A stretch of DNA of 64,000 nucleotides, taken from Acidimicrobiia bacterium. Lineage in GTDB: Bacteria; Actinomycetota; Acidimicrobiia; IMCC26256; JAENVU01. Positions 1 to 64,000 of the stretch are shown here, piece after piece; position 1 is the first letter of the stretch, and every line of letters begins with the position of its first letter. The notes beneath the pieces were generated by a model that had not been told where the DNA came from, did not search any database, and saw only the letters and a list, made by a program, of their open reading frames with translations. The stretch covers positions 7,290 to 71,289 of the forward strand of contig JBKJIQ010000047.1 of NCBI GenBank assembly GCA_046598395.1, in the 5' to 3' direction. The position numbers and the translations under genes were made by a program.

Positions 1-1
1 G

Positions 2-436
2 GCCGCGGATGACGCGCTCGGGGTCGCGCTCGTCCTCGACGGTGTCGGCGCCGCGGAACGCGCGCTCGAACTCACGCTCGAATACGCGAAGGATCGCGAG
101 CAGTTCGGTAAACCCATCGGATCATTTCAAGCAGTACAACACCTCTGCGCCGACATGCTGCGCGCCGTCGAACTCGGCCGTGCCGCGGCGTACTACGCGG
201 CGTGGGCCTGCGACGGCACGGATCACGGTGAACGCCACCGAGCCGCCACCATGGCGCGCGCCTTTGCGGCCGATGGCTTCTACCGGGTGGCCGCAACGGC
301 GATGCAGGTGTTCGGCGGGATCGGGTTCACTTGGGAACACGACATCCACCTCTTCTACAAGCGCCTCCTCACCCTGCAACTTTTCGGCGGCAGTGCCGCC
401 GATCACTTGGAAGAACTTGCCGCGATGGTCCTCTGA
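2..436 (+). CDS. Acyl-CoA dehydrogenase, C-terminal part (5' truncated by window edge)
   Basis: Frame open from base 2: ALELTLEYAKDREQFGKPIGSFQAVQH...AMQVFGGIGFTWEHDIHLFYKR, the ACAD C-terminal signature. Confidence 0.9.
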   Translation, partial: AADDALGVALVLDGVGAAERALELTLEYAKDREQFGKPIGSFQAVQHLCADMLRAVELGRAAAYYAAWACDGTDHGERHRAATMARAFAADGFYRVAATAMQVFGGIGFTWEHDIHLFYKRLLTLQLFGGSAADHLEELAAMVL

Positions 437-1737
437 GTTCCTCGCCGCACCATCGCGCCGACGGCAACCGCGGCGAGGATCACGATCGTTGGTTCGGCGG
501 GGACCCGAAACCGGGTTTGGCCATAGGACAGCAGCGCGCCGACGGTCACGATGGCGGGCGGAACCAGAAACGGCCACACCCGCACCCGGCGACGCCGAAG
601 GAGCACTGCGCCACCGATCGCCAGTGCAGCGAGCGGATAGTAAAACCACATGCCGAGGGTCGTCACCCAGCGGGGCCGACCTTCGCTTTCGTTGATGAAC
701 GGCATGTCGTTCGGTTGGAACACTCCCCAGTCCCGCCCCACGCGTGCGGCCACCACCTTGAGGAACTGACCTCGACGGCCGTGGTTGATGTAGTCGAACG
801 CACGCTGGCGGTACAGCTTCGAGATCACCGACTGATCCCCCGGCGGCGCGTGCTTCGGAATGCACACCTGCAGGTTCGTCAGTCCAATCGCATGGCCGAA
901 GAACACCGCATCGCAGGTGGATCCGAGAATCGCGATTCCGTCATTCGTGGAAATGAACGTGGGCTCGTCAAACCGGCTGAGGTTGAAGCTGACCCACGGT
1001 CCGACCGCCAACACAACCCCGGCTGCAATGGCGGCCAGACCCGGAAGGCGTGGACGAAGCGCTCGACGCCAGGACCACAGCAACCCGAGCGCAAACAATG
1101 GGGCGAGGAGGATGAGTTCAGCGCGCGCCAACGCACCCAGTCCGCACAACACACCCAACGCCAGCGCCGTTGGCCACTTCCAAACGTCGATGAGCCGCAG
1201 CAGGAGCAGCAACGCACCCGTCACACACAGGACCGCAAGGGACTCGCTCATGATCAGTCCGTCGTTGACCCAGAGATATGGATAGACCGCGGCGATACCA
1301 GCAGCACAGAGACCCGCGGTTTCGCCGGCGAGGCGGCGGGCCAGCAAGGCCATCAACACGATGCCGAAGAGCCCGAAGAGCAGCATTTCGAACCGCACGA
1401 TCAGTTGTGTGGTCGACTCCGCGAAACCGATCTGATCACCGGCCCAGATGATCGGGAGAATCGCGAACACGGTCAGTGGTGGGTGGTCCGCGGCGGGCCG
1501 CGACAAACGGGTGTGGCCCGGAAGAAACTCGAACGGGTCGTTGTATCCGTGTCCTTGTCCCAACTGGCGAGCTTGCAGCTCGTAATAGCTCGCGTCGTAG
1601 AAGGTGTGGTCGTGACGGGCCACCGCCAGGATGAACGTGGTCCGGATGCTCGCGGCAAGCACCAGGATGAGCAGCACCGCAACGCGAAACCGGCGCGCTA
1701 CGGGTTCCGACGTTCGACTCGTCCCTCCCTCCAACAC
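403..1737 (-). CDS. GT-C fold membrane glycosyltransferase (PMT_2/GT39-like)
   Basis: Polytopic membrane protein with TM1 followed by YDASYY, an HPPL motif, LMSESL and a C-terminal RFRVP motif. Confidence 0.75.
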   Translation of the reverse strand: MLEGGTSRTSEPVARRFRVAVLLILVLAASIRTTFILAVARHDHTFYDASYYELQARQLGQGHGYNDPFEFLPGHTRLSRPAADHPPLTVFAILPIIWAGDQIGFAESTTQLIVRFEMLLFGLFGIVLMALLARRLAGETAGLCAAGIAAVYPYLWVNDGLIMSESLAVLCVTGALLLLLRLIDVWKWPTALALGVLCGLGALARAELILLAPLFALGLLWSWRRALRPRLPGLAAIAAGVVLAVGPWVSFNLSRFDEPTFISTNDGIAILGSTCDAVFFGHAIGLTNLQVCIPKHAPPGDQSVISKLYRQRAFDYINHGRRGQFLKVVAARVGRDWGVFQPNDMPFINESEGRPRWVTTLGMWFYYPLAALAIGGAVLLRRRRVRVWPFLVPPAIVTVGALLSYGQTRFRVPAEPTIVILAAVAVGAMVRRGTQRTIAASSSK

Positions 1738-1768
1738 CGGCCTGACGTTAGTGGTGGTGCAGCTCGGA

Positions 1769-2974
1769 TCAGCGGTGTGTCGTCAGGAGCAGTGCGCCCG
1801 CGAGGGGTCCGCCGCCGGCACACGCAACTCCAACCTCCGGTGATCCCGGCACTTGGCGGGGTCCGCCTTCGCCCCAGAGTTGGGTGCAGGCCTCGTGGAG
1901 AAATCCATAGCCGTGCAGCCGACCGGCCGAGAGCTGTCCGCCGTGAGTGTTCAGCGGCAGCACACCGCCCTCTCTCGCGATGTTCTGGCCGCCTTCAACG
2001 AACGCACCGGACTCGCCGTGACCGCAGAAGCCCATGGCTTCCAGCCACGCCAATGTGATGAACGTGAAGCCGTCGTACATTTCGGCAAGTTCCACGTCTG
2101 CCGGTTTGAGATCGGTTCTCGTCCACATCTGCGCGCCCGCGTCGCGACACGCCATCGTGGTGAGATCGTCGAACTGATCCCAACTCGGTCGACCGCGTAG
2201 CGCGGTGCCGACGGCCTCGACATGAATCGGGGGCTTGCGCAGATCTGCAATGGTGTCGACGTGCGACACGATCACCGCAGTGCCGCCGTCGCAGGGGACG
2301 TCGCAGTCGTAGAGGCTGAGCGGGCTGGAGACCATTCTGACGTTCAGGTAGTCGTCCATGGTCATGGGAACCGTGTAAATCGCCTTCGGGTTCAATGCCG
2401 CGTTCTTCCGGGCGTTGAGCGCGATCTGACCCATCTGTTCGCGGGTCGTGCCGAACTCGTGAAAATGCCGTTGGGCCATAAGTGCGATCCACGGTGCCGC
2501 TGACGGCGCGGCGAACGGCAGCGTCCACTCCATGAACCCCGAGGCTCGGAAGTTGGAGCTACCACCGCCGCCGGGCATCGTGGACGCACGACCTTTGTCG
2601 CCTTGGGCACTCCCCTCCCAGACGCTCCGGAAACACAGCACGTGATTCGCGAGACCGGCGGCCACCGCCAGGCAAGCGCCGATGACCGAGCCCAGCTGGC
2701 CCGGCGATTCAATGCCTCCCGACCACCATCCGAGTTCCAGCCGGAGCGCGTCCTGCACATCGACCACGCCGGCGCCGCTGAAGCCCGGGGGTGTGGCCAT
2801 CGGACCCGGATAGGTTGCGATGCCGTCGATGTCCTTGGTCGTCAGCCCTGCATCGGCGATCGCCGCGAGGCATGCGTCGAGGGTGAGTTCAAGCGGATCG
2901 CGGAACAGTCGACGCCCCACGTCTGACTGGCCAACCCCGCTGATGACGGTCGACTTCTCGATGAACTTCGACAC
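1769..2974 (-). CDS. SCP-x/Ltp2-like thiolase-fold protein
   Basis: ISGVGQS start, YDCDVPCDGG, MYDGF and LNTHGGQLS motifs; GTG start at 2974 next to the stop of the upstream OB-fold gene. Confidence 0.85.
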   Translation of the reverse strand: MSKFIEKSTVISGVGQSDVGRRLFRDPLELTLDACLAAIADAGLTTKDIDGIATYPGPMATPPGFSGAGVVDVQDALRLELGWWSGGIESPGQLGSVIGACLAVAAGLANHVLCFRSVWEGSAQGDKGRASTMPGGGGSSNFRASGFMEWTLPFAAPSAAPWIALMAQRHFHEFGTTREQMGQIALNARKNAALNPKAIYTVPMTMDDYLNVRMVSSPLSLYDCDVPCDGGTAVIVSHVDTIADLRKPPIHVEAVGTALRGRPSWDQFDDLTTMACRDAGAQMWTRTDLKPADVELAEMYDGFTFITLAWLEAMGFCGHGESGAFVEGGQNIAREGGVLPLNTHGGQLSAGRLHGYGFLHEACTQLWGEGGPRQVPGSPEVGVACAGGGPLAGALLLTTHR

Positions 2975-2975
2975 G

Positions 2976-3404
2976 TCAGCCCTCCGGCTCTGGTTCGAAG
3001 AGCGGTATGTAGATCTCGTCACCGTCGTCCGAGTGATGTTCAAACGTGACGCGCATCGGCATACCGATCACGAGATCCTCGGGCGAGCAGTTCACGATAT
3101 TGGTCGTGAGCCGTAGTCCAACCTGTTCGGGAAGCTCGACGATCGCGATCACGTACGGCAACTCCGGGCCCGGCATCCACGGCTGATGGTTGACGGTAAA
3201 GGTGTGCAAGGTCGCGGCACCGGACACGGTTGCCGGGGCGAGATCTTTGGAGTGACAGATCGGACAGATGGGTGTGGGCGGATGGTTGTAGTAGCCGCAC
3301 GCTTGGCAGCGTAGGAACCGCAGCTCGCCGCGCGCGCCGGCGGTCCAGAACTCTCGATTCAGATCGGTGAGCCTCGGAAGGATTCGGAACGGGACTTCAC
3401 TCAT
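2976..3404 (-). CDS. DUF35 Zn-ribbon/OB-fold protein
   Basis: FWTAGARGELRFLRCQACG...PICPICHS, ATLHTFTV, PYVIAIVEL; start overlaps the upstream stop (ATGAGTGA). Confidence 0.9.
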   Translation of the reverse strand: MSEVPFRILPRLTDLNREFWTAGARGELRFLRCQACGYYNHPPTPICPICHSKDLAPATVSGAATLHTFTVNHQPWMPGPELPYVIAIVELPEQVGLRLTTNIVNCSPEDLVIGMPMRVTFEHHSDDGDEIYIPLFEPEPEG

Positions 3405-3729
3405 CTTCGGGAATCTCCGCCGCGTCGAACCCGTCACGTGCCACCGGTATTGCCTCCACGGCTGCGAGCATTCCGAACGCAGGCACCGTCAACATGATCG
3501 AGCCCAACACCTCGTCCCACTCGGCGCCCACTTCGGCGGCCAGTTGTGCGTGCCGCCGGATCCCCGCCGGGTTTCGCAGTACCACCGTGCAGACGAGTCG
3601 GATGAGTTCGTGGGTCTTGCGGTCCGGAGCCGGCAAAGAATCGATCTGGCTCAGCCATGCGCTCTGCGCGTCGTGAAGCGCGGGAAACGCCTGATGTAAC
3701 GGCTCCTCAAACGGAAAGCTCCAGCCCAT
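3397..3729 (-). CDS. Carboxymuconolactone decarboxylase/AhpD-like protein
   Basis: DRKTHELIRLVCTVVL...RHAQLAAEVGAEWDEV pattern typical of the CMD family. Confidence 0.7.
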   Translation of the reverse strand: MGWSFPFEEPLHQAFPALHDAQSAWLSQIDSLPAPDRKTHELIRLVCTVVLRNPAGIRRHAQLAAEVGAEWDEVLGSIMLTVPAFGMLAAVEAIPVARDGFDAAEIPEDE

Positions 3730-3733
3730 GCGT

Positions 3734-4144
3734 TCAGCTCGCGGGACGGAACTGGACAATGGTGATGTCCTCCGAGGTCGGATGAAACACGGCCTCGAGT
3801 TCCATCTCGGTCGCGAGAAGCTCGAAATCGCAGTCGACCACGTTCGTCATCATCCGTGGACCTTCAGCCAGATCCACGATTGCGGCCACGTACGGGACCC
3901 GTTCGGGGAACGGAGGGAGATCGTTGCGATGCACCACCGACCATGTGTAAAGCGTGGCTCGACCGCTCGCCTCGAACCATTCCACGTCGTCGCTCCAGCA
4001 GTGGGGACAGAACGGACGCGGATAGAAATGGAACCGCTCACAGGTGTTGCAGCGCTTGATCAGGAGCCGACCTTCCCGCGCCGCGTCCCAGAAGGGTTGG
4101 GTCTCGAGATCGGGCTGGGGAAGATCGAATCGCATCGTCGTCAC
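3734..4144 (-). CDS. DUF35 Zn-ribbon/OB-fold protein
   Basis: PFWDAAREGRLLIKRCNTC...PRPFCPHCWS, LYTWSVVH, PYVAAIVDLAEGPRMMTNVV; GTGA overlap with the MaoC gene. Confidence 0.9.
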   Translation of the reverse strand: MTTMRFDLPQPDLETQPFWDAAREGRLLIKRCNTCERFHFYPRPFCPHCWSDDVEWFEASGRATLYTWSVVHRNDLPPFPERVPYVAAIVDLAEGPRMMTNVVDCDFELLATEMELEAVFHPTSEDITIVQFRPAS

Positions 4145-4572
4145 GGTGTTGGGGCGATCGCCGCGACTGCGACTCCGGACAGCTTGGTCTCCCCGTCCTG
4201 ATTCGTCACCGTGCACTCCAGGTCGACGCGCGCCTCGGACCCTTCGTCGTAGGTCCGTTCGACCATCACGTGGGTGGTCAACACCTCGCCGGGCCACGTC
4301 TGCTTCGTGAAACGGATCTTGTACTTCCGGAGATTGCCCACGCCCACAAAATCGGTAATCGCCTTACCGAGCAGACCGGCGGTGAACATCCCGTGGCCGA
4401 ACACGCTCGGGAGTCCCGTTGCTTGGGCCTGTACCTCGTCGGTATGCATCGGGTTGAAGTCACCCGATGCACCGGCGTACATCACCAAATCGGTGCGGGT
4501 GAGTGCGTGGGAGAACTCGGGCGCCGCGTCACCCACGGACAAGTCGCTGAAACACAGCTTCGGTTCTGTCAT
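4141..4572 (-). CDS. MaoC family (R)-hydratase
   Basis: YAGASGDFNPMH and FGHGMFT hydratase motifs. Confidence 0.9.
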   Translation of the reverse strand: MTEPKLCFSDLSVGDAAPEFSHALTRTDLVMYAGASGDFNPMHTDEVQAQATGLPSVFGHGMFTAGLLGKAITDFVGVGNLRKYKIRFTKQTWPGEVLTTHVMVERTYDEGSEARVDLECTVTNQDGETKLSGVAVAAIAPTP

Positions 4573-4610
4573 GGGGCGTCAGTGTCCCCGTTGCCTGACA
4601 CGAGCGTCAA
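4573..4610 (-). promoter_or_regulatory. Leaderless-type promoter (TTGACG-18 nt-GACACT-8 nt-ATG) overlapped by operator CTGACACGAGCGTCAA (4595-4610)
   Basis: Read directly; the motif recurs at 13409, 17458, 23339 and 36404. Confidence 0.6.
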
Positions 4611-4656
4611 CTCCAAGCGTCGATCCGCCGCTTCCGTCTGGGCAACCAAACTTCCG

Positions 4657-4703
4657 GCGCTTGTCGGATCGTGTGCGGCTACCGCCACCTATTCGACAAG
4701 CGC
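4657..4703. repeat. Intergenic inverted repeat (terminator or REP-like)
   Basis: GCGCTTGTCG (4657-4666) and CGACAAGCGC (4694-4703), 27 nt apart, downstream of the propeller gene. Confidence 0.55.
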
Positions 4704-4734
4704 TACTGGGCTTGCGCGCTTTCTCGGCTGCGGA

Positions 4735-6033
4735 TTAGGACCGGGCGTAGGCGGCGACGGTCCCGTTCGCGGTGGGGACGTAGACGCGACCGTTGGCCAC
4801 TTCGACGCCACCCGCGGCGGCGCCGACGTTCGTGTCCCACAGAGCCGAGCAGACGCGCGTCGTGGCCGAACACTGCGCGACGCCCGCAGCGTCGAACGCC
4901 TGCACGGTGCCATCCGACGATGAGACATAGACGAGACCGTTCGCGACCGCGGGGGCCGTGACATTCGGACCGACGAATGCTTTCCACAGCGGGAAGCACA
5001 CCTTCGGCGTACCCGAACAGTTGGTGACGCCGTGCGCGTCGTAGGCGCGCAGTTGCGAACCAATCGACCGATAAAGGATGCCGTTCGTGATTGCCGGTGC
5101 GGCATCGGCGGCGCTCGCCACGACATCGGTCGACCACAGCGGCGCGCAGAGTTTGGGCGATCCAGAGCATCCGGTCGTGCCGGTTGCGTCGAATCCCACC
5201 AGGCGCTCTCCATCTGCTGAGTGGTATCCGGTGATGACTACACCACCGCTCACTACCACGCTGCGCGTCGGTGGCCCCGGCAACGCCGCGCTCCAAAGCT
5301 GCGCTCCCGCGGCATCGGTACCGTCAAACGCGAACCGTGACCCGGCGTTCACGCCGACCGGGCCGTAGACCGCGTAGACCACTCCGCCCGCCACTGCCGG
5401 CGAGGCGGTGGTGCCACCCGAGGACCCTCCGCCGACATACGCCTGCCAACTCGCCGAACACGCAGCTCCGGAAAAGGCTGCGACACACGTCGGCGTCTCC
5501 GGGCTTGGATGGCCGTAGAGATAGACCTGCTCGGCGCCATGGATGCTGAACCCGCCGTAGTTGAAGTGCATCGTTCCCACATCAGTAGGCCCGCCGGAAA
5601 TCCTCGCGTCGTAATCCAGCCAACGCACGGCGCAGGATTTCGGCACGCCGCTGCAGCCCGTATTGCCGTCGGCGTCGAATGCTGCGGTGCCCAGGTACAA
5701 CGTGGACCCGATGACATCGGGAGCGCCGCCGAACGTGGTCGACCACTGGGGCGAGCACACCGAGCCAACACAGCCGTTCTGTCCATCGGCTGCGTAGACC
5801 CGTGTGGGAGACCCGTCGACGTAGATGTGGTTCCTGGCTACGACGAACGCTGGGATCACCGACGGGGTTGCGGAGGCAACGGAAAACGATTTCGTCAATG
5901 ACGCCCCGTTCGCCGCCGCGATATTCGTCTCGAACGGGTTCGCTCCGGCGTTGCCGGCATCGAAACGGGGTCGGGCCCAACCGCACCCCGCTCCGACGAA
6001 ACCCAGCACACACACGATCGCATACCGTCGCAT
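4735..6033 (-). CDS. PQQ-like beta-propeller repeat lipoprotein with repeated Cys-pair loops
   Basis: Signal peptide and lipobox (VGAGC); blades of type PAVAxGxVYV...AFDA...C..C..LW. Confidence 0.75.
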   Translation of the reverse strand: MRRYAIVCVLGFVGAGCGWARPRFDAGNAGANPFETNIAAANGASLTKSFSVASATPSVIPAFVVARNHIYVDGSPTRVYAADGQNGCVGSVCSPQWSTTFGGAPDVIGSTLYLGTAAFDADGNTGCSGVPKSCAVRWLDYDARISGGPTDVGTMHFNYGGFSIHGAEQVYLYGHPSPETPTCVAAFSGAACSASWQAYVGGGSSGGTTASPAVAGGVVYAVYGPVGVNAGSRFAFDGTDAAGAQLWSAALPGPPTRSVVVSGGVVITGYHSADGERLVGFDATGTTGCSGSPKLCAPLWSTDVVASAADAAPAITNGILYRSIGSQLRAYDAHGVTNCSGTPKVCFPLWKAFVGPNVTAPAVANGLVYVSSSDGTVQAFDAAGVAQCSATTRVCSALWDTNVGAAAGGVEVANGRVYVPTANGTVAAYARS

Positions 6034-6092
6034 CCAGTCCCCCCGAGGTCTGGCGTGGAGTCTGCCACCATCAGGAAGCCTTGCGTTCTGGA

Positions 6093-8264
6093 TCAAGGAT
6101 CCTTCGGAAGTCCGAGTACCCGCTCACCCACGATGTTGCGCTGAATCTCGCTGGTTCCGCCGGCGATCGTGAGGTTCCGGGTGAACAGGAACTGGTGCGC
6201 CCAGCCCATCGCCTCGCCCTCGAATACCGCACCGGCGGCGCCGAAGAGTGCCAGACCAACCTCCTGAACGCGCTGATCGTGTTCCACCCCGAGCAACTTG
6301 CGCACCGATGCTTCGGAGCCGGACGGGTCCGCGCCACCAAGTGCCGAGAGCATCAGCCGATGCCCGAGCACCGACAGCGCGTAGTCACGCGCCACGAGAT
6401 CGCCCGCCTCGGCCAATGCGGCGGTGTCATTGGTCAGCCCTTGTTCCCGAACGAGATCGAGCACGCCACGCACTCCACGTCCGATCGTGGTTCCGCTCCC
6501 CATGAACACCCGCTCGTTCGCAAGCGACGTGCGCGTGGCGCGCCATCCGTCGTGCTCGCGACCCACGAGACAGTCGTCGGGAACGAACACGTCGTCGAAG
6601 AACACCTCGTGAAAGAAGGCGTGGCCGGTGAGCTCACGGAGCGGACGAATGTCGATCCCGTCGGCGCTCATATCGAGCATGAAGAACGAGATCCCTTCGT
6701 GCTTCGGCACTTCGGGATCCGTCCGGGCGAGCAGAATTCCCCAGTCGGCTTCCTTCGCCATGGAAGTCCAGACCTTCTGACCGTTGATCAACCAACCACC
6801 TTCGATGCGCTCGGCGCGCGTCGAGAGCCCCGCGAGATCCGAACCTGCGCCCGGTTCACTGAAGAGTTGGCACCAGGCGATCTCGCCGCGCAAGGTGGGC
6901 GGGATCCAACGCTGCTGTTGTTCAGTGGTTCCGAACACCATTAGCGGCGGGAGTGCCCACGCGCCGATCATGAGACTTGGACGCGTCACCTTCGCGGCGC
7001 GGAACTCGTCGTCGATCACGAGCTGTTCGATCGCACTGGCGCTACGTCCCCACGGCATGGGCCACTGCGGCGCGAGGTACCCGGCATCCGCGAGGAGCCG
7101 GCGCGACTCGGGCGCATCGACACCATCGAGGCTCGCCACAAATGCGCGCACATCATCACGCCAATCGTTGGCCTCCTCGGGGAGGTCAACCTCCAAGCGG
7201 CGGTGCGCGCCATCCAATGCCAACCGAGCCGCTCGCACTCGCCAACCGTTGGAGGCGCCAATGAGCGAACGCGTGGTCATCGCACGCCGCAGATATACGT
7301 GGGCGTCATGTTCCCAAGTGAAGCCGATTCCACCCAGCACCTGCACACAGTCTTTGGCAGTCTCGAAGAACGCATCGATCGTGAGGGCACCGACCGCGGC
7401 CGCGGTGAGGCTTGCCGTGGTCGCATCGTGTGCGCCTCGGGCCGCATCCCAGACCGCGGCGCGAGCGAGTTCGGTACGGGCGAGCATGTTGGCGCACCGG
7501 TGCTTCACGCCCTGGAACTGTCCGATCGGGCGGCCAAACTGGCGGCGGTCGCGGGCATATTCCGCGGCCGTATCCACACACCATTGCGACGCGCCGACGG
7601 CCTCGGCGGCGAAGAGCAGCACTGCGAGGTCTCGAACCAATTCCGTGACCACCGACGGCAACCGTCGACTCCGTGAGATCGTGGCATCCACCATTACCTC
7701 AGCGACGCGCCGCGTGAGATCGACCGTCGGGAGTTCACGCGCTTCGTACTCCCCCGCGAGCAACACGACCCACCCGGCACCAGTGTCCGCGATCAGCAGC
7801 TCGCTCACATGACCGGAGAGGACGGGCGACAGCCGCCCTTCCACTCGCAGCTTTGCGCCAACATCGGTGGCCTGCACTGCACCAGTCAGCGCGACCGTAC
7901 CGACGAAGCCGGCGGCGGCCAGGCCCGGCAAGTACTCCGCCGCCGCGCTGTCCCCCGCGTCCGCTGCTCGCTGCAGCACTGCGCCAGCCAATGCGTGTGC
8001 CAGAAACGGTCCGGGTGCGCCAACGCGCCCGAGTTCCTCGAGCACCACCGCGAGCTCGAGGAGCGACGCTCCCTCGCCGCCGTATTCCTCGGTCACGTGG
8101 ATCCCGGGCCACCCTTGTCCCGACAGCTCCTGCCAGAACGTGGGCAGCGACTCAGTTGCCGCGTCGAGCATTGCCCGGGGCACGCTGGATGGGCACCGGC
8201 GTTCGGTCCAGCCTCGTACGGCGCGGTGGAGCTCCTGGTGTTCTTCGCTGATTCCAATCGGCAT
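6093..8264 (-). CDS. Fused two-domain acyl-CoA dehydrogenase (FadE34/ChsE3-like)
   Basis: 723 aa with two ACAD modules: RRQFGRPIGQFQGVKH...GGIGFTWEH, then WCQLFSEPGAGSDLA...TIAGGTSEIQRNI. Confidence 0.9.
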   Translation of the reverse strand: MPIGISEEHQELHRAVRGWTERRCPSSVPRAMLDAATESLPTFWQELSGQGWPGIHVTEEYGGEGASLLELAVVLEELGRVGAPGPFLAHALAGAVLQRAADAGDSAAAEYLPGLAAAGFVGTVALTGAVQATDVGAKLRVEGRLSPVLSGHVSELLIADTGAGWVVLLAGEYEARELPTVDLTRRVAEVMVDATISRSRRLPSVVTELVRDLAVLLFAAEAVGASQWCVDTAAEYARDRRQFGRPIGQFQGVKHRCANMLARTELARAAVWDAARGAHDATTASLTAAAVGALTIDAFFETAKDCVQVLGGIGFTWEHDAHVYLRRAMTTRSLIGASNGWRVRAARLALDGAHRRLEVDLPEEANDWRDDVRAFVASLDGVDAPESRRLLADAGYLAPQWPMPWGRSASAIEQLVIDDEFRAAKVTRPSLMIGAWALPPLMVFGTTEQQQRWIPPTLRGEIAWCQLFSEPGAGSDLAGLSTRAERIEGGWLINGQKVWTSMAKEADWGILLARTDPEVPKHEGISFFMLDMSADGIDIRPLRELTGHAFFHEVFFDDVFVPDDCLVGREHDGWRATRTSLANERVFMGSGTTIGRGVRGVLDLVREQGLTNDTAALAEAGDLVARDYALSVLGHRLMLSALGGADPSGSEASVRKLLGVEHDQRVQEVGLALFGAAGAVFEGEAMGWAHQFLFTRNLTIAGGTSEIQRNIVGERVLGLPKDP

Positions 8265-8292
8265 AGCTACGGATCGTAAGGGCCTGCGGAGA

Positions 8293-8335
8293 ATCTGACG
8301 AGTCGTCAGATCGGCATAGGCTGACCCTTCGTCAG
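8293..8335. promoter_or_regulatory. Two palindromic operators (ATCTGACGAGTCGTCAGAT 8293-8311; CTGACCCTTCGTCAG 8321-8335) in a divergent promoter region
   Basis: Perfect 8-bp arms in the first site; -10-like TAGGCT between the sites on +; TACGAT 8 nt before the ATG at 8264 on -. Confidence 0.7.
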
Positions 8336-8364
8336 CGGCCGCACCGCTCTTCAGGGGGATTCAT

Positions 8365-10095
8365 ATGCACGATCTCGTCATCTCGGGGGGAACGCTGGTC
8401 GACGGCACCGGCGCAGCACCCCGCCGAGCCGATGTGGCGGTCACCGACGGAGTCATTACCGAGGTCGGAACCCTCGAGGACAACGGAGCACGGCGCACCA
8501 TCGACGCCGACGGCCTGCTCGTGACCCCGGGATTCGTCGATGTGCACACCCACTTCGATGGACAAATCACCTGGGACCCACAGCTCACACCGTCGTGTTG
8601 GCACGGCGTGACCACCGTGGTCATGGGGAACTGTGGCGTTGGATTCGCGCCCGCCCGACCCGACAAGCACGAATGGCTGATCGGTCTCATGGAAGGCGTC
8701 GAGGACATCCCCGGCGCCGCGCTCTCCGAAGGCATCAAATGGGGTTGGGAGTCCTACCCCGAGTACCTCGATGCCATCGATCAGGTCCCGAAAGCGCTCG
8801 ACGTCGGATCCCAAGTTCCCCACGGCGCCGTCCGTGCGTACGTGATGGGAGATCGCGGCGCGCATAACGAGCCGGCTACTCCCGAAGACATCGACGGCAT
8901 GGCGAGGATCGTCCGCGAGGCAATCGAGGCGGGCGCGCTCGGCGTATCAACTTCTCGCACCATCGCCCACATGGCCATCGACGGCGAGCCCGTCCCCGGA
9001 ACGTTCGCAGCCGAAGACGAACTGTTCGGTATCGGCCGCGCCCTCGCCGAGGCGGGTTCGGGCCTGTTCGAACTCGCGCCCGCGGGTGCACTTGGCGAAG
9101 ACCTAGCGGCACCAGAGCGTGAGATGGACTGGATGCGCCGTCTCTCGGCGGCGATCGGTCGTCCGGTCACGTTTGCGCTCACGCAGAACGATCACGACCC
9201 CGAGAGTTGGCGCCGCATGCTCGATCTCGCGGGCCAAGCGCGCACTGAAGGCGCGAGCGTGCGGCCCCAGGTTGCGGGACGACCGGTCACGTTGCTGCTG
9301 GGGCTCGAAACCTTCCACCCCTTCGCATACTGCCCGAGTTGGGGCGAGCTCGGCCTGCTTCCGCTCGCCGAACGAGTCGGTCGACTCCGGGCGAACGCCG
9401 ATCTGCGGGCCCGCCTCATTGCCGAAGCATCCATTCCGAATCCGGCGATGCTCCAGTTCCTCGATCCCGCTACGTCGTACCCGCTCGGCGATCCGCCCAA
9501 CTACGAGCCCGACCCTTCCGACAATGTGGTGGGTCGCGCGGCGCGGGCGGGGCGCGATGTCTATGAGTTCTATCTCGACCTGCTGCTCGAGCACGACGGC
9601 CGCGCGCTCATTATGCGTCCGCTCCTGAACTACACCGATTCCAACCTCGATGCCGTGCGAGAAATGCTGCTGCACCCCACGAGCGCCTGGGGCCTGGGCG
9701 ACGGTGGCGCGCACTGCGGCACCACGTGTGACGCATCAACGCCCACCTACATGCTCACCCATTGGGCCCGTGACCGGGCGCGGGACCAGCTCCCACTCGA
9801 GTGGGTCGTGCGCAAGATGACCGCAGAGACTGCATCGCTCTACGGCCTCGGCGATCGGGGAACCGTGCGGCCTGGCCTACGCGGCGATCTCAACGTCATC
9901 GACCATGCCGGGTTGCGACTCCACGCGCCGGAGATGGTCTATGACCTACCAGGCGATGCGCGCCGGTTCGTGCAGCGCGCCGACGGCTACGTGGCCACGG
10001 TCGTAGCCGGTGAGGTGACCTTGGAACACGGCGAAGACACTGGTGCTCGTCCCGGTCAACTCATCCGCGGAGCCCGGGACTCACGCACGGCCTGA
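8365..10095 (+). CDS. N-acyl-D-amino-acid deacylase family amidohydrolase
   Basis: [37 protein letters not shown] and [10 protein letters not shown] motifs. Confidence 0.88.
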
Positions 10096-11483
10096 TCCAA
10101 ACCTGGCGTTTCGAAACTTGGCCGTTCCAAACCAGACCGCTCCAGCACCGGAGAGCCAAACTCCTCGGGATCAAGGCCGCATGCTCCCGGCGGCAGCGGC
10201 GCCCCCGCCTCACGGCGGCGGGCCACCAAGGTCGCCAAGGTGGCGAACTCTTTGGCCTCCAGCGCGGGATCGGCGACGGTCTCGGCCAGATCCACTTGCA
10301 GCAGGCCCGGAATCGGTCCTCGTGTCTCACGGAGCCGCACGCGAGTGCGGGCGATTTCTGCGCTGAGTTCGCACTGCTCCTCGCCGAGATCGAGCAGAAC
10401 ATCCGCAGCGCGCATATAGCCGTAATCGATGGACGCGCCGATGAGTTCGGCATCGATCGTCAACGCATCGTGCACGTCCACTTCGGGGACGATGACGGTG
10501 ACACGCCGACCCCAACCACGCGGCGGGTTGATCTCCTTGCGCAGCGTCTCGTCGGGTCCGATATCGGCCGTGACCCGACGCGCGATTTCAAAGAGTCCGC
10601 GATCACCTGCGTCGGCCCACGGGTCTACACCGGGCGCAGAGGCGACGACCGCGAAGATGTGGCCGGCCCCGAGTCCGTTGAACGCCAACGCCAACGGAAG
10701 GATTTCGCGCACGCCACCATCCACGTAGTGCTCACCTGCCATCGGGGTCGGCGGAAACACCACCGGGATCGAGGCCGAGGCGAGCACCGCGTCGTGGACT
10801 GACACGGGCGGTCCCGGCAGGAGCGCGTCGTCGCGCGCGTGAAGGTTGCCGTGTTGGTCCACGTAGCGCAGTTCGCCACTTTCGAGACTCACCGCACCCA
10901 CGCGCAAGGTGAGACCGGACGACTGCATCAAGTCCGGCGACAGGCGCTGCTCCACGATCGCCCGCACCGGCCCCATGCTGAGGAGCGATTTGGCCCTCAA
11001 TGCGCCGCGCAGGGCATCGACCGTTCCGTCGGTCTCGGGAGGATTGCGCACGATCTCGCCGAGCATCCGCATCACGACGCGCGCCTGGCTGCCCGCAGTC
11101 CCGTGCTCTCCCGCTCGTCCGCGCAGCTCCGAGGCCCAGTACACCTGCGCCCGAAGCTTGTCGAGCCACGGTTCCGTGAGCCACATGTCGTGGTTTGATC
11201 GCAGGCCACGCCATATCGTCTCGAGTTCGTCGATCGCTCGCCGACCCGTCTCCTCGTCATCACCTTCGGCGAGCTTGGCGGCCATGATCGCGCCTACCGA
11301 GGAACCGACCAAGATCGACGGCCGCAACCCCAGGTCGTCGTACAGATACCGCAACACCCCGACTTCGAAGCTGCCTTGCGATCCGCCGCCACTCAGGACG
11401 AACGCAATCGGCCGACGGGCCATACGGCGCCGAAGGTTGGCGCGCGCGGTGCGCACGAATCGGGTGAGCTCGAGCTCCGCCAT
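10056..11483 (-). CDS. Patatin-like phospholipase
   Basis: SGGGSQG, GSSVG nucleophile, ASASIP and YVDGG motifs. Confidence 0.88.
   Translation of the reverse strand: MAELELTRFVRTARANLRRRMARRPIAFVLSGGGSQGSFEVGVLRYLYDDLGLRPSILVGSSVGAIMAAKLAEGDDEETGRRAIDELETIWRGLRSNHDMWLTEPWLDKLRAQVYWASELRGRAGEHGTAGSQARVVMRMLGEIVRNPPETDGTVDALRGALRAKSLLSMGPVRAIVEQRLSPDLMQSSGLTLRVGAVSLESGELRYVDQHGNLHARDDALLPGPPVSVHDAVLASASIPVVFPPTPMAGEHYVDGGVREILPLALAFNGLGAGHIFAVVASAPGVDPWADAGDRGLFEIARRVTADIGPDETLRKEINPPRGWGRRVTVIVPEVDVHDALTIDAELIGASIDYGYMRAADVLLDLGEEQCELSAEIARTRVRLRETRGPIPGLLQVDLAETVADPALEAKEFATLATLVARRREAGAPLPPGACGLDPEEFGSPVLERSGLERPSFETPGLDQAVRESRAPRMS
10096..10155. repeat. Four imperfect 15-bp tandem repeats in the patatin 3' end
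   Basis: tccaaacctggcgtt / tcgaaacttggccgt / tccaaaccagaccgc / tccagcaccggagag; encodes approximately [18 protein letters not shown]. Confidence 0.55.
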
Positions 11484-11498
11484 GCGGCGGTCGCCTCT

Positions 11499-11708
11499 CT
11501 AGACGATCTTTTCGCCGTCGCGCATGACCGCGATCGCTTGGGTCGGACACCCTTGCGCGGCGAGAATCACCTTGTCCTCCGATTCACCCGCCGCGTCGAT
11601 CACGATCGCGACGCCGTCGTCGTCGAGGTCAAAGACTCCGGGGGCCCAGAACGAACAGTTCCCCGAACCCATACAGACTTCGCGGTTGATCTCAATCGAC
11701 AACGCCAC
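11499..11708 (-). CDS. Ferredoxin (Fer4_15, probably 3Fe-4S)
   Basis: CMGSGNC...APGVF...GCPTQAI; GTG start after a strong AAGGAGGT ribosome-binding site. Confidence 0.9.
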   Translation of the reverse strand: MALSIEINREVCMGSGNCSFWAPGVFDLDDDGVAIVIDAAGESEDKVILAAQGCPTQAIAVMRDGEKIV

Positions 11709-11809
11709 CGGGGCGACCTCCTTTTCGGACAACGGCCAACCTACCGCGGCGAGCAGGGGAGGCGACCGATGCGGAAGTCGTTCGAGCTGGGCCCGCTGCT
11801 GATGTTGGT

Positions 11810-12208
11810 TCAGACGCCGCGTGCCACGTTGAGCGCGCCCCAAAGCATCGGGAGCTGTAATGGCAGGCGCGCCCATGCCACCGCCGCCGAGTTCATCGGC
11901 GGCTTGGCGTCGGGCATTCCACCGTCGAGCGCGAGCTGCCAGTTCGCCGGCCACACCGCGAGAATTGTCGCCAACGACGCCCAGCCACCGACCTTGCGAG
12001 TCTGGGACCGCAGCATGAGCCCCGCGCATGCCAGCTCCGCCACGCCACTGAGGTACGTCCAGGTTCGGGGCGTTCCGGGCATCCATTGCGGCACAATCGG
12101 GTCATAGAACCCCGGATTTGTGAAGTGGGTCACTCCGGCGCCGCCCATCAGTGCGAGCATTCGCCACGGAATCCGGGAGGGGGCTGGGTCGACCGGTTGT
12201 TGCTTCAT
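11810..12208 (-). CDS. DoxX-like membrane protein
   Basis: GVTHF...YDPIVP...SGVAE...VWPANW...WARLPLQ pattern. Confidence 0.8.
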   Translation of the reverse strand: MKQQPVDPAPSRIPWRMLALMGGAGVTHFTNPGFYDPIVPQWMPGTPRTWTYLSGVAELACAGLMLRSQTRKVGGWASLATILAVWPANWQLALDGGMPDAKPPMNSAAVAWARLPLQLPMLWGALNVARGV

Positions 12209-12218
12209 CGCCGCCAAC

Positions 12219-13415
12219 TCAGGCGACGTCGAAAAGTACGGGCAGCGTGGTCGGAGAACGGAAACGTTCGCCATGAATATGCACATCGTCCGCGTCCCAG
12301 CGGGCAGGGTCCTGACGCAGGTTCGGGCACCGGTCGATGAGCCGGTTGACGGCAGTGGCCATCTCCATTCGGGCCAGGTGGATCCCGAGACACATGTGGA
12401 CACCGTGACCGAAGGCGATGTGCGGTTGCGGCTCACGGAAGATGTCGAACGTTTCGGGCCGGTCCCAACGGGTCTCGTCGTGGTTGGCGGCCCCGATATT
12501 CACGGTCACGAATCCACCCTTCGGAATCGTGACTCCGCTGATGTCGGTATCGGTTGCGCACTCGCGTGACGTAATGAGCAACGGCCCTTCCCACCGGATC
12601 GACTCTTCAATTGCTTGGGGCATGAGCTCACGATCCGATCGCAGCGCGTCGAACTGTTCCACATTGCTCAGCAGGCCGTGCAAGAAGCTGCCCGTGGCGC
12701 GATATGTGGTCTCGGCCCCGGCGGGAAGCAGCAGCCGCAGAAAAGAAAAGATCTCTTCGTCACCAAGTCGTTCGCCGTCGAGTTCGGCCACCGTCAACTC
12801 GCTGATGATGTCGGTACCCGGACGCGTCCGCCGTTCGTCCATGATTCCCGCGAAGTAGTCGCGCAGCTCCTCGCTCGCAACAATTCCTTCCTCCGGACGG
12901 ACCGCCACATTGATCACGGCCAGCGCACGCGGATGGAAGAAGGCATGGTCCTCTCGCGGCAAGCCGAGAATCGCGGCAATCACCTGGGCGGGATAGTGAT
13001 AGGTGAACTCGCTGACGAGATCGGCTTCGCCTCGGGCCGCGAATCCGTCGATCATGTCGTCGACGACCGGCACCACGAGGTCCGCATCCCAATGGGCAAG
13101 CGTGCGCTGACGAAACGCTTGTGCGACGAGCGCCCGCAGGCGGCGGTGCTCCGGTTCATCCATCCCTACCAGTGGATACGGACCCATCACCACGCTCATG
13201 AAGTCGCGAATCGAACCCGACGGGAACGTCACATTGTCGCGCATCACTGCGGAGACAAGCTCGTAGGGGTAGATCTCGTAGCCACCGTCTTCCATCAACT
13301 CCACGGGCTGCGTGGCGCGCTTGTCCCAGAAGCCCGGATATGGGTCACGGACGTCACCCGCGACGCCGGTGAACTGCGACATCGGGTCGAACGGAGCATC
13401 CACAGAAACTGACAT
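12219..13415 (-). CDS. Cytochrome P450
   Basis: AGAETT I-helix, EESIR (ExxR) and FGHGVHMCLG heme motif. Confidence 0.95.
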   Translation of the reverse strand: MSVSVDAPFDPMSQFTGVAGDVRDPYPGFWDKRATQPVELMEDGGYEIYPYELVSAVMRDNVTFPSGSIRDFMSVVMGPYPLVGMDEPEHRRLRALVAQAFRQRTLAHWDADLVVPVVDDMIDGFAARGEADLVSEFTYHYPAQVIAAILGLPREDHAFFHPRALAVINVAVRPEEGIVASEELRDYFAGIMDERRTRPGTDIISELTVAELDGERLGDEEIFSFLRLLLPAGAETTYRATGSFLHGLLSNVEQFDALRSDRELMPQAIEESIRWEGPLLITSRECATDTDISGVTIPKGGFVTVNIGAANHDETRWDRPETFDIFREPQPHIAFGHGVHMCLGIHLARMEMATAVNRLIDRCPNLRQDPARWDADDVHIHGERFRSPTTLPVLFDVA

Positions 13416-13430
13416 GCGTGTCAGCTTAGA
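13409..13430 (-). promoter_or_regulatory. Leaderless promoter (TAAGCT-7 nt-ATG) with operator CTGACATGCGTGTCAG over the P450 start codon
   Basis: Perfect 6-bp arms CTGACA/TGTCAG at 13409-13424. Confidence 0.65.
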
Positions 13431-14775
13431 GCGCGCAGAAGCGTTGGTAGCGAGCTTCGAGTGGGTCGGCCCAGCGGGGGTCGGGATCGATCGTCCGCCC
13501 GGCACGCGCCCACCGACGCGCGTCGGTCATCACACCGTCTTCGAGTCCCGCGGCCAAGCGAGCCAAGAAAGCCGAACCGAGCGCGGCGCCTTCGGGCACG
13601 GCGGTGCACTGCACGGGCAAGCCGGTGCAGTCGGCAAGGGCTTGAACCCATTCATCAACCCGCGTCCCTCCGCCGGTGGCGACGATACGGCGAGGAGTGA
13701 TCCCGTGGGCCGAGCTCACGGCGTCGATCATCCGTCGAGCCACGAAGCCGGACGCCTCGAAGGTGGCCCGCCGAATCGCCGCGGCGTCGTGCATCAGGTC
13801 GAGGTCTGTGAGCATCCCGCGCCGGTGGGGATCATGCAGCGGAACCCGTTCGCCGCGCGGGTAGGGCGCCCATACCGGAACCCGATCGCGATCAGGGCGC
13901 GCGCCCGGCGACTCCGCCCCCATCGAACGCGTGGCCCAGTTGATGAAGAGGCCACCCGCATTGCTCGGTCCTCCTGCGAGGAACAGGTCCGGCTCGGTGA
14001 ACGGCATCACCCAATAGTCCTCCACGGGGTCGTGACGCGGCGTCACCACACTCACGATCAGCGTGGTGCCCATCAGGATCAACACATCGCCGCCTTCTCG
14101 TGCACCGGCCACGATCTGATCGGTCAACACATCGATGCAGCCGGAGGCGAGCACCGGACCGTCGGGAACTCCCACAGTGCCGCACGCCCAGCCGGTCGGG
14201 ACAATCCGCGGTAGTTGTTCGATGCTGATGCCAACCTGGGCGACGACGTCGGGGTCCCACTTCGTCCAGTCGAAGAGCGGATAGGCCACGCTCGCGGTCG
14301 TGGTGTCGATGACTGCCTCGCCCGAGAGTGCGTGATTGGCCATCGTGGTCGCCGGCCAGAACGCCGCGGCATTGGGCGCGATTGCCTTGGCCCACCGAAG
14401 GAAGTTCACCAGCTCCCCGGTCTCTGCCGGGTTTCCGCTCGTGGCCTCACCCTGACCGCGAGCATCGCCGTAGAGCAGCCCGGGCGTGAGTGGTGTTCCG
14501 TGTTCGTCCACCGCGGCGAGCGACGGCACCATCGCGCACACGCTCACCCCGGCCGGCGCGAGATCCAAGTTCAGCGCGTCGAGCGCCGCGAGCGGACCCT
14601 GAGCCCAGGCTTGGGTCGGATCATGTTCGAAGTGGTCAGGAGCCGGAATGCCAATGTCGTGGGGGATCCGCGACGCGGCCACAACGTTGCCCGCTTCGTC
14701 GGCCGCGACGGCCTTCACCGACGACGTCCCAATATCGATCCCGACCGTGACCGGGCCGATCCCCCGGCCTGTCAT
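13426..14775 (-). CDS. FGGY-family carbohydrate kinase (xylulokinase-like)
   Basis: GIDIGTSSVKA, LLYGDAR, PYPRGERVP and ATGGGTRV motifs. Confidence 0.88.
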   Translation of the reverse strand: MTGRGIGPVTVGIDIGTSSVKAVAADEAGNVVAASRIPHDIGIPAPDHFEHDPTQAWAQGPLAALDALNLDLAPAGVSVCAMVPSLAAVDEHGTPLTPGLLYGDARGQGEATSGNPAETGELVNFLRWAKAIAPNAAAFWPATTMANHALSGEAVIDTTTASVAYPLFDWTKWDPDVVAQVGISIEQLPRIVPTGWACGTVGVPDGPVLASGCIDVLTDQIVAGAREGGDVLILMGTTLIVSVVTPRHDPVEDYWVMPFTEPDLFLAGGPSNAGGLFINWATRSMGAESPGARPDRDRVPVWAPYPRGERVPLHDPHRRGMLTDLDLMHDAAAIRRATFEASGFVARRMIDAVSSAHGITPRRIVATGGGTRVDEWVQALADCTGLPVQCTAVPEGAALGSAFLARLAAGLEDGVMTDARRWARAGRTIDPDPRWADPLEARYQRFCAL

Positions 14776-15566
14776 GGCCGGTCTTCACCTTGGGACCGGG
14801 GCTTGGCATCCGCGAGCGCGGCAAGGACCTCTTCGTGGAGCAGTCCGTTCGTCGAGACCGCGCTCCCGCCATTGGCCGTGCGTTCGCCTTCGAGATTCGT
14901 GAAGCGTCCACCTGCCTCCTCCACGATCACGAGAATCGGTGCGAGGTCCCACAGATTCACGATCGGTTCCGCGGCAACATCAGCGGCGCCTTCGGCCACG
15001 AACATGTGCTGAAGAAAATCGCCGACACCCCGGGTACGCCACACCGTGTGCAACAAGTCGATCATTGGTTGGGCCGAGCTCCGGTACTTGGTCCAGGAAG
15101 GCAGGTCCGAATAACACATCTGTGCTTGGCCAAGATCGGCGACGGTCGACACGTGAATGGCGCGTTCATTTGCGAACGCGCCCTCTCCCCGCGCGGCATA
15201 CCAACGCCCGTGGAGCGCGGGAGCAGAGACCACGCCGACCCGCATCTCCCCGTCTTCCTCCAGCGCGATGAGCGTGCCCCAAATCGGGAATCCCCGGACG
15301 TAACTCGCGGTTCCGTCGATCGGATCGACGATCCAGCGCCGGTGGCTGACACCCTCGACCCCAAACTCTTCGCCGAGCACTGCGTCGCCGGGACGCGCGG
15401 CTTGTATCCCTTCGCGAATCAGAACCTCGGTCGCATGGTCTGCCTCGGTCACGTGGGTGGTGTCGGCCTTGCGATCTATCCGCAGGTCGTGCGCGCGGAA
15501 TCGCGACATCGTGAGCGCGTCAGCGGCGTCCGCCAGTTCAAGAGCGAGGGCAAGGTCGGCGTCGAT
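14772..15566 (-). CDS. hisN: Inositol monophosphatase family, histidinol-phosphatase HisN-like; apparent ATC start
   Basis: VTEAD, LGEEFG, WIVDPIDGT and WDLAP motifs; the conserved N-terminal helix DADLALALELADAAD lies upstream of the first ATG (15509). Confidence 0.78.
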   Translation of the reverse strand: MDADLALALELADAADALTMSRFRAHDLRIDRKADTTHVTEADHATEVLIREGIQAARPGDAVLGEEFGVEGVSHRRWIVDPIDGTASYVRGFPIWGTLIALEEDGEMRVGVVSAPALHGRWYAARGEGAFANERAIHVSTVADLGQAQMCYSDLPSWTKYRSSAQPMIDLLHTVWRTRGVGDFLQHMFVAEGAADVAAEPIVNLWDLAPILVIVEEAGGRFTNLEGERTANGGSAVSTNGLLHEEVLAALADAKPRSQGEDRP

Positions 15567-15639
15567 GACGCCACGCTACCTGGGCCACGTTCACGAAGTG
15601 TCGCTTCCGGGGGTTGCCGATGCACCATAATTGGGATTC

Positions 15640-16203
15640 ATGATGCGACTCACTCATACCTTTCGTCGCGCGTCGCGAAGGCCGCGCTTCGCTCTCGTGA
15701 GCCTCGCCACGGTGACGGTGTTGACCCTCGCGGCGGCAGGCTGTGCGTCCGGGTCGAGTTCTCGAGCTACGAAACCACTCACATCTTCCACCACCCACCG
15801 CCGCAAACCGCTGCGGTCAACCAGCACCACTTCGGGAGCGTCGACCAGTACCACCACGGCACCGAGCTCGTCCTCTACGGCCGCACCACCGCCGAGCTCC
15901 TCCACTCCGCCGCCATCCGATATCTGTGGTGCCCGCTCCGGACCGATCTACGCCGCAGTACAAGGCGGTGACCTCGGACCCGTCCCGCTCGGCGACTACG
16001 AGATCACCGAGTGCCGGATCGCGACGTCGAACCAAATCTGGGCGGCCGTCACACTCAAACCGCTTCCCGGCAAGGCCGTGGTCCCGCTCACCGTCGCGCT
16101 GCTCCGCATCGGTTCCATCTGGACCGTGAAGCAGTACGCACAAAACCACGTGGCGTGTGACGCCCCGCCACCGGTCCCCACGGAACTTCGGCTCGGCTGC
16201 TGA
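15640..16203 (+). CDS. Secreted lipoprotein with Ser/Thr/Pro-rich linker and small Cys-containing C-terminal domain
   Basis: Basic N-terminus, hydrophobic stretch, lipobox AAAGC, S/T-rich run, three Cys in the C-terminal domain plus a terminal Cys. Confidence 0.7.
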   Translation: MMRLTHTFRRASRRPRFALVSLATVTVLTLAAAGCASGSSSRATKPLTSSTTHRRKPLRSTSTTSGASTSTTTAPSSSSTAAPPPSSSTPPPSDICGARSGPIYAAVQGGDLGPVPLGDYEITECRIATSNQIWAAVTLKPLPGKAVVPLTVALLRIGSIWTVKQYAQNHVACDAPPPVPTELRLGC

Positions 16204-16231
16204 CCTCCCGCACCCGGTTCGGTTGCGGGAG

Positions 16232-17410
16232 TTACGCGGGCATGACCTCGAGCACCGTCGCGGATCCCATACCGCCGCCGGCACACATACTCGAGACGCC
16301 AATGCCGCCGCCGCGACGCGCGAGTTCGTTCACGAGCGTCACGATCATGCGCGCGCCCGTGGCTGCTACGGGGTGACCGAGACTGCAGCCGCTTCCATTG
16401 ACGTTGGTGATCTCGTGCGAAATCCCCAGGATGCGAGTACTCGCCACGCACATCGATGCGAAGGCTTCGTTGATCTCGAACAAGTCGACGTCGCCAACGG
16501 CCAGACCTGCACGTGCGAGCGCCTTCGGAATGGCATACGTGGGACCAAGGCCGGTGTCCTGTGGTGGCACTCCCGATGAAGCCCACGACTTCACGATCGC
16601 CATCGGCTTGAGTCCATGCGCCTGCGCATACTCGGAATCCACCAACATCAGCGCCGCGGCCGCGTCGTTCAACCCTGACGAGTTACCTGCAGTGATGCTG
16701 AAGCCCTCGATCTCGGGGTGCAGTGGCTTGAGGCTTGCGAGCTTCTCCATCGTGGTGCCGCGGCGGGGGTGTTCATCCACGCTGAACGTGACCGTTTCCC
16801 CGTCGCGGCGCACGATGTCGATGGGGAAGATCTCTGCCTCAAACTTGCCGGCATCGATCGCAGCATTCGCCCGGTTATGTGATTCGTAGGCCCAGTAGTC
16901 CATCTCTTCGCGTGTCACGTTGGCCTTCTGCGCGGTGTTCCAACCCACGGTGATCGACATGTCGAACGCCGGAGCCTCCGGCGTCTCCGGGTGGCTCGGC
17001 GACATCCACGGCTTCATCTCGTCGGTGCCCATCACCCGCTTCATCGCGGCTGGCGAACTCGAGATGCTCTCCGCTCCGCCCGCGATTACCACGCGATCCA
17101 TGCCGGCACGGATACTCGCAGCCGCGCCCTGGACCGCGGCCATACCCGAGGCGCAGTGCCGGTTCAGGGCAACCCCGGGGACGTTCTCGAGGCCGAGTTG
17201 GACCGCGGCGTAGCGGGCAATGTCGCCGCCGCCTTGCAGCGACTCCCCCATCTGGAGATCGTCCACGTCGGCGTGCTCGACTCCTGATCGGCGCAGCGCT
17301 TCACCCACCGCGTACGCAGCCAGATCGAAGGCAGGAACATCGAGCAGGGTTCCCTTGCGGGCGGTACCGATCGCGCTACGAGCGGTCGAGACGATGACGG
17401 CGTCACCCAT
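16232..17410 (-). CDS. Acetyl-CoA C-acyltransferase (canonical thiolase)
   Basis: NRHCASG nucleophile, TAGNSSGLNDAA, EINEAF, GHPVAATG and MCAGGGMG motifs. Confidence 0.93.
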   Translation of the reverse strand: MGDAVIVSTARSAIGTARKGTLLDVPAFDLAAYAVGEALRRSGVEHADVDDLQMGESLQGGGDIARYAAVQLGLENVPGVALNRHCASGMAAVQGAAASIRAGMDRVVIAGGAESISSSPAAMKRVMGTDEMKPWMSPSHPETPEAPAFDMSITVGWNTAQKANVTREEMDYWAYESHNRANAAIDAGKFEAEIFPIDIVRRDGETVTFSVDEHPRRGTTMEKLASLKPLHPEIEGFSITAGNSSGLNDAAAALMLVDSEYAQAHGLKPMAIVKSWASSGVPPQDTGLGPTYAIPKALARAGLAVGDVDLFEINEAFASMCVASTRILGISHEITNVNGSGCSLGHPVAATGARMIVTLVNELARRGGGIGVSSMCAGGGMGSATVLEVMPA

Positions 17411-17448
17411 GGGTGCGTCCTCCGGGCTGAGGGGTTGCGAGCCCGGGG

Positions 17449-17473
17449 ATCGTATCCCTGACGCTGATGTCGG
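17449..17473 (-). promoter_or_regulatory. -10 TACGAT with adjacent operator-like CTGACGCTGATGTCGG (17458-17473)
   Basis: One mismatch to the TGACR-N4-YGTCA consensus; upstream of the thiolase. Confidence 0.5.
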
Positions 17474-17474
17474 C

Positions 17475-18680
17475 TCAGCAGCTCGACCCGCCGCTTGAGT
17501 TTGGCGTACTTTCCATGCCCGAAGGCACTCGTTCGGCGCCAAAGTCGGGGAGAAGGTCGCGGTGAGGCGTGAAGAGGTCCTCACCCGCGGGACCGACGAG
17601 TTCAAACCGGTTGGGGTCGTTCTGACTTGGTTGAACCGGGGCGGTCAGAAACATCCACGTCGACGGGTCATCGCGCACGAACCGACTGGCCAAGCTCAGG
17701 ATCTGGTCGCTCGTGAATCGGCTGTCGACCGTGAGCGACCGCACAATTGAGTCGGCCACGTCCCGCGCCTTCCCTAGATCGGAGCCGACGTCACGCCGGG
17801 TCCGGGCGAGGAGCGCCATCAGGAACTCCTGTTGGCGCGTGATCCGGCCAAGATCTCCTTGGCCCGACTCGTCGGTCCACTTCCCGGCCGAATCCCGCAA
17901 CTCGAGATGACGGCTGCGAACCCAGGCCAGCGCGTTGTTACCGTCGAGGGTCCTACACCCGGGGGCAGCGATATCGAGCCCCGAGTAAAGGTCGCGCACT
18001 GGTCCGGGAACCATGAGCCGAACGCCGCCGAGCTTGTCGACCACCTTGATGAATGCCGAGAAGTTGACTTGTACATAGTGGTCGACCTCGATCCTGAGGT
18101 GCGACCGGAGCGCATCGATCAACTCTTGCGGACCGTCGTCGAAATACGAGTTGAGCTGCCTCGGAGAACCGCCACCATCGGAGAACACGAGATCGCGCGG
18201 TAGCGAGACAACCGTGGTCGAGGACGCGGTGAGACGCACCAACATCATGACGTCGGCCCGCTGGGTGCCCTGGTGCGCCGCAGACCCGAATGCCCCTTCT
18301 TGGGTCGCGTTCTCAACGAAGGCCCGGCTGTCGGTGCCAACGACCAGGATCGTCATCGGAAACGGAACCGTCGATTCGTGCAGAGAACCCTTCGGCAGTG
18401 CGACGCGCCGGATCGCACCCACTCGATCATGGACCTGGCCGCGAGCAAAGAGCACGCCACCCACAGCGAAGACGGTCGTGACCGTGGCCGCGACGAGCGC
18501 TCGCCCGACCAACCGCCGGCGGGCTGGTTGCACAGCCGTGACGACTCCCAATTCCTCGCCACCAACGGCATCGCCGATGGCGGCATCGAGTGCAGCCCGG
18601 GCGCTTGCGCGTGCGTGCGCGTCGTCATTGGTTCTGGTCCGTTGACGTTTCCATTCGCCGAGCAGCTCGAGTTCATTCAT
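17475..18680 (-). CDS. LCP (LytR-CpsA-Psr) protein with N-terminal anti-sigma-like cytoplasmic segment
   Basis: ILVVGTDSR, RADVMML, SLPRD, VQVNF, WVRSRH and GDLGRITRQQ motifs; N-terminal MNELELL...ARASARAALDAAI followed by a TM helix. Confidence 0.85.
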   Translation of the reverse strand: MNELELLGEWKRQRTRTNDDAHARASARAALDAAIGDAVGGEELGVVTAVQPARRRLVGRALVAATVTTVFAVGGVLFARGQVHDRVGAIRRVALPKGSLHESTVPFPMTILVVGTDSRAFVENATQEGAFGSAAHQGTQRADVMMLVRLTASSTTVVSLPRDLVFSDGGGSPRQLNSYFDDGPQELIDALRSHLRIEVDHYVQVNFSAFIKVVDKLGGVRLMVPGPVRDLYSGLDIAAPGCRTLDGNNALAWVRSRHLELRDSAGKWTDESGQGDLGRITRQQEFLMALLARTRRDVGSDLGKARDVADSIVRSLTVDSRFTSDQILSLASRFVRDDPSTWMFLTAPVQPSQNDPNRFELVGPAGEDLFTPHRDLLPDFGAERVPSGMESTPNSSGGSSC

Positions 18681-19245
18681 GGTTGGTCAGCTCTTCATCC
18701 ACCTTCACCACGTCGGCGAGTGCGGCCTGCAACTTGGTGCGGGCACGCGAGATCCGCGAACGAACGGTGCCGATCGGAGTTCCGAGCGCCCGAGCGATCT
18801 GTTCGTAGGAAAGGTCGGCCCACGCATACAACAGGAGAGCATCGCGATCACGCGCCGAAATCGAGTTCAAGCTGATCGCGAGGCGGGTACCCAGCGCGTC
18901 CGCATCCAATCGGGCATCAAGGTCGAGTTGGAGCGGTGCCGTCGCGTGCAGTCGCCCGTACGCGCGCAATCGGCGCGCTTCGGAGCGTCGATGGCGGCGA
19001 ACCAGATTGCTCACAATGCCGTAGAGCCAGGGACGGGCATCGTCGCGATCGAACTCAAATCGATCTCTTACCCGGAACGCTTCGACGAAAGTGTTGGCGC
19101 TGACATCGTGGCCGTCACTGCCGAGGCGACGAACGCAATAACCGTCGATCACCCCGTAGTGACGCTCAAAAATCACGGCGAATCGCTCCGGCGCGTCGAG
19201 CGACGCCCGAATCAACTCACCGTCATGAAGCATCGCGTCCATCAC
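18673..19245 (-). CDS. ECF-type sigma-70 factor
   Basis: FAVIFERH, ARPWLYGIVSNL (region 2) and LSYEQIARALGTPIGTVRSRISRAR (region 4). Confidence 0.92.
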   Translation of the reverse strand: MMDAMLHDGELIRASLDAPERFAVIFERHYGVIDGYCVRRLGSDGHDVSANTFVEAFRVRDRFEFDRDDARPWLYGIVSNLVRRHRRSEARRLRAYGRLHATAPLQLDLDARLDADALGTRLAISLNSISARDRDALLLYAWADLSYEQIARALGTPIGTVRSRISRARTKLQAALADVVKVDEELTNHE

Positions 19246-19306
19246 CCACTCTTGCCCGCTCGCCCCGCTTCAGTTCACGGCGGGTCCCGAACTGGACACT
19301 GGCTGC

Positions 19307-19948
19307 TCAGGGGTCGTTGCGGACGGGGCGGACGTGGCCGGCCCGTATCTCAGCGGCGAGTTCGGCCGCGGTGTGAACGACGCGATCGATCTCGGTGGCG
19401 AACGCACCGGCCAGCCCCGGACCGTGCGCGTCGCTTGCCCCCACGGCCGGGCGCGGCGATGCGGCCAGTGCAGCCGCGGTCAGGGTGTGTTCCAACACGG
19501 TCGTCTGCGTACTGGCCGCCTCGATCGCGTGCACCATCTCCCATTGGGGCAGCGCCACGATCTCGGCCGCGTTCGGCGGAACTCGTCCGCCTTTGATCGC
19601 ACGCTCTCCCGCAAACCGTCGGAGCGGATGCGGCAACACCAAGGCGGTATCCGATTGGTCGCACTCTTCCACGAGTTCGGTGAGGGTGTAACCCATCCAC
19701 AGCGGCTTCCGCAGCGGCCCGAACGCGAGCACATGGCCAACATCGGTGGTGAGCTCCACGCCGGGGATCAGAGGGAATCCGAGCAGACGTGACGCGTCGG
19801 CCAGCTCGTCGTCGGGCCACCGCACGTCGTGTTCGGTGATGCACAGCGCGTCGAGCCCGCGCGACCGTGCCGTGGCGACGAGCTCGTCCAAAGTGGTACG
19901 CGAGCAGTTCGAGCGCGGTGATGTGTGCGCGTGCAGGTCGATGAGCAC
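19307..19948 (-). CDS. PHP-domain metallophosphoesterase
   Basis: IDLHAHT, LDALCITEHD, PGVELTT, GHVL, LPHP and GASDAH motifs. Confidence 0.88.
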   Translation of the reverse strand: MLIDLHAHTSPRSNCSRTTLDELVATARSRGLDALCITEHDVRWPDDELADASRLLGFPLIPGVELTTDVGHVLAFGPLRKPLWMGYTLTELVEECDQSDTALVLPHPLRRFAGERAIKGGRVPPNAAEIVALPQWEMVHAIEAASTQTTVLEHTLTAAALAASPRPAVGASDAHGPGLAGAFATEIDRVVHTAAELAAEIRAGHVRPVRNDP

Positions 19949-19953
19949 AAGAG

Positions 19954-21492
19954 TTAGCGTTCGATGCGTTCGGTATAGAGCCGGTGGGCATCGTCGTCGG
20001 ACGTCAGGCAGCGCCCGGTGGCCACGTCGAACTGCCAGTGGTGCACCTTGCACTCGAGCACACCGTCGGTCACGCTCCCGAACCGCTCGAGATCGGCGCG
20101 GAGATGCGGACACCGCTTCTGAATCAGGTACTCGCCGCACCGGAACACTTCGTCGACGGGCTCCGCGTGCATTGCGTAGTAGCCCTCGCAAAATGCCATG
20201 CGCTCGACCGAGAGACATTTGAAGAACGTGTAGATGTACTCGTTGTACGGGCCCTCGCGATGCGCACGGAATCGGCACGAGAGGAAGAGATCGTTGACCC
20301 AATCCTCCACGTGGCGATCGATCACGGACTCGATCAACGAACGGTCGACATCGAAGCGGTACAGAACCGCCTCACCGGCCCACTCGCGGACCTGGCCCGT
20401 GGCGAAATCAAGCAGGACTCCGGTGTCGCCCACATGGAGCAGCACCCGCCCACCGACCCCGGCGCGGGTGTACGGGGCCAGATCGAGGATCGGTTCGAAC
20501 CAGGCCCGAAGTTCGGCCACGATGTCGAACTGGCCTCGCGGCAACGACGCCCGCTCGCGATCGAGCCAGTCCGACCAGTCGGCGCGATAGCGCTCGAGGT
20601 GCGCGCGCTTATCGGAGAAGATCACACCCGGTGACGTGTCGCCGATGGGGTGATCGATCACGCACGCGGTGTGGTCGATTGTGGCAACCGAACCGGGAAC
20701 CACCAGTCGCGCCCAGGTCGATCCGCGTTTTCGGAGTTCGTCGATGAACACCGTCTGGTCCGGGAAAATGTTTGCGGCGTCGTCGTCCAGATCGTTGAGC
20801 GACCAGAGATCGTCGTCGAGAAAACACGGAGGACCCGCGACGGGAAACACGTTGGTGGCACCCACCGCGTCGATGTAGTGGATGGCCCGTTCCGTCTGCG
20901 CGGCACGCTTCTGTATTCCCAGCGCGCGCATTTCATCAGGCGGGAAGTCATAGACCATAGGGAACCAGATCGCACCTGAGAACTGCGTGAAGTGCGCATC
21001 GAATGGGCCCAGCGCATCGAGCGCGCCAAAGTCTCGGGGGCGAGAGTCATTTTGGTTCAGAATGGTCGCGGTGGAATCGCGCAAGATCAGTGCAGAATCT
21101 CCTGCGGGTCCATCAGCAGGAGCGGTCATCGCGATGATCGCGACCTCCAGCGCGTCGAGCACAACGGGAACAGCGTTGTCGGTCTCAATGAAGTTCCGGA
21201 AACCGAGTGTTCGAAGTTCGTGTTCTAGATGATCCACTTCGAACGCCGGCAACAACACCTGGGCTTCCCTGTCCACGTGCTGGGCGAGCCAACGGGGGTC
21301 GAAGTGGTCCCGGTGAAGATGCGAAATGTAGAGGTAATCAGGATTCGAGAACGGCGAGACGTCCAACGTGTCGTTACGCGGAAACGGAAACCACGAACCG
21401 AAGTACGCCGGGTTGAACCACGGATCACAAAGGACCGTCCCACCCTCGGTCTCGACGAACATACCGACGTGGCCGAGGAATGTGACGCGCAT
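19954..21492 (-). CDS. MBL-fold protein with C-terminal Rieske [2Fe-2S] domain (Rv3818-like)
   Basis: TFLGHVG, CDPWF, ISHLHRDHFD; C-terminal CPHL...CKVHHWQFD. Confidence 0.88.
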   Translation of the reverse strand: MRVTFLGHVGMFVETEGGTVLCDPWFNPAYFGSWFPFPRNDTLDVSPFSNPDYLYISHLHRDHFDPRWLAQHVDREAQVLLPAFEVDHLEHELRTLGFRNFIETDNAVPVVLDALEVAIIAMTAPADGPAGDSALILRDSTATILNQNDSRPRDFGALDALGPFDAHFTQFSGAIWFPMVYDFPPDEMRALGIQKRAAQTERAIHYIDAVGATNVFPVAGPPCFLDDDLWSLNDLDDDAANIFPDQTVFIDELRKRGSTWARLVVPGSVATIDHTACVIDHPIGDTSPGVIFSDKRAHLERYRADWSDWLDRERASLPRGQFDIVAELRAWFEPILDLAPYTRAGVGGRVLLHVGDTGVLLDFATGQVREWAGEAVLYRFDVDRSLIESVIDRHVEDWVNDLFLSCRFRAHREGPYNEYIYTFFKCLSVERMAFCEGYYAMHAEPVDEVFRCGEYLIQKRCPHLRADLERFGSVTDGVLECKVHHWQFDVATGRCLTSDDDAHRLYTERIER

Positions 21493-21611
21493 GGGCCCAG
21501 CCTGCCAGACCGTGACCAGACCCTCGGACCGCCTCGCCGCCAAAGACCACACCCCCGATTCCGTTCCGGCGATAGCGTCTCGGACCTCGTACACCACCGA
21601 AGAGGTTGGAC

Positions 21612-23147
21612 ATGCCCGAGTGGGGTGATCTCCAGGTCGATCAACTGCGGTTCATGGCGCGTCGCGATGGCGCCGCGGTTGCGTACCGAGACCTTGATGC
21701 AGGGACTGCGGTCACCTTCGCCGAATGGGACCAGCGTTCGAACCAACTGGCTCGCGCCCTCGTAGACGCGGGCATCGCACCCGGAGACCGAGTCTCCATC
21801 TACCTGCCGATCGAGGAGAGTCTGCGCTGGATTGTTTCCTACGCGGCCGTTCACAAAGCGGGCGCGGTCGTGGTCCCCACGAATACCAGACTCTCCATCC
21901 CGGAGGTCACGACGATCCTCGGTCACGCAGAAGCCGCCGCGATTATCACCGGGGGATCGCTGCTCGAGACCGCGCTCGCGGTGCGCGCCGCGGTCCCGTC
22001 GATCCGGTTCGTGGTGAGCACAGGCCACGCTCCGGCCGGCGGATTCCCCACCGGCGTCACCGATTTCGAGAGGTTTCTGGCCGGTGACGCCACCGACATC
22101 CAGGTGCCACGCACGCTCGATGATCTCGCCGACATCATGTATACCTCGGGCACGACCGGGTTGCCGAAGGGGGTTGCGGTCCGGCACCGGAACGTGGCCA
22201 TGATCCCGAACCACGAGCCGGCATGGACCGGCGGCGGATGGATTCACGGCGCGCCGATGTTCACCTTCGCGGGGATTGCGTTCATTTACAACCCGATGAA
22301 ACTGGGTTTGGCGGGTCTGTATCTGGCGAAGTTCGACGCCTCGCGTTGGTTCGATCTGGTGGCAACCGAACAGCCGACGATGGCGTTCCTCGTCCCGGCA
22401 ATGGCGGAGTTGCTCGTTGCGCATCCGCGGTTCGCCGAGCCGGACCTCACCAGTCTCGTCTCCGTCTCCATCGGGAGTGCACCACTTGCACCCCAGACGC
22501 TGCTCACGTTGCAGGCGCGCCTGCCCGGAGCGACCGTGTCCAACTCCTACGGCATGACCGAAGCCGGTCCCGCCTACATCGTGATGCCCAAAGACGAGGT
22601 CACCAAACGCATCGGTTCCGTGGGGAAGCCGATCGGTCCGATGCAGCTGAAGATCATTCGCCCCGATGGCACCGAATGCGATGCCCGCGAAGTGGGCGAA
22701 CTCCTCACCAAGATGGAAGGAGCGCAGCGCGAGTACTACAACGACGCGGCCGCGACCGCGAGCACGTGGACCGAAGATGGATGGCTCCGCAGTGGCGACC
22801 TCGCGTACCTCGACGAGGACGGCTTCCTCTACATCGCGGGTCGCAAGAAAGACATGATCATCCGCGGCGGACACAACGTGTACCCGACCGACGTAGAAGC
22901 GGTGCTCCTCGAACACCCCGACGTGCAGGAAGCGGCCGTCGTCGGTGTCCCGCATCAGGTGCTCGGCGAGGACATCGCGGCCTACGTGGTCCGGCGAGCA
23001 GGTACGGACCTCGATTCCGCTGCGCTACTCGAGTTCTGCGCCGAACGCCTCGCCGACTACAAGCGGCCGCGGGAGTTGCATTTCACCGACGAACTCCCCC
23101 GCAACGCCACCGGCAAGGTCATGAAGCACAAACTCGTCTCGGCGTAG
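21612..23147 (+). CDS. Class I adenylate-forming enzyme (acyl-CoA synthetase)
   Basis: YTSGTTGLPKG, YGMTEAG, GWLRSGDL and PRNATGKV motifs. Confidence 0.93.
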   Translation: MPEWGDLQVDQLRFMARRDGAAVAYRDLDAGTAVTFAEWDQRSNQLARALVDAGIAPGDRVSIYLPIEESLRWIVSYAAVHKAGAVVVPTNTRLSIPEVTTILGHAEAAAIITGGSLLETALAVRAAVPSIRFVVSTGHAPAGGFPTGVTDFERFLAGDATDIQVPRTLDDLADIMYTSGTTGLPKGVAVRHRNVAMIPNHEPAWTGGGWIHGAPMFTFAGIAFIYNPMKLGLAGLYLAKFDASRWFDLVATEQPTMAFLVPAMAELLVAHPRFAEPDLTSLVSVSIGSAPLAPQTLLTLQARLPGATVSNSYGMTEAGPAYIVMPKDEVTKRIGSVGKPIGPMQLKIIRPDGTECDAREVGELLTKMEGAQREYYNDAAATASTWTEDGWLRSGDLAYLDEDGFLYIAGRKKDMIIRGGHNVYPTDVEAVLLEHPDVQEAAVVGVPHQVLGEDIAAYVVRRAGTDLDSAALLEFCAERLADYKRPRELHFTDELPRNATGKVMKHKLVSA

Positions 23148-23150
23148 CGG

Positions 23151-23376
23151 ATGAAGGTAGCGCTGCGAGTCGTGGCGACCACCCTCGCCGCGCAGTTCGC
23201 GCTGCTGCTGGGTACAGGTCTCTGGCTGATCTGGAACTACCGGCCCACCCGCGCTCGTGATACCGACGGTTCTGCTGCTCCTCATCGCCGTCGCCGTCTG
23301 GCGGGCGTGGCGCCCCGCGATAGGTTCCCTCCCCGAACCTGACGTCGACGTCACCAGGAGTGAACCGTGGCACTGA
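23151..23376 (+). pseudogene. Frameshifted or internally deleted small membrane gene, possibly a cytochrome b N-terminal-like remnant
   Basis: TM1 (LLLGTGLWLIWNYRPT) in one frame; TM2 (ALVIPTVLLLLIAVAVWRAW) resumes in the +1 frame at 23251 and ends at TGA 23374-23376. Confidence 0.5.
23321..23354 (+). promoter_or_regulatory. -10 TAGGTT followed by operator CTGACGTCGACGTCAC (23339-23354)
   Basis: Matches TGACR-N4-YGTCA; AGGAG ribosome-binding site follows, before the GTG at 23367. Confidence 0.6.
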
Positions 23377-23822
23377 CCGAGTTGAAGGGCACGAAGGGCG
23401 GCACCCAGGTCGTGCGCATCGAACGGGGGCCGGTGCGCGTATTCGCGCAGGCCCTCATGGACACCGACGCCGTCTACGACCACGACGACGCGCCGGTACC
23501 CCCCACGTTCCCTTTCGTCATGCCGTTCTGGGGTTCCGATGGCGCAGGTGGCGCGGCGGGACTCCCCATCGAGAAGCTCCGCGGTCCCGGCCGGGCGATC
23601 CTCCACGGAGAGCAGGGCTTCGAATACTTCCGGTGGCCGAAAGTCGGCGACGTTCTCGAAGGCACCTCGGAGATCACCGACGTGTACGAGAAGGAAAAGT
23701 CCAACGGCGGGAAGCTCGAGTTCTACGTGCAGGAAACCACCTGGCGCGACCAAGCGACCGGCGACCCCGTCGTGAAGAACATTTTCACGCTCGTCATCAA
23801 CTGTCGTCCGCCCAAGCCGTAG
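23367..23822 (+). CDS. MaoC-like dehydratase N-terminal/hotdog subunit
   Basis: IERGPVRVFAQA, VPPTF, ILHGEQGFEYFR motifs. Confidence 0.85.
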   Translation: MALTELKGTKGGTQVVRIERGPVRVFAQALMDTDAVYDHDDAPVPPTFPFVMPFWGSDGAGGAAGLPIEKLRGPGRAILHGEQGFEYFRWPKVGDVLEGTSEITDVYEKEKSNGGKLEFYVQETTWRDQATGDPVVKNIFTLVINCRPPKP

Positions 23823-23833
23823 CCCACACTCGT

Positions 23834-24256
23834 ATGTCCACGATCGACGCACGCCAGAACGAGTCCGACATTCGGAAGCTGCTCGCGGCCTATTGCCATC
23901 ACTACGACGACCGGCGCGCCGGAGACTTCGCCGCACTGTTCGCCGAGGACGCCACCTTCACCGTGTTTGGGACGAGTCGGCACGGGCGCCAGGAGATTCA
24001 CGACCACATTGGGACCCAGCGGCCCGGCATGCCGCCCGGCCAGCACGTGACCTACAACTCCGTGATCGAAGTGGCGCCAGATTCGCTCACCGCTTTGGCC
24101 TGGACCGACTTTCTCTACATGAAGCAGACCGACGACGGCTTTTCGATCACCAACGCCGGTCGGTACCACGATCGCCTCGTGCGCGAGTCGGGCCGTTGGC
24201 GGTTCCAGGCCCGCACCATCGTCTTTCTCGGTGACCCGGTTCCGGACGGCGTGTGA
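23834..24256 (+). CDS. NTF2/SnoaL-like protein
   Basis: DIRKLLAAYCHHYDD, LFAEDA and GRYHDRLVR...WRF motifs. Confidence 0.85.
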   Translation: MSTIDARQNESDIRKLLAAYCHHYDDRRAGDFAALFAEDATFTVFGTSRHGRQEIHDHIGTQRPGMPPGQHVTYNSVIEVAPDSLTALAWTDFLYMKQTDDGFSITNAGRYHDRLVRESGRWRFQARTIVFLGDPVPDGV

Positions 24257-25029
24257 GTTCGCCCGCGCCAACGGTTCGCACGGGTGATCCTGCACTCCCC
24301 TACCGCCGCCGCATCCGGCTGGTCCGGATCGATGCCGCCACCGTGTGGGGTGGGCTCGAAGACGATTTCCACCACTTCGAAGTCCGACTCACCCACGACG
24401 CCACCCACGTCACCGACATTGCGATGGACGCGTTCCGGTGGCCATGGGCAACGTGCCCGGACGCGGGCCTGCGCCTCCGCGAACTTGTGGGCTTGGAGCT
24501 TTCCGATCGCTGCACCGCAGTAGCCGCGGCAAGCGACCCGCGCTGGCAGTGCACCCACCAGTTCGACCTCGCGGGACTGTGTGTCTCCCACGCGGCTCGC
24601 GGCACCCCCGAGCGCCAGTACGACATCTCCCTCGACATCGGGACAACCACCAGCCATCCGCGCTTGTGGCGCGACGGTGAACTCATCCAGGACTGGACCC
24701 TCGAGGGCGCAGGCATGGGTCGGGTACTCGTCAACCCGCCCGAGTTCCTCGGCGCGCCGTGGAAGGGAGGGTTCATCAAATGGGCCGACGCGAATATGGC
24801 CCCGTTCGACGCAGAAGCTGCGATCATCCTGCGCCGGGCCTGTGACATCGGGATGGGCCGCGGCATGGATCTCGAAGCAATCGCCACCGCGTCCGAACTC
24901 GCCGGGATCATGAGCGGCGTCTGTTATTCGATGCAACCCGCCGTCATGCCCGTGGCGTTTCGCAGCCGGGGCACGATCCGAGATTTCGGCATCAACCCCG
25001 CCGCCCTCCTCGCCGGGCGGCCGACCTAA
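24253..25029 (+). CDS. DUF2889 domain protein
   Basis: LEDDFHHF, PWATCP and CTHQFDLA motifs; GTGA overlap with the upstream gene. Confidence 0.8.
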   Translation: MSSPAPTVRTGDPALPYRRRIRLVRIDAATVWGGLEDDFHHFEVRLTHDATHVTDIAMDAFRWPWATCPDAGLRLRELVGLELSDRCTAVAAASDPRWQCTHQFDLAGLCVSHAARGTPERQYDISLDIGTTTSHPRLWRDGELIQDWTLEGAGMGRVLVNPPEFLGAPWKGGFIKWADANMAPFDAEAAIILRRACDIGMGRGMDLEAIATASELAGIMSGVCYSMQPAVMPVAFRSRGTIRDFGINPAALLAGRPT

Positions 25030-25036
25030 CCCATCC

Positions 25037-25085
25037 GAACTTGCGCCATTTTCCGACCTGGGCCGTCGGAAAATGGCGCAAGTTC
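25037..25085. terminator. Perfect 21-bp inverted repeat between convergent genes (bidirectional terminator or REP-like)
   Basis: GAACTTGCGCCATTTTCCGAC-ctgggcc-GTCGGAAAATGGCGCAAGTTC. Confidence 0.8.
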
Positions 25086-25863
25086 AGGACGTGAAGGACC
25101 CGTCGGGTTCGCGACGCCACCCACCGGCGCAACGATTCCCGCCGTCAACGTGCAGCGTGGTCCCGGTGATGAACCCGGAGAGCGCGGGGTTCGCGAGGAA
25201 GACCACGGCGGCGGCAACATCGTCGACGTGGCCCGCGCGCGGCAACGGCGTGCGCACCGGAACCTCACCAATGCCGGGCGTGGGGATCACATCCGGAGCG
25301 ACACAGTTGACCCGAATGCTGCGGGCGCCGAGTTCGAGTGCCAGGGATTCGGAGAGGTTCGCAACCGCGGCCTTCATGGCGCTGTAGACCGCATAGCCGG
25401 GTGCGGCGCGGTGCGCTTCAATCGAGGTGATGTTGATGATCGATCCGCCGACCGCCGGGATGTGCGGCACTGCCGCGCGAACAAAGTTGGTGACGCTCAA
25501 GAAGTTCTCGCGTACGAGTGCATCCTGTCCTTTGTCGTTGACGTCGAGGAAGTCGGAGAAGAAACCGCCGCCGGCATTGTTGACCACCACATCAATGCGT
25601 CCGAACCGTTGCGCCACTAACTCGACCCAGCTGCGGACCTGGTCACCGTCGCGCACGTCCAGAACGCCGGCAAACGCGCGCACATCCTGCGCCTCGATCT
25701 CGTCGATACACGTCGAGAGATTCACTTCGTCTCGGTCGCACACCGCCACGTCGGCCCCGAACGCGGCCAAGGCCAGCGCGGTTGCCCGCCCGATACCCAC
25801 GGCCGCTCCGGTGACCACCGCCACTGTGCCGTTGAGTCGAGTTGCTGCCGGGGTCAGGGTCAC
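25084..25863 (-). CDS. SDR family oxidoreductase
   Basis: TGAAVGIG, NNAG, YSAMK and NCVAP motifs; GTG start 8 nt after TAGCCT. Confidence 0.9.
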   Translation of the reverse strand: MTLTPAATRLNGTVAVVTGAAVGIGRATALALAAFGADVAVCDRDEVNLSTCIDEIEAQDVRAFAGVLDVRDGDQVRSWVELVAQRFGRIDVVVNNAGGGFFSDFLDVNDKGQDALVRENFLSVTNFVRAAVPHIPAVGGSIINITSIEAHRAAPGYAVYSAMKAAVANLSESLALELGARSIRVNCVAPDVIPTPGIGEVPVRTPLPRAGHVDDVAAAVVFLANPALSGFITGTTLHVDGGNRCAGGWRREPDGSFTS

Positions 25864-25924
25864 GGTCGCGGAGGCTATCGCCACCGTAAGCTCGATCGGG
25901 TCTGATCGGTACCGGAGGGACACC

Positions 25925-26719
25925 ATGAGCTATTCCGTCACCGGCAAGCACGTCCTCGTGACCGGAGCATCAACTGGAATCGGTGCCGCGCTCGCGATTG
26001 GCTTTGCCGCGGCGGGCGCGGTGGTGGGTATCTGCGCGCGGCGCGAACCCGAACTCGCCGAGGTGCTGGCGCAGGTCCAGGAACACTCCCCCGCTTCCCA
26101 GATGTGGACTGTCGATCTCGACGACCTCGACGCGCTGGAACCCTTCGCCGCGGAGGTGAGCCTGGAGATGGGCGGGCTCGACGTGCTGGTGAACAACGCC
26201 GGCATCCCGAAGCGAAGGAACGTTCTCGCGTTGGACCCCGAAACAGTGGAGTCGGTGATGCGACTCAACTATTTCTCACCGGTTCGCCTGATGCTCGCGT
26301 TCCTTCCGGAGCTCATCGAACGTAGCGGCCGCATCGTGAACATCTCGTCGGTTGCGGCGCGCCTCGGCCCTCCGGGCGAAGCTGCATACACCGCTTCGAA
26401 AGCCGCGATCACGGGCTTCTCCGAATCGATGCAGGTGGATCTCGGCATCGCAGGCCACGACGTTTCGGTCCATGTGGTGAACCCCGGGGTGATCGACACC
26501 CGGCTCTTCCATTTGCCCGACAACGACCCGTCGATTGCCACCATCGAGGCGCTGCCGACCACCGCGATGGTGGAGCCGGTCCTCGCGGCGCTCGATGCCG
26601 GAACGTTCGAGATCTATGTGCCCGGGTGGTTCGCGGAGGTGGTTGGAGGCAAGTTTCCCGACACCGGGGCGTTCCTCGCCGGCACCACCGCATGGGCACG
26701 GGAGCAAACCAACGCCTGA
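25925..26719 (+). CDS. SDR family oxidoreductase
   Basis: TGASTGIG, NNAG and YTASK motifs; GGAGG ribosome-binding site. Confidence 0.9.
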   Translation: MSYSVTGKHVLVTGASTGIGAALAIGFAAAGAVVGICARREPELAEVLAQVQEHSPASQMWTVDLDDLDALEPFAAEVSLEMGGLDVLVNNAGIPKRRNVLALDPETVESVMRLNYFSPVRLMLAFLPELIERSGRIVNISSVAARLGPPGEAAYTASKAAITGFSESMQVDLGIAGHDVSVHVVNPGVIDTRLFHLPDNDPSIATIEALPTTAMVEPVLAALDAGTFEIYVPGWFAEVVGGKFPDTGAFLAGTTAWAREQTNA

Positions 26720-26756
26720 CGTGCTCGTCCGGTGCGTTCCATGAGGAGACCGAACG

Positions 26757-27527
26757 TCAGTCGAACAGGTCGGGTTGTTCTGCGGTAATCACATCCCAGA
26801 GCGGCTGGAATGAGAATTGGCCGGCCGCGTGCGAACCGACCTGGCTCGCAGTGTGCGCAGCGACATCAGGGTCGATCAGCACCGGCGTGCCCGCCGCCTC
26901 GGCCAAGAGTTGCGCCTGACATGAGCGTTCCATCGTGATGAACCACCACGTGGCCTCGGCCACCGTATGGCCCACCGTCAGGAGTCCGTGGTTGCGCAAG
27001 ATCACGGCCTTGCCACCGCCGAGCGCGCCCCCGATACGGCGACCCTCCTCGAGGTCGAGGACCACGCCGGTAAAATCGTCGAACAGCGCGTGATCGTTAT
27101 AGAAGGCGCACGCATCCTGAGTGATCGGATCGAGCATCCGCCCGAGCGTTGACCACGCCTTGCCGTAGAGCGAGTGTGAGTGGGCCGCCGCGATCACATC
27201 GGAGCGGGCCGCGTGAACCTGGGAGTGAATGGCGAAGGCCGCCCCGTTCACGGGACGGTCGCCCTCCACGACCTCGCCCTGGTGGTTCACCAGAAGCAGA
27301 TCCGAGACGCAGATCTGCTTGAAGCTCTTGCCGAATGGGTTCACCCAAAAATGATCGGGCCTCTCCGGGTCACGCGCGGTGATGTGGCCCGCAACTCCCT
27401 CATCGAAGCCGAACTTCCCAAACAGGCGAAATGCCCCCGCTAACTGCTGTTTACGGTGCAGCCGCTCTTCATCGATCGTGCGAGCAGTGGTTCCATTGCC
27501 GGAAATTGTGACTTCGGTAGCTGCCAT
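26757..27527 (-). CDS. Class II aldolase/adducin family protein
   Basis: AGHITARDPE, AFAIHSQVH, HSHS zinc motif and LRNHGLLT. Confidence 0.9.
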   Translation of the reverse strand: MAATEVTISGNGTTARTIDEERLHRKQQLAGAFRLFGKFGFDEGVAGHITARDPERPDHFWVNPFGKSFKQICVSDLLLVNHQGEVVEGDRPVNGAAFAIHSQVHAARSDVIAAAHSHSLYGKAWSTLGRMLDPITQDACAFYNDHALFDDFTGVVLDLEEGRRIGGALGGGKAVILRNHGLLTVGHTVAEATWWFITMERSCQAQLLAEAAGTPVLIDPDVAAHTASQVGSHAAGQFSFQPLWDVITAEQPDLFD

Positions 27528-27564
27528 ATGCATCGGAGTCTACGGGTGGCCTATCATGATCTCT

Positions 27565-27624
27565 GGCAGGACCGTTGAGTACGCCGCACCCTGCCCGCGA
27601 CGTACTCCGGTCCTGCCTCTTTTT
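27565..27624. terminator. Long imperfect hairpin with adjacent T-rich tract, downstream of gpmA
   Basis: GGCAGGACCG..GAGTACG / CGTACTC-CGGTCCTGCC followed by TCTTTTT on +. Confidence 0.6.
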
Positions 27625-27653
27625 CACCCTGGCGAGTGCAGCATCGGAACCGC

Positions 27654-28379
27654 TCAGCCAGCCTGTTTGGCTACCGCGGCGGCCGCCACCGCCGCACCAT
27701 CCGGGTCGAGGTAGCGCCACGACTGCACCCGCATCTGGCCATCGAGCTCATACACGCGCGGCTGCCCCGTTGGGATATTGAGTTCCAACACTTCGTCGCT
27801 GGTCAACCCTTCGAGGTGCATCGCCAGCGCCCGCAGCGAGTTGCCGTGCGCAGCAACCAACGTGACCCGACCCACCACCAGATCAGGGACAACTCCGTCG
27901 TACCAATACGGCAACATCCGCCGCGCGACATCGGCCAGGCACTCCGACTTCGGGATCACGTCGGTTGGGAGCTCCGCGTATCGCGGATCAAGCGATGCAT
28001 CCCAGTCGAGCGGTGGCGGGGGAACGTCGAAAGACCGGCGCCAGACCTTCACGCTCTCCGCGCCATGGAGCTCGGTGGTCTCCAACTTGTCCTTCCCTTG
28101 CAACGCGCCGTAATGGCGCTCGTTCAACCGCCACGATCTCCGAACCGGAATCCACTGCCGGTCACAAGCCCGCAAGGACAACTCCGCGGTGCGGATCGCG
28201 CGTTGTTGCAACGAGGTGTGGACCACTGCGGGCAGCAGCCCTGCTTCCTGCAGCAGCTGGCCTCCGCGCACGGCCTCGCGTTCGCCCTGCTCGGTGAGGT
28301 CGACATCCTCCCAACCGGTGAACAAGTTCGCGAGGTTCCAAACGCTCTGGCCGTGACGCAACAGGATGAGAGTCGACAT
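27654..28379 (-). CDS. gpmA: 2,3-bisphosphoglycerate-dependent phosphoglycerate mutase
   Basis: [28 protein letters not shown] and AHGNSLRA motifs. Confidence 0.96.
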
Positions 28380-28414
28380 GCGCGGAGGTTACGCGAAGTG
28401 CGATGGGACGAGGT

Positions 28415-29887
28415 TCACGCTGACGGAGCAGGGAGGCCGATCGTCTTCGTTTCGAGGTATTCCTCGAAACCGGCGACACCGTGTTCCCGTCCGAGTCCAC
28501 TCTCCTTGTAACCGCCGAACGGTGAATCCGGACCGAACCACTGGCCGCCGTTCACCGCGATCGTTCCGGTGCGGATGCGCTTCGCGATCCCATAGGCCCG
28601 CTCCAGATCCTTGCCGTTCACCGCGCCCGAGAGTCCGTACTTCGAGTTGTTGGCGATGCGCACCGCGTGGTCGTCGTCGTCGTACGGGATCACCGATAGC
28701 ACCGGACCGAAGATTTCCTCTTGCGCGAGCGCGGAATCGGGGTCTACGTCCACGAAGAGCGTGGGTTCCACATAGAAGCCCTGCTCGAGATGAGCCGGTC
28801 TCCCACCGCCAACCAGGAGCCGAGCGCCATCGGCTTTCCCCCGTTCGATATGGCCGAGCACCCGCTCGCGCTGGCGTGCGTTGATCAGCGGACCCTGAAG
28901 ATTCGCGGTGTCATTCGGGTCGCCGTAGCTCCAGGCCTCGAACGCAGCTCGCAGCAGTTCGACGCCCTCGTCGTACCGTGAACGTGGCAACAACATGCGA
29001 GTGGTGATCGCACAACCCTGACCACCGTGCATACACACCATGGCGCCACTTCCGCACTGCGCGGCGAGATCAGCGTCATCCAAGATGATGTTCGCCGACT
29101 TCCCGCCGAGCTCGAGAAACACGCGCTTCAACGTCTCTGCGCCGCGCGCCATGATCCGCTTGCCCACGGCCGTGGAGCCGGTGAACGAGATCATGTCGAC
29201 CCGAGGGTCGCCGGTGAGTGCCTCGCCCACCGCCGCGGCATCACCCGCAGTCACCACGTTGAACACGCCGGGTGGGATGTCGGTCTGTTCGGCAACGAGT
29301 TTGCCAATGTGGGTCGCGCTCCACGGGGTGTCGGGGGCAGGTTTGAGGACCACGGTGTTGCCGGCGGCGAGCGCGGGAATGACCTTCGAGAGGTTGAGCA
29401 TGAACGGGAAGTTCCACGGCGTGATCGCGCCGACCACGCCGATCGGTTCGCGTACCACTCTGCGGGCACTGGTCTGACCGAAGAACTCGTGAACGGGAAG
29501 GTCGTACTCCCACTGGACGCGATCGATGCAGTCGATGTCCCAAGCCAGATCATCAATGCAGGAGTCCTGCTGGATAGCGTAGGTCAACATGATCGGCGTA
29601 CCGACCTCCGCCACGATCTGCGGCCGCAAAACTTCTCGCGATTCGCTCAATGCCGACTGGAGCTGGCGGAGTGACCGTTTCCGCAAGTCGGGGTCCGTTG
29701 CCCACGAACTCTCGTCGAACGCGCGCCGGGCCGCGCCGATCGCGCGGTCCATGTCGGCCACGCTGCCATCAGCGATCTCGCCGATCACCGCTTCGGTGGC
29801 GGGGTTGATGTTCGCGAAGGTCTGGCCCGAGGCCGCCGCAACCAGTTCCCCATCAATCAACATTCGGTCTTCGCCACTCACTGACAT
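28415..29887 (-). CDS. Aldehyde dehydrogenase
   Basis: ITPWNFP, FTGST, LELGGKS, GQGC and EEIFGPV motifs. Confidence 0.95.
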   Translation of the reverse strand: MSVSGEDRMLIDGELVAAASGQTFANINPATEAVIGEIADGSVADMDRAIGAARRAFDESSWATDPDLRKRSLRQLQSALSESREVLRPQIVAEVGTPIMLTYAIQQDSCIDDLAWDIDCIDRVQWEYDLPVHEFFGQTSARRVVREPIGVVGAITPWNFPFMLNLSKVIPALAAGNTVVLKPAPDTPWSATHIGKLVAEQTDIPPGVFNVVTAGDAAAVGEALTGDPRVDMISFTGSTAVGKRIMARGAETLKRVFLELGGKSANIILDDADLAAQCGSGAMVCMHGGQGCAITTRMLLPRSRYDEGVELLRAAFEAWSYGDPNDTANLQGPLINARQRERVLGHIERGKADGARLLVGGGRPAHLEQGFYVEPTLFVDVDPDSALAQEEIFGPVLSVIPYDDDDHAVRIANNSKYGLSGAVNGKDLERAYGIAKRIRTGTIAVNGGQWFGPDSPFGGYKESGLGREHGVAGFEEYLETKTIGLPAPSA

Positions 29888-29957
29888 ATTCTGCGTCCCT
29901 TCGTCCGTCGACCCACGATGGCGCGGAGCGTACCTCCGCCGGCCGTAACCTCAATGG

Positions 29958-31496
29958 GTGCGAATCGCGGCCGTCGACCTCGGGTCGAACTCCTTTCATC
30001 TCGTGGTCGCCGACGTCCATCCCGACGGCAGCTTCACCCCCATCAGCAGCGAGAAGGAGATGCTGCGCCTCGGCGATGTCGTGAGCCGTGAGGGGATCAT
30101 CACCCCTGAAGCCGCGGATGCCGCGGTCGCCACGATGCGTCGATTCCGGCTGATTGCCGAGGCCGCAGGGGCAACCGAGATACTGGCGTGTGCAACGAGC
30201 GCACTTCGCACGGCAACGAACGGCGACGAAGTTCTCGATCGCATCTCGCGTGAGGCAGGTATCGACGCTGACGCGATCGACGGTCTCGAAGAAGCTCGGC
30301 TGATCTTCACTGCGATTCGCGCTGCGGTCACAATCGATCCCGCGCCCGCCGTGTGCTTCGATCTCGGGGGCGGATCACTCGAGATCATGGTCGGAGACAT
30401 CGCGGGACTCACGTGGGCTGCGAGCGAGCGCCTCGGGGTGGCCCGCCTCACCGCCGAGTTCGTCCATTCCGATCCGATTGACGCAGCCGATCGACGGCGC
30501 TTACGCAAGCACATCGTCGACGTCCTCGGACCCAATGCCATCCACGTGGGCGCCTACGAGCCGAAGATGGCAATCGGGAGCAGCGGAACCATCGAGGACC
30601 TCGGCCACATGATCGCGGCACGTCGCGATGTGCGGGTTCCTCGCACCCTGCATCACCTGGCGTTCTCACGTTCCGAACTCGACGATCTCCGCAACGATCT
30701 CGTGGAGTCGACGAGCGCCCAACGCCGCAAGATGCACGGACTGGACCTCAAACGGGTCGATCTCATCGTGGTCGGCGCTGAGCTCATGAGCATCGCCATG
30801 GAGTTGTTCGACGTCCAGGACCTCACGGTCAGCGAATGGGCGCTCCGCGAAGGAATGGTGCTCGACGCCATTGGTCGCCACGAACCCGGCGATTTCTCCG
30901 ATGATCCTTTTGCAATACGGCGCGCCTCGGTGCAGTCCCTGGCTCGGCGCTGCTCCTGGCCGGAGGCCCATTCCCGTCATGTGGCCACGTTGGCGCTGCA
31001 ACTCTTTGATCAGCTCCGCGAACTCCACGGTCTCGACGACGACGACCGTGAGCTGCTGGAGTACGGCGCGCTCCTGCATGACATCGGCGAGCATGTTTCC
31101 CACGAAGGGCACGACCGCCATGCCGCGTACCTGGTGCACCATGGCCGGCTGCGCGGTCTGACCCCCGGGGCCGTCACCGCTCTCATTGCCATGGTCCGAT
31201 GGCATCGCCGCGGCGATCCCAAGAGCAACGACGATCTCGTGGGCAAGCTCGAACCCGAACAAAGGGATCGAACGCGAAGATTGGTGTCGCTGTTGCGCAT
31301 CGCCGATGGCTTAGACCGCGGCCGGAAGCAGAACGTGGTCGACATCCAGGCGCGCGTCGGCGCGGAATTGGTCCTGTTGCACGTCCGCGCTACCTCGGAC
31401 CCGGAACTCGAACTCTGGGGTGCCCGGCGCAAGCGTGAACTCTTCGAGAAGACCTTCGAGCGCGAGCTCGAGTTCACCGCGCACCCGTCGGGGTAG
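29958..31496 (+). CDS. ppx: Ppx/GppA exopolyphosphatase with C-terminal HD domain
   Basis: DLGSNSFHL, ATSALR, DLGGGSLE, LREG and LLHDIG motifs. Confidence 0.9.
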   Translation: MRIAAVDLGSNSFHLVVADVHPDGSFTPISSEKEMLRLGDVVSREGIITPEAADAAVATMRRFRLIAEAAGATEILACATSALRTATNGDEVLDRISREAGIDADAIDGLEEARLIFTAIRAAVTIDPAPAVCFDLGGGSLEIMVGDIAGLTWAASERLGVARLTAEFVHSDPIDAADRRRLRKHIVDVLGPNAIHVGAYEPKMAIGSSGTIEDLGHMIAARRDVRVPRTLHHLAFSRSELDDLRNDLVESTSAQRRKMHGLDLKRVDLIVVGAELMSIAMELFDVQDLTVSEWALREGMVLDAIGRHEPGDFSDDPFAIRRASVQSLARRCSWPEAHSRHVATLALQLFDQLRELHGLDDDDRELLEYGALLHDIGEHVSHEGHDRHAAYLVHHGRLRGLTPGAVTALIAMVRWHRRGDPKSNDDLVGKLEPEQRDRTRRLVSLLRIADGLDRGRKQNVVDIQARVGAELVLLHVRATSDPELELWGARRKRELFEKTFERELEFTAHPSG

Positions 31497-31509
31497 CCGA
31501 TCGAACGGT

Positions 31510-32064
31510 CTACTCCCCCAGAGATTCACGCCGAAGCCGACGAAGTTCGCCAAGTGCTCGCAGGTCTTTGTCGCGACCGGCCGTCTCCTTTGACTCAATG
31601 AGATCATCGAGGGCAGCAACCAACACTTCGTTCTCGGCGATCCTACGAATCGACGCCCGCGGCGCGAGAGCCTCGTACCCACCCGGCCCGTCGATCGCGA
31701 ACAACACGTCGAGCGGTCCGGCCGCCGTCGCGAATTGCCAAGCCGTTCTTCGTCGAAGTGCAGAGGGAGTGAAAGAGAAATCAGCCGCTTCGGGAGGTGA
31801 ACCGTCGTCGCCGACGTCGGATCGCGCGGGATTGGCATAGAGGGACGCATCGAGCGTGAGCAAGACATCACACAGGCGCGCCAGATTTTCATCGTCGTAT
31901 GCCGGAACCGTATCGGCGTCCTGGGTGAGACCGGTGTAGCCATGAACCAATGCAGCGAGTCCGCCGACCAAGACGAACCGAACGCCGCCCTTGGTCAAAC
32001 TCTCGATGATCCGAATCGGGTCGAGAGGCTCCACGCGTGAGGTCCAAATGGTCACGACGCTCAC
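31510..32064 (-). CDS. Nucleotidyltransferase-fold protein (putative toxin)
   Basis: FVLVGGLAA.HG...TQDAD and LDDLIESK..AGRDKD motifs; GTGA-coupled to the XRE gene. Confidence 0.72.
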   Translation of the reverse strand: MSVVTIWTSRVEPLDPIRIIESLTKGGVRFVLVGGLAALVHGYTGLTQDADTVPAYDDENLARLCDVLLTLDASLYANPARSDVGDDGSPPEAADFSFTPSALRRRTAWQFATAAGPLDVLFAIDGPGGYEALAPRASIRRIAENEVLVAALDDLIESKETAGRDKDLRALGELRRLRRESLGE

Positions 32065-32363
32065 TCACGCGGCTCGACGAGTTGGGCGAACTCCCCGACC
32101 ATACGCACCGCAGCCAGCCTTCCTTCGACATCGAGATCACCCCAACCAGACCGACCGCTCCAATCAATCTCGGTCGCTCGGATCCTCAACTCCAGACCAC
32201 ATGCTTCGACCAAGCGCGACAGGAGATCGAGTGTCGGCTCCATCCGTCCTCGTTCGATTCGAGCCACCGAGGACGGTGAGATACCTGCTCGATCAGCCAG
32301 CGCGCGTTGACTCAAGCCTGCACGAGATCGAGCGTCTTGGCAGATTGCGTAGGCCGCAGACAT
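32061..32363 (-). CDS. XRE-family HTH protein (putative antitoxin/regulator)
   Basis: ARSRAGLSQRALADRAGISPSSVARIERGRMEPTLDLL. Confidence 0.88.
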   Translation of the reverse strand: MSAAYAICQDARSRAGLSQRALADRAGISPSSVARIERGRMEPTLDLLSRLVEACGLELRIRATEIDWSGRSGWGDLDVEGRLAAVRMVGEFAQLVEPRE

Positions 32364-32401
32364 CATGCGAGCATATACGCTCGCATCGGTCTGAGCGGCC
32401 G

Positions 32402-33043
32402 CTATTTGCCCGTAGCGGTGTGGTGGAGGATGCGGGCGGTGGTTTCCACCACATCGGCACGTGACGTGCCGTAGGCCGCGAGGTCGGCGTGGAACGCGGC
32501 CATCCGTTCGAGCATGGAAACCATGGCGGCCCCGGCGGCATAGGGCGACAGTCCGGAGTTCGAACGCGCCAAGACCTTGGCGCCGATGCCTTCGGTCAGT
32601 GGTCGAAGGGAATCGTTGCGCACCGCGCGGAACCGATCGTCGCCCTCCTGAGCTGCGAGGTTCCGAGTTCGGAGCACGCACCGATGCTTGTCCCAGTTCG
32701 TGATGAAGTCTTCGACGAGGCGCCGAGCGATCCCGAGTCCTTCCGGACCGTTCCAATCTTCGGCGAGGAGTCCTGCGAGTGACGATGACTCCTCGCCCAC
32801 TGCGATCGAAAGCGCGAGGACCGCATCCTCGACGTCGGCAAAGTATTGATAGAACGTTGCCGGCGAGAGATCTACCGCCCGGGCGATATCGACCACCCGG
32901 AGTTCGCGCAACCCTTTGTCCTCCAACAGCTGAGCCGTGGCGTCGAGCAACCGTGCCCGGGTCTCGGTACCGCGACGCCCCAGCGACCGGCCATCGAGCG
33001 CCACCCGCTCCGCGATGCTCGGTCCGACCGCCGGATTAGTCAC
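32402..33043 (-). CDS. TetR family transcriptional regulator
   Basis: TRARLLDAT...VVDIARAVDLSPATFYQYF. Confidence 0.92.
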   Translation of the reverse strand: MTNPAVGPSIAERVALDGRSLGRRGTETRARLLDATAQLLEDKGLRELRVVDIARAVDLSPATFYQYFADVEDAVLALSIAVGEESSSLAGLLAEDWNGPEGLGIARRLVEDFITNWDKHRCVLRTRNLAAQEGDDRFRAVRNDSLRPLTEGIGAKVLARSNSGLSPYAAGAAMVSMLERMAAFHADLAAYGTSRADVVETTARILHHTATGK

Positions 33044-33479
33044 CGGCTTCGACCCCGACGGACTCGACGAACTCGACGAATGCGACCTCGTCGCTGGCCC
33101 GCTTGAAGGCGGCACGGACCCGAGCACCGATCACTGCTTCTTCCGGCGCGAGCGTGGGGAGTTGGGCCACGAGGCGAGCACCGTGCTCGTCGAGATCAAC
33201 GAGGCCAACCACGAACGGAACCTGTTCGCGGAACGGTGGGATCCCGTGTTGGCGGATAACGGTGAAGGAGTGCAGTGTTCCCAAACCTGACGAGGTGATC
33301 CACTCCAGGTCTTCCGCTCCGCAGTGCGGGCACGCGATCCGAGGATAGTGGTGATGCAATCCGCAGCTGCCACAGCGCTGGATTCGCAGTTCGCCGCGAA
33401 CCGTGCCCGCGAAGAACTCAGCCGCCTCCGGTGAGATTCTCGGAATCAAATACTTCGGCACGTCCTCCGCAGAACTCAT
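33036..33479 (-). CDS. DUF35 Zn-ribbon/OB-fold protein
   Basis: FFAGTVRGELRIQRCGSCG...PRIACPHCG, LHSFTV; ATGA overlap with the thiolase. Confidence 0.9.
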   Translation of the reverse strand: MSSAEDVPKYLIPRISPEAAEFFAGTVRGELRIQRCGSCGLHHHYPRIACPHCGAEDLEWITSSGLGTLHSFTVIRQHGIPPFREQVPFVVGLVDLDEHGARLVAQLPTLAPEEAVIGARVRAAFKRASDEVAFVEFVESVGVEAGD

Positions 33480-34642
33480 ACCGGTTCCGTTCCCAACACG
33501 ACGGTACCCATGGTGGAAAGCCAACCGCCGCTGCCGTGCGCTACCGCAATCTCTGCACCTTCGACCTGGCTGTCCCCCGCTTCGCCTCGCAGCTGCCGGG
33601 TCGCCTCGCACAGCAGGAAAAGCCCTCGCATTCCCGGGTGCGTTGCCGAGAGTCCCCCACCATCGGTGTTCGTTGGCAGCGCGCCGCCGAGCCGCAACGC
33701 GCCGGACGCGGCGAACGGACCCCCCTCGCCCTTCGGAGCGAACCCGAGGTCTTCGAGGCAGACGAGCACGGTGTACGTGAAGGAGTCGTACATCTGGAAT
33801 GTGTCGACATCTGTCGGGGAGATCCCTGCTTCGGTGAACGCCTTCGGACCCGTGACCGCGCCCGCCGTCACGGTGAGGTCGGGCATCGCTTGCATCGAGT
33901 GATGGGTCATGCCGGCGGCCGCACCCCGCACGAACACCAAGGGTCGACCGAGATCGCGTGCCCGATCTTCGGTGGTGAGGATCAATGCACAGCCGCCGTC
34001 GGACACCACGCAACAGTCGAGCTTGTGGAGTGGATCCGCAACGAGCCGCGAACTCACGACATCCTCGATGGTGATCAGGTCGCGATACATCGCATGCGGG
34101 TTCCGCTGCGCGTGCTCCCGAGTTTGCACCGAGATCGATGCCAACTGTTCGGCGGTGGTGCCGTACTGATACATGTGGCGCTGGGCGGCCATCGCGTACG
34201 CGCCCACCAGGGTGAGTCCGGTCGGGAGTTCCCAACTCATGGGATACGGCATCGCCGCTGCGCCGCCACCCGCGCGCCCAGTTCCGAGGGATCGACCTGC
34301 CGCCGAATACTCGTTGTTGCCGTAGACGATTGCGACCGTATCGACGTCGCCCGCCTGAATCGCTCGGAACGCGTGCAGCGCGTGGAACTCGAAACTCGAT
34401 CCGCCACAGCTCGTGGAATCGAGCCAATGCGGGCGCAAACCGAGATACTCCGCTAGCTGAACCTCGTGCATCCCTCCGTACCCGGCCGAGGCAAGTCCGT
34501 CGATCTCGTTCTTGGTGAGACCTGAATCCTTCACTGCTCGCCCAAAGGCTTGCGCCTGGAGCATGAGCGCCGACAAGTCCGGCGTCTTCGGCCCGTCGGC
34601 CAGACCGACGCCCACCACACACACTCGACGGTTTGCGCTCAC
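33476..34642 (-). CDS. SCP-x-type thiolase
   Basis: STSCGGSS, LDCCVVSDGG, MYDSF and NTDGGGLS motifs. Confidence 0.88.
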   Translation of the reverse strand: MSANRRVCVVGVGLADGPKTPDLSALMLQAQAFGRAVKDSGLTKNEIDGLASAGYGGMHEVQLAEYLGLRPHWLDSTSCGGSSFEFHALHAFRAIQAGDVDTVAIVYGNNEYSAAGRSLGTGRAGGGAAAMPYPMSWELPTGLTLVGAYAMAAQRHMYQYGTTAEQLASISVQTREHAQRNPHAMYRDLITIEDVVSSRLVADPLHKLDCCVVSDGGCALILTTEDRARDLGRPLVFVRGAAAGMTHHSMQAMPDLTVTAGAVTGPKAFTEAGISPTDVDTFQMYDSFTYTVLVCLEDLGFAPKGEGGPFAASGALRLGGALPTNTDGGGLSATHPGMRGLFLLCEATRQLRGEAGDSQVEGAEIAVAHGSGGWLSTMGTVVLGTEPV

Positions 34643-34695
34643 GACGGCGGACGTTATCCAAGTACGCGCGGTGGTGTTTGTGGAAGCATCCAGGC

Positions 34696-35628
34696 GTGCT
34701 GGCCGATCTGCTGCGATCCCTCTCCAACCCACTCGCGAATCAGTTCATCGAGGTCCCTGCCCCGGTTGCGCTCACCCTCCCCGGTCGACGACCTCGCAGC
34801 CCGACTCTCATGAACGTCGGTGAAGACGAGCGCTTCACCCCCGATCTGATCGCCGACCCGCATGGACGAATCGCGATCCTCGTCGGTCCGTTTGCGCTCC
34901 TCGACCCGGACGGCCTGCACCGAATCGCTCACCACCTGGGGGCACCAGTGGCGAACACCTGGGGCGCGAAGGGCATCTACCCATGGAACAGCCCGCATCA
35001 CATGGGCACCGGCGGACTCCAACGTGATGATTTCGCACTGTTGGGTCTGGCCGACTTCGATCTCGTCCTCACGATCGGCATCGACTCCGCGGAGACGTCG
35101 CCACCCTTCCCCTCCGCGGCACGGATCTTCCACTTACCCGACGGACTAAGACCGTTGGTGGTTCCCGGCGCGCCCCGCCCGTTCGTTCCCATCCCCAACG
35201 ACCTCTTCACGAGGATCAGCGCGATCGCCCAACCCGGATACGTGGATGACGCATTCCCCCGTCACCCGGCCCGCGCGGTGATGGATCTCAAGCAATCCCT
35301 TGGCGAATCAACCCGGGTGACGGCGCAACCTGGTCCGGTCGGGCTGTGGATCGCTCGCACGTTTCCCACCGACCGCATGGGCAGCGTGATCGTCCCGGCA
35401 TACGACCGACCCGGCATCGGCGCCGCCGTCGGCCTCGTCTCCGCAGCCCAAGGAACCGAAACCGTATGCGTCGTCGCCGGCCCCATCGACGCCACGACCC
35501 ACGAGGCCCTCCACGTCGCCCGTCATCATGGTTTCCCGCTGCGTCTCGAGGTGTGGGAGGACGACGTGAACTGGAACCGCACCGAGGATCTCATCGCGGT
35601 CGCGGGTCCCGTCGTAGCGTGGACGTGA
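34696..35628 (+). CDS. Degenerate ThDP-enzyme (acetolactate synthase-like) homologue
   Basis: Middle domain APVANTWGAKG...MGTGGLQ..DF...ADFDLVLTIG; C-domain HPARAVMDL..LWIAR; GDG motif replaced by AGP. Confidence 0.6.
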   Translation: MLADLLRSLSNPLANQFIEVPAPVALTLPGRRPRSPTLMNVGEDERFTPDLIADPHGRIAILVGPFALLDPDGLHRIAHHLGAPVANTWGAKGIYPWNSPHHMGTGGLQRDDFALLGLADFDLVLTIGIDSAETSPPFPSAARIFHLPDGLRPLVVPGAPRPFVPIPNDLFTRISAIAQPGYVDDAFPRHPARAVMDLKQSLGESTRVTAQPGPVGLWIARTFPTDRMGSVIVPAYDRPGIGAAVGLVSAAQGTETVCVVAGPIDATTHEALHVARHHGFPLRLEVWEDDVNWNRTEDLIAVAGPVVAWT

Positions 35629-36407
35629 TGGAAGAAACTCGCACCGCGGCAATCTCCGGCGCGTCCGGCGGCATCGGTCGCGCGATTGCTCTCGGCCTGG
35701 GCCGACTCGGCTGGTCGGTGGCGCTCGGTGGTCGTCGGATCGACGCGTTGGAGATCACCGCCGATCTGGTGACGCTCGAAGGCGGCACCCCGTTCGTCCA
35801 CTCGCTCGACGTGACCGATGCCGGAAGCATCGATGCCTTTTTCAACGCATCCGAAGCCGCGCTCGGCCCCGTTGATGCCCTGGTGAACAACGCGGGAATC
35901 GCCGTGCCCGGACTGCTCGTCGACACCGACGCCGACGCGCTGGCTCGGGAGATCGACACCAACTTGCTCGGGCCACTGCTCTGCACGCGCCGGGCGCTCG
36001 GCTCGATGCTCGACGCCGGGCGCGGCGACATCGTGTTCGTCTCGTCCGACGCGGCGCGTACCCCGCGCCCGGGGCTGATCGGATACAGCGCAAGTAAGGC
36101 TGCGCTCGAAACCGTTGCGCGCGTGGTCGATATGGAGACGGAGGGACGGGGCATCCGCACCACCGTGATCCGAGTCGGCCCGACACTCACCGACTTTGCC
36201 GGCGAGTGGACCCCCGGTACCTACGAGCATCTGGTGGGGATGTGGCCCCGTTTCGGGATCCAACGCCACTTCAACACCATGGCACCCGAAGACATCGCCG
36301 GCGTCGTGATCCATGCCCTCACCGCACCACCGCATGCCCGCATGGACACCATCGAAATCCAACCGGTCGCTCCGGTCGCTGCCGTCAAGCCACCAGCGGT
36401 ACCCTGA
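35628..36407 (+). CDS. SDR family oxidoreductase
   Basis: SGASGGIG, NNAG and YSASK motifs; TGATG coupling to the upstream gene. Confidence 0.9.
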   Translation: MEETRTAAISGASGGIGRAIALGLGRLGWSVALGGRRIDALEITADLVTLEGGTPFVHSLDVTDAGSIDAFFNASEAALGPVDALVNNAGIAVPGLLVDTDADALAREIDTNLLGPLLCTRRALGSMLDAGRGDIVFVSSDAARTPRPGLIGYSASKAALETVARVVDMETEGRGIRTTVIRVGPTLTDFAGEWTPGTYEHLVGMWPRFGIQRHFNTMAPEDIAGVVIHALTAPPHARMDTIEIQPVAPVAAVKPPAVP

Positions 36408-36420
36408 CGCCGACGTCAGG
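36400..36420 (+). promoter_or_regulatory. -10 TACCCT overlapped by operator CCTGACGCCGACGTCAGG
   Basis: Perfect 7-bp arms (36403-36420), upstream of the amidohydrolase. Confidence 0.65.
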
Positions 36421-36440
36421 CTCGGACCCAAGGGAATGCA

Positions 36441-37724
36441 ATGCAGATCAACGACATGATCATCGTGAGCGTGGACGACCATGTGGTGGAACCGCCCAAT
36501 ATGTTCGACGCACACCTCCCCGCGAAGTACCGAGACATTGCTCCGAAACTCGTACACAAAGCCGACGGCACCGACGTATGGCGGTTCGGCGCGATCGAAG
36601 TGCCCAACATCGGCCTGAACGCAGTCGCGGGACGACCGAAAGAGGAATACGGAATCGAACCGACCAGCTTCGGCGAGATTCGTCCGGGCTGTTACGACGT
36701 CGAGAAGCGCATCCTCGACATGAATGCCAACGGCACCCTCGGCTCGATGAACTTCCCGAGCCTCCCGGGTTTCGCAGGCCGCCTCTTTGCCACCCTCGAT
36801 GACAAAGACGCAGCCTGCGCTCTCGCTCGCGCCTACAACGATTGGCACATCGATGAATGGTGCGGCCATGCGCCGGAGCGATTCATTCCTCTCGCGATTC
36901 CCATGATCTGGGATCCGGACGCACTCGCGGATGAGGTACGACGAGTTGCGAATAAAGGGTGCCACGCGATCACGTTCCCGGAGAATCCCGAACCGTTGAA
37001 CCGTCCGAGCCTGCACTCGGACTACTGGGATCCGTTCTGGCAAGCCTGCTCCGATGTCGGCACCGTGGTGTGTATGCACATCGGTTCGTCAGGCAAGCTT
37101 GTCATGACATCGGTCGATGCCCCGATTGACGTGCTGATCACGCTGCAGCCAATGAACATTGTGCAATGCGCGGCTGACCTCATCCACTCGCCGGTATTCA
37201 AGAAGTTCCCCGACGTCACCGTTGCGCTCTCCGAGGGAGGCATCGGTTGGATTCCATACTTCCTCGAGCGCCTCGACCACTCCTATCGGATCCACAAGGC
37301 ATGGACCGGCTCCGACTTTGGTCATCAGATGCCGAGCGAAGTGTTCATGGAACACGTGATCCTCTGCTACATCAACGACGCGGTGGGCGTGAAACTGGCG
37401 CGCGATATCGGCGTCGATCGCATCGCAGTTGAGGTCGACTATCCGCACTCCGATGCGAACTGGCCCGAGGCCCCCGAGACCCTCGCTTCCGAGTTTGCGG
37501 CTACGGATCTCGACGACGGCGAGGTCAATGCCATGACCCACGAAAATGCCATGCGGTTCTTTCAATACGATCCGTTCTCGGTCCGTCCACGTGAGCGCTG
37601 CACTGTTGGAGCGTTGCGGTCCGAGGCCGTCGGCTGGGACGTTGCGCCACACGCGACGGCACGGCGTCCACTCGTCGAACGGGTGGGGCCGGTCAAGATC
37701 GTCGACCTCTCGCCCACCGCGTAA
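36441..37724 (+). CDS. Amidohydrolase_2 family protein
   Basis: SVDDHVVEP, YNDWHIDEWC, MHIGS, LSEGGIGWIP and DYPHSD motifs. Confidence 0.9.
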   Translation: MQINDMIIVSVDDHVVEPPNMFDAHLPAKYRDIAPKLVHKADGTDVWRFGAIEVPNIGLNAVAGRPKEEYGIEPTSFGEIRPGCYDVEKRILDMNANGTLGSMNFPSLPGFAGRLFATLDDKDAACALARAYNDWHIDEWCGHAPERFIPLAIPMIWDPDALADEVRRVANKGCHAITFPENPEPLNRPSLHSDYWDPFWQACSDVGTVVCMHIGSSGKLVMTSVDAPIDVLITLQPMNIVQCAADLIHSPVFKKFPDVTVALSEGGIGWIPYFLERLDHSYRIHKAWTGSDFGHQMPSEVFMEHVILCYINDAVGVKLARDIGVDRIAVEVDYPHSDANWPEAPETLASEFAATDLDDGEVNAMTHENAMRFFQYDPFSVRPRERCTVGALRSEAVGWDVAPHATARRPLVERVGPVKIVDLSPTA

Positions 37725-37758
37725 TCACATCCTGACTCCAGACCGCCGGTCTCGAACC

Positions 37759-38526
37759 ATGACCGATCGCACCTCGGACGCCGAGCGCACGAACCGTGAT
37801 TTCTGGGATGCCGATGCCGACGACTACCAAGCAGCGCATCGCGAACAGCTCGATCGGACTGGCCGCTGGGGCGTATGGGGAATCCCCGAGTCCGAGCTGA
37901 GCGCGATCGGTGACGTCTCCGGGCTCGATGTCTTGGAACTCGGTTGCGGCGGCGCGCAGCACACAATTGGAGTCGCGATGGCTGCTCGCCGCCGGGTCGG
38001 TCTCGACGTGTCGGTGCACCAGCTCCGGCACGCAGGTCGCAACCTGGCCGCGGCCGAACTGCCCACGGCGCTCACCTGCGCGAGTGCCACCGCGACACCG
38101 TTCCGGGCCGAGAGCTTCGATGTCGTCTTCTGCGACCACGGAGCCATGAGCTTCTGTGACCCGTCGGCGACGGTCCCCGAGGTCGCTCGGGTGTTACGCC
38201 CCGGCGGTCTCCTCGTGTTCAACGCGTCCACGCTGTTCCGGAACCTGTGCTTCCCCACCGATGATCCCGACGCACGGATCACGCGGACGCTGCAAAGCCC
38301 ATACTTCGGAGCCCGCATGTTCGACTGGGGTGACGGCACGATCGACTTCCAGATTCCTCATGGGGAATGGATCGCACTCTTTGGGGCACATGGATTGAGG
38401 GTCGAAGCCCTGATCGAGATCCGGCCACCGAAGGACGCAGCCACCAGCTACCCCGACTACACCGATCTCGACTGGGCCCGACGGTGGCCCGCCGAAGAAA
38501 TCTGGCGCGTTCGCAAGCAACTCTGA
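37759..38526 (+). CDS. Class I SAM-dependent methyltransferase
   Basis: VLELGCGGA, PFRAESFDVV and RVLRPGG motifs. Confidence 0.9.
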   Translation: MTDRTSDAERTNRDFWDADADDYQAAHREQLDRTGRWGVWGIPESELSAIGDVSGLDVLELGCGGAQHTIGVAMAARRRVGLDVSVHQLRHAGRNLAAAELPTALTCASATATPFRAESFDVVFCDHGAMSFCDPSATVPEVARVLRPGGLLVFNASTLFRNLCFPTDDPDARITRTLQSPYFGARMFDWGDGTIDFQIPHGEWIALFGAHGLRVEALIEIRPPKDAATSYPDYTDLDWARRWPAEEIWRVRKQL

Positions 38527-38536
38527 ACGACGCCGG

Positions 38537-40135
38537 TCAGCGGTCGAAGTTCACACCGGCCACTTCACGGTCCCAGGTTGACGCGGTCGCGCCGTCGGCG
38601 CGAAGTTCGTATTTCAACACCCGGCCCACCGGGTTACGGGGCAGGTCTGAGCGGAACTCGATGTAGCGCGGAATCGCGAAGTACGGAACCCGTTCCGCGC
38701 ACCACCGACAGAAGTCCTCCTCGGAAAGCACCGCGCCGACCACCAGCACAGCAGTGATCTTCACGTCGTCTTCGCCGTGCTCGCTCGCCACGGCGTGCAC
38801 GGCGACATCCGCGATGGACTCGTGCGCGATGACCGTGCGTTCAATCTCGAAACTCGAGATGTTCTCACCCCGCCGCCGGAGGTAGTCCTTCTTGCGGTCG
38901 ACGAAGAACAGGAAGCCGTCCTCATCGATCCGACCGAGGTCGCCGGTATGGAACCAGAGATTTCGCAACACCTCGACCGTTGCCTCCGGTCGCTGCCAGT
39001 AACCCGCGAACATGAGATTCGGTCCGGTCGGCCGACACACGATCTCACCGATCGCGTCATGGGCCACGGGCTGATCGTTGCCATCCACAATCTTGACTTC
39101 GAACTCGTGCGTATTCGGCCGTCCCGCCGCACCGACCTTGTTGCTCTCGCCCACAGGAAGCATCGAGATGAGCGACGCCTCCGTGAGTCCGTAGCCCCCA
39201 CTGAACGTCGCGCAGCCAAACCGCTGCCGCCAGATCCGATCGGTATCGGGCGGTATCGGCGCCGCGGCACAGAGACGAAGCCGGTGCCCGGCCGATTCCG
39301 GGTGGTCATCGGCGTTCGCAATGAGAATCGCCAGCGAGCCCAACATCGACAGCATCGTCGCACCGGTCCGCTGTACCTCCGGCCAGAACCGACTGACCGA
39401 GAACTTGCGCACGATCGCCGCACGCCCACCGGTGAGCAAGGTCCCGACCACGCACACCGAGATGGCATTGAAATGGAACAGCGGAAGCGGTGTCAGGACC
39501 ACGTCATCGGCGGTGCGCCCCCAGGCCCGGGCGATTTGCTCGGCCAACGAAACCACGTATTGGTGCGGGAGCATGCAACCCTTGGACGCGCCCGTGGTTC
39601 CGGCGGTATAGATGAAACACGCAAGGTCGGCCGGTCCAACCTGCACGACAGGTAGGGCATCGTCTCGAGCCTCGGCGAGCAGATGACTCCACGCATAGGC
39701 CGATACCGAACCGGACCACGCCACCATTTCTCCCACCACGATGACTGCGGCGAGTTTCGGAACTGTCGAGCCGACAACCGCCGCGGCCCGCTCCGCCAAT
39801 CCACTCTGCACCACCACGATGGCGGCGCCGGAGTCGGCCAGAACGTGGCGGAGGAAATCTCCTTTGTATGCAGTGTTGATCGGTACGTGTATCGCGCCCA
39901 GTTTGAGGGTTGCAAAGAACGCGATGACTTGTTCGGGCGAGTTTTCCAGCAACGTCGCGACGCGGTCTCCCTGCGTGACGCCAAGGGCGGCCAATGCATG
40001 CGCGATCCGATTCGCAGCAACATCGATACTGCGAGCGGTGTGGGTGAGACCGTCGAAGTCGAGGTACGGGCCGTCCGGGTCGGAACCCAACCGGGCTGCG
40101 AGTGCCGCCAGCACGGTGTCCGGTCCATTCGTCAC
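38537..40135 (-). CDS. ATP-dependent acyl-CoA ligase (CaiC-like)
   Basis: YTAGTTGASKG, YGLTE, WFHTGDLG and RRRGENISSFEIE motifs. Confidence 0.92.
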   Translation of the reverse strand: MTNGPDTVLAALAARLGSDPDGPYLDFDGLTHTARSIDVAANRIAHALAALGVTQGDRVATLLENSPEQVIAFFATLKLGAIHVPINTAYKGDFLRHVLADSGAAIVVVQSGLAERAAAVVGSTVPKLAAVIVVGEMVAWSGSVSAYAWSHLLAEARDDALPVVQVGPADLACFIYTAGTTGASKGCMLPHQYVVSLAEQIARAWGRTADDVVLTPLPLFHFNAISVCVVGTLLTGGRAAIVRKFSVSRFWPEVQRTGATMLSMLGSLAILIANADDHPESAGHRLRLCAAAPIPPDTDRIWRQRFGCATFSGGYGLTEASLISMLPVGESNKVGAAGRPNTHEFEVKIVDGNDQPVAHDAIGEIVCRPTGPNLMFAGYWQRPEATVEVLRNLWFHTGDLGRIDEDGFLFFVDRKKDYLRRRGENISSFEIERTVIAHESIADVAVHAVASEHGEDDVKITAVLVVGAVLSEEDFCRWCAERVPYFAIPRYIEFRSDLPRNPVGRVLKYELRADGATASTWDREVAGVNFDR

Positions 40136-40221
40136 CCGGCCGAGCGTAGCGGCGGCCCGGTGGGCGCCGTGGCGGAGCACTGGTGCCGGACGTCCTGGGG
40201 AGCCAAGATATCCGCCGACCT

Positions 40222-42729
40222 ATGACGGTGAACGCTCCGACTCCCAACGAACCGACAGCATCGCCATCGCCGGACCTCACCGACGCCGACTCATTCCGGC
40301 TCGTCTTCGAGCATTCGCCGGTCGGCGTGGCGATTGGACGTCCCGGCGGCGAGATCGTGTACGTCAACGAAACCATGTGCCGACTACTCGGATCTCCTCG
40401 CGATGAGATCACGGTCAGCACCTTCATCAATGCCGCCCACCCTGACCACAAGTTACGAGTCCGAGTTCGGCTCGCATCCCTGCAGTCCGGGGAGTTCCAG
40501 ACCTTCGTCAGGGAGACCCGGTTTCAACACGCAGACGGAACGGTGGTGAGTGCCCGCTTCCACGTGAGCGCATCCCGGAATCCCGACGGCTCGATCGTCT
40601 ACCTCGTCGCCCACGCCGAAGACATCACCGAGAGTCGGCGAACCGAGGAAGCGCTCGCGCTCAGCGAGGACCGATTTCGTGCGGCCAGCGAAGCGAGCCT
40701 TGATTCGCTCGTCATGATGGACGCCGTGCGCGATGACGCCGGAACGATCGTCGACTTCACAATCACGGTCGCCAATGAGAACGCGGCCAAGCTCTTCGGC
40801 CTGCCCGTCGCGGACCTGCTGGGGAAACGGGTCACCCGTCATTTCCCCCCAGCCCACAAGGACGCACTCCTCAAGAAGTACGTCGACGTTGTCGAGTCGG
40901 GCGAACCGGTCAATGCCGAATACCCCGCGGCACACCCTCGCGTTCAGGCGACCTGGATCAGAGAGCAAATCGTCAAGGTCGACGACGGTGTTGCGATGAC
41001 GTCGAGCGATATCTCGGACCAGAAGAACGCCGAGTTGACCGTCCGCGAGAGCGAGGAGCGCTATCGGGCACTCTTGCTCCATGCCATCGATGTGGTCTGC
41101 ATCATCGATCCGGGCGGCTTCATCCGATACACCAGTCCGGCGGTCGAACGGGTACTCGGGTACAACCCTGAGGAGTTCTGTCAGCTGCATCCGTTCGACC
41201 TGGTGCATCCCACCGATCTCGACTCCTGGCTGGAGCAATGGCGCAATTTGGAAGGGCGGCTCGACGCACGGTTCACCGCCGAAGTACGCGCCCGGCACCG
41301 CGACGGTGGCTACCGCTGGTTCGAGGTCAGCTTGCGTGATCTTCGCCACGACGATCGCATCAACGGATTCGTTGTCCACTTCTACGACGTCGGCGATCGC
41401 CGGGAGGCCCAAGAAGCGCTCGTCCATCAGACCCTGCACGACGGGCTCACCGGACTTCCCAACCGTGCGCTCCTGCTCGACCGCCTCGGCCATGCCCTCG
41501 ATCGGTCCCTCCGGCGTGAGCACAGTGCGGCGTTGCTATTTCTCGACGTCGATCACTTCAAGGCAGTCAATGACGCACTCGGTCACGCAACGGGCGACGC
41601 GCTCCTGCGTGAGGTCGCATCGCGGCTCCGCTCCACGATGCGCCCCGAGGACACCGTCGCACGCCTGGGGGGTGACGAATTCGTCATCTGCTGCGAAGAG
41701 ATCGACGACGTCACTGGCGCAATCGCAATGGCCGACCGTATTCGCGAGGTCTTCGCCGAACCGTTCCACCCGGACGGCCACGAGTTGACCGTCGGCACCA
41801 GCATCGGAGTCGCACTGGCCACCAGCACCACCGAAGGCCCCGAAGCCCTGCTGCGCGATGCCGACGCCGCGATGTACGTCGCGAAGGCCCGAGGTCGAGA
41901 CCGCTATGTGGTGTACGACGACGCGCTCCGGCGCCGAGTTCTGAACCACCTCGACACCGAAGCTGGGTTGCGCGAGGCGCTCACCAACGGCGACCTCGTG
42001 GTTCATTGGCAACCCGTGTTCGACCTGACCACCGACCACATCGTTGGCATGGAGGCCTTGGTCCGGTGGCAACACGCAGAACGCGGGCTCCTCCTCCCCG
42101 CCGACTTCCTGGGCGCGGCCATGATCGCGGGGCTTGACGCTCCGCTCGGCGGGTTTGTTCTCGAAACTGCGTGCGGTGTGCTCAGCGAGTGGGAGAGTGC
42201 CGGGATCGCCCCTCCCATCATTTGGCTCAACCTGAGCACCAGCCAGCTCACGTGGTCGGGAACCGTCGACCGCGTCCGAGCATCGCTGCGCGCCAACGGG
42301 ATCGAACCCCATCGAATTGGATTCGACGTTGCGGAGCAGGCAATCGCCGAGATCGACCGCGCTCGCCGCGCCAGTGCAGAGCTGGCCGGGCTCCGTGATC
42401 TCGGATGCGCGATTGCCATCGACGACTTCGGCACCGGACACGCGTCTCCCCTCGCAGTGCGCCGCTACGGGATCACCCACGTGAAGCTCGACCGATCCCT
42501 CGTCCAAACCGCATCGGACAATGACCCCATGCTCCCTGCGTTGTTGAGCCTCGCCCGCATGCTCGGTGTCGAGGTTCTCGCGGAAGGAGTCGAGACGGCC
42601 GAGCAGCTCGATCGGGTACGCCACGCCGGCTGCCAAGCTGCGACCGGCAACTTCTTGGCGCCGGCCGCGTCCACGACCGATACCACCGCACTGCTCCGCC
42701 GCCATGCCGAGATGCTTCGCTCCGAGTGA
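40222..42729 (+). CDS. Three-PAS GGDEF-EAL c-di-GMP signalling protein
   Basis: Three PAS/PAC repeats, HDGLTGLPNR, RLGGDEF with RxxD I-site, MEALVRW, DDFGTG and EGVE motifs. Confidence 0.93.
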   Translation: MTVNAPTPNEPTASPSPDLTDADSFRLVFEHSPVGVAIGRPGGEIVYVNETMCRLLGSPRDEITVSTFINAAHPDHKLRVRVRLASLQSGEFQTFVRETRFQHADGTVVSARFHVSASRNPDGSIVYLVAHAEDITESRRTEEALALSEDRFRAASEASLDSLVMMDAVRDDAGTIVDFTITVANENAAKLFGLPVADLLGKRVTRHFPPAHKDALLKKYVDVVESGEPVNAEYPAAHPRVQATWIREQIVKVDDGVAMTSSDISDQKNAELTVRESEERYRALLLHAIDVVCIIDPGGFIRYTSPAVERVLGYNPEEFCQLHPFDLVHPTDLDSWLEQWRNLEGRLDARFTAEVRARHRDGGYRWFEVSLRDLRHDDRINGFVVHFYDVGDRREAQEALVHQTLHDGLTGLPNRALLLDRLGHALDRSLRREHSAALLFLDVDHFKAVNDALGHATGDALLREVASRLRSTMRPEDTVARLGGDEFVICCEEIDDVTGAIAMADRIREVFAEPFHPDGHELTVGTSIGVALATSTTEGPEALLRDADAAMYVAKARGRDRYVVYDDALRRRVLNHLDTEAGLREALTNGDLVVHWQPVFDLTTDHIVGMEALVRWQHAERGLLLPADFLGAAMIAGLDAPLGGFVLETACGVLSEWESAGIAPPIIWLNLSTSQLTWSGTVDRVRASLRANGIEPHRIGFDVAEQAIAEIDRARRASAELAGLRDLGCAIAIDDFGTGHASPLAVRRYGITHVKLDRSLVQTASDNDPMLPALLSLARMLGVEVLAEGVETAEQLDRVRHAGCQAATGNFLAPAASTTDTTALLRRHAEMLRSE

Positions 42730-42737
42730 ACCGTTCG

Positions 42738-44294
42738 TTACGGACGTACGCCCCGAAGGTCCGGCCTCGGGGGCACTCGAAGCCGGGCCGCGCTCAACTC
42801 GAGCGCGCGGATGAGCTCGTTCCGTAGATCACGGGGATCGATGACGTCGTCGTAACTCATCCGATCCGCGGCGGCGAAGGCGCCGCCAAGATCGCCATGT
42901 TCCATCAGCGCCCGCACATCCGGCTCGATGCCGGCCGCGTCGGCCCCACTTTCCGCCGGCATCGCGCCAAGGCGCGCTCCGGGGAACGCAACCGTGGTGG
43001 TCTGCGTGTCGAACGGGTTCATCGCCATGAGCGACGACCCAAACCCGTAGGCCTTTCGGAGGGTCACGTGAAGTTTCGGGCCGGTGACGCGCGCCTGCGC
43101 GGCGTACATCCGTGCCGCGTGGCGCAGGATTCCGCTTCGCTCGGCCACCGTGCCCGCCATCACGCCGGGATTATCGGCGAGAAACACCACCGGCAGCTGG
43201 AACGCAGCAGCAACCTCGAGGAAGTGCGCGGCTTTGTCGGCGGCGTCACTATCGATCGCGCCGGCTTTTACTGCAGGATTGTTGGCCACTACCGCGACGG
43301 ACACTCCGCCGAGGTACGCGAGCGCGGTGACGACCGAGCGTCCAAAGCCCGGTTGGATCTCGAGCACGCCACCACGATCCGCATCTTCCCCCGAAGCCGA
43401 CGCGATCGGATCTGAACGATCGAAGACCGCTTCGATCACCGGACGGATGTCATAGGGACGGCGTGGATCGGCGGGGATCAGCTCGAGGATCGCGTCGACC
43501 CGACGCGAACCGTCGGTGCCTACTCCCGCCGGAGCGCGCGTCCATGCGTTCGACGGGAAATGGCCGAGATAGGTGCGTACCAGATCGAGCGCGGCCGAGT
43601 CGTCGGCGACAACATTGTGCGCGACGCCGGAAACCGCGGTATGAAGTTCCGCGCCGCCCAATTCCTCTTTCGTCACTTCTTCACCGGTGGCCGCGGCCAC
43701 GAGCGGCGGCCCGGCGCTGAACATCGCCGCACCCTGCACCATCACGGTGAAGTCCATGAGTGGCGCGGTCAAGGCACCATGACCGGCGCTCGCCCCCATG
43801 ACCACGGCAACCGTCGGCACCGCACCGCTGAGGCGAACCAACGCCTGGAGATCATTCGGCGCGTGGGGGTAGCGCTCGAATGCGTTTTGCGCGCGCTCGC
43901 CCGCTCCTTCGAGCAGCATCACCAACGGGACTCGTTCCTGGGCCGCCAGCTCCGCCAGCCGTAACCGCTTGGCATGGGTGCCGATCCCGATCGACCCACC
44001 CATGACCGTGAAGTCTTCGGCTCCGATCAACACCGGTCGGCCGTCGATGGATCCGTGCCCCGCAACCAAACCGTCGGCAGGGGCGATTGGTGTCATCCCG
44101 CGCCCGACACTTCCCGCGTACGCACCCAGCTCACGGAACGTTCCCTCGTCCAGCAGGTACGCAACCCGACCGCGAGCATCGAGCCGTCCCTCGGCCCGCT
44201 GACGCGTCAGGCGTTCCGGTCCGCCCATCGCCTCACTCGCGGCACGGCGGACGGCGAGATCGCCGAGAAGAAGCTCCCAATCAGGATTGGTCAT
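42738..44294 (-). CDS. Acyl-CoA carboxylase carboxyltransferase subunit
   Basis: DFTVMGGSIG, LEGAGER, ELGGAELH, DNPGVMAG and LRKAYG motifs. Confidence 0.9.
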   Translation of the reverse strand: MTNPDWELLLGDLAVRRAASEAMGGPERLTRQRAEGRLDARGRVAYLLDEGTFRELGAYAGSVGRGMTPIAPADGLVAGHGSIDGRPVLIGAEDFTVMGGSIGIGTHAKRLRLAELAAQERVPLVMLLEGAGERAQNAFERYPHAPNDLQALVRLSGAVPTVAVVMGASAGHGALTAPLMDFTVMVQGAAMFSAGPPLVAAATGEEVTKEELGGAELHTAVSGVAHNVVADDSAALDLVRTYLGHFPSNAWTRAPAGVGTDGSRRVDAILELIPADPRRPYDIRPVIEAVFDRSDPIASASGEDADRGGVLEIQPGFGRSVVTALAYLGGVSVAVVANNPAVKAGAIDSDAADKAAHFLEVAAAFQLPVVFLADNPGVMAGTVAERSGILRHAARMYAAQARVTGPKLHVTLRKAYGFGSSLMAMNPFDTQTTTVAFPGARLGAMPAESGADAAGIEPDVRALMEHGDLGGAFAAADRMSYDDVIDPRDLRNELIRALELSAARLRVPPRPDLRGVRP

Positions 44295-44310
44295 CAGGTC
44301 GACGCATCAC

Positions 44311-45219
44311 TCATGTCGGCATCGTGGCGGCCACGGCGTCGGCGTGGTGATCCCCCGCGCCGAAATGGGTGTCGAGCACCCACGCGCGCTTCAGGAACAA
44401 ATGCACATCCACCTCCCACGTGAAGCCCATGCCGCCGTAAACCTGGGTGGCGCTCCGTCCGTTCAACACTGCGGCTTCACCGGCGAGCAACTTCGCACCA
44501 CTCACCGCTCGCACCGCATCACCCGTCGCCGGATCATCCAACACACACGCAGCCGCGTGAGTCGAGACTCTCGCCAACTCGGCCCGGACTGCCATATCGG
44601 CGCAGATGTGTTTGACGGCTTGGAACGATCCAATCGGGCGCTCGAACTGTTGGCGTTCTAACGCATAAGCCACCGACATTTCGGTGAGGCGGTCGGCCAT
44701 TCCCACACAGAATGCCGCGGTCAGCAGCGCGCCGTGCAGCCGCACCTCATCAACGCCCACCGGATGGGGCGCGCCAGCCGCACTCTCGATGCCATCGACG
44801 ACCGAAACCGGCGACAACGGATCGAGGGGCCAGTCCTGGTTGACTCCGGTGAGCGATGCGGCCGCCACCACCGAAGCTTGATCGGAACCGAGCACGATGA
44901 GTTCGTCGAGCGCGTCGAAATGCTCGACGAGCGCCGCGCCGCCGATCGTGGTGTCGAAGCCACCCGCGATGAGATCGCGGCCGAAGCACCACACCAGAGG
45001 TCCAGGCACGACGCCCCGACCCAGTTCCTCGTACACAACTGCACAATCCGCCCACGAGAAGCCGTCGGTACGCAGTGAAAAGACACCGGCCTCGGCGAGC
45101 TCCGCGTGCACCTTGCGGCTGAACCCTTCGCGCACGCGTTTGATGGGGAAGCGACCTTCGACCACGGCCCGCATGCCATCGCGCAGTGCGATCTGATCGT
45201 CGGTCAGATCAAAGTTCAT
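44311..45219 (-). CDS. Acyl-CoA dehydrogenase, short beta-type subunit
   Basis: RQQFERPIGSFQAVKH and YGGMGFTWEVDVH; reduced N-terminal half; ATGA-coupled to the alpha subunit. Confidence 0.88.
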   Translation of the reverse strand: MNFDLTDDQIALRDGMRAVVEGRFPIKRVREGFSRKVHAELAEAGVFSLRTDGFSWADCAVVYEELGRGVVPGPLVWCFGRDLIAGGFDTTIGGAALVEHFDALDELIVLGSDQASVVAAASLTGVNQDWPLDPLSPVSVVDGIESAAGAPHPVGVDEVRLHGALLTAAFCVGMADRLTEMSVAYALERQQFERPIGSFQAVKHICADMAVRAELARVSTHAAACVLDDPATGDAVRAVSGAKLLAGEAAVLNGRSATQVYGGMGFTWEVDVHLFLKRAWVLDTHFGAGDHHADAVAATMPT

Positions 45220-46355
45220 CTCGGCTCCCGTGGCATTCCCAAGACGCGTTCGCTGAGAATGTTGCGCTGAATCTGTGAAGTACCTGCCGCGATCGTGAAC
45301 GCCAACGAACGGAGACGCTCCTCGACGAAGGGACCTTCGCCGTCGACCGACAGTGCGTTGCGTTCGAGGACCCGCAGCGACAGTTCGCCGAGTTTCTGAC
45401 ACACCTCGCTGTATGCCAACTTGATCATGTACTGCCCGCGGCCGGCTGTCCCACGAGTGGATTGGGTCACGTTGCGTTTGGTCAGCATCCAAATCGCGTC
45501 GAGCTCGGCCGCGATGTGCCCGAGTTCGCGCCGGTGGGCTGGATCGGTGACGTAGGGCGCAAGATCTTCGACCAGGCGGGTGGCGTCCACGAGGTCACTG
45601 ACGAACGCGGTGCCACGTTCGAACGCCAGCGTCACGTTCGTGACCCGCCAGCCGTCATTCTCGGCGCCGATACGACATTCGACTGGCACGCGCACTTCGT
45701 CGAGAAAGAGTTCGGCAAACTCGCTGGAGCCCAGGACCGTCTTGAGCGGTCGCACTTCGATTCCCGGCAGATCCATCGGGAGCATGAGCCAGGTGATTCC
45801 CTTGTGCTTGGGCGCGTCTGGGTCGGTTCGCACCAAGAGCTCACCGAAGTCACCGATCTGCCCATAAGAGCACCAGATCTTTTGACCGGTGACCACGTAG
45901 TGGTCGCCGTCGCGTACCGCCTTCGTGCGCAGCGACGCCAAGTCCGATCCCGCGCCGGGCTCCGAGAATCCTTGACACCACACCTCGTCGCCCCGCAGGA
46001 TCTTCGGCAGGTGTTCTGCCTTCTGTTCCGATGTTCCCTCGGCCACGATCGTGGGCCCGGCGTGGAGCAGGCCAACGAAGTTCACGCCCACATACGGCGC
46101 CCGAGCGCGAGTGGTTTCTTCGAGAAATACCAACTGCTGGCTCGGCGCGCCATCCTGGCCACCGTATTCCTTTGGCCAGTTCAGACCGGCGTACCCGGCA
46201 TCAAACAGCCGTCGTTGCCAGTCGGTGTCCCACACTCGCCGCGCGTCCCAGTCGTCTCGGGTCGGTTGGGGCGCGAGATCGGGAAGCACTCCCGCTAACC
46301 ACGCTCGCAAGTTCGTCCGAAACGCTTCGTCAACGTCAGAGAAGCGCAGGTCCAT
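45216..46355 (-). CDS. Acyl-CoA dehydrogenase, alpha-type subunit
   Basis: WCQGFSEPGAGSDLASL, GQKIW and TIAAGTSQIQRNI motifs. Confidence 0.92.
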   Translation of the reverse strand: MDLRFSDVDEAFRTNLRAWLAGVLPDLAPQPTRDDWDARRVWDTDWQRRLFDAGYAGLNWPKEYGGQDGAPSQQLVFLEETTRARAPYVGVNFVGLLHAGPTIVAEGTSEQKAEHLPKILRGDEVWCQGFSEPGAGSDLASLRTKAVRDGDHYVVTGQKIWCSYGQIGDFGELLVRTDPDAPKHKGITWLMLPMDLPGIEVRPLKTVLGSSEFAELFLDEVRVPVECRIGAENDGWRVTNVTLAFERGTAFVSDLVDATRLVEDLAPYVTDPAHRRELGHIAAELDAIWMLTKRNVTQSTRGTAGRGQYMIKLAYSEVCQKLGELSLRVLERNALSVDGEGPFVEERLRSLAFTIAAGTSQIQRNILSERVLGMPREPR

Positions 46356-46391
46356 AGCCAGCGAAGTTTAGGGCTCGATGCCGATCAGACT

Positions 46392-47636
46392 TCAGCTCGT
46401 GGCGCGAGGGTTCCGAGAGCCTCGGTGGTTCGATCCTCGCTTCGGCGGTCCCCCACGGCGACGCGCCGGAGCACCATCAGGACGCTCGACACGCGGACGA
46501 TCAGAACGTGGACGATCGCCTTGGCCGCGCGAGCGTTTGGCATCGCTTTCGACCTCGAACCCGAGGTCACGCTGGAGGCGAAGGCTGTCACGAACTTGAT
46601 CCGGAAGCACAAACGACACCACGACCCCGGATGCACCCTTACGCGCCGTGCGGCCGGAACGGTGAATGTAGGACTTCGTGTCGGCCGGCGGGTCGAAGTG
46701 CACCACGCAGGCAACATCGTCGACATGGATTCCACGCGCGGCCACATCGGTGGCGATGAGTGCGTGGACCCGGCCGCGGGAAAACTCGGCTAACGCACGG
46801 TCGCGTTTCGCCTGCGAGAGACCACCATGGATCGGCGCCGACGGCACGCCCGACTGCGACAACTTCTTCGCGACTTTGTCGGCGCCGTGACGGGTCCGAC
46901 AGAACACAATCGTGGGACCTTCCGCGCCGATCACTTCGGCAACGCGCTCGACGCGGTCCTCGTTCCGGACGCGCTCGAAACGGTGATCGGCCTCGCTACC
47001 GTCGGACTCCACGCCTTCGACCTCGTGGCGGACCGGCGACTTCTGGTAATCGCGGGTCAAGACCGCGATGTCACCGTCGAGCGTCGCGGAGAAGAGCAAC
47101 GTCTGACGATCGGGGTTCGTCTGATCCAAGATGCGCCGGACCGCCGGCATGAATCCCATGTCAGCCATGCGGTCAGCCTCATCGACCACGACGAACTTCA
47201 CACCGTCAAGTGACAGCGCTCGCTGGGCGATCAAATCTTCGAGACGACCCGGACACGCGACGAGGATTTCGACACCACGGCGCAGCGCACGCTTCTGAGG
47301 CTCGTAGCCCACCCCGCCATAGATGGTGAAGACCCGGTGGTTCCGAGCAACCGCCATCGGCTCGAGTTCGCGGGCAATCTGGGCGGCCAGCTCGCGTGTG
47401 GGAGCCAGAATCAGTGCGCTGGGACGACGCGGCCGAGCCTTTTCCACGCGCTCCACGAGCGGGGCACCAAAGGCGATGGTCTTGCCAGAGCCGGTAGGGG
47501 CGCGACCGCAAACATCAAGGCCCGCGAGGGCATCGGGGATCGTCGCGGCCTGAACCGGGAACGGTGAGGTGATGCCGCCGGCCGCAAGCGCGTCGACGAG
47601 ATCGGGCGCGAGCCCAAGGGCAGAAAAGGTGGACAC
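46392..47636 (-). CDS. DEAD-box RNA helicase (RhlE-like)
   Basis: Q motif, APTGSGKT, PTRELA, DEAD, SAT, ARGIH and HRSGRTAR; basic C-terminal tail. Confidence 0.96.
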   Translation of the reverse strand: MSTFSALGLAPDLVDALAAGGITSPFPVQAATIPDALAGLDVCGRAPTGSGKTIAFGAPLVERVEKARPRRPSALILAPTRELAAQIARELEPMAVARNHRVFTIYGGVGYEPQKRALRRGVEILVACPGRLEDLIAQRALSLDGVKFVVVDEADRMADMGFMPAVRRILDQTNPDRQTLLFSATLDGDIAVLTRDYQKSPVRHEVEGVESDGSEADHRFERVRNEDRVERVAEVIGAEGPTIVFCRTRHGADKVAKKLSQSGVPSAPIHGGLSQAKRDRALAEFSRGRVHALIATDVAARGIHVDDVACVVHFDPPADTKSYIHRSGRTARKGASGVVVSFVLPDQVRDSLRLQRDLGFEVESDAKRSRGQGDRPRSDRPRVERPDGAPARRRGGPPKRGSNHRGSRNPRATS

Positions 47637-47737
47637 TGGTTACTCCTTACCCGCGTGGGCGGGTCGACTTCCGCGCGACGGAAATCAAGAAGTGTCTCCA
47701 GCGCGGCTGTCCACGAGTGCGGACTGCGAGGACCCTA
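47637..47737 (-). promoter_or_regulatory. Probable promoter and structured ~90-nt 5' leader of the helicase
   Basis: -10-like TAGGGT (47737-47732); several short stems; TAAGGAG ribosome-binding site. Confidence 0.45.
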
Positions 47738-47854
47738 GTCGCCACGGCCGAGTAATCCGGCATTTGGTGACGCGAGGCTCACCGAGCGCGTGATCGTTGA
47801 GGGCACATGCAATGGAGGCCGTGACGACGGGCGTGGCCGGTAGCGTGCGCGCCA

Positions 47855-48247
47855 ATGATGACGGACGGAATCGCCACCACTCCGGAACCTCCGTACTACG
47901 CGGTGATCTTCACATCCATTCACACCGGCTTCTCGGTCGCGGAGTACCGCGCAGTCGCGACCTTGATGTTCACACTTGCAGCCGAGCAGCCGGGGTACCT
48001 CGGCGTGGAGACGGCCCACGCCGAGGTCGGCATCACGGTGAGCTACTGGAACGACGAGAAATCCATCCGTGCCTGGCGTGAACACTTGGAGCATGCGGTC
48101 GTCCGCGAACGCGGCCGGTCCGAGTGGTACTCGCGATATGCGCTCCGAGTCGCACGCGTCGAACGGGCGTATACCTTCAGCGCGGAGCACGCTACGGAGT
48201 CGGTGCCACCAGACTCGTTTGTAACCGAAGCACCGCCTCCGGACTAA
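47855..48247 (+). CDS. Antibiotic biosynthesis monooxygenase (ABM) family protein
   Basis: PPYYAVIF, QPGYLGVE, ITVSYW and W...Y.LRVARVER motifs. Confidence 0.85.
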   Translation: MMTDGIATTPEPPYYAVIFTSIHTGFSVAEYRAVATLMFTLAAEQPGYLGVETAHAEVGITVSYWNDEKSIRAWREHLEHAVVRERGRSEWYSRYALRVARVERAYTFSAEHATESVPPDSFVTEAPPPD

Positions 48248-48950
48248 CACCGGCCGCCTCGACGTAGCCCAGAATCGAGCCATATTCGGTTCGCACCGAT
48301 CCCAGCACGGCGGCCATCGTGGCGGGCTGCGCGCCGTAGTTCTGCACCGCGACTTCGGCTCGGTCCGTGGCCGTCTCGGCCCGTTCCGTATGGCGAGCGA
48401 TCATCGTGGGCATCTGGTCTTCGGTCACCGCGAAGTCGGCCGCGATCAGATCATCGGACACGCCGCAGATTCCGAGGATGAGCGCGGCCGCGAGTCCCGT
48501 ACGGTCTTTCCCCGCGGCACAATGGAAGACCACTGGCTGCGCCTCCGGTTCGGCAATCACGTTCAGCACTGCCGCAAATCGGTGCGCGTACTCCCGCAAC
48601 ATGAACTGGTAGATCTCTACCAGCGTCAGAAATCGAGGCTCTTGCGGCTGGGCGCCCGCCGGCTGACGGGTCTGATCCACGATCGGCATGTGCAGTTGGC
48701 GTACGTGCGCCTCCAGCGGCCCGTGGCCGAAGTCCTCCACTTCGTGGGGCGCACGGAGATCGATCACCGTGCGCACCCGAAGCTCATCGCGCAGCCGGAC
48801 CAAGTCCTGATCACTCAGGTAGGAAAGTGAGTCACTCCGGAACACGAGACCCGTGCGCACCACCCCTCCGTCGACGGTGGGATACCCGCCCAGGTCCCGG
48901 AAGTTCGCCGGGCCGTCGAGTTGCAGCGCTTCGGAGAGGTTCACCCGCAC
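48192..48950 (-). CDS. Protein tyrosine phosphatase (PtpB/Y_phosphatase3-like)
   Basis: NFRDLGGY, VIDLR and FHCAAGKDRTG motifs. Confidence 0.92.
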   Translation of the reverse strand: MRVNLSEALQLDGPANFRDLGGYPTVDGGVVRTGLVFRSDSLSYLSDQDLVRLRDELRVRTVIDLRAPHEVEDFGHGPLEAHVRQLHMPIVDQTRQPAGAQPQEPRFLTLVEIYQFMLREYAHRFAAVLNVIAEPEAQPVVFHCAAGKDRTGLAAALILGICGVSDDLIAADFAVTEDQMPTMIARHTERAETATDRAEVAVQNYGAQPATMAAVLGSVRTEYGSILGYVEAAGVSPEAVLRLQTSLVAPTP

Positions 48951-48968
48951 ATTCTTGCCGTCGTCGGG

Positions 48969-50195
48969 TCAGCGATCGAGATCGAGGCCCAGCATGCGGA
49001 TGGCGTTGCCCCGCACGATCTTGTAGACGACGTCGGCCGGGAGGTGTCCCATCATCGCTTCCGCGACTGCGAGCGTGTTCGGCCACGTGGAATCGGTATG
49101 CGGGTAGTCGGTCTCGAAGGTGACGTTGTCGACGCCGATGCGGTGCAGGGACTCGAGACCGTGGATGTCCCGGAAGAAGCACCCATAGACCTGACGGAAG
49201 TAGTAGCTCGACGGCGGCTCGGGAATGAGATCCTTCACGCCGCCCCAGGCACGGTGCTCGTTCCACACGTCGTCGACCCGTTCGAGGATGTACGGCAACC
49301 AACCGATCTGACCCTCGGAGTACGCGAGTTTGAGGTCGGGATACCTCACCAACACTCCCGAGAACAAGAAGTCACTGAGGCTCGCCATTGCATTGCCGAA
49401 GCTCAAACTCGCCGCGACCGCGACGGGCGCGTCGGCCGATGTCGCCGGCATCCGGGAGCTGGACCCGATGTGCATGCACACCACGTTCTGGGTCTCTTGG
49501 CAGGCCACGAAAAACGGATCCCACTCCCCTGAGTGAATGCTCGGCAACCCCAAGTGTGGCGGGATCTCCGAAAAACACACGGCGCGTACGCCGCGTTGCG
49601 CGTTGCGGCGCACCTCGGCCGCAGCAAGATCGGCGTCCCAGAGCGGAACGATGATCAAGGGAACCAGCCGACCGGAGCTGTCGCCGCACCACTCCTCCAC
49701 CATCCAGTCGTTGTAGGCGTATACGCACGCCTCCGCGAGTTCGCGATCCTGGGCTTCCAGGAATGTTTGGCCACAGAAACGAGGGAAGGTGGGAAAACAC
49801 AGCGACGCCTCGACATGATTCATCTCCATGTCTTCGACGCGCGCCGACGGGTCGTAGCAACCGGGGCGCATCTCGTCGTAGGTGATCGGCGACATGGTCA
49901 TGTCGTCACGGTCGAACCCCACGGCGGCCACGTGGCGTTTGTTGATGTAGACGAGATCTTCGTAGACCCAACAGTCGGCCTGCGGACCGTCGTCATCGAA
50001 GGTCTGCTCATACGCTCCCCCTCCCACGTGACGCATGGTGCCGATGCCCCGCCGCTCGACGCGAGGGCCCGCGGCCCGAAACCGTTCGGGCAACCAGGCC
50101 TTCCAGAGGTGGGCCGGCTCGACCACGTGATCATCGACGCTCACGATCCGAGGGATCTCGGTCCTCGGTGCTCCCGGGTCGATAACGGCCGTCAC
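48969..50195 (-). CDS. Amidohydrolase_2 family protein
   Basis: SVDDHVVEP, YNDWMVEEWC, MHIGS, YSEGQIGW and FETDYPHTD motifs. Confidence 0.92.
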   Translation of the reverse strand: MTAVIDPGAPRTEIPRIVSVDDHVVEPAHLWKAWLPERFRAAGPRVERRGIGTMRHVGGGAYEQTFDDDGPQADCWVYEDLVYINKRHVAAVGFDRDDMTMSPITYDEMRPGCYDPSARVEDMEMNHVEASLCFPTFPRFCGQTFLEAQDRELAEACVYAYNDWMVEEWCGDSSGRLVPLIIVPLWDADLAAAEVRRNAQRGVRAVCFSEIPPHLGLPSIHSGEWDPFFVACQETQNVVCMHIGSSSRMPATSADAPVAVAASLSFGNAMASLSDFLFSGVLVRYPDLKLAYSEGQIGWLPYILERVDDVWNEHRAWGGVKDLIPEPPSSYYFRQVYGCFFRDIHGLESLHRIGVDNVTFETDYPHTDSTWPNTLAVAEAMMGHLPADVVYKIVRGNAIRMLGLDLDR

Positions 50196-50213
50196 AGCGT
50201 GCCTCCTGAACGA

Positions 50214-50237
50214 AATCTGATGGGTCGTCAGATTCTA
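50214..50237 (-). promoter_or_regulatory. -10 TAGAAT overlapped by operator AATCTGATGGGTCGTCAGATT (50214-50234)
   Basis: Read on -, it shares AGAATCTGACGA and TCAGAT with the 8293 site; CAGGAGG ribosome-binding site downstream. Confidence 0.68.
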
Positions 50238-50283
50238 CGGCGCAGGAGAGATCCGGCCCGATTTCGAAGGGCCACACGTGGCT

Positions 50284-51804
50284 CTAGCGTGTCCGAGCGC
50301 CGCACCGAGTGCCGCTTGCCGGTGCGTCACGATCGACGAAATAGCGCGTGAGTATCCCTTCCAGACAGGGATTGCCGTTGAGGCTCGCGGTGTGGGTGGA
50401 CCCGGTCACGGCGACGAGTCGTCCCGACCCCAGTTGACGAGCCAAGGACTCGGACCACGCGAAGGGTGTGGCCGGGTCACCCGTGGTCCCGACCACCGCG
50501 ATCGGGGGCGCGCTCGGAGCCGAGAAGCTGGTCGGTGCCGACCGGTCCGGCGGGTAGGGCCAGTACGAGCACTGGTAGCCAAGGCCCACATTCCCCGCGC
50601 CGAAGTCTGGCGCTTCGACGCCGGCCCGCTGTTGCAGTGTTTCCATCTCACCGACTGTCAGGTTCGGGCCATCGGCACAACTGATGGCGATGAACGCTGC
50701 CCATTCCGCGTCATAGCGACCACCCGCGCCGCGACCCACGTACTGGTCGGACACGGAGCGCAAGGTCGCCGGCGTTCCACGTTCCAGGTCTCGGAGCCCG
50801 TCGGCCAACGCCGTGTACTGGTCCTCGCCTCCATACAGGAGCGCACCTACCGCAAGATCGAGTTGGGTGGGACCGACCCGATTCGTCCCGGTGCCCCGAG
50901 GGTTCGTATCGATCGACCGGACGAGCGCTTCGTACGCCGCCCGCGGATCACCGTTGTGACGGAACGCGCACGTCGTGCGATTCGCGCACCAATCAAAAAA
51001 CGTCTGGAGCGATCCGCCGAATCCCTTGGCTTGTTGCACCGCAACGTCCTCGGCCGACAGCGCCGGGTCGACGGCTCCATCGAGCACGAGCGCGCGCACC
51101 CGGGAGGGAAACATCGAGGCGTACATCGCTCCGATGTACGTGCCATACGAGAAACCGAGGTACGTGAGACGCGGATCACCCAGGGCGGCGCGCAGCCGAT
51201 CGAGATCACGCACGGTGTCGCGCGTGGAGATGTGCTCGAGGAGGTCACCGCTGCGGCGCACACACGCATCGACAAATCGCCGAGCATTGACTTCGAGACT
51301 CGTGCGCTCCGCAGCATTGTCCGGCGCGGTATCACCGTCGAAGAGGTAGTCGAGGTCGCGTCCACAACGAACGGGCGAGCTTGCACCACTCCCCCGTGGG
51401 TCCCACCCCACGATGTCGAACCGGTCGGTGATGGCCCGCGGGAGTACCGACGCCACATACTCAGCCAAGTCGCGGCCGGCGGCGCCGGGACCTCCCGGGT
51501 TGACGATCAGGGACCCGATTCGTCTTCCCGGTTGTCCTCGATGGCCCCGTGCCACCGCAAGGTCGAGGTGGCGACCCAACGGCAGTTTGTAGTCGAGCGG
51601 CACCGACAATGTTGCGCATTCACCGATGCCGCACGCGTGCCACTCCAACGACTTCGTCGGCGCGGGCGCGGCGCCCGACGACCCCGGGGACCGGTGGGAC
51701 TCCGGCTGAGAGCCGGGTGTGCCGGTAGGACGGGTCGTGTTCCCCGACGAACAGCCTGCCGCGCCGATCACGGCCACCAGCGCCACGGAGAGGACTCGTC
51801 GCAT
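50284..51804 (-). CDS. TAP-like secreted alpha/beta hydrolase (peptidase S33) lipoprotein
   Basis: Lipobox AAGC, NPGGPG, WDPRG, GFSYGT, DPATP and H motifs. Confidence 0.9.
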   Translation of the reverse strand: MRRVLSVALVAVIGAAGCSSGNTTRPTGTPGSQPESHRSPGSSGAAPAPTKSLEWHACGIGECATLSVPLDYKLPLGRHLDLAVARGHRGQPGRRIGSLIVNPGGPGAAGRDLAEYVASVLPRAITDRFDIVGWDPRGSGASSPVRCGRDLDYLFDGDTAPDNAAERTSLEVNARRFVDACVRRSGDLLEHISTRDTVRDLDRLRAALGDPRLTYLGFSYGTYIGAMYASMFPSRVRALVLDGAVDPALSAEDVAVQQAKGFGGSLQTFFDWCANRTTCAFRHNGDPRAAYEALVRSIDTNPRGTGTNRVGPTQLDLAVGALLYGGEDQYTALADGLRDLERGTPATLRSVSDQYVGRGAGGRYDAEWAAFIAISCADGPNLTVGEMETLQQRAGVEAPDFGAGNVGLGYQCSYWPYPPDRSAPTSFSAPSAPPIAVVGTTGDPATPFAWSESLARQLGSGRLVAVTGSTHTASLNGNPCLEGILTRYFVDRDAPASGTRCGARTR

Positions 51805-51892
51805 CACAGAATGCACCCTGACACACGGGTGCCCTGGGGTTGGGTCGCCCGGAAGCGGCTTTCGCTGCGAGCGTCCGGATACGGTGCTCGCC

Positions 51893-53317
51893 GTGGATCT
51901 CTTCATCGGTGGTACTCATCGTCCGGCGAGCACTGACGACATCCTGAGCATTCGGGAACCCGGAACGGGCGAGGTCATGACCACAATCGCGGCCGGCGGT
52001 TCTGCCGATGTGGACGCTGCGATTCGCGCGGCGAGGGAGTCTTTCGACGCCGGCGCGTGGGCTGGGCAGAGCGCGACCGCGCGCGGCCGCGTTCTGTTGC
52101 GAGTCGCAGCCTTGATCCGAGAACGCGTCGAGGAGATTGCGACACTCGAGGCCCGCAATGCTGGCAAACCGATCGGTGACGCGCGGTGGGAAGTGAATGC
52201 CGCGGCCGATGTCTTCGAGTACTACGCCGGCGCCGCGAACAAGATCTTTGGCGAGACAATCCCGGTGCAGGACGCAGGGATAGATCTCGTATTGCGCGAG
52301 CCCGTGGGCGTGTGTGCCCTCATTGTGCCATGGAACTTCCCACTGCTGATCACGACCTGGAAAACCGCACCGGCGCTGGCCTGCGGGAACTCGGTGATCA
52401 TCAAGCCGGCGTCGCTCACTCCTCTCTCCGCGCTGAAGCTGGGCGAAATTCTGGTGGAGGCAGGCGTACCACCAGGGTGCGTTTCGGTACTCCCCGGACC
52501 GGGGCGTGTGATCGGAGATGCGCTGGTAAGCGATCCCCGTGTCGACAAGATCGGTTTTACCGGCGAGACCACCACCGGCGCTTCCATCTTGCGCGCGTCT
52601 TCGGAAAACATCACTCGCGTTTCGTTGGAACTCGGTGGGAAATCAGCGTGCGTGGTGTTCGCCGATGCCGATTGGCGCAAGGCGGCGGCCGAAACACCGA
52701 TGGCAGTCTTTGCGAATACTGGACAGGACTGTTGCGCGCGCAGCCGCATCGTGGTCGAAGCATCGATCTATGACGACTTCGTGACCGCATTCACCGAGAC
52801 CACCAAAGCCCTCCGTATCGGCACACCACTCGATGAAGGCACCGAGGTCGGGCCGATGATCTCGACAGCTCAGCGGCAAGTCTCGCTCGACTACCTCGAT
52901 ATCGCGGCGGCCGAAGGCGCGGAGCGAGTCACCGGGGGTGTCATGCCCGACGATCCTGGCTTCTACCTCTCGCCCGCAGTGCTTGCGAACGTCGATAACT
53001 CGATGCGGGTAGCCCAGGAGGAAATCTTCGGGCCGGTCGCATCCATCATTCCCTTCCGTGATGAAGCGGACGCGATCCGTATCGCGAATGACACTCCCTA
53101 CGGGCTCTCGGGCTCGGTGTGGACACGTGACCTCGGACGGGCGATCCGTTCGGCCAAGGCCATCCGGACCGGAACGATCTCGGTGAATACCAACCGGTCG
53201 GTTCGAACGGAGGCACCGTTCGGCGGATACAAGCGCTCCGGCCTGGGACGGGAGCTCGGCATGCACGCGATGGCCCACTACACCGAAGTCAAAAACGTCT
53301 TCCTCTCCTCCGAGTAG
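51893..53317 (+). CDS. Aldehyde dehydrogenase
   Basis: IVPWNFP, FTGET, LELGGKS, GQDC and EEIFGPV; GTG start 7 nt after TACGGT. Confidence 0.94.
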   Translation: MDLFIGGTHRPASTDDILSIREPGTGEVMTTIAAGGSADVDAAIRAARESFDAGAWAGQSATARGRVLLRVAALIRERVEEIATLEARNAGKPIGDARWEVNAAADVFEYYAGAANKIFGETIPVQDAGIDLVLREPVGVCALIVPWNFPLLITTWKTAPALACGNSVIIKPASLTPLSALKLGEILVEAGVPPGCVSVLPGPGRVIGDALVSDPRVDKIGFTGETTTGASILRASSENITRVSLELGGKSACVVFADADWRKAAAETPMAVFANTGQDCCARSRIVVEASIYDDFVTAFTETTKALRIGTPLDEGTEVGPMISTAQRQVSLDYLDIAAAEGAERVTGGVMPDDPGFYLSPAVLANVDNSMRVAQEEIFGPVASIIPFRDEADAIRIANDTPYGLSGSVWTRDLGRAIRSAKAIRTGTISVNTNRSVRTEAPFGGYKRSGLGRELGMHAMAHYTEVKNVFLSSE

Positions 53318-53367
53318 GCCCTACTGGGCTCTCCAGGCGAGGGTCCGGATGGTCGACACTCCCGACG

Positions 53368-54798
53368 ATGGATCCCGCTTCCGAGATCAGGCTGCTGTTG
53401 CAGTCGGGTCACTCCCTCATCGCGGTCGCCACCGCGGAAGAACAACGCCTCCTGCGCGTCTTGCGCGAGGCGAGCGGCACGATTCCGCTCTGGACGTGGT
53501 CGCGCGCAAGTGGGCTCAGCCGCGATGCCGGCGCTCCCATCTACGGAACCGCCGACGCGAGCCAGATGCTCTCCAACCTGTTGGCCATGACCGGCACGTG
53601 GACTGCGGCTCTGTGCGACCCGGCGCCGATCCTCGCGGATCCCACGACCCTCCGACAGCTCAAGGAACTCGGTCAGCGGGCCACCCCGGGGCAAACCGTC
53701 GTCCTCGTCGGCAATGAACTGACGCTCCCCTCGGACCTCGACGGCGTTGCGCGCGTTTGGCGCCTTCCGCATCCCACCGTGGCAGAACTCGTGACCTTGA
53801 TTGAACGCGTCACGATACGACTCGGCCAACGGTCCATCAGTGTCACACTGACCGACGCAGAACGCATTTCGCTCGCACGATCGCTGACCGGAATCACCCT
53901 GCTCGAGGCGGAACGCCAGCTGATGGCTGTGGCGCTCACCGACGGACGACTCGACGGAGACGACATCGCCACCACACTCGCGGCCAAGGCCGAACTCTTG
54001 AACACGGACGGTGTGCTCGAAATCGTCGAGCCCGGCACGGTCCGACTGGATTCCCTCGGCGGACTCGCCCACTTCAAGGAATGGGTGCGGGAACGACTTG
54101 CGGCCGGAATGGATCGTGCGATCGATCCACCGCGCGGCGCGCTCCTGACCGGCGTTCCCGGTTGTGGGAAGTCGGCACTGGCTCACGCAATCGCTCTGGA
54201 GTGGTCGGTACCCCTCGTGCTGCTCGACCCGGGCCGGATCTATCGCAAGTACGTAGGTGAATCCGAAGAACGATTCGATGCCGCGCTCGCGACCATCGAA
54301 TCAATGGCACCCGCCGTGCTCTGGATCGACGAGATCGAAAAGGGCTTCGCGTCCGGCGGAGAAGACGGCGGCGTCTCCGGACGAGTTCTCGCCACGTTCC
54401 TGCGCTGGCTCCAGGATCGCGCTCCCGGAGTGTTCGTCGTCGCGACCGCCAACGATGTCTCTCGTCTACCACCGGAACTCACACGCAAAGGCCGGTTCGA
54501 CGAAGTCTTCTTCGTCGACCTGCCCAATGAATCGGCGCGCACCGAGATACTGCGTGCCCAACTCTTGACCCGTTCGGTCGTCCTCGCCGACACCGACATT
54601 GCGTCGATCGCATCGCATGCCGACGGATACAGCGGCGCCGAACTGGAAGCTGCGATCGTAGCCACGTCATATCGCGGCGCGGTGACTACGGCGTCCCTCT
54701 CATCCGAACTGGACGCTGCAGTCCCACTTTCGCGTTCACGACCCACAGAGATCGCAGCGCTGCGCGCCTGGGCTCGGGAGCACGCTCGCGCGGCCTGA
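53368..54798 (+). CDS. Ycf46-like AAA+ ATPase
   Basis: Degenerate N-terminal AAA-like domain; GVPGCGKS, LWIDEIEK and RKGRFDEVFFVDLP motifs. Confidence 0.85.
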   Translation: MDPASEIRLLLQSGHSLIAVATAEEQRLLRVLREASGTIPLWTWSRASGLSRDAGAPIYGTADASQMLSNLLAMTGTWTAALCDPAPILADPTTLRQLKELGQRATPGQTVVLVGNELTLPSDLDGVARVWRLPHPTVAELVTLIERVTIRLGQRSISVTLTDAERISLARSLTGITLLEAERQLMAVALTDGRLDGDDIATTLAAKAELLNTDGVLEIVEPGTVRLDSLGGLAHFKEWVRERLAAGMDRAIDPPRGALLTGVPGCGKSALAHAIALEWSVPLVLLDPGRIYRKYVGESEERFDAALATIESMAPAVLWIDEIEKGFASGGEDGGVSGRVLATFLRWLQDRAPGVFVVATANDVSRLPPELTRKGRFDEVFFVDLPNESARTEILRAQLLTRSVVLADTDIASIASHADGYSGAELEAAIVATSYRGAVTTASLSSELDAAVPLSRSRPTEIAALRAWAREHARAA

Positions 54799-54848
54799 GC
54801 ACCTTGCCGGAGGTGCCGTCGGAGCGGGTGCAGCTGCTGTTGCGTTCG

Positions 54849-55313
54849 CTATGCACCGATCACATTGGGTCGTGCGATTCCGTTCGCCTCGCAGAGCGCG
54901 AAGTACGAGTCACGCACGAGGCCCGCGTCCACGACCGATTCGACGTTGCCGTCGGCATCGAGGTTGAGATTGGCGCCATGAATCGCGAACCACACGTCGG
55001 TCATGCCGTCATTGGTGTCCGGCACGACGAGCGTGTGCTGGGAACCGGCGGGCTCGTAGAGGTAGGAACCGGCCACGTTCACCTCGGGGTACTCGAGGTA
55101 GTGCCATGAGCCGCTGATAGTGAACGCAAAGATGTGACCGGTGTGCTTGTGGGTTTGAATTTTCACGCCCGGCTCGAACTTGGTGCGGATCACCCAGAGC
55201 CCGGCCTCCACATCAACCTGCAGGAGCGACAGGTGTGTGCCATCACCCAGTGCAACAAACGGGTTCTCGTTCTCACCGACGTGCAGCGCCTTCGGAATCT
55301 CGGTCATCGTCAT
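54849..55313 (-). CDS. Cupin, 2,4'-dihydroxyacetophenone dioxygenase-like
   Basis: HKHTG...TISGSWHYLEY...YLYEPAGSQH. Confidence 0.82.
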   Translation of the reverse strand: MTMTEIPKALHVGENENPFVALGDGTHLSLLQVDVEAGLWVIRTKFEPGVKIQTHKHTGHIFAFTISGSWHYLEYPEVNVAGSYLYEPAGSQHTLVVPDTNDGMTDVWFAIHGANLNLDADGNVESVVDAGLVRDSYFALCEANGIARPNVIGA

Positions 55314-55320
55314 GGGCCGT

Positions 55321-55341
55321 ATTCTAAACGGCGTTCAGATC
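55321..55341 (-). promoter_or_regulatory. Leaderless promoter (TAGAAT-7 nt-ATG) with palindrome TCTGAACGCCGTTTAGA
   Basis: Near-perfect 7-bp arms at 55323-55339, overlapping the -10. Confidence 0.55.
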
Positions 55342-55365
55342 ACCCGGGTCGATCATCATGGTCAT

Positions 55366-56007
55366 ATGCCTGCCTCCGTCGACCGCGATACTTCGTTTGT
55401 GGAATCGGCCAGACTCGTCTTGTTGCACGCACTGCCGTTCGACGCCCGCATGTGGCAGGCCGAGTTGGACTGGTTGCCCGACAACACCCTGGCACCGTCG
55501 CTCTACCGACTCGGTCCCACCATGGCCGATTGGGGGCCGCTCTTCGGCCGGAACGCTTCTCCCGACGTCGTCGCTGCCGCTCGCGCTCACGCCTTCGAGC
55601 AAGAAGCGGACGACATCGCCAACGGCCTGCGGGCGTTCCATGACCGGCGGGATCTGACCCCATTCGCCATGACGTGGCCAAACCCAATCGTCGCTATCAG
55701 CGGCGATCAGGATCGGAGTCCCGACCCGGCGAGCGCCGGTTTCCTGACCGAGGGACCGATGCGATCGCTCCATGTCGTCCCGGACTGCGGTCACGACGTC
55801 AACCTCGAGCAACCCGGCTCGGCACTTGCTGGCATCTGCCATCAATCAGTTCATGAGACCGGTTTGACCCACTCCAACGCCCGCCGTTCTACAACTGCGC
55901 GACGCGAAAACCCCACTCTCACGTCCGCCAACTGGTCGAGAAACCCCGGTTCCCGTCCAAATCAGACTACCGACGACCGGATTGCGGCGACCAACTCCGC
56001 CAGGTAA
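55366..56007 (+). pseudogene. Alpha/beta hydrolase with in-frame internal deletion (no nucleophile elbow)
   Basis: N-terminal LVLLHALPFDARMW and C-terminal ISGDQD...CGHDVNLEQP are joined at MADW|GPLFG with no GxSxG. Confidence 0.6.
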
Positions 56008-56879
56008 GGCTCAATGTCGGCGCGGGTGCGCAACGACCGGCCCAACGCCACCGATACTGCAGTCACCCCAATCGCGCCGAGCGCGGAAACACCGGTCATC
56101 GTCGCAGCGGCATCCACCCGGCCCGCGTCGTCGGTGACGACAGGGATACCCACGCGCACGCCGAGCGTGAACGGATCGCGACCCTGCGCGACGAACGCGG
56201 CGCGTAGCACTTCGATCCCCGTGGCGATCTCGGAGACCGTCGGTCCCAGTGGCAACCACCCGTCGCCCAGTTGGGAGATACGCGCCACCATCGGCTCGGT
56301 CAACTGGCCGCCGTACCAAACCGGGACTCGAGCCTGCGCGGGACGCGGCTCACTCCAGATGTCGGAAAAAGAAATCGTGGGAGATGCAAACGAGACTGGC
56401 GGCGCCGTCTCCCACAACGCTCGACACGCGCGAACCGCATCGTCCATGCGCGCGGTGCGACCAAGGAACTCCATGCCCGGCTCCACGAACTCTTCACGCT
56501 GCCAACCGGTCCCGATGCCGAGATCGAGTCGACCGCGGGATAGGACATCCAGCGTGGCAACCGTCTTGGCCAACAACAGCACCGGACGAAGCGGTGCGAT
56601 GAGCACACCCGTTCCGAGTCGCACTCGAGATGTCGCCCCGGCGATCGCGGCGAGCGCAGTGAGTGGCTCCAGCCACGGTTCCTCAGCCGGGTACGGAAAC
56701 TTGGCACCGTACGGATAGCGATCGAGGCGCGATCCGATCGCAACATGATCGGGAAAGACCAACTGGTCGACGCCAAGGTCGTCCGCCATGCGCGCGATAT
56801 CGACCACCGCGCCCAGATCGTCGCCGAACAAGCGAGCAAGACCAGAGATCGTGACCGACAGTGCTATCCCTTCGGACAT
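55962..56879 (-). CDS. LLM-class F420-dependent oxidoreductase
   Basis: FPDHV, WLEPLTALAAIA, RLGTGVL, LSRGRLDLGIGTGWQREEF. Confidence 0.9.
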   Translation of the reverse strand: MSEGIALSVTISGLARLFGDDLGAVVDIARMADDLGVDQLVFPDHVAIGSRLDRYPYGAKFPYPAEEPWLEPLTALAAIAGATSRVRLGTGVLIAPLRPVLLLAKTVATLDVLSRGRLDLGIGTGWQREEFVEPGMEFLGRTARMDDAVRACRALWETAPPVSFASPTISFSDIWSEPRPAQARVPVWYGGQLTEPMVARISQLGDGWLPLGPTVSEIATGIEVLRAAFVAQGRDPFTLGVRVGIPVVTDDAGRVDAAATMTGVSALGAIGVTAVSVALGRSLRTRADIEPYLAELVAAIRSSVV

Positions 56880-57949
56880 GGGATCTCCGTTTCACCTTGG
56901 AGCCGGGCCGCGAGCCACAGCAACGATTGTTTGAACGCCGCGGACCACACGTCGAAGGTGTGCTCGCCGCCTGCGATCTCAACTGCGCACGTCGTGATGC
57001 CCGCTGCACGCGTGACGGGTACCAACTCCCGTTGCGCGGCGAGAGGCCCGGCGTCATCGGTCCCCACCTCGAACCATGCGCCCATGCCGGTCAACCGAGT
57101 CCGTTCGAGGATGGTGAGCGGTTCGTGCGCTGTGAACGCCGTGTCGTCGCCACCGAACAAGTTCGCCACGGTGTTACCCACCGAGTTGTCGTCGCCCGAT
57201 CGGGGCCCGAGTAACCCGCCGTAGTCCAGGAAGGTCTGGAACACATCGGGGTGGCGAATCGACAGCATCAGACCACACATCCCTCCTTCCGACAGTCCGC
57301 CCACCGCCCAAGCCTTCGCGTCGGTGGGCAACGAGAACCGTTTCGAGACGAACGCGGGAACATCGCGAGTGAGATAATTTTCCACGGCCCCGACACACTC
57401 GGTATCGGCGGTCAACGATCCATTGTTGTCCGCCATCACGAGAACGGGGGTCTGTCCCTCGTGCCGGGCGGCATAGGCGTCACTGTTGACGTCGGCGTCA
57501 CCGCCATGCGTCCAATCCTCCGGTGTACCTGGCGTTCCGGCCAGTAACACTACGACGCCGAGGGCCGGGCGGGGCGAGGCGAACCACGCCGGCGGGAGAT
57601 ACACCTGTGCGTCCCGCGGTTCGAATCCGGGGCTACTCGACGGAATCGGAATCTGGATGACCTTGCCACGAGCCGGGACGCCGCGTTGATCTCTCACCGA
57701 CGCCACCGAGGCCGCGTCTTGCGCGCGTTGACCGAGCAGTTCTTGCCACGTAGGAATGTAGTCATAATGACGGTTCACCCAGCCCGCCGTGTTCACTGCG
57801 AGCAACAGCACGACCGCGATCGCGCCGACGATCTCACCGAGCCGACCACGCCGCCGGCCGAATATCACGATCAATCCCGTCACCACCAGCGTGAAGACTC
57901 CGATCGCAGCGAGAAACGGCACGCTGACAATTGAATCGTCGGCGACCAT
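56864..57949 (-). CDS. Membrane-anchored esterase (PF00756/antigen-85-like alpha/beta hydrolase)
   Basis: Two N-terminal TMs, VYLPP, GGLSEGG nucleophile, GTDD and GGEH triad residues; ATG 7 nt after TAACTT. Confidence 0.85.
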   Translation of the reverse strand: MVADDSIVSVPFLAAIGVFTLVVTGLIVIFGRRRGRLGEIVGAIAVVLLLAVNTAGWVNRHYDYIPTWQELLGQRAQDAASVASVRDQRGVPARGKVIQIPIPSSSPGFEPRDAQVYLPPAWFASPRPALGVVVLLAGTPGTPEDWTHGGDADVNSDAYAARHEGQTPVLVMADNNGSLTADTECVGAVENYLTRDVPAFVSKRFSLPTDAKAWAVGGLSEGGMCGLMLSIRHPDVFQTFLDYGGLLGPRSGDDNSVGNTVANLFGGDDTAFTAHEPLTILERTRLTGMGAWFEVGTDDAGPLAAQRELVPVTRAAGITTCAVEIAGGEHTFDVWSAAFKQSLLWLAARLQGETEIPCPKG

Positions 57950-58061
57950 CATTGGGAAGTTACTGGCCCACGACAACGACGGCGGGGACACCGCGACTCA
58001 GGCCGGTCTTCCCGGCCGGACATCCAAACGCCCGGGTGGGCCAGCGAGTTGACTATTCACC

Positions 58062-58952
58062 GTGTCTTGGGTCGCGGTGCTGCTTGCGTTGGGCGCGGCC
58101 GCAATTTTTTCGGTGGGTGCGGTCGCCCAACAGCAAGAAGCCTCGAACCTCGGCGAGACGGGCGCGGGATTCATTGGCGGCTTGATGCGCAGTCCGCGGT
58201 GGTGGGCCGCCACGATCGGCGACGGCGTGGGTTACCTCCTGCAAGCGGCTGCACTCGCCGTTGGATCCATCCTCGTGGTTCAGCCGCTCCTCATCATGGC
58301 GCTCGTGTTCGCCCTCCCCCTCGCGGCGCGATGGAACGCCCGGCCGATCAGCCGCGGTGCCGTGGCCTGGGCCGGTGCGATCGCCCTCGCGCTCGCCACG
58401 TTCTTGGTGGTGGGTGATCCGGGTGGCGGGGTCGACGTTGCCACCATCAAGCAGTGGCTACCGTCGATCATCGGGTGTTCCATCCTCACCGCGGCCGGTT
58501 TCGTAATTGCCCTCACCGGCCGAGCACGCCTCCGCGCCATCGGACTTGCGATCGTTGCCGGCACAATGTTCGGATTGGCCTCTGCACTGACGAAATCGAT
58601 GATGTATCTCCTCGGCGCCGACATTGGCCACGCCTTGACCTCGTGGGAGACCTACGCCGTCGTCGCGACTGGTGGGATCGGGTTGTTGTGCCAACAGCTG
58701 GCATTCCAAGCTGGTTCACTCGAGATTTCGTTCCCCGCCGCGATCGTGTTGGACCCGGTGGTGAGCGTGGCCGTCGGCCTGGCCGCGCTCGACGAGCAAG
58801 TGCACGCGTCCGGCATCGAATGGCTGCTCATCGGTGGGAGCGCGATCGTCATGATCATCGGGACCATCACACTCGCACGCGTCGGCGCACCCACGCTGCC
58901 CATACAAACGGGGGCAGACAGAGCACGATCGTCGCCCCTGCCAGCAGACTGA
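58062..58952 (+). CDS. DMT superfamily membrane transporter
   Basis: About 9-10 TMs; AVAQQ, PRWWAA, VQPL and LCQQLAFQAG motifs. Confidence 0.8.
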   Translation: MSWVAVLLALGAAAIFSVGAVAQQQEASNLGETGAGFIGGLMRSPRWWAATIGDGVGYLLQAAALAVGSILVVQPLLIMALVFALPLAARWNARPISRGAVAWAGAIALALATFLVVGDPGGGVDVATIKQWLPSIIGCSILTAAGFVIALTGRARLRAIGLAIVAGTMFGLASALTKSMMYLLGADIGHALTSWETYAVVATGGIGLLCQQLAFQAGSLEISFPAAIVLDPVVSVAVGLAALDEQVHASGIEWLLIGGSAIVMIIGTITLARVGAPTLPIQTGADRARSSPLPAD

Positions 58953-60309
58953 CGTACACGACCGGACTTCCCGTCTTGAGCTGATCCGGTGGGATGAAGC
59001 CCAACAGCAGTGACCCGGTGCACGCAAGAACGCCGACGATCCCGACACACCACATGCCGACTCCTCCGCCGGGAACTCGATAGGGACGCACGCGGTCCGG
59101 TTGGCTGAACCGCAATCGGATGAACGCTGCGAACACCAGCGCGTACATCACCGCGACGATCTGGGCCGTGACCGCGGAGAGCATCCAGTAGCTCGTCGAG
59201 GCATTGGGGACGAACAGAAACAGCAGCGAAAAGATCGTGCCCCCCATCCCTTGCGTGATCAACAACCCCACTGGCACACCGCGTGCGTTCATCCTGCCAA
59301 AGGACGCCGGGGCCCGACCATCGTGCGCGACCGCGGCCATCCCCTTGGCCGGGCCGAGGATCCATGGACTGAGATGGGCCAGACCGCCGAGACCTACGAG
59401 CAACGCAAGTGGGTGCAGCAACCAGGAAATCCCGAGCCGTGAGAGCGCGCGTTGGAACAGTTCCATCGTTCCCGACACGAGGCTCAGCTCATGGGCAGGC
59501 ACAATGAAGGCGAGGAACAACGATCCCAGCACCGAGAACACCACGATCACGATCACCGAGAGTGCGATCGAGCGGGGAACGGTCCGCCCCGGGTCAACGG
59601 TGTCATTTGCATGGAACCCTGCCATCTCCATGCCCGTGAAGAGCAGGATGATCCCCCCGAGAAACGCCAGGTTTCCGAACGAGATGTCGGGGACCAGCGC
59701 GTGACCCGAGAATGGAATCTCGGATCGCTGGCCCGATACCAACCATGCGATTCCGAGACCGACGACGAGCACCGCCGGAACGATCGAGCCGACCACAGTT
59801 CCGATCCCTCCAAACCAGGCGGAGGCAGCAGCGCCGCGCAGGTTGATCAATGTGGCCGCCCAGAACATCACCAGCATCACGGTGACGAGATACAGCTTGT
59901 TCGTGGCGAGGTCGGGATCAACCACGTACGCGAGGGATGCCGCCATGAACGACAGGACCGTTGGGAACCAAGGGATGTTCTCGGCATAGTCGCACCACAC
60001 GGCCAGAAACCCGGTGCGACCGCCGAAGGCTTCCCGTACCCATGCGTACACACCGCCCTCTTCCGGCCACGCGGTTCCAAGCTCCGAGGCCACCATCGAA
60101 ATCGGCACCAGGAAGACGAGAATCGCGAGTGCGAACAACACCAGCATCGACCAGCCGTAGACCGCCATCACCGGAAGGTTCCGTGCGCTCACGATCGCGG
60201 CCACATTGATCGCCATGAGCGCTAACACACCAAGGCTGCGGCGGCCACCTTCGCCAGTCTCCGACGATGTGCCGGACGCAGGGATCGCGCTCCCACTCGA
60301 AGCAATCAT
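58867..60309 (-). CDS. APC-superfamily amino acid antiporter (GadC-like)
   Basis: AINVAAIVSARNLP, ELGTAWPEEGGVYAWV, FTGMEMAG and RPYRVPGG; about 12 TMs. Confidence 0.85.
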   Translation of the reverse strand: MIASSGSAIPASGTSSETGEGGRRSLGVLALMAINVAAIVSARNLPVMAVYGWSMLVLFALAILVFLVPISMVASELGTAWPEEGGVYAWVREAFGGRTGFLAVWCDYAENIPWFPTVLSFMAASLAYVVDPDLATNKLYLVTVMLVMFWAATLINLRGAAASAWFGGIGTVVGSIVPAVLVVGLGIAWLVSGQRSEIPFSGHALVPDISFGNLAFLGGIILLFTGMEMAGFHANDTVDPGRTVPRSIALSVIVIVVFSVLGSLFLAFIVPAHELSLVSGTMELFQRALSRLGISWLLHPLALLVGLGGLAHLSPWILGPAKGMAAVAHDGRAPASFGRMNARGVPVGLLITQGMGGTIFSLLFLFVPNASTSYWMLSAVTAQIVAVMYALVFAAFIRLRFSQPDRVRPYRVPGGGVGMWCVGIVGVLACTGSLLLGFIPPDQLKTGSPVVYVSLLAGATIVLCLPPFVWAAWVRRRVRV

Positions 60310-60761
60310 TTGGCGCCGATTTGATCAAGGGCCAGTGTGAGGCGTTCCATGATCGCGTCGTCACGGCCTGCCGCTGCCTCGAGGGTGAACTGCCCGAAGG
60401 TCCAGACCACGCCGTCGGCATGGGGCCGTTGCTGAGACTCCAAGTTTCTCGCCGCCGCATCGCGATCGTCTCTGTTCGCGAACTCGTCGACGATCAATGT
60501 CACCACTTCGTCGTGGCAATCGATGGCGACGAACAGGATTCGGGTCGACATGGCTTGGTTGGCGAAACCGTTCGAGTTCCTAGAGGTTGAACACACCTCC
60601 AGGCCCCCCTGTTCGACGGCCGCTGTGAGCTCACCGATCGTGTGGTGATCGAACTCGTCATGTCCGGGCCCGCAGGCCACCATGCCGACGGCAGCAATCA
60701 CCACCAGGACCGACGCTCCGCGCAAATGCCTCCAACCCGGACGCGCGGGTCGTCGGGTCAC
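60306..60761 (-). CDS. Hypothetical lipoprotein
   Basis: Hydrophobic signal and lipobox MVAC; GTGA and ATGA overlaps with both neighbours. Confidence 0.7.
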   Translation of the reverse strand: MTRRPARPGWRHLRGASVLVVIAAVGMVACGPGHDEFDHHTIGELTAAVEQGGLEVCSTSRNSNGFANQAMSTRILFVAIDCHDEVVTLIVDEFANRDDRDAAARNLESQQRPHADGVVWTFGQFTLEAAAGRDDAIMERLTLALDQIGAK

Positions 60762-63700
60762 GCCACGTGTGCGGCTGAGTCGGCAACCTGGTCAGGGGCC
60801 GGAACACCCCCCACCGGGGTCGGGACGAACAGCGCGCGGCCAAAGGGCAGCACCAAGAAACCTTCCGCTCCCGCGTACAAGGCGGCAACACGCGGGAGAT
60901 CGGAGGCGTCGGCGTAGACGATGCTGCGCGGCAGCCAGAGCGGATCGAACTTCTCGTTGAACGTCCGCAACGACTCGATCTGGAAGTACGGATTCGCTTT
61001 GCGAATCCCCCATGCCGCGACCCGCTGCACCATGCCTTGCTGAATGTCAGGATCAAGGAGCCGACCCCAGGCCGCAAAATTCATCGAGAGTCGCCGCACG
61101 CCCCGCTCGGCCAAGGCGGTTGCCGCCTTCACGATCAGGAACTCGGTGATGCCGTTCGGCGCATCAGGGTCGTGCCGCATGAGATCTAGCGTGTAGCCGC
61201 GGTCGCGCCCGTAGGCGGGGACGATGCGCAGAAACCCGCTGGGCGCGCCCGCTTGGTCATAGGCGATGCACAACAGAAACTCGGGGTTCTCACCCTTGAT
61301 GTCTTGAGAGAGTGACATCGTGAAGCCGCGCTCGGGGTTCGTACCTCGCCACCGTGCGCTGATCGCGTTCAACGCCGCGACCGTGGTCTTCGGCGCGCTC
61401 GACTCCGTGATCATCTGGAACCGTTGGGTCTTCTCCAATCGGCGGGTCGCTTGGTGAATGCTCTTTGCTCCTGCTCCTTGCTGAATGGCATCGCAGCGCA
61501 CGATCGCCTCATCACCGAGATACACGTGCCGCAAACCTCTCGACGAGTAGAGCGGAAGATCGCCTTCGCGCGTCGCGAGGAACGCGGGCTTCCATGCCCG
61601 TTCACGGCAGAACGCTAGGAACTCGTCCACCACGAGCGCGATCGATTCCGGCCGTCCGATCGGGTCGCCGGCGCCGAGCCCATGGCCGGCCATATAGGTG
61701 TAGGCAATCATCGCCTCGCCGTCGGATGCAAAGAAGAAGCTCTTGTCGCTACGCAACGCAAAGTATGCGAGCGTGTCCCATCCATAGTCGTGGACCAGGC
61801 GGGTGGCGTGATCCCAATCCTCCTGGCGATGAGGGTCGCGTTGTACCAACGGCCGGAACACCACCACGACCAGGCCGATCAACCCGAAGATCCCGACGGC
61901 GAGCAGCGCGGCGGGATAGAAGTCGTGAAAGAACCGCGCCTGATAGGTGTACGGACCACTGACTCCTACCAACCCGAGCGTCACCGTTTCGATTGCACCA
62001 CCGAGCGACACCGACGGCGATATCCGTCCACGATCGAGGAACAGCGCCAACAGACCGAAGCCGTAGACCACGAGGACGTAGATCGGAAACAAACGAACGA
62101 GCCGCCACACCGATGGTGGATCCGACGGCGCCCGGAATCGATCTCGATTGGCCACCAAGAGCACGAGGAGAATCACGGAATAGGCAGCCGCAACCACATG
62201 CGGACCCTTCACTACATGCAACACAGAGCTGACCGCTGCTACCGCGGTCGCAAGTTGCCACGCGCGGTGTTTCCCCGAGCGCAGTTGGTCGGCCAAGAAC
62301 AAGAGCCCGAAGCCGGCCAACACGATCACCACTCGTCCCGAGACGCGCAGCTCCAACGGCAGGAAGCTGTCGCGGAGCGGCTCGATTTGGCGGTGGAACC
62401 ACGGCACCAGCGCGGCGGCGGAGAGCAATCCCACAACCGCAACGAGCATGGTGATCACCCGGACCGGAACCCGGGACTGGCTGAGGGGCGGCGCCGGTGC
62501 GCTCGTCAGTGCCGTGACGGTGGCGGTGAGTTCCGGCGGGGCGTCGCCCTGAGAAGAAGCTGCAGTTTCGCCGCCTGATCCGAGACCTCCCATGCCCGGT
62601 TCCGGACGCAACGTGGGGAACAGAATCACTTCGCGGATCGACGACGTTCCGGTGATCAGCATCACCAATCGGTCGACTCCAATGCCGAGTCCGCCGGTAG
62701 GAGGCATGCCGTATTCGAGTGCCCGAACGTAGTCGAGGTCGACATCTCCGGCCTCGGGATCACCTGCTCGCTTGTGGATCGCCTCGGCTTCGAACCGCTC
62801 GAGCTGATCGACCGGGTCGTTCAACTCGCTGTAGGCGTTCGCAAGTTCGTGACGGTTCACTACCAGCTCGAAACGCTCGGTCAACGTCGGGTCGTCACGA
62901 TGCGCCCGCGCGAGCGGCGACACCTCACGCGGATGATCGAGCACGAACGTCGGTTGCACCAACTTGTCCTCGACGTACTCGTCATAGACCTCGTTCGTGA
63001 GCTTGCCGGGCCCCCAGCTGGCTTCGTACGCAATCCCCAGGCCGTCGAGCACCGCGCGCGCGGCATCGAGTGTCATCGCGGGGTTGATGTCGACGCCCAC
63101 GTGTTCCTTGATCAGCTCGACCATGGTGGCGCGCCGGAACGGTGGTGACAGGTCGATCGTCTCCTCGCCCACCGTGACCTGCAGGTCCGGAACGATCGCG
63201 CGCGCACTCTCCACCACCAGACCTTCGACGAGGTCCATCATGTCGTAATAGTCCCCATACGCCTGGTACGCCTCGAGCATCGTGAACTCAGGGATGTGGG
63301 TGGTGTCGATGCCTTCATTACGGAACACGCGTCCGATTTCGAAGACCCGGTCGAGCCCACCCACGATGAGGCGCTTGAGGTGGAGTTCCAGTGCGATGCG
63401 CAAGTACATGTCTTGGCCAAGCGCGTTGAAGTGCGTGATGAATGGTCGGGCGGTCGCTCCGCCCTGGATCGATTGCAGGACAGGTCCTTCCACCTCGCGA
63501 AACCCGCGTTCCATGAGGTGGCGCCGCAACGCCGCGATGATCTCGATCCGGGCAACGGCAATTCGATGCGCGTCTTCGTTGACCACCAGATCCACGTATC
63601 GCTGCCGGTACCGCGTGTCGGTGTCGGTCAGGCCGTGCCATTTGTTCGGAAGCGGACGAACAGCTTTCGCGAGGAGCTCGAAGGACTCCACATTCACGGA

Positions 63701-64000
63701 GAGCTCGCCTCGGCGCGTGGTCATCACGGAACCGGTAACGCCCACCCAGTCGCCCCGATCGAGATGATCGAACTCGTCGTGCTTGGCCTCGCCGATCACC
63801 TTCTGGCTGACGAACAGCTGGATCTGCCCGTCGCGGTCCTGCAGCGTTGCGAAACTCAGCTTCCCTTGCCGACGGAGCAACAGCAACCGGCCGGCAATGC
63901 AGACGTTGGTTTCGGTGGTCGTACCCGGTTCCAGGTCACCGAACTCGGCGCGCAGTCCGCCCGCGGTCGCAGTGAAGTCGAACCGCACCGGATAGGGCTC
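60758..64000 (-). CDS. Class II lysyl-tRNA synthetase fused N-terminally to an MprF-type TM + DUF2156 aminoacyl transferase (5' end beyond window)
   Basis: OB domain (AGR...GKLSF..LQD), YRQRYVDL, motif 2 FRNEG, motif 3 GLGIGVDRL and REVILFP; linker; about 6 TMs; DTLAYFALRSDK, GDPIG, ERGFTM, LDLMR and SLRTFNEKF. Confidence 0.93.
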   Translation of the reverse strand, partial: EPYPVRFDFTATAGGLRAEFGDLEPGTTTETNVCIAGRLLLLRRQGKLSFATLQDRDGQIQLFVSQKVIGEAKHDEFDHLDRGDWVGVTGSVMTTRRGELSVNVESFELLAKAVRPLPNKWHGLTDTDTRYRQRYVDLVVNEDAHRIAVARIEIIAALRRHLMERGFREVEGPVLQSIQGGATARPFITHFNALGQDMYLRIALELHLKRLIVGGLDRVFEIGRVFRNEGIDTTHIPEFTMLEAYQAYGDYYDMMDLVEGLVVESARAIVPDLQVTVGEETIDLSPPFRRATMVELIKEHVGVDINPAMTLDAARAVLDGLGIAYEASWGPGKLTNEVYDEYVEDKLVQPTFVLDHPREVSPLARAHRDDPTLTERFELVVNRHELANAYSELNDPVDQLERFEAEAIHKRAGDPEAGDVDLDYVRALEYGMPPTGGLGIGVDRLVMLITGTSSIREVILFPTLRPEPGMGGLGSGGETAASSQGDAPPELTATVTALTSAPAPPLSQSRVPVRVITMLVAVVGLLSAAALVPWFHRQIEPLRDSFLPLELRVSGRVVIVLAGFGLLFLADQLRSGKHRAWQLATAVAAVSSVLHVVKGPHVVAAAYSVILLVLLVANRDRFRAPSDPPSVWRLVRLFPIYVLVVYGFGLLALFLDRGRISPSVSLGGAIETVTLGLVGVSGPYTYQARFFHDFYPAALLAVGIFGLIGLVVVVFRPLVQRDPHRQEDWDHATRLVHDYGWDTLAYFALRSDKSFFFASDGEAMIAYTYMAGHGLGAGDPIGRPESIALVVDEFLAFCRERAWKPAFLATREGDLPLYSSRGLRHVYLGDEAIVRCDAIQQGAGAKSIHQATRRLEKTQRFQMITESSAPKTTVAALNAISARWRGTNPERGFTMSLSQDIKGENPEFLLCIAYDQAGAPSGFLRIVPAYGRDRGYTLDLMRHDPDAPNGITEFLIVKAATALAERGVRRLSMNFAAWGRLLDPDIQQGMVQRVAAWGIRKANPYFQIESLRTFNEKFDPLWLPRSIVYADASDLPRVAALYAGAEGFLVLPFGRALFVPTPVGGVPAPDQVADSAAHVA

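Follow-up and report, generated by a model that had tools for sequence, protein, structure and literature searches.

How can a gene that carries the housekeeping lysyl-tRNA synthetase (LysRS) of a bacterium also carry a membrane enzyme of lipid aminoacylation? The question is raised by the last gene of the window, that is, the whole stretch of 64,000 nucleotides analysed here. The source organism is a soil actinobacterium. On the minus strand, a frame without any break leads from the window end at 64000 to a stop codon at 60758–60760. On the genome contig this frame runs 231 nt beyond the window, to an ATG at window-equivalent position 64231, and gives a product of 1157 aa. Of these, 77 aa lie outside the window; about 54 form a disordered acidic extension, the rest being the first LysRS helix. 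The parts of the gene are as follows.

60758..64000, minus strand: LysRS–linker–6TM–DUF2156 gene, window part (open reading frame and genome contig; full gene to ATG 64231)
63671..63904, minus strand: OB-fold anticodon-binding domain of LysRS (Pfam PF01336, tRNA_anti-codon, 3.7e-16)
62609..63622, minus strand: class II LysRS catalytic core (PF00152, 2e-86; TIGR00499)
62471..62599, minus strand: linker of ~43 aa, rich in Gly/Ser/Ala/Pro, predicted to be disordered (AlphaFold2, alignment A1)
61841..62470, minus strand: six-helix membrane domain, N-in/C-in (hydropathy, AlphaFold2; homologous to the C-terminal TM part of MprF)
60914..61801, minus strand: DUF2156/LPG_synthase_C aminoacyl-tRNA:lipid transferase domain, double GNAT (PF09924, 2e-60)

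We read the product as a bifunctional membrane enzyme, both the sole LysRS of its genome and a lysyl-lipid transferase, derived from a coupled gene pair; the probability of this reading is put at roughly 0.68. In the proposed mechanism, the N-terminal class II LysRS would lie on the cytoplasmic side and supply Lys-tRNA(Lys) to the ribosome. The flexible linker would tie it to the six-helix membrane domain and to a cytoplasmic double-GNAT transferase of the DUF2156 type, which would use part of the locally made Lys-tRNA and esterify its lysine onto a membrane glycerolipid. The resulting lysyl-PG or lysyl-DAG would make the membrane more cationic.

Domains of the fusion protein

In the window part of the protein, Pfam places tRNA_anti-codon at aa 33–110 and tRNA-synt_2 at aa 127–464 (2e-86); in the full protein, LysRS spans aa 55–545. 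The class II signatures are intact, both motif 2 (FRNEGIDTTHIPEFTMLE) and motif 3 (GLGIGVDR), and R304-N-E-G, H312, P-E-F-T and G513-G-x-G-x-D-R are invariant in alignment A1. The domain reaches 591–608 bits with TIGR00499 (the lysS_bact equivalog of NCBIfam), compared with a cut-off of 427.6, and matches PDB entry 3a74 at E 2e-152. The class II LysRS of the initial annotation therefore stands, by the PF00152 match and a TIGR00499 score above cut-off. In the LysRS tree, the domain sits on a short branch within the housekeeping LysRS of Acidimicrobiia, and it is 76–78% identical to the plain LysRS of genomes G019 and G001. The fusion has all the marks of a housekeeping class II LysRS, namely the equivalog score, motifs 2 and 3, presence as a single copy, and tRNA-Lys genes in the same genome.

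The linker (aa 545–587 of the full protein) has variable columns in alignment A1, with pLDDT below 50 at aa 538–572 in the AlphaFold2 model. Hydropathy and AlphaFold2 together place the six TM helices at aa 588–606, 626–651, 655–675, 679–694, 708–732 and 766–797. This membrane domain aligns with residues 371–545 of Pseudomonas aeruginosa MprF (PaMprF), its synthase-proximal TM part, and is homologous to TM9–14 of MprF. PF16995 (tRNA-synt_2_TM), a model built on the membrane region of canonical LysX, scores 282 bits on LysX and only 14 bits on the fusion, a faint match at E 0.04. In the Pfam scan that had been proposed along with the initial annotation, tRNA_anti-codon, tRNA-synt_2 and LPG_synthase_C were accordingly found in the fusion, while tRNA-synt_2_TM had no match at normal thresholds.

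LPG_synthase_C occupies aa 734–1029 of the window part and aa 811–1106 of the full protein. PF09924 scores 205 bits against a gathering score of 27.5, covering profile positions 2–298 of 298, and the motifs DLMR and LRxFxxKF are present. The best PDB match is the Lys-PG synthase of Bacillus licheniformis (4v36, 2e-31), with Ala-PG synthase 4v34 second (7e-24); the domain aligns with both over its full length. Both halves of the protein are conserved over 36 homologues (mean column identity 64%), and alignment A1 has invariant residues in the TM domain as well. The AlphaFold2 model has a pTM of 0.48 and gives the domains no confident mutual arrangement; the arrangement is therefore left uninterpreted, and channelling is not readable from the model. 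Foldseek, run with the whole model against the PDB, returned LysRS structures only and none for the membrane half.

This architecture agrees closely with what had been drawn from the sequence at the outset. The single frame from LysRS through linker and TM helices to DUF2156 is confirmed by the contig extension, by Pfam and by contigs from public runs, and the coordinates given (LysRS from 62600, TM 61855–62470) were right to within a few codons. A linker of ~45 aa becomes one of ~43 aa, disordered; the approximately six TM helices are six, by hydropathy and AlphaFold2; the C-terminal DUF2156 domain is PF09924 at 2e-60. The flippase region of MprF is missing as stated, since TM and DUF2156 together align only with PaMprF 371–873.

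Relation to known enzymes

LysX (Mycobacterium tuberculosis Rv1640c, Corynebacterium pseudotuberculosis; NF002821) also combines the three modules in a single polypeptide, in the order TM–DUF2156–LysRS, whereas the fusion has LysRS first. The fusion exceeds the NF002821 cut-off (821 bits vs 742), and because of the permuted order this HMM matches it in two swapped stretches; these and the Pfam positions bear out the opposite order claimed earlier. Identity to LysX is 42–46% for LysRS and 30–35% for TM–DUF2156. LysX makes a lysyl-lipid and depends on its own LysRS domain (PMC2713425, PMC10580965), the presumed product being Lys-DAG or Lys-PG (PMC10580965, PMC2713425). It coexists with an essential LysS (PMC4721953), unlike the fusion, which is the sole LysRS of its genome; this single copy is the real functional difference. 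The canonical LysX fusion was found in 15 of the 15 such genomes sampled, with a standalone LysRS in those listed; the NF002821 phylum scan scored two candidates per genome and is thus not a full census.

MprF/Lys-PG synthase, known from Staphylococcus aureus, B. licheniformis (4V36) and P. aeruginosa (cryo-EM), has the DUF2156 synthase domain in common with the fusion, whose TM helices next to the synthase align within PaMprF 371–873. However, MprF has an N-terminal flippase half of 8 TM helices, which the fusion lacks, and the fusion carries its own aaRS. Its score with bifunc_MprF (NF033480) is 200 bits against a cut-off of 600, from profile positions 319–832 only.

Fungal ErdS, the ergosteryl-aspartate synthase, has its aaRS N-terminal to DUF2156, as in the fusion, and the second domain draws on the aa-tRNA that the first one produces (PMC7334510, PMC13219428). 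The aaRS domain keeps hold of the tRNA as the acceptor arm moves over to the DUF2156 site (PMC13219428). The aaRS of ErdS is an AspRS, a paralogue beside the housekeeping AspRS, and not a LysRS; the enzyme is also eukaryotic, uses a sterol acceptor and has no TM domain between its halves. Channelling of Lys-tRNA may be obligatory in the fusion, but if ribosomes draw on the same enzyme, it cannot account for everything. AlaDAGS of Corynebacterium glutamicum, an actinobacterial short-TM aaPGS homologue, has a ‘putative esterase’ partner, PesT (PMC6103681); it is specific for alanine and not fused to an aaRS. The PF00756 esterase near the fusion (see below) is likened to PesT through its partner role only.

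Distribution and origin

The best 120 database matches are all full-length collinear homologues from several actinobacterial orders. LysRS-first proteins occur in Acidimicrobiia, Pseudonocardiales, Geodermatophilaceae, Frankiaceae and Solirubrobacterales, under the plain NCBI name ‘lysine--tRNA ligase’. The order is hence not rare, contrary to what the initial annotation had implied; it had also asked whether the order was common and already described, and only the first proved to be so. No paper on the LysRS-first form was found; earlier aaPGS surveys may mention it. Smith et al. 2015 reportedly distinguished seven aaPGS types. A contig scan with generic LysRS peptide patterns gave mostly lysS of Firmicutes, with L056, L057 and L060 as usable loci. 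One further locus (L138) lies on a complete Geodermatophilus chromosome.

Canonical LysX and the LysRS-first family form separate, strongly supported clades both in the LysRS tree and in the TM–DUF2156 tree (SH-aLRT for canonical LysX as a separate clade: 100 for LysRS, 94–100 for TM–DUF), and the trees of the two halves are broadly congruent. This separation in both trees, the check that had been suggested for the claim of independent evolution, supports a fusion of separate origin, independent of the mycobacterial one.

TM–DUF2156 orthologues (48–52% identity) stand directly behind lysS in G028, G145 and G072; stop and start codons overlap in G028 (TAGTG), and the gap is 55 nt in the other two. 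Two separate genes in relatives had been named in advance as evidence against a fusion. They exist, in more distant relatives, and explain how the fusion arose rather than refuting it: a translationally coupled pair of lysS and TM–DUF2156, still unfused in other Acidimicrobiia, would have become one gene. The lipid module is missing from two congeneric species (G001 and G013), whose LysRS is plain, so that it is dispensable.

This flexibility bears on an alternative that is unlikely but carries some weight: the protein may be cleaved, or its C-terminal half made from an internal start, to give a free soluble LysRS and a separate MprF-like enzyme. Functionally, the gene would then equal the unfused operon of its relatives, and neither tethering nor channelling would occur. 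In favour are the length, disorder and poor conservation of the linker, the unfused adjacent versions with which relatives get by, the persistence of LysRS without the module in G001 and G013, and at least two changes between the fused and split states in the tree. On the other hand, the fused frame has been retained in at least 37 tree sequences spread over several orders, a sign of selection for the covalent link. Neither a cleavage motif nor an internal start was found conserved in the linker columns of alignment A1, and LysX as well as ErdS work as unsplit proteins (PMC2713425, PMC7334510).

The lipid acceptor

It is improbable, at less than one chance in ten, that DUF2156 serves an acceptor other than a membrane glycerolipid, such as a cell-wall precursor, a glycolipid or a small amine, with the TM helices as a mere anchor. 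DUF2156 acceptors do vary, from sterols in ErdS (PMC7334510) to Glc-DAG in Streptococcus agalactiae MprF (PMC11630815); the family is just 30–35% identical to any characterised enzyme, and a soluble product could be handled by the linked permease and DMT transporter. Against this, the TM domain is homologous to the part of MprF that lies against the synthase, and has invariant residues, and a membrane-anchored esterase partner fits the theme of aa-lipid hydrolases and PesT (PMC6103681).

A single LysRS gene

The fusion gene is the one TIGR00499 match above cut-off in the genome, the other class II match being AspRS only. No class I LysRS scored above cut-off in a profile search of the genome, and whole-genome tblastn with 8 diverse LysRS matched only the fusion locus and AspRS. 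Another lysS, for which the initial annotation had proposed a search, was thus found by neither method; that the fusion stands by itself had escaped notice. The fusion is the only LysRS in this MAG of 50 contigs, 98.7% complete; a second lysS is conceivable in the remaining 1.3%. The genome has tRNA-Lys genes for both UUU and CUU. All 39 related genomes with a match have a single LysRS gene (divided between two contigs in G007), and in the near-closed G016 (4 contigs) and G018 (8 contigs) this is the fused frame. As judged from gene content, the sole LysRS must presumably serve translation, unlike LysX. Cyanobacterial CAAD-domain aaRSs are likewise housekeeping enzymes that are anchored in the membrane and still serve translation; their anchor is a small inserted domain without transferase, and the aaRSs are others than in the fusion.

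M. tuberculosis LysX is unable to replace LysS (PMC4721953), so the feeding of translation by a tethered LysRS is not a given. Five other lineages of the same architecture (G298, G364, G439, G440 and G441) keep a second, free LysRS, and in view of these a dedicated role may suit the fusion best. If the LysRS domain were reserved for lipid lysylation as in LysX, translation would depend on another LysRS that was missed. The second LysRS in the listed canonical LysX genomes and in these five LysRS-first genomes, as well as the 50-contig state of the MAG, would suit such a reading, which is nevertheless very improbable: the negative class I and tblastn searches, the single gene in all 39 relatives including assemblies of 4 and 8 contigs, and the short branch among housekeeping LysRS speak against it.

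An artefactual origin of the long frame, with two genes joined by misassembly or a frameshift, is already refuted: in one same-genus assembly (G003) the region is split among three frames, but contigs from four public metagenome runs (soil and sediment; three studies) have no indel across 62200–62900, and hence no stop or frameshift in the linker, where a check of read data had been suggested, and LysRS and DUF2156 share one open frame of 1149–1436 aa in at least eight other same-genus genomes and a continuous frame in more than 100 database proteins.

Neighbouring genes

The fusion gene heads a conserved module with four neighbours.

60306..60761, minus strand: small exported protein of 151 aa with lipobox (VAC); its start overlaps the fusion stop by 4 nt
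58867..60309, minus strand: APC-family amino-acid permease (PF13520, 3e-57); 4-nt overlap with the small-protein gene
58062..58952, plus strand: DMT-family transporter (NF038012, 1e-48), convergent with the operon
56864..57991, minus strand: PF00756 ‘putative esterase’ with two N-terminal TM helices (5e-11)

Homologues of the small exported protein hold the same position in L056, L140, L141 and L142. The APC permease is GadC-like yet below cut-off (TIGR03813, 415 bits vs 650), and copies that are 68–74% identical lie directly downstream of fusions in other classes. The DMT gene adjoins the fusion in 10 of 12 loci examined. It was considered as the missing flippase; this reading was downgraded, since the gene also adjoins plain lysS in G001 and G013, without the lipid module. 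The gene of the PF00756 esterase shares an operon with the fusion in L140 and lies close to it in L141, and in protein P0169 a DUF2156 domain is fused to an esterase, linking both activities in one protein. The PF00756 esterase is possibly a lysyl-lipid hydrolase or transferase, similar to PesT.

A plausible role of the module as a whole is the turnover of lysyl-lipid with recovery of its lysine. Only tentatively, a closed lysine–lipid cycle can be proposed, in which a sole, membrane-bound LysRS would split all the Lys-tRNA it makes between ribosome and membrane, and so wire membrane charge to lysine supply and to the capacity for translation. Lysyl-lipid would be synthesised in the inner leaflet and exported, the outward-facing esterase would cleave or transfer it, and the APC permease would re-import the lysine.

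Significance

Mycobacterial LysX is the textbook aaRS paralogue reserved for lipid aminoacylation. Here, an independent fusion with the modules in reverse order would have placed the same chemistry on the housekeeping LysRS itself. A putative lipid-modifying domain goes unmentioned in thousands of database entries that bear only the name ‘lysine--tRNA ligase’. One family has natural fused, split, order-flipped and module-less states, and is thus a natural experiment on the need for covalent tethering in aa-tRNA channelling. It would also allow a test of ribosome feeding by a membrane-bound synthetase, and offers a route to the role of the short six-helix MprF domain without the flippase half. 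The cultured carriers Actinomycetospora, Geodermatophilus, Modestobacter and Pseudonocardia make the system testable.

Architecture and integrity of the fused gene

In one polypeptide, the gene at the window end combines a LysRS of housekeeping type with a DUF2156 transferase, both intact and joined by a linker and a membrane domain of MprF type. The coordinates in the initial annotation were accurate. It had, however, described only the extreme N-terminus as missing; an N-terminal part is indeed cut off, but it comprises 77 residues. The frame continues for 231 nt past the window to an ATG (genome contig G000:C23), giving a protein of 1157 aa that is identical to database cluster P0002.

Features of the locus
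60758–64000, minus strand: fusion gene; stop at 60758–60760, frame open at the window end
56864–60761: module behind the fusion gene (small exported protein, APC permease, DMT transporter, PF00756 esterase)

The proposed domain content and LysRS-first order are borne out by Pfam, which matches tRNA_anti-codon, tRNA-synt_2 (2e-86) and LPG_synthase_C/DUF2156 (2e-60) in that order. Among NCBIfam models, lysS_bact scores 591 bits (cut-off 428), and the LysX model NF002821 scores 821 bits (cut-off 742), matched in two swapped stretches. From hydropathy and AlphaFold2 modelling (mean pLDDT 71), the protein is predicted to have six TM helices (aa 588–797), two additional short helices and a disordered linker (aa 538–572). 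Lysine and arginine counts in the loops favour an N-in/C-in topology, as required by two cytoplasmic catalytic domains. An acidic low-complexity extension of ~54 aa (pLDDT <35) precedes the LysRS domain; it lies beyond the window end (window-equivalent 64070–64231; 2968–3129 of locus L001) and is unconserved among homologues.

That the single frame might be an artefact is contradicted by independent data. Contigs from four public soil/sediment runs (three studies, independent assemblies) span positions 62200–62900, including the linker region, with substitutions and no indels; in eight other genomes of the same genus, a single open frame of 1149–1436 aa spans LysRS and DUF2156; and the best 120 database matches are collinear with the fusion. 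The one-frame observation is thus confirmed. In another same-genus assembly (L031, G003:C5:404600-408800), the gene occupies three frames, each 73–87% identical to the window protein; this probably reflects indel errors of that assembly and no real pseudogene.

Resemblance of the two halves to known proteins

The LysRS domain matches the G. stearothermophilus enzyme with E 2e-152, and its residues of motifs 2 and 3 do not vary among 36 homologues. Among solved structures, the transferase comes closest to the B. licheniformis PG synthase specific for lysine (4v36, 2e-31), with the alanine-specific enzyme (4v34, 7e-24) scoring less well; its DLMR and LRxFxxKF blocks are conserved. Together, membrane domain and synthase align with residues 371–873 of P. 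aeruginosa MprF, roughly TM9–14 plus the synthase (PMC13534887), whereas the flippase half of MprF is absent. The tRNA-synt_2_TM model, which the initial annotation had listed for scanning, is based on the membrane region of canonical LysX; it scores 282 bits there, but matches the fusion only faintly (14 bits, E 0.04).

Two further types of protein were observed. Small free-standing DUF2156 proteins, distinct from the fused type, occur as 335–367-aa frames, apparently without TM helices (G013:C4, G017:C140, G030:C2, G001:C15, G012:C671, G005:C18). Genus g65 (G079:C11:249097-250773 and similar loci), large-genome actinomycetes of 7–10 Mb, has a stand-alone protein of ~590 aa without a LysRS domain, which matches the LysX model over its N-terminal TM-DUF2156 half at ~660 bits; a full LysX is additionally present in some of these genomes.

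The fusion as sole LysRS

In the window genome (98.7% complete, 50 contigs), a single gene scores above the LysRS equivalog cut-off, namely the fusion gene, a point absent from the initial annotation. A second, undetected LysRS would be one rival explanation. Against this, AspRS is the only other class II match to the LysRS profile, no class I LysRS exceeds the cut-off, and whole-genome tblastn with eight diverse LysRS queries, including the second-copy type of other carriers, returned only the fusion locus and AspRS; the suggested search for another lysS therefore found none. Moreover, the LysRS gene is single in 39/39 related genomes with a match (split over two contigs in G007), among them the near-closed G016 and G018, in both of which that gene is the fused form. 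Genes for tRNA-Lys(UUU) and tRNA-Lys(CUU) are present elsewhere in the window genome.

A second, free LysRS is retained by the fusion carriers G298, G364, G439, G440 and G441, but not by G396 or the window's genus. All canonical-LysX genomes (15/15) carry that fusion, and a separate standalone LysRS was seen for those listed. In M. tuberculosis and M. smegmatis, LysS is essential; LysX cannot substitute for it, nor LysS for the LysRS domain of LysX (PMC4721953, PMC2713425). A different LysRS frame of 1054 aa was noted at G412:C11:16705-18201, in a genome without any DUF2156 match; it could have another C- or N-terminal extension, or be a mere open GC-rich frame.

Gene neighbourhood

The fusion gene has a conserved cluster of partner genes. 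It is the first in a run with 4-nt overlaps, followed by a 151-aa lipoprotein-like protein and a GadC-like APC permease; then come a convergent DMT transporter and an esterase (PF00756) that has two TM helices at its N-terminus. The module recurs beside LysRS-first genes in distant lineages, at L056 (an Actinomycetota MAG), L140 (Actinomycetospora), L141 and L142, with the small exported protein measuring 137–168 aa across these and the window. At L140, six genes with 4-nt overlaps lie on one strand: DMT, an unknown gene, fusion, small protein, permease, esterase. Across loci and classes the permease is 68–74% identical, above the identity of the fusion itself. The DMT gene may be linked to the locus rather than to the lipid module, since it also adjoins plain lysS in G001 and G013.

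Actinobacterial AlaDAGS likewise has an esterase partner, PesT, and hydrolases exist for other aaPGSs (PMC6103681); in the fusion module, the esterase belongs to PF00756. Elsewhere, P0169 fuses TM-DUF2156 to a C-terminal PF00756 esterase, and P0129 has an N-terminal RDD domain before TM-DUF2156.

Distribution and origin

LysRS-first fusions are widespread in databases. In a collection of 5.8 billion proteins, the best 120 matches all align over ~99% of the query at 53–84% identity; matches come from Acidimicrobiia MAGs, Pseudonocardia, Actinomycetospora, Geodermatophilus, Blastococcus, Modestobacter, Frankiaceae and Jatrophihabitantaceae, and also include Solirubrobacterales loci. Where named at all, they are plain 'lysine--tRNA ligase'. 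Among 401 evenly sampled Actinomycetota species, 15 genomes have canonical LysX and 4 have the LysRS-first fusion, so this order is not rare. The reversal relative to LysX stands, and it is common in several actinobacterial groups. In the literature searched, the architectures described have the TM-GNAT-LysRS order only (PMC2713425, PMC10580965, PMC6103681, PMC9437257); no paper on the LysRS-first order was found there, compound names included.

Split relatives occur outside the window's family, in G028 (same order), G145 and G072 (same class). Here, a separate ~600-aa gene in the same orientation comes directly after lysS and is 48–52% identical to the window's TM-DUF2156 half; unlinked MprF-like genes of the same order reach just 33–35%. 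The two G028 genes overlap at the stop/start (TAGTG); those of G145 are separated by 55 nt.

In a maximum-likelihood tree of 70 LysRS domains, those of canonical LysX make up a single clade (support 100) whose sister is the housekeeping LysRS of the same Mycobacteriales-type families; all LysRS-first domains belong to a different clade, which also holds the Acidimicrobiia housekeeping LysRS. Three well-separated groups appear in the TM-DUF2156 tree (56 sequences): LysRS-first together with the split genes next to lysS (support 100, stem length 1.42), canonical LysX, and unlinked MprF-like. The trees are broadly congruent and separate the clades in both halves, which upholds the earlier view that the LysRS-first fusion and LysX arose independently.

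The LysRS-first family is plastic: the tree requires a minimum of two events of fusion or fission. G019, G001 and G013, the last two of the window's genus, have plain LysRS without the DUF2156 module. In the latter pair (L143, G001:C1; L144, G013:C8), LysRS ends at aa 545 directly beside the same convergent DMT gene, and TM-DUF2156, small protein and permease are all missing; within one genus, a single locus can thus have or lack the lipid module. P0130 has the LysX order (C-terminal LysRS), and its halves are 47–50% identical to the LysRS-first family versus 30–41% to canonical LysX. Little can therefore be read from domain order alone.

Proposed function

In the proposed mechanism, the LysRS domain would charge tRNA-Lys at the inner membrane face. 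Part of the Lys-tRNA would leave for EF-Tu and the ribosome, and part would pass to the adjacent DUF2156 site, perhaps through a swing of the acceptor arm by analogy with ErdS (PMC13219428). There, lysine would be attached to PG or DAG through an ester bond; turnover of the product and recovery of its lysine may fall to the esterase and permease. Rival readings are that the acceptor is a non-lipid, or that the protein is split post-translationally. The initial observation is confirmed and its interpretation partly supported: the fusion is a putative aminoacyl-lipid synthase, a variant of the known aaRS-fused kind, and what stands out most is its role as the only LysRS of this genome.
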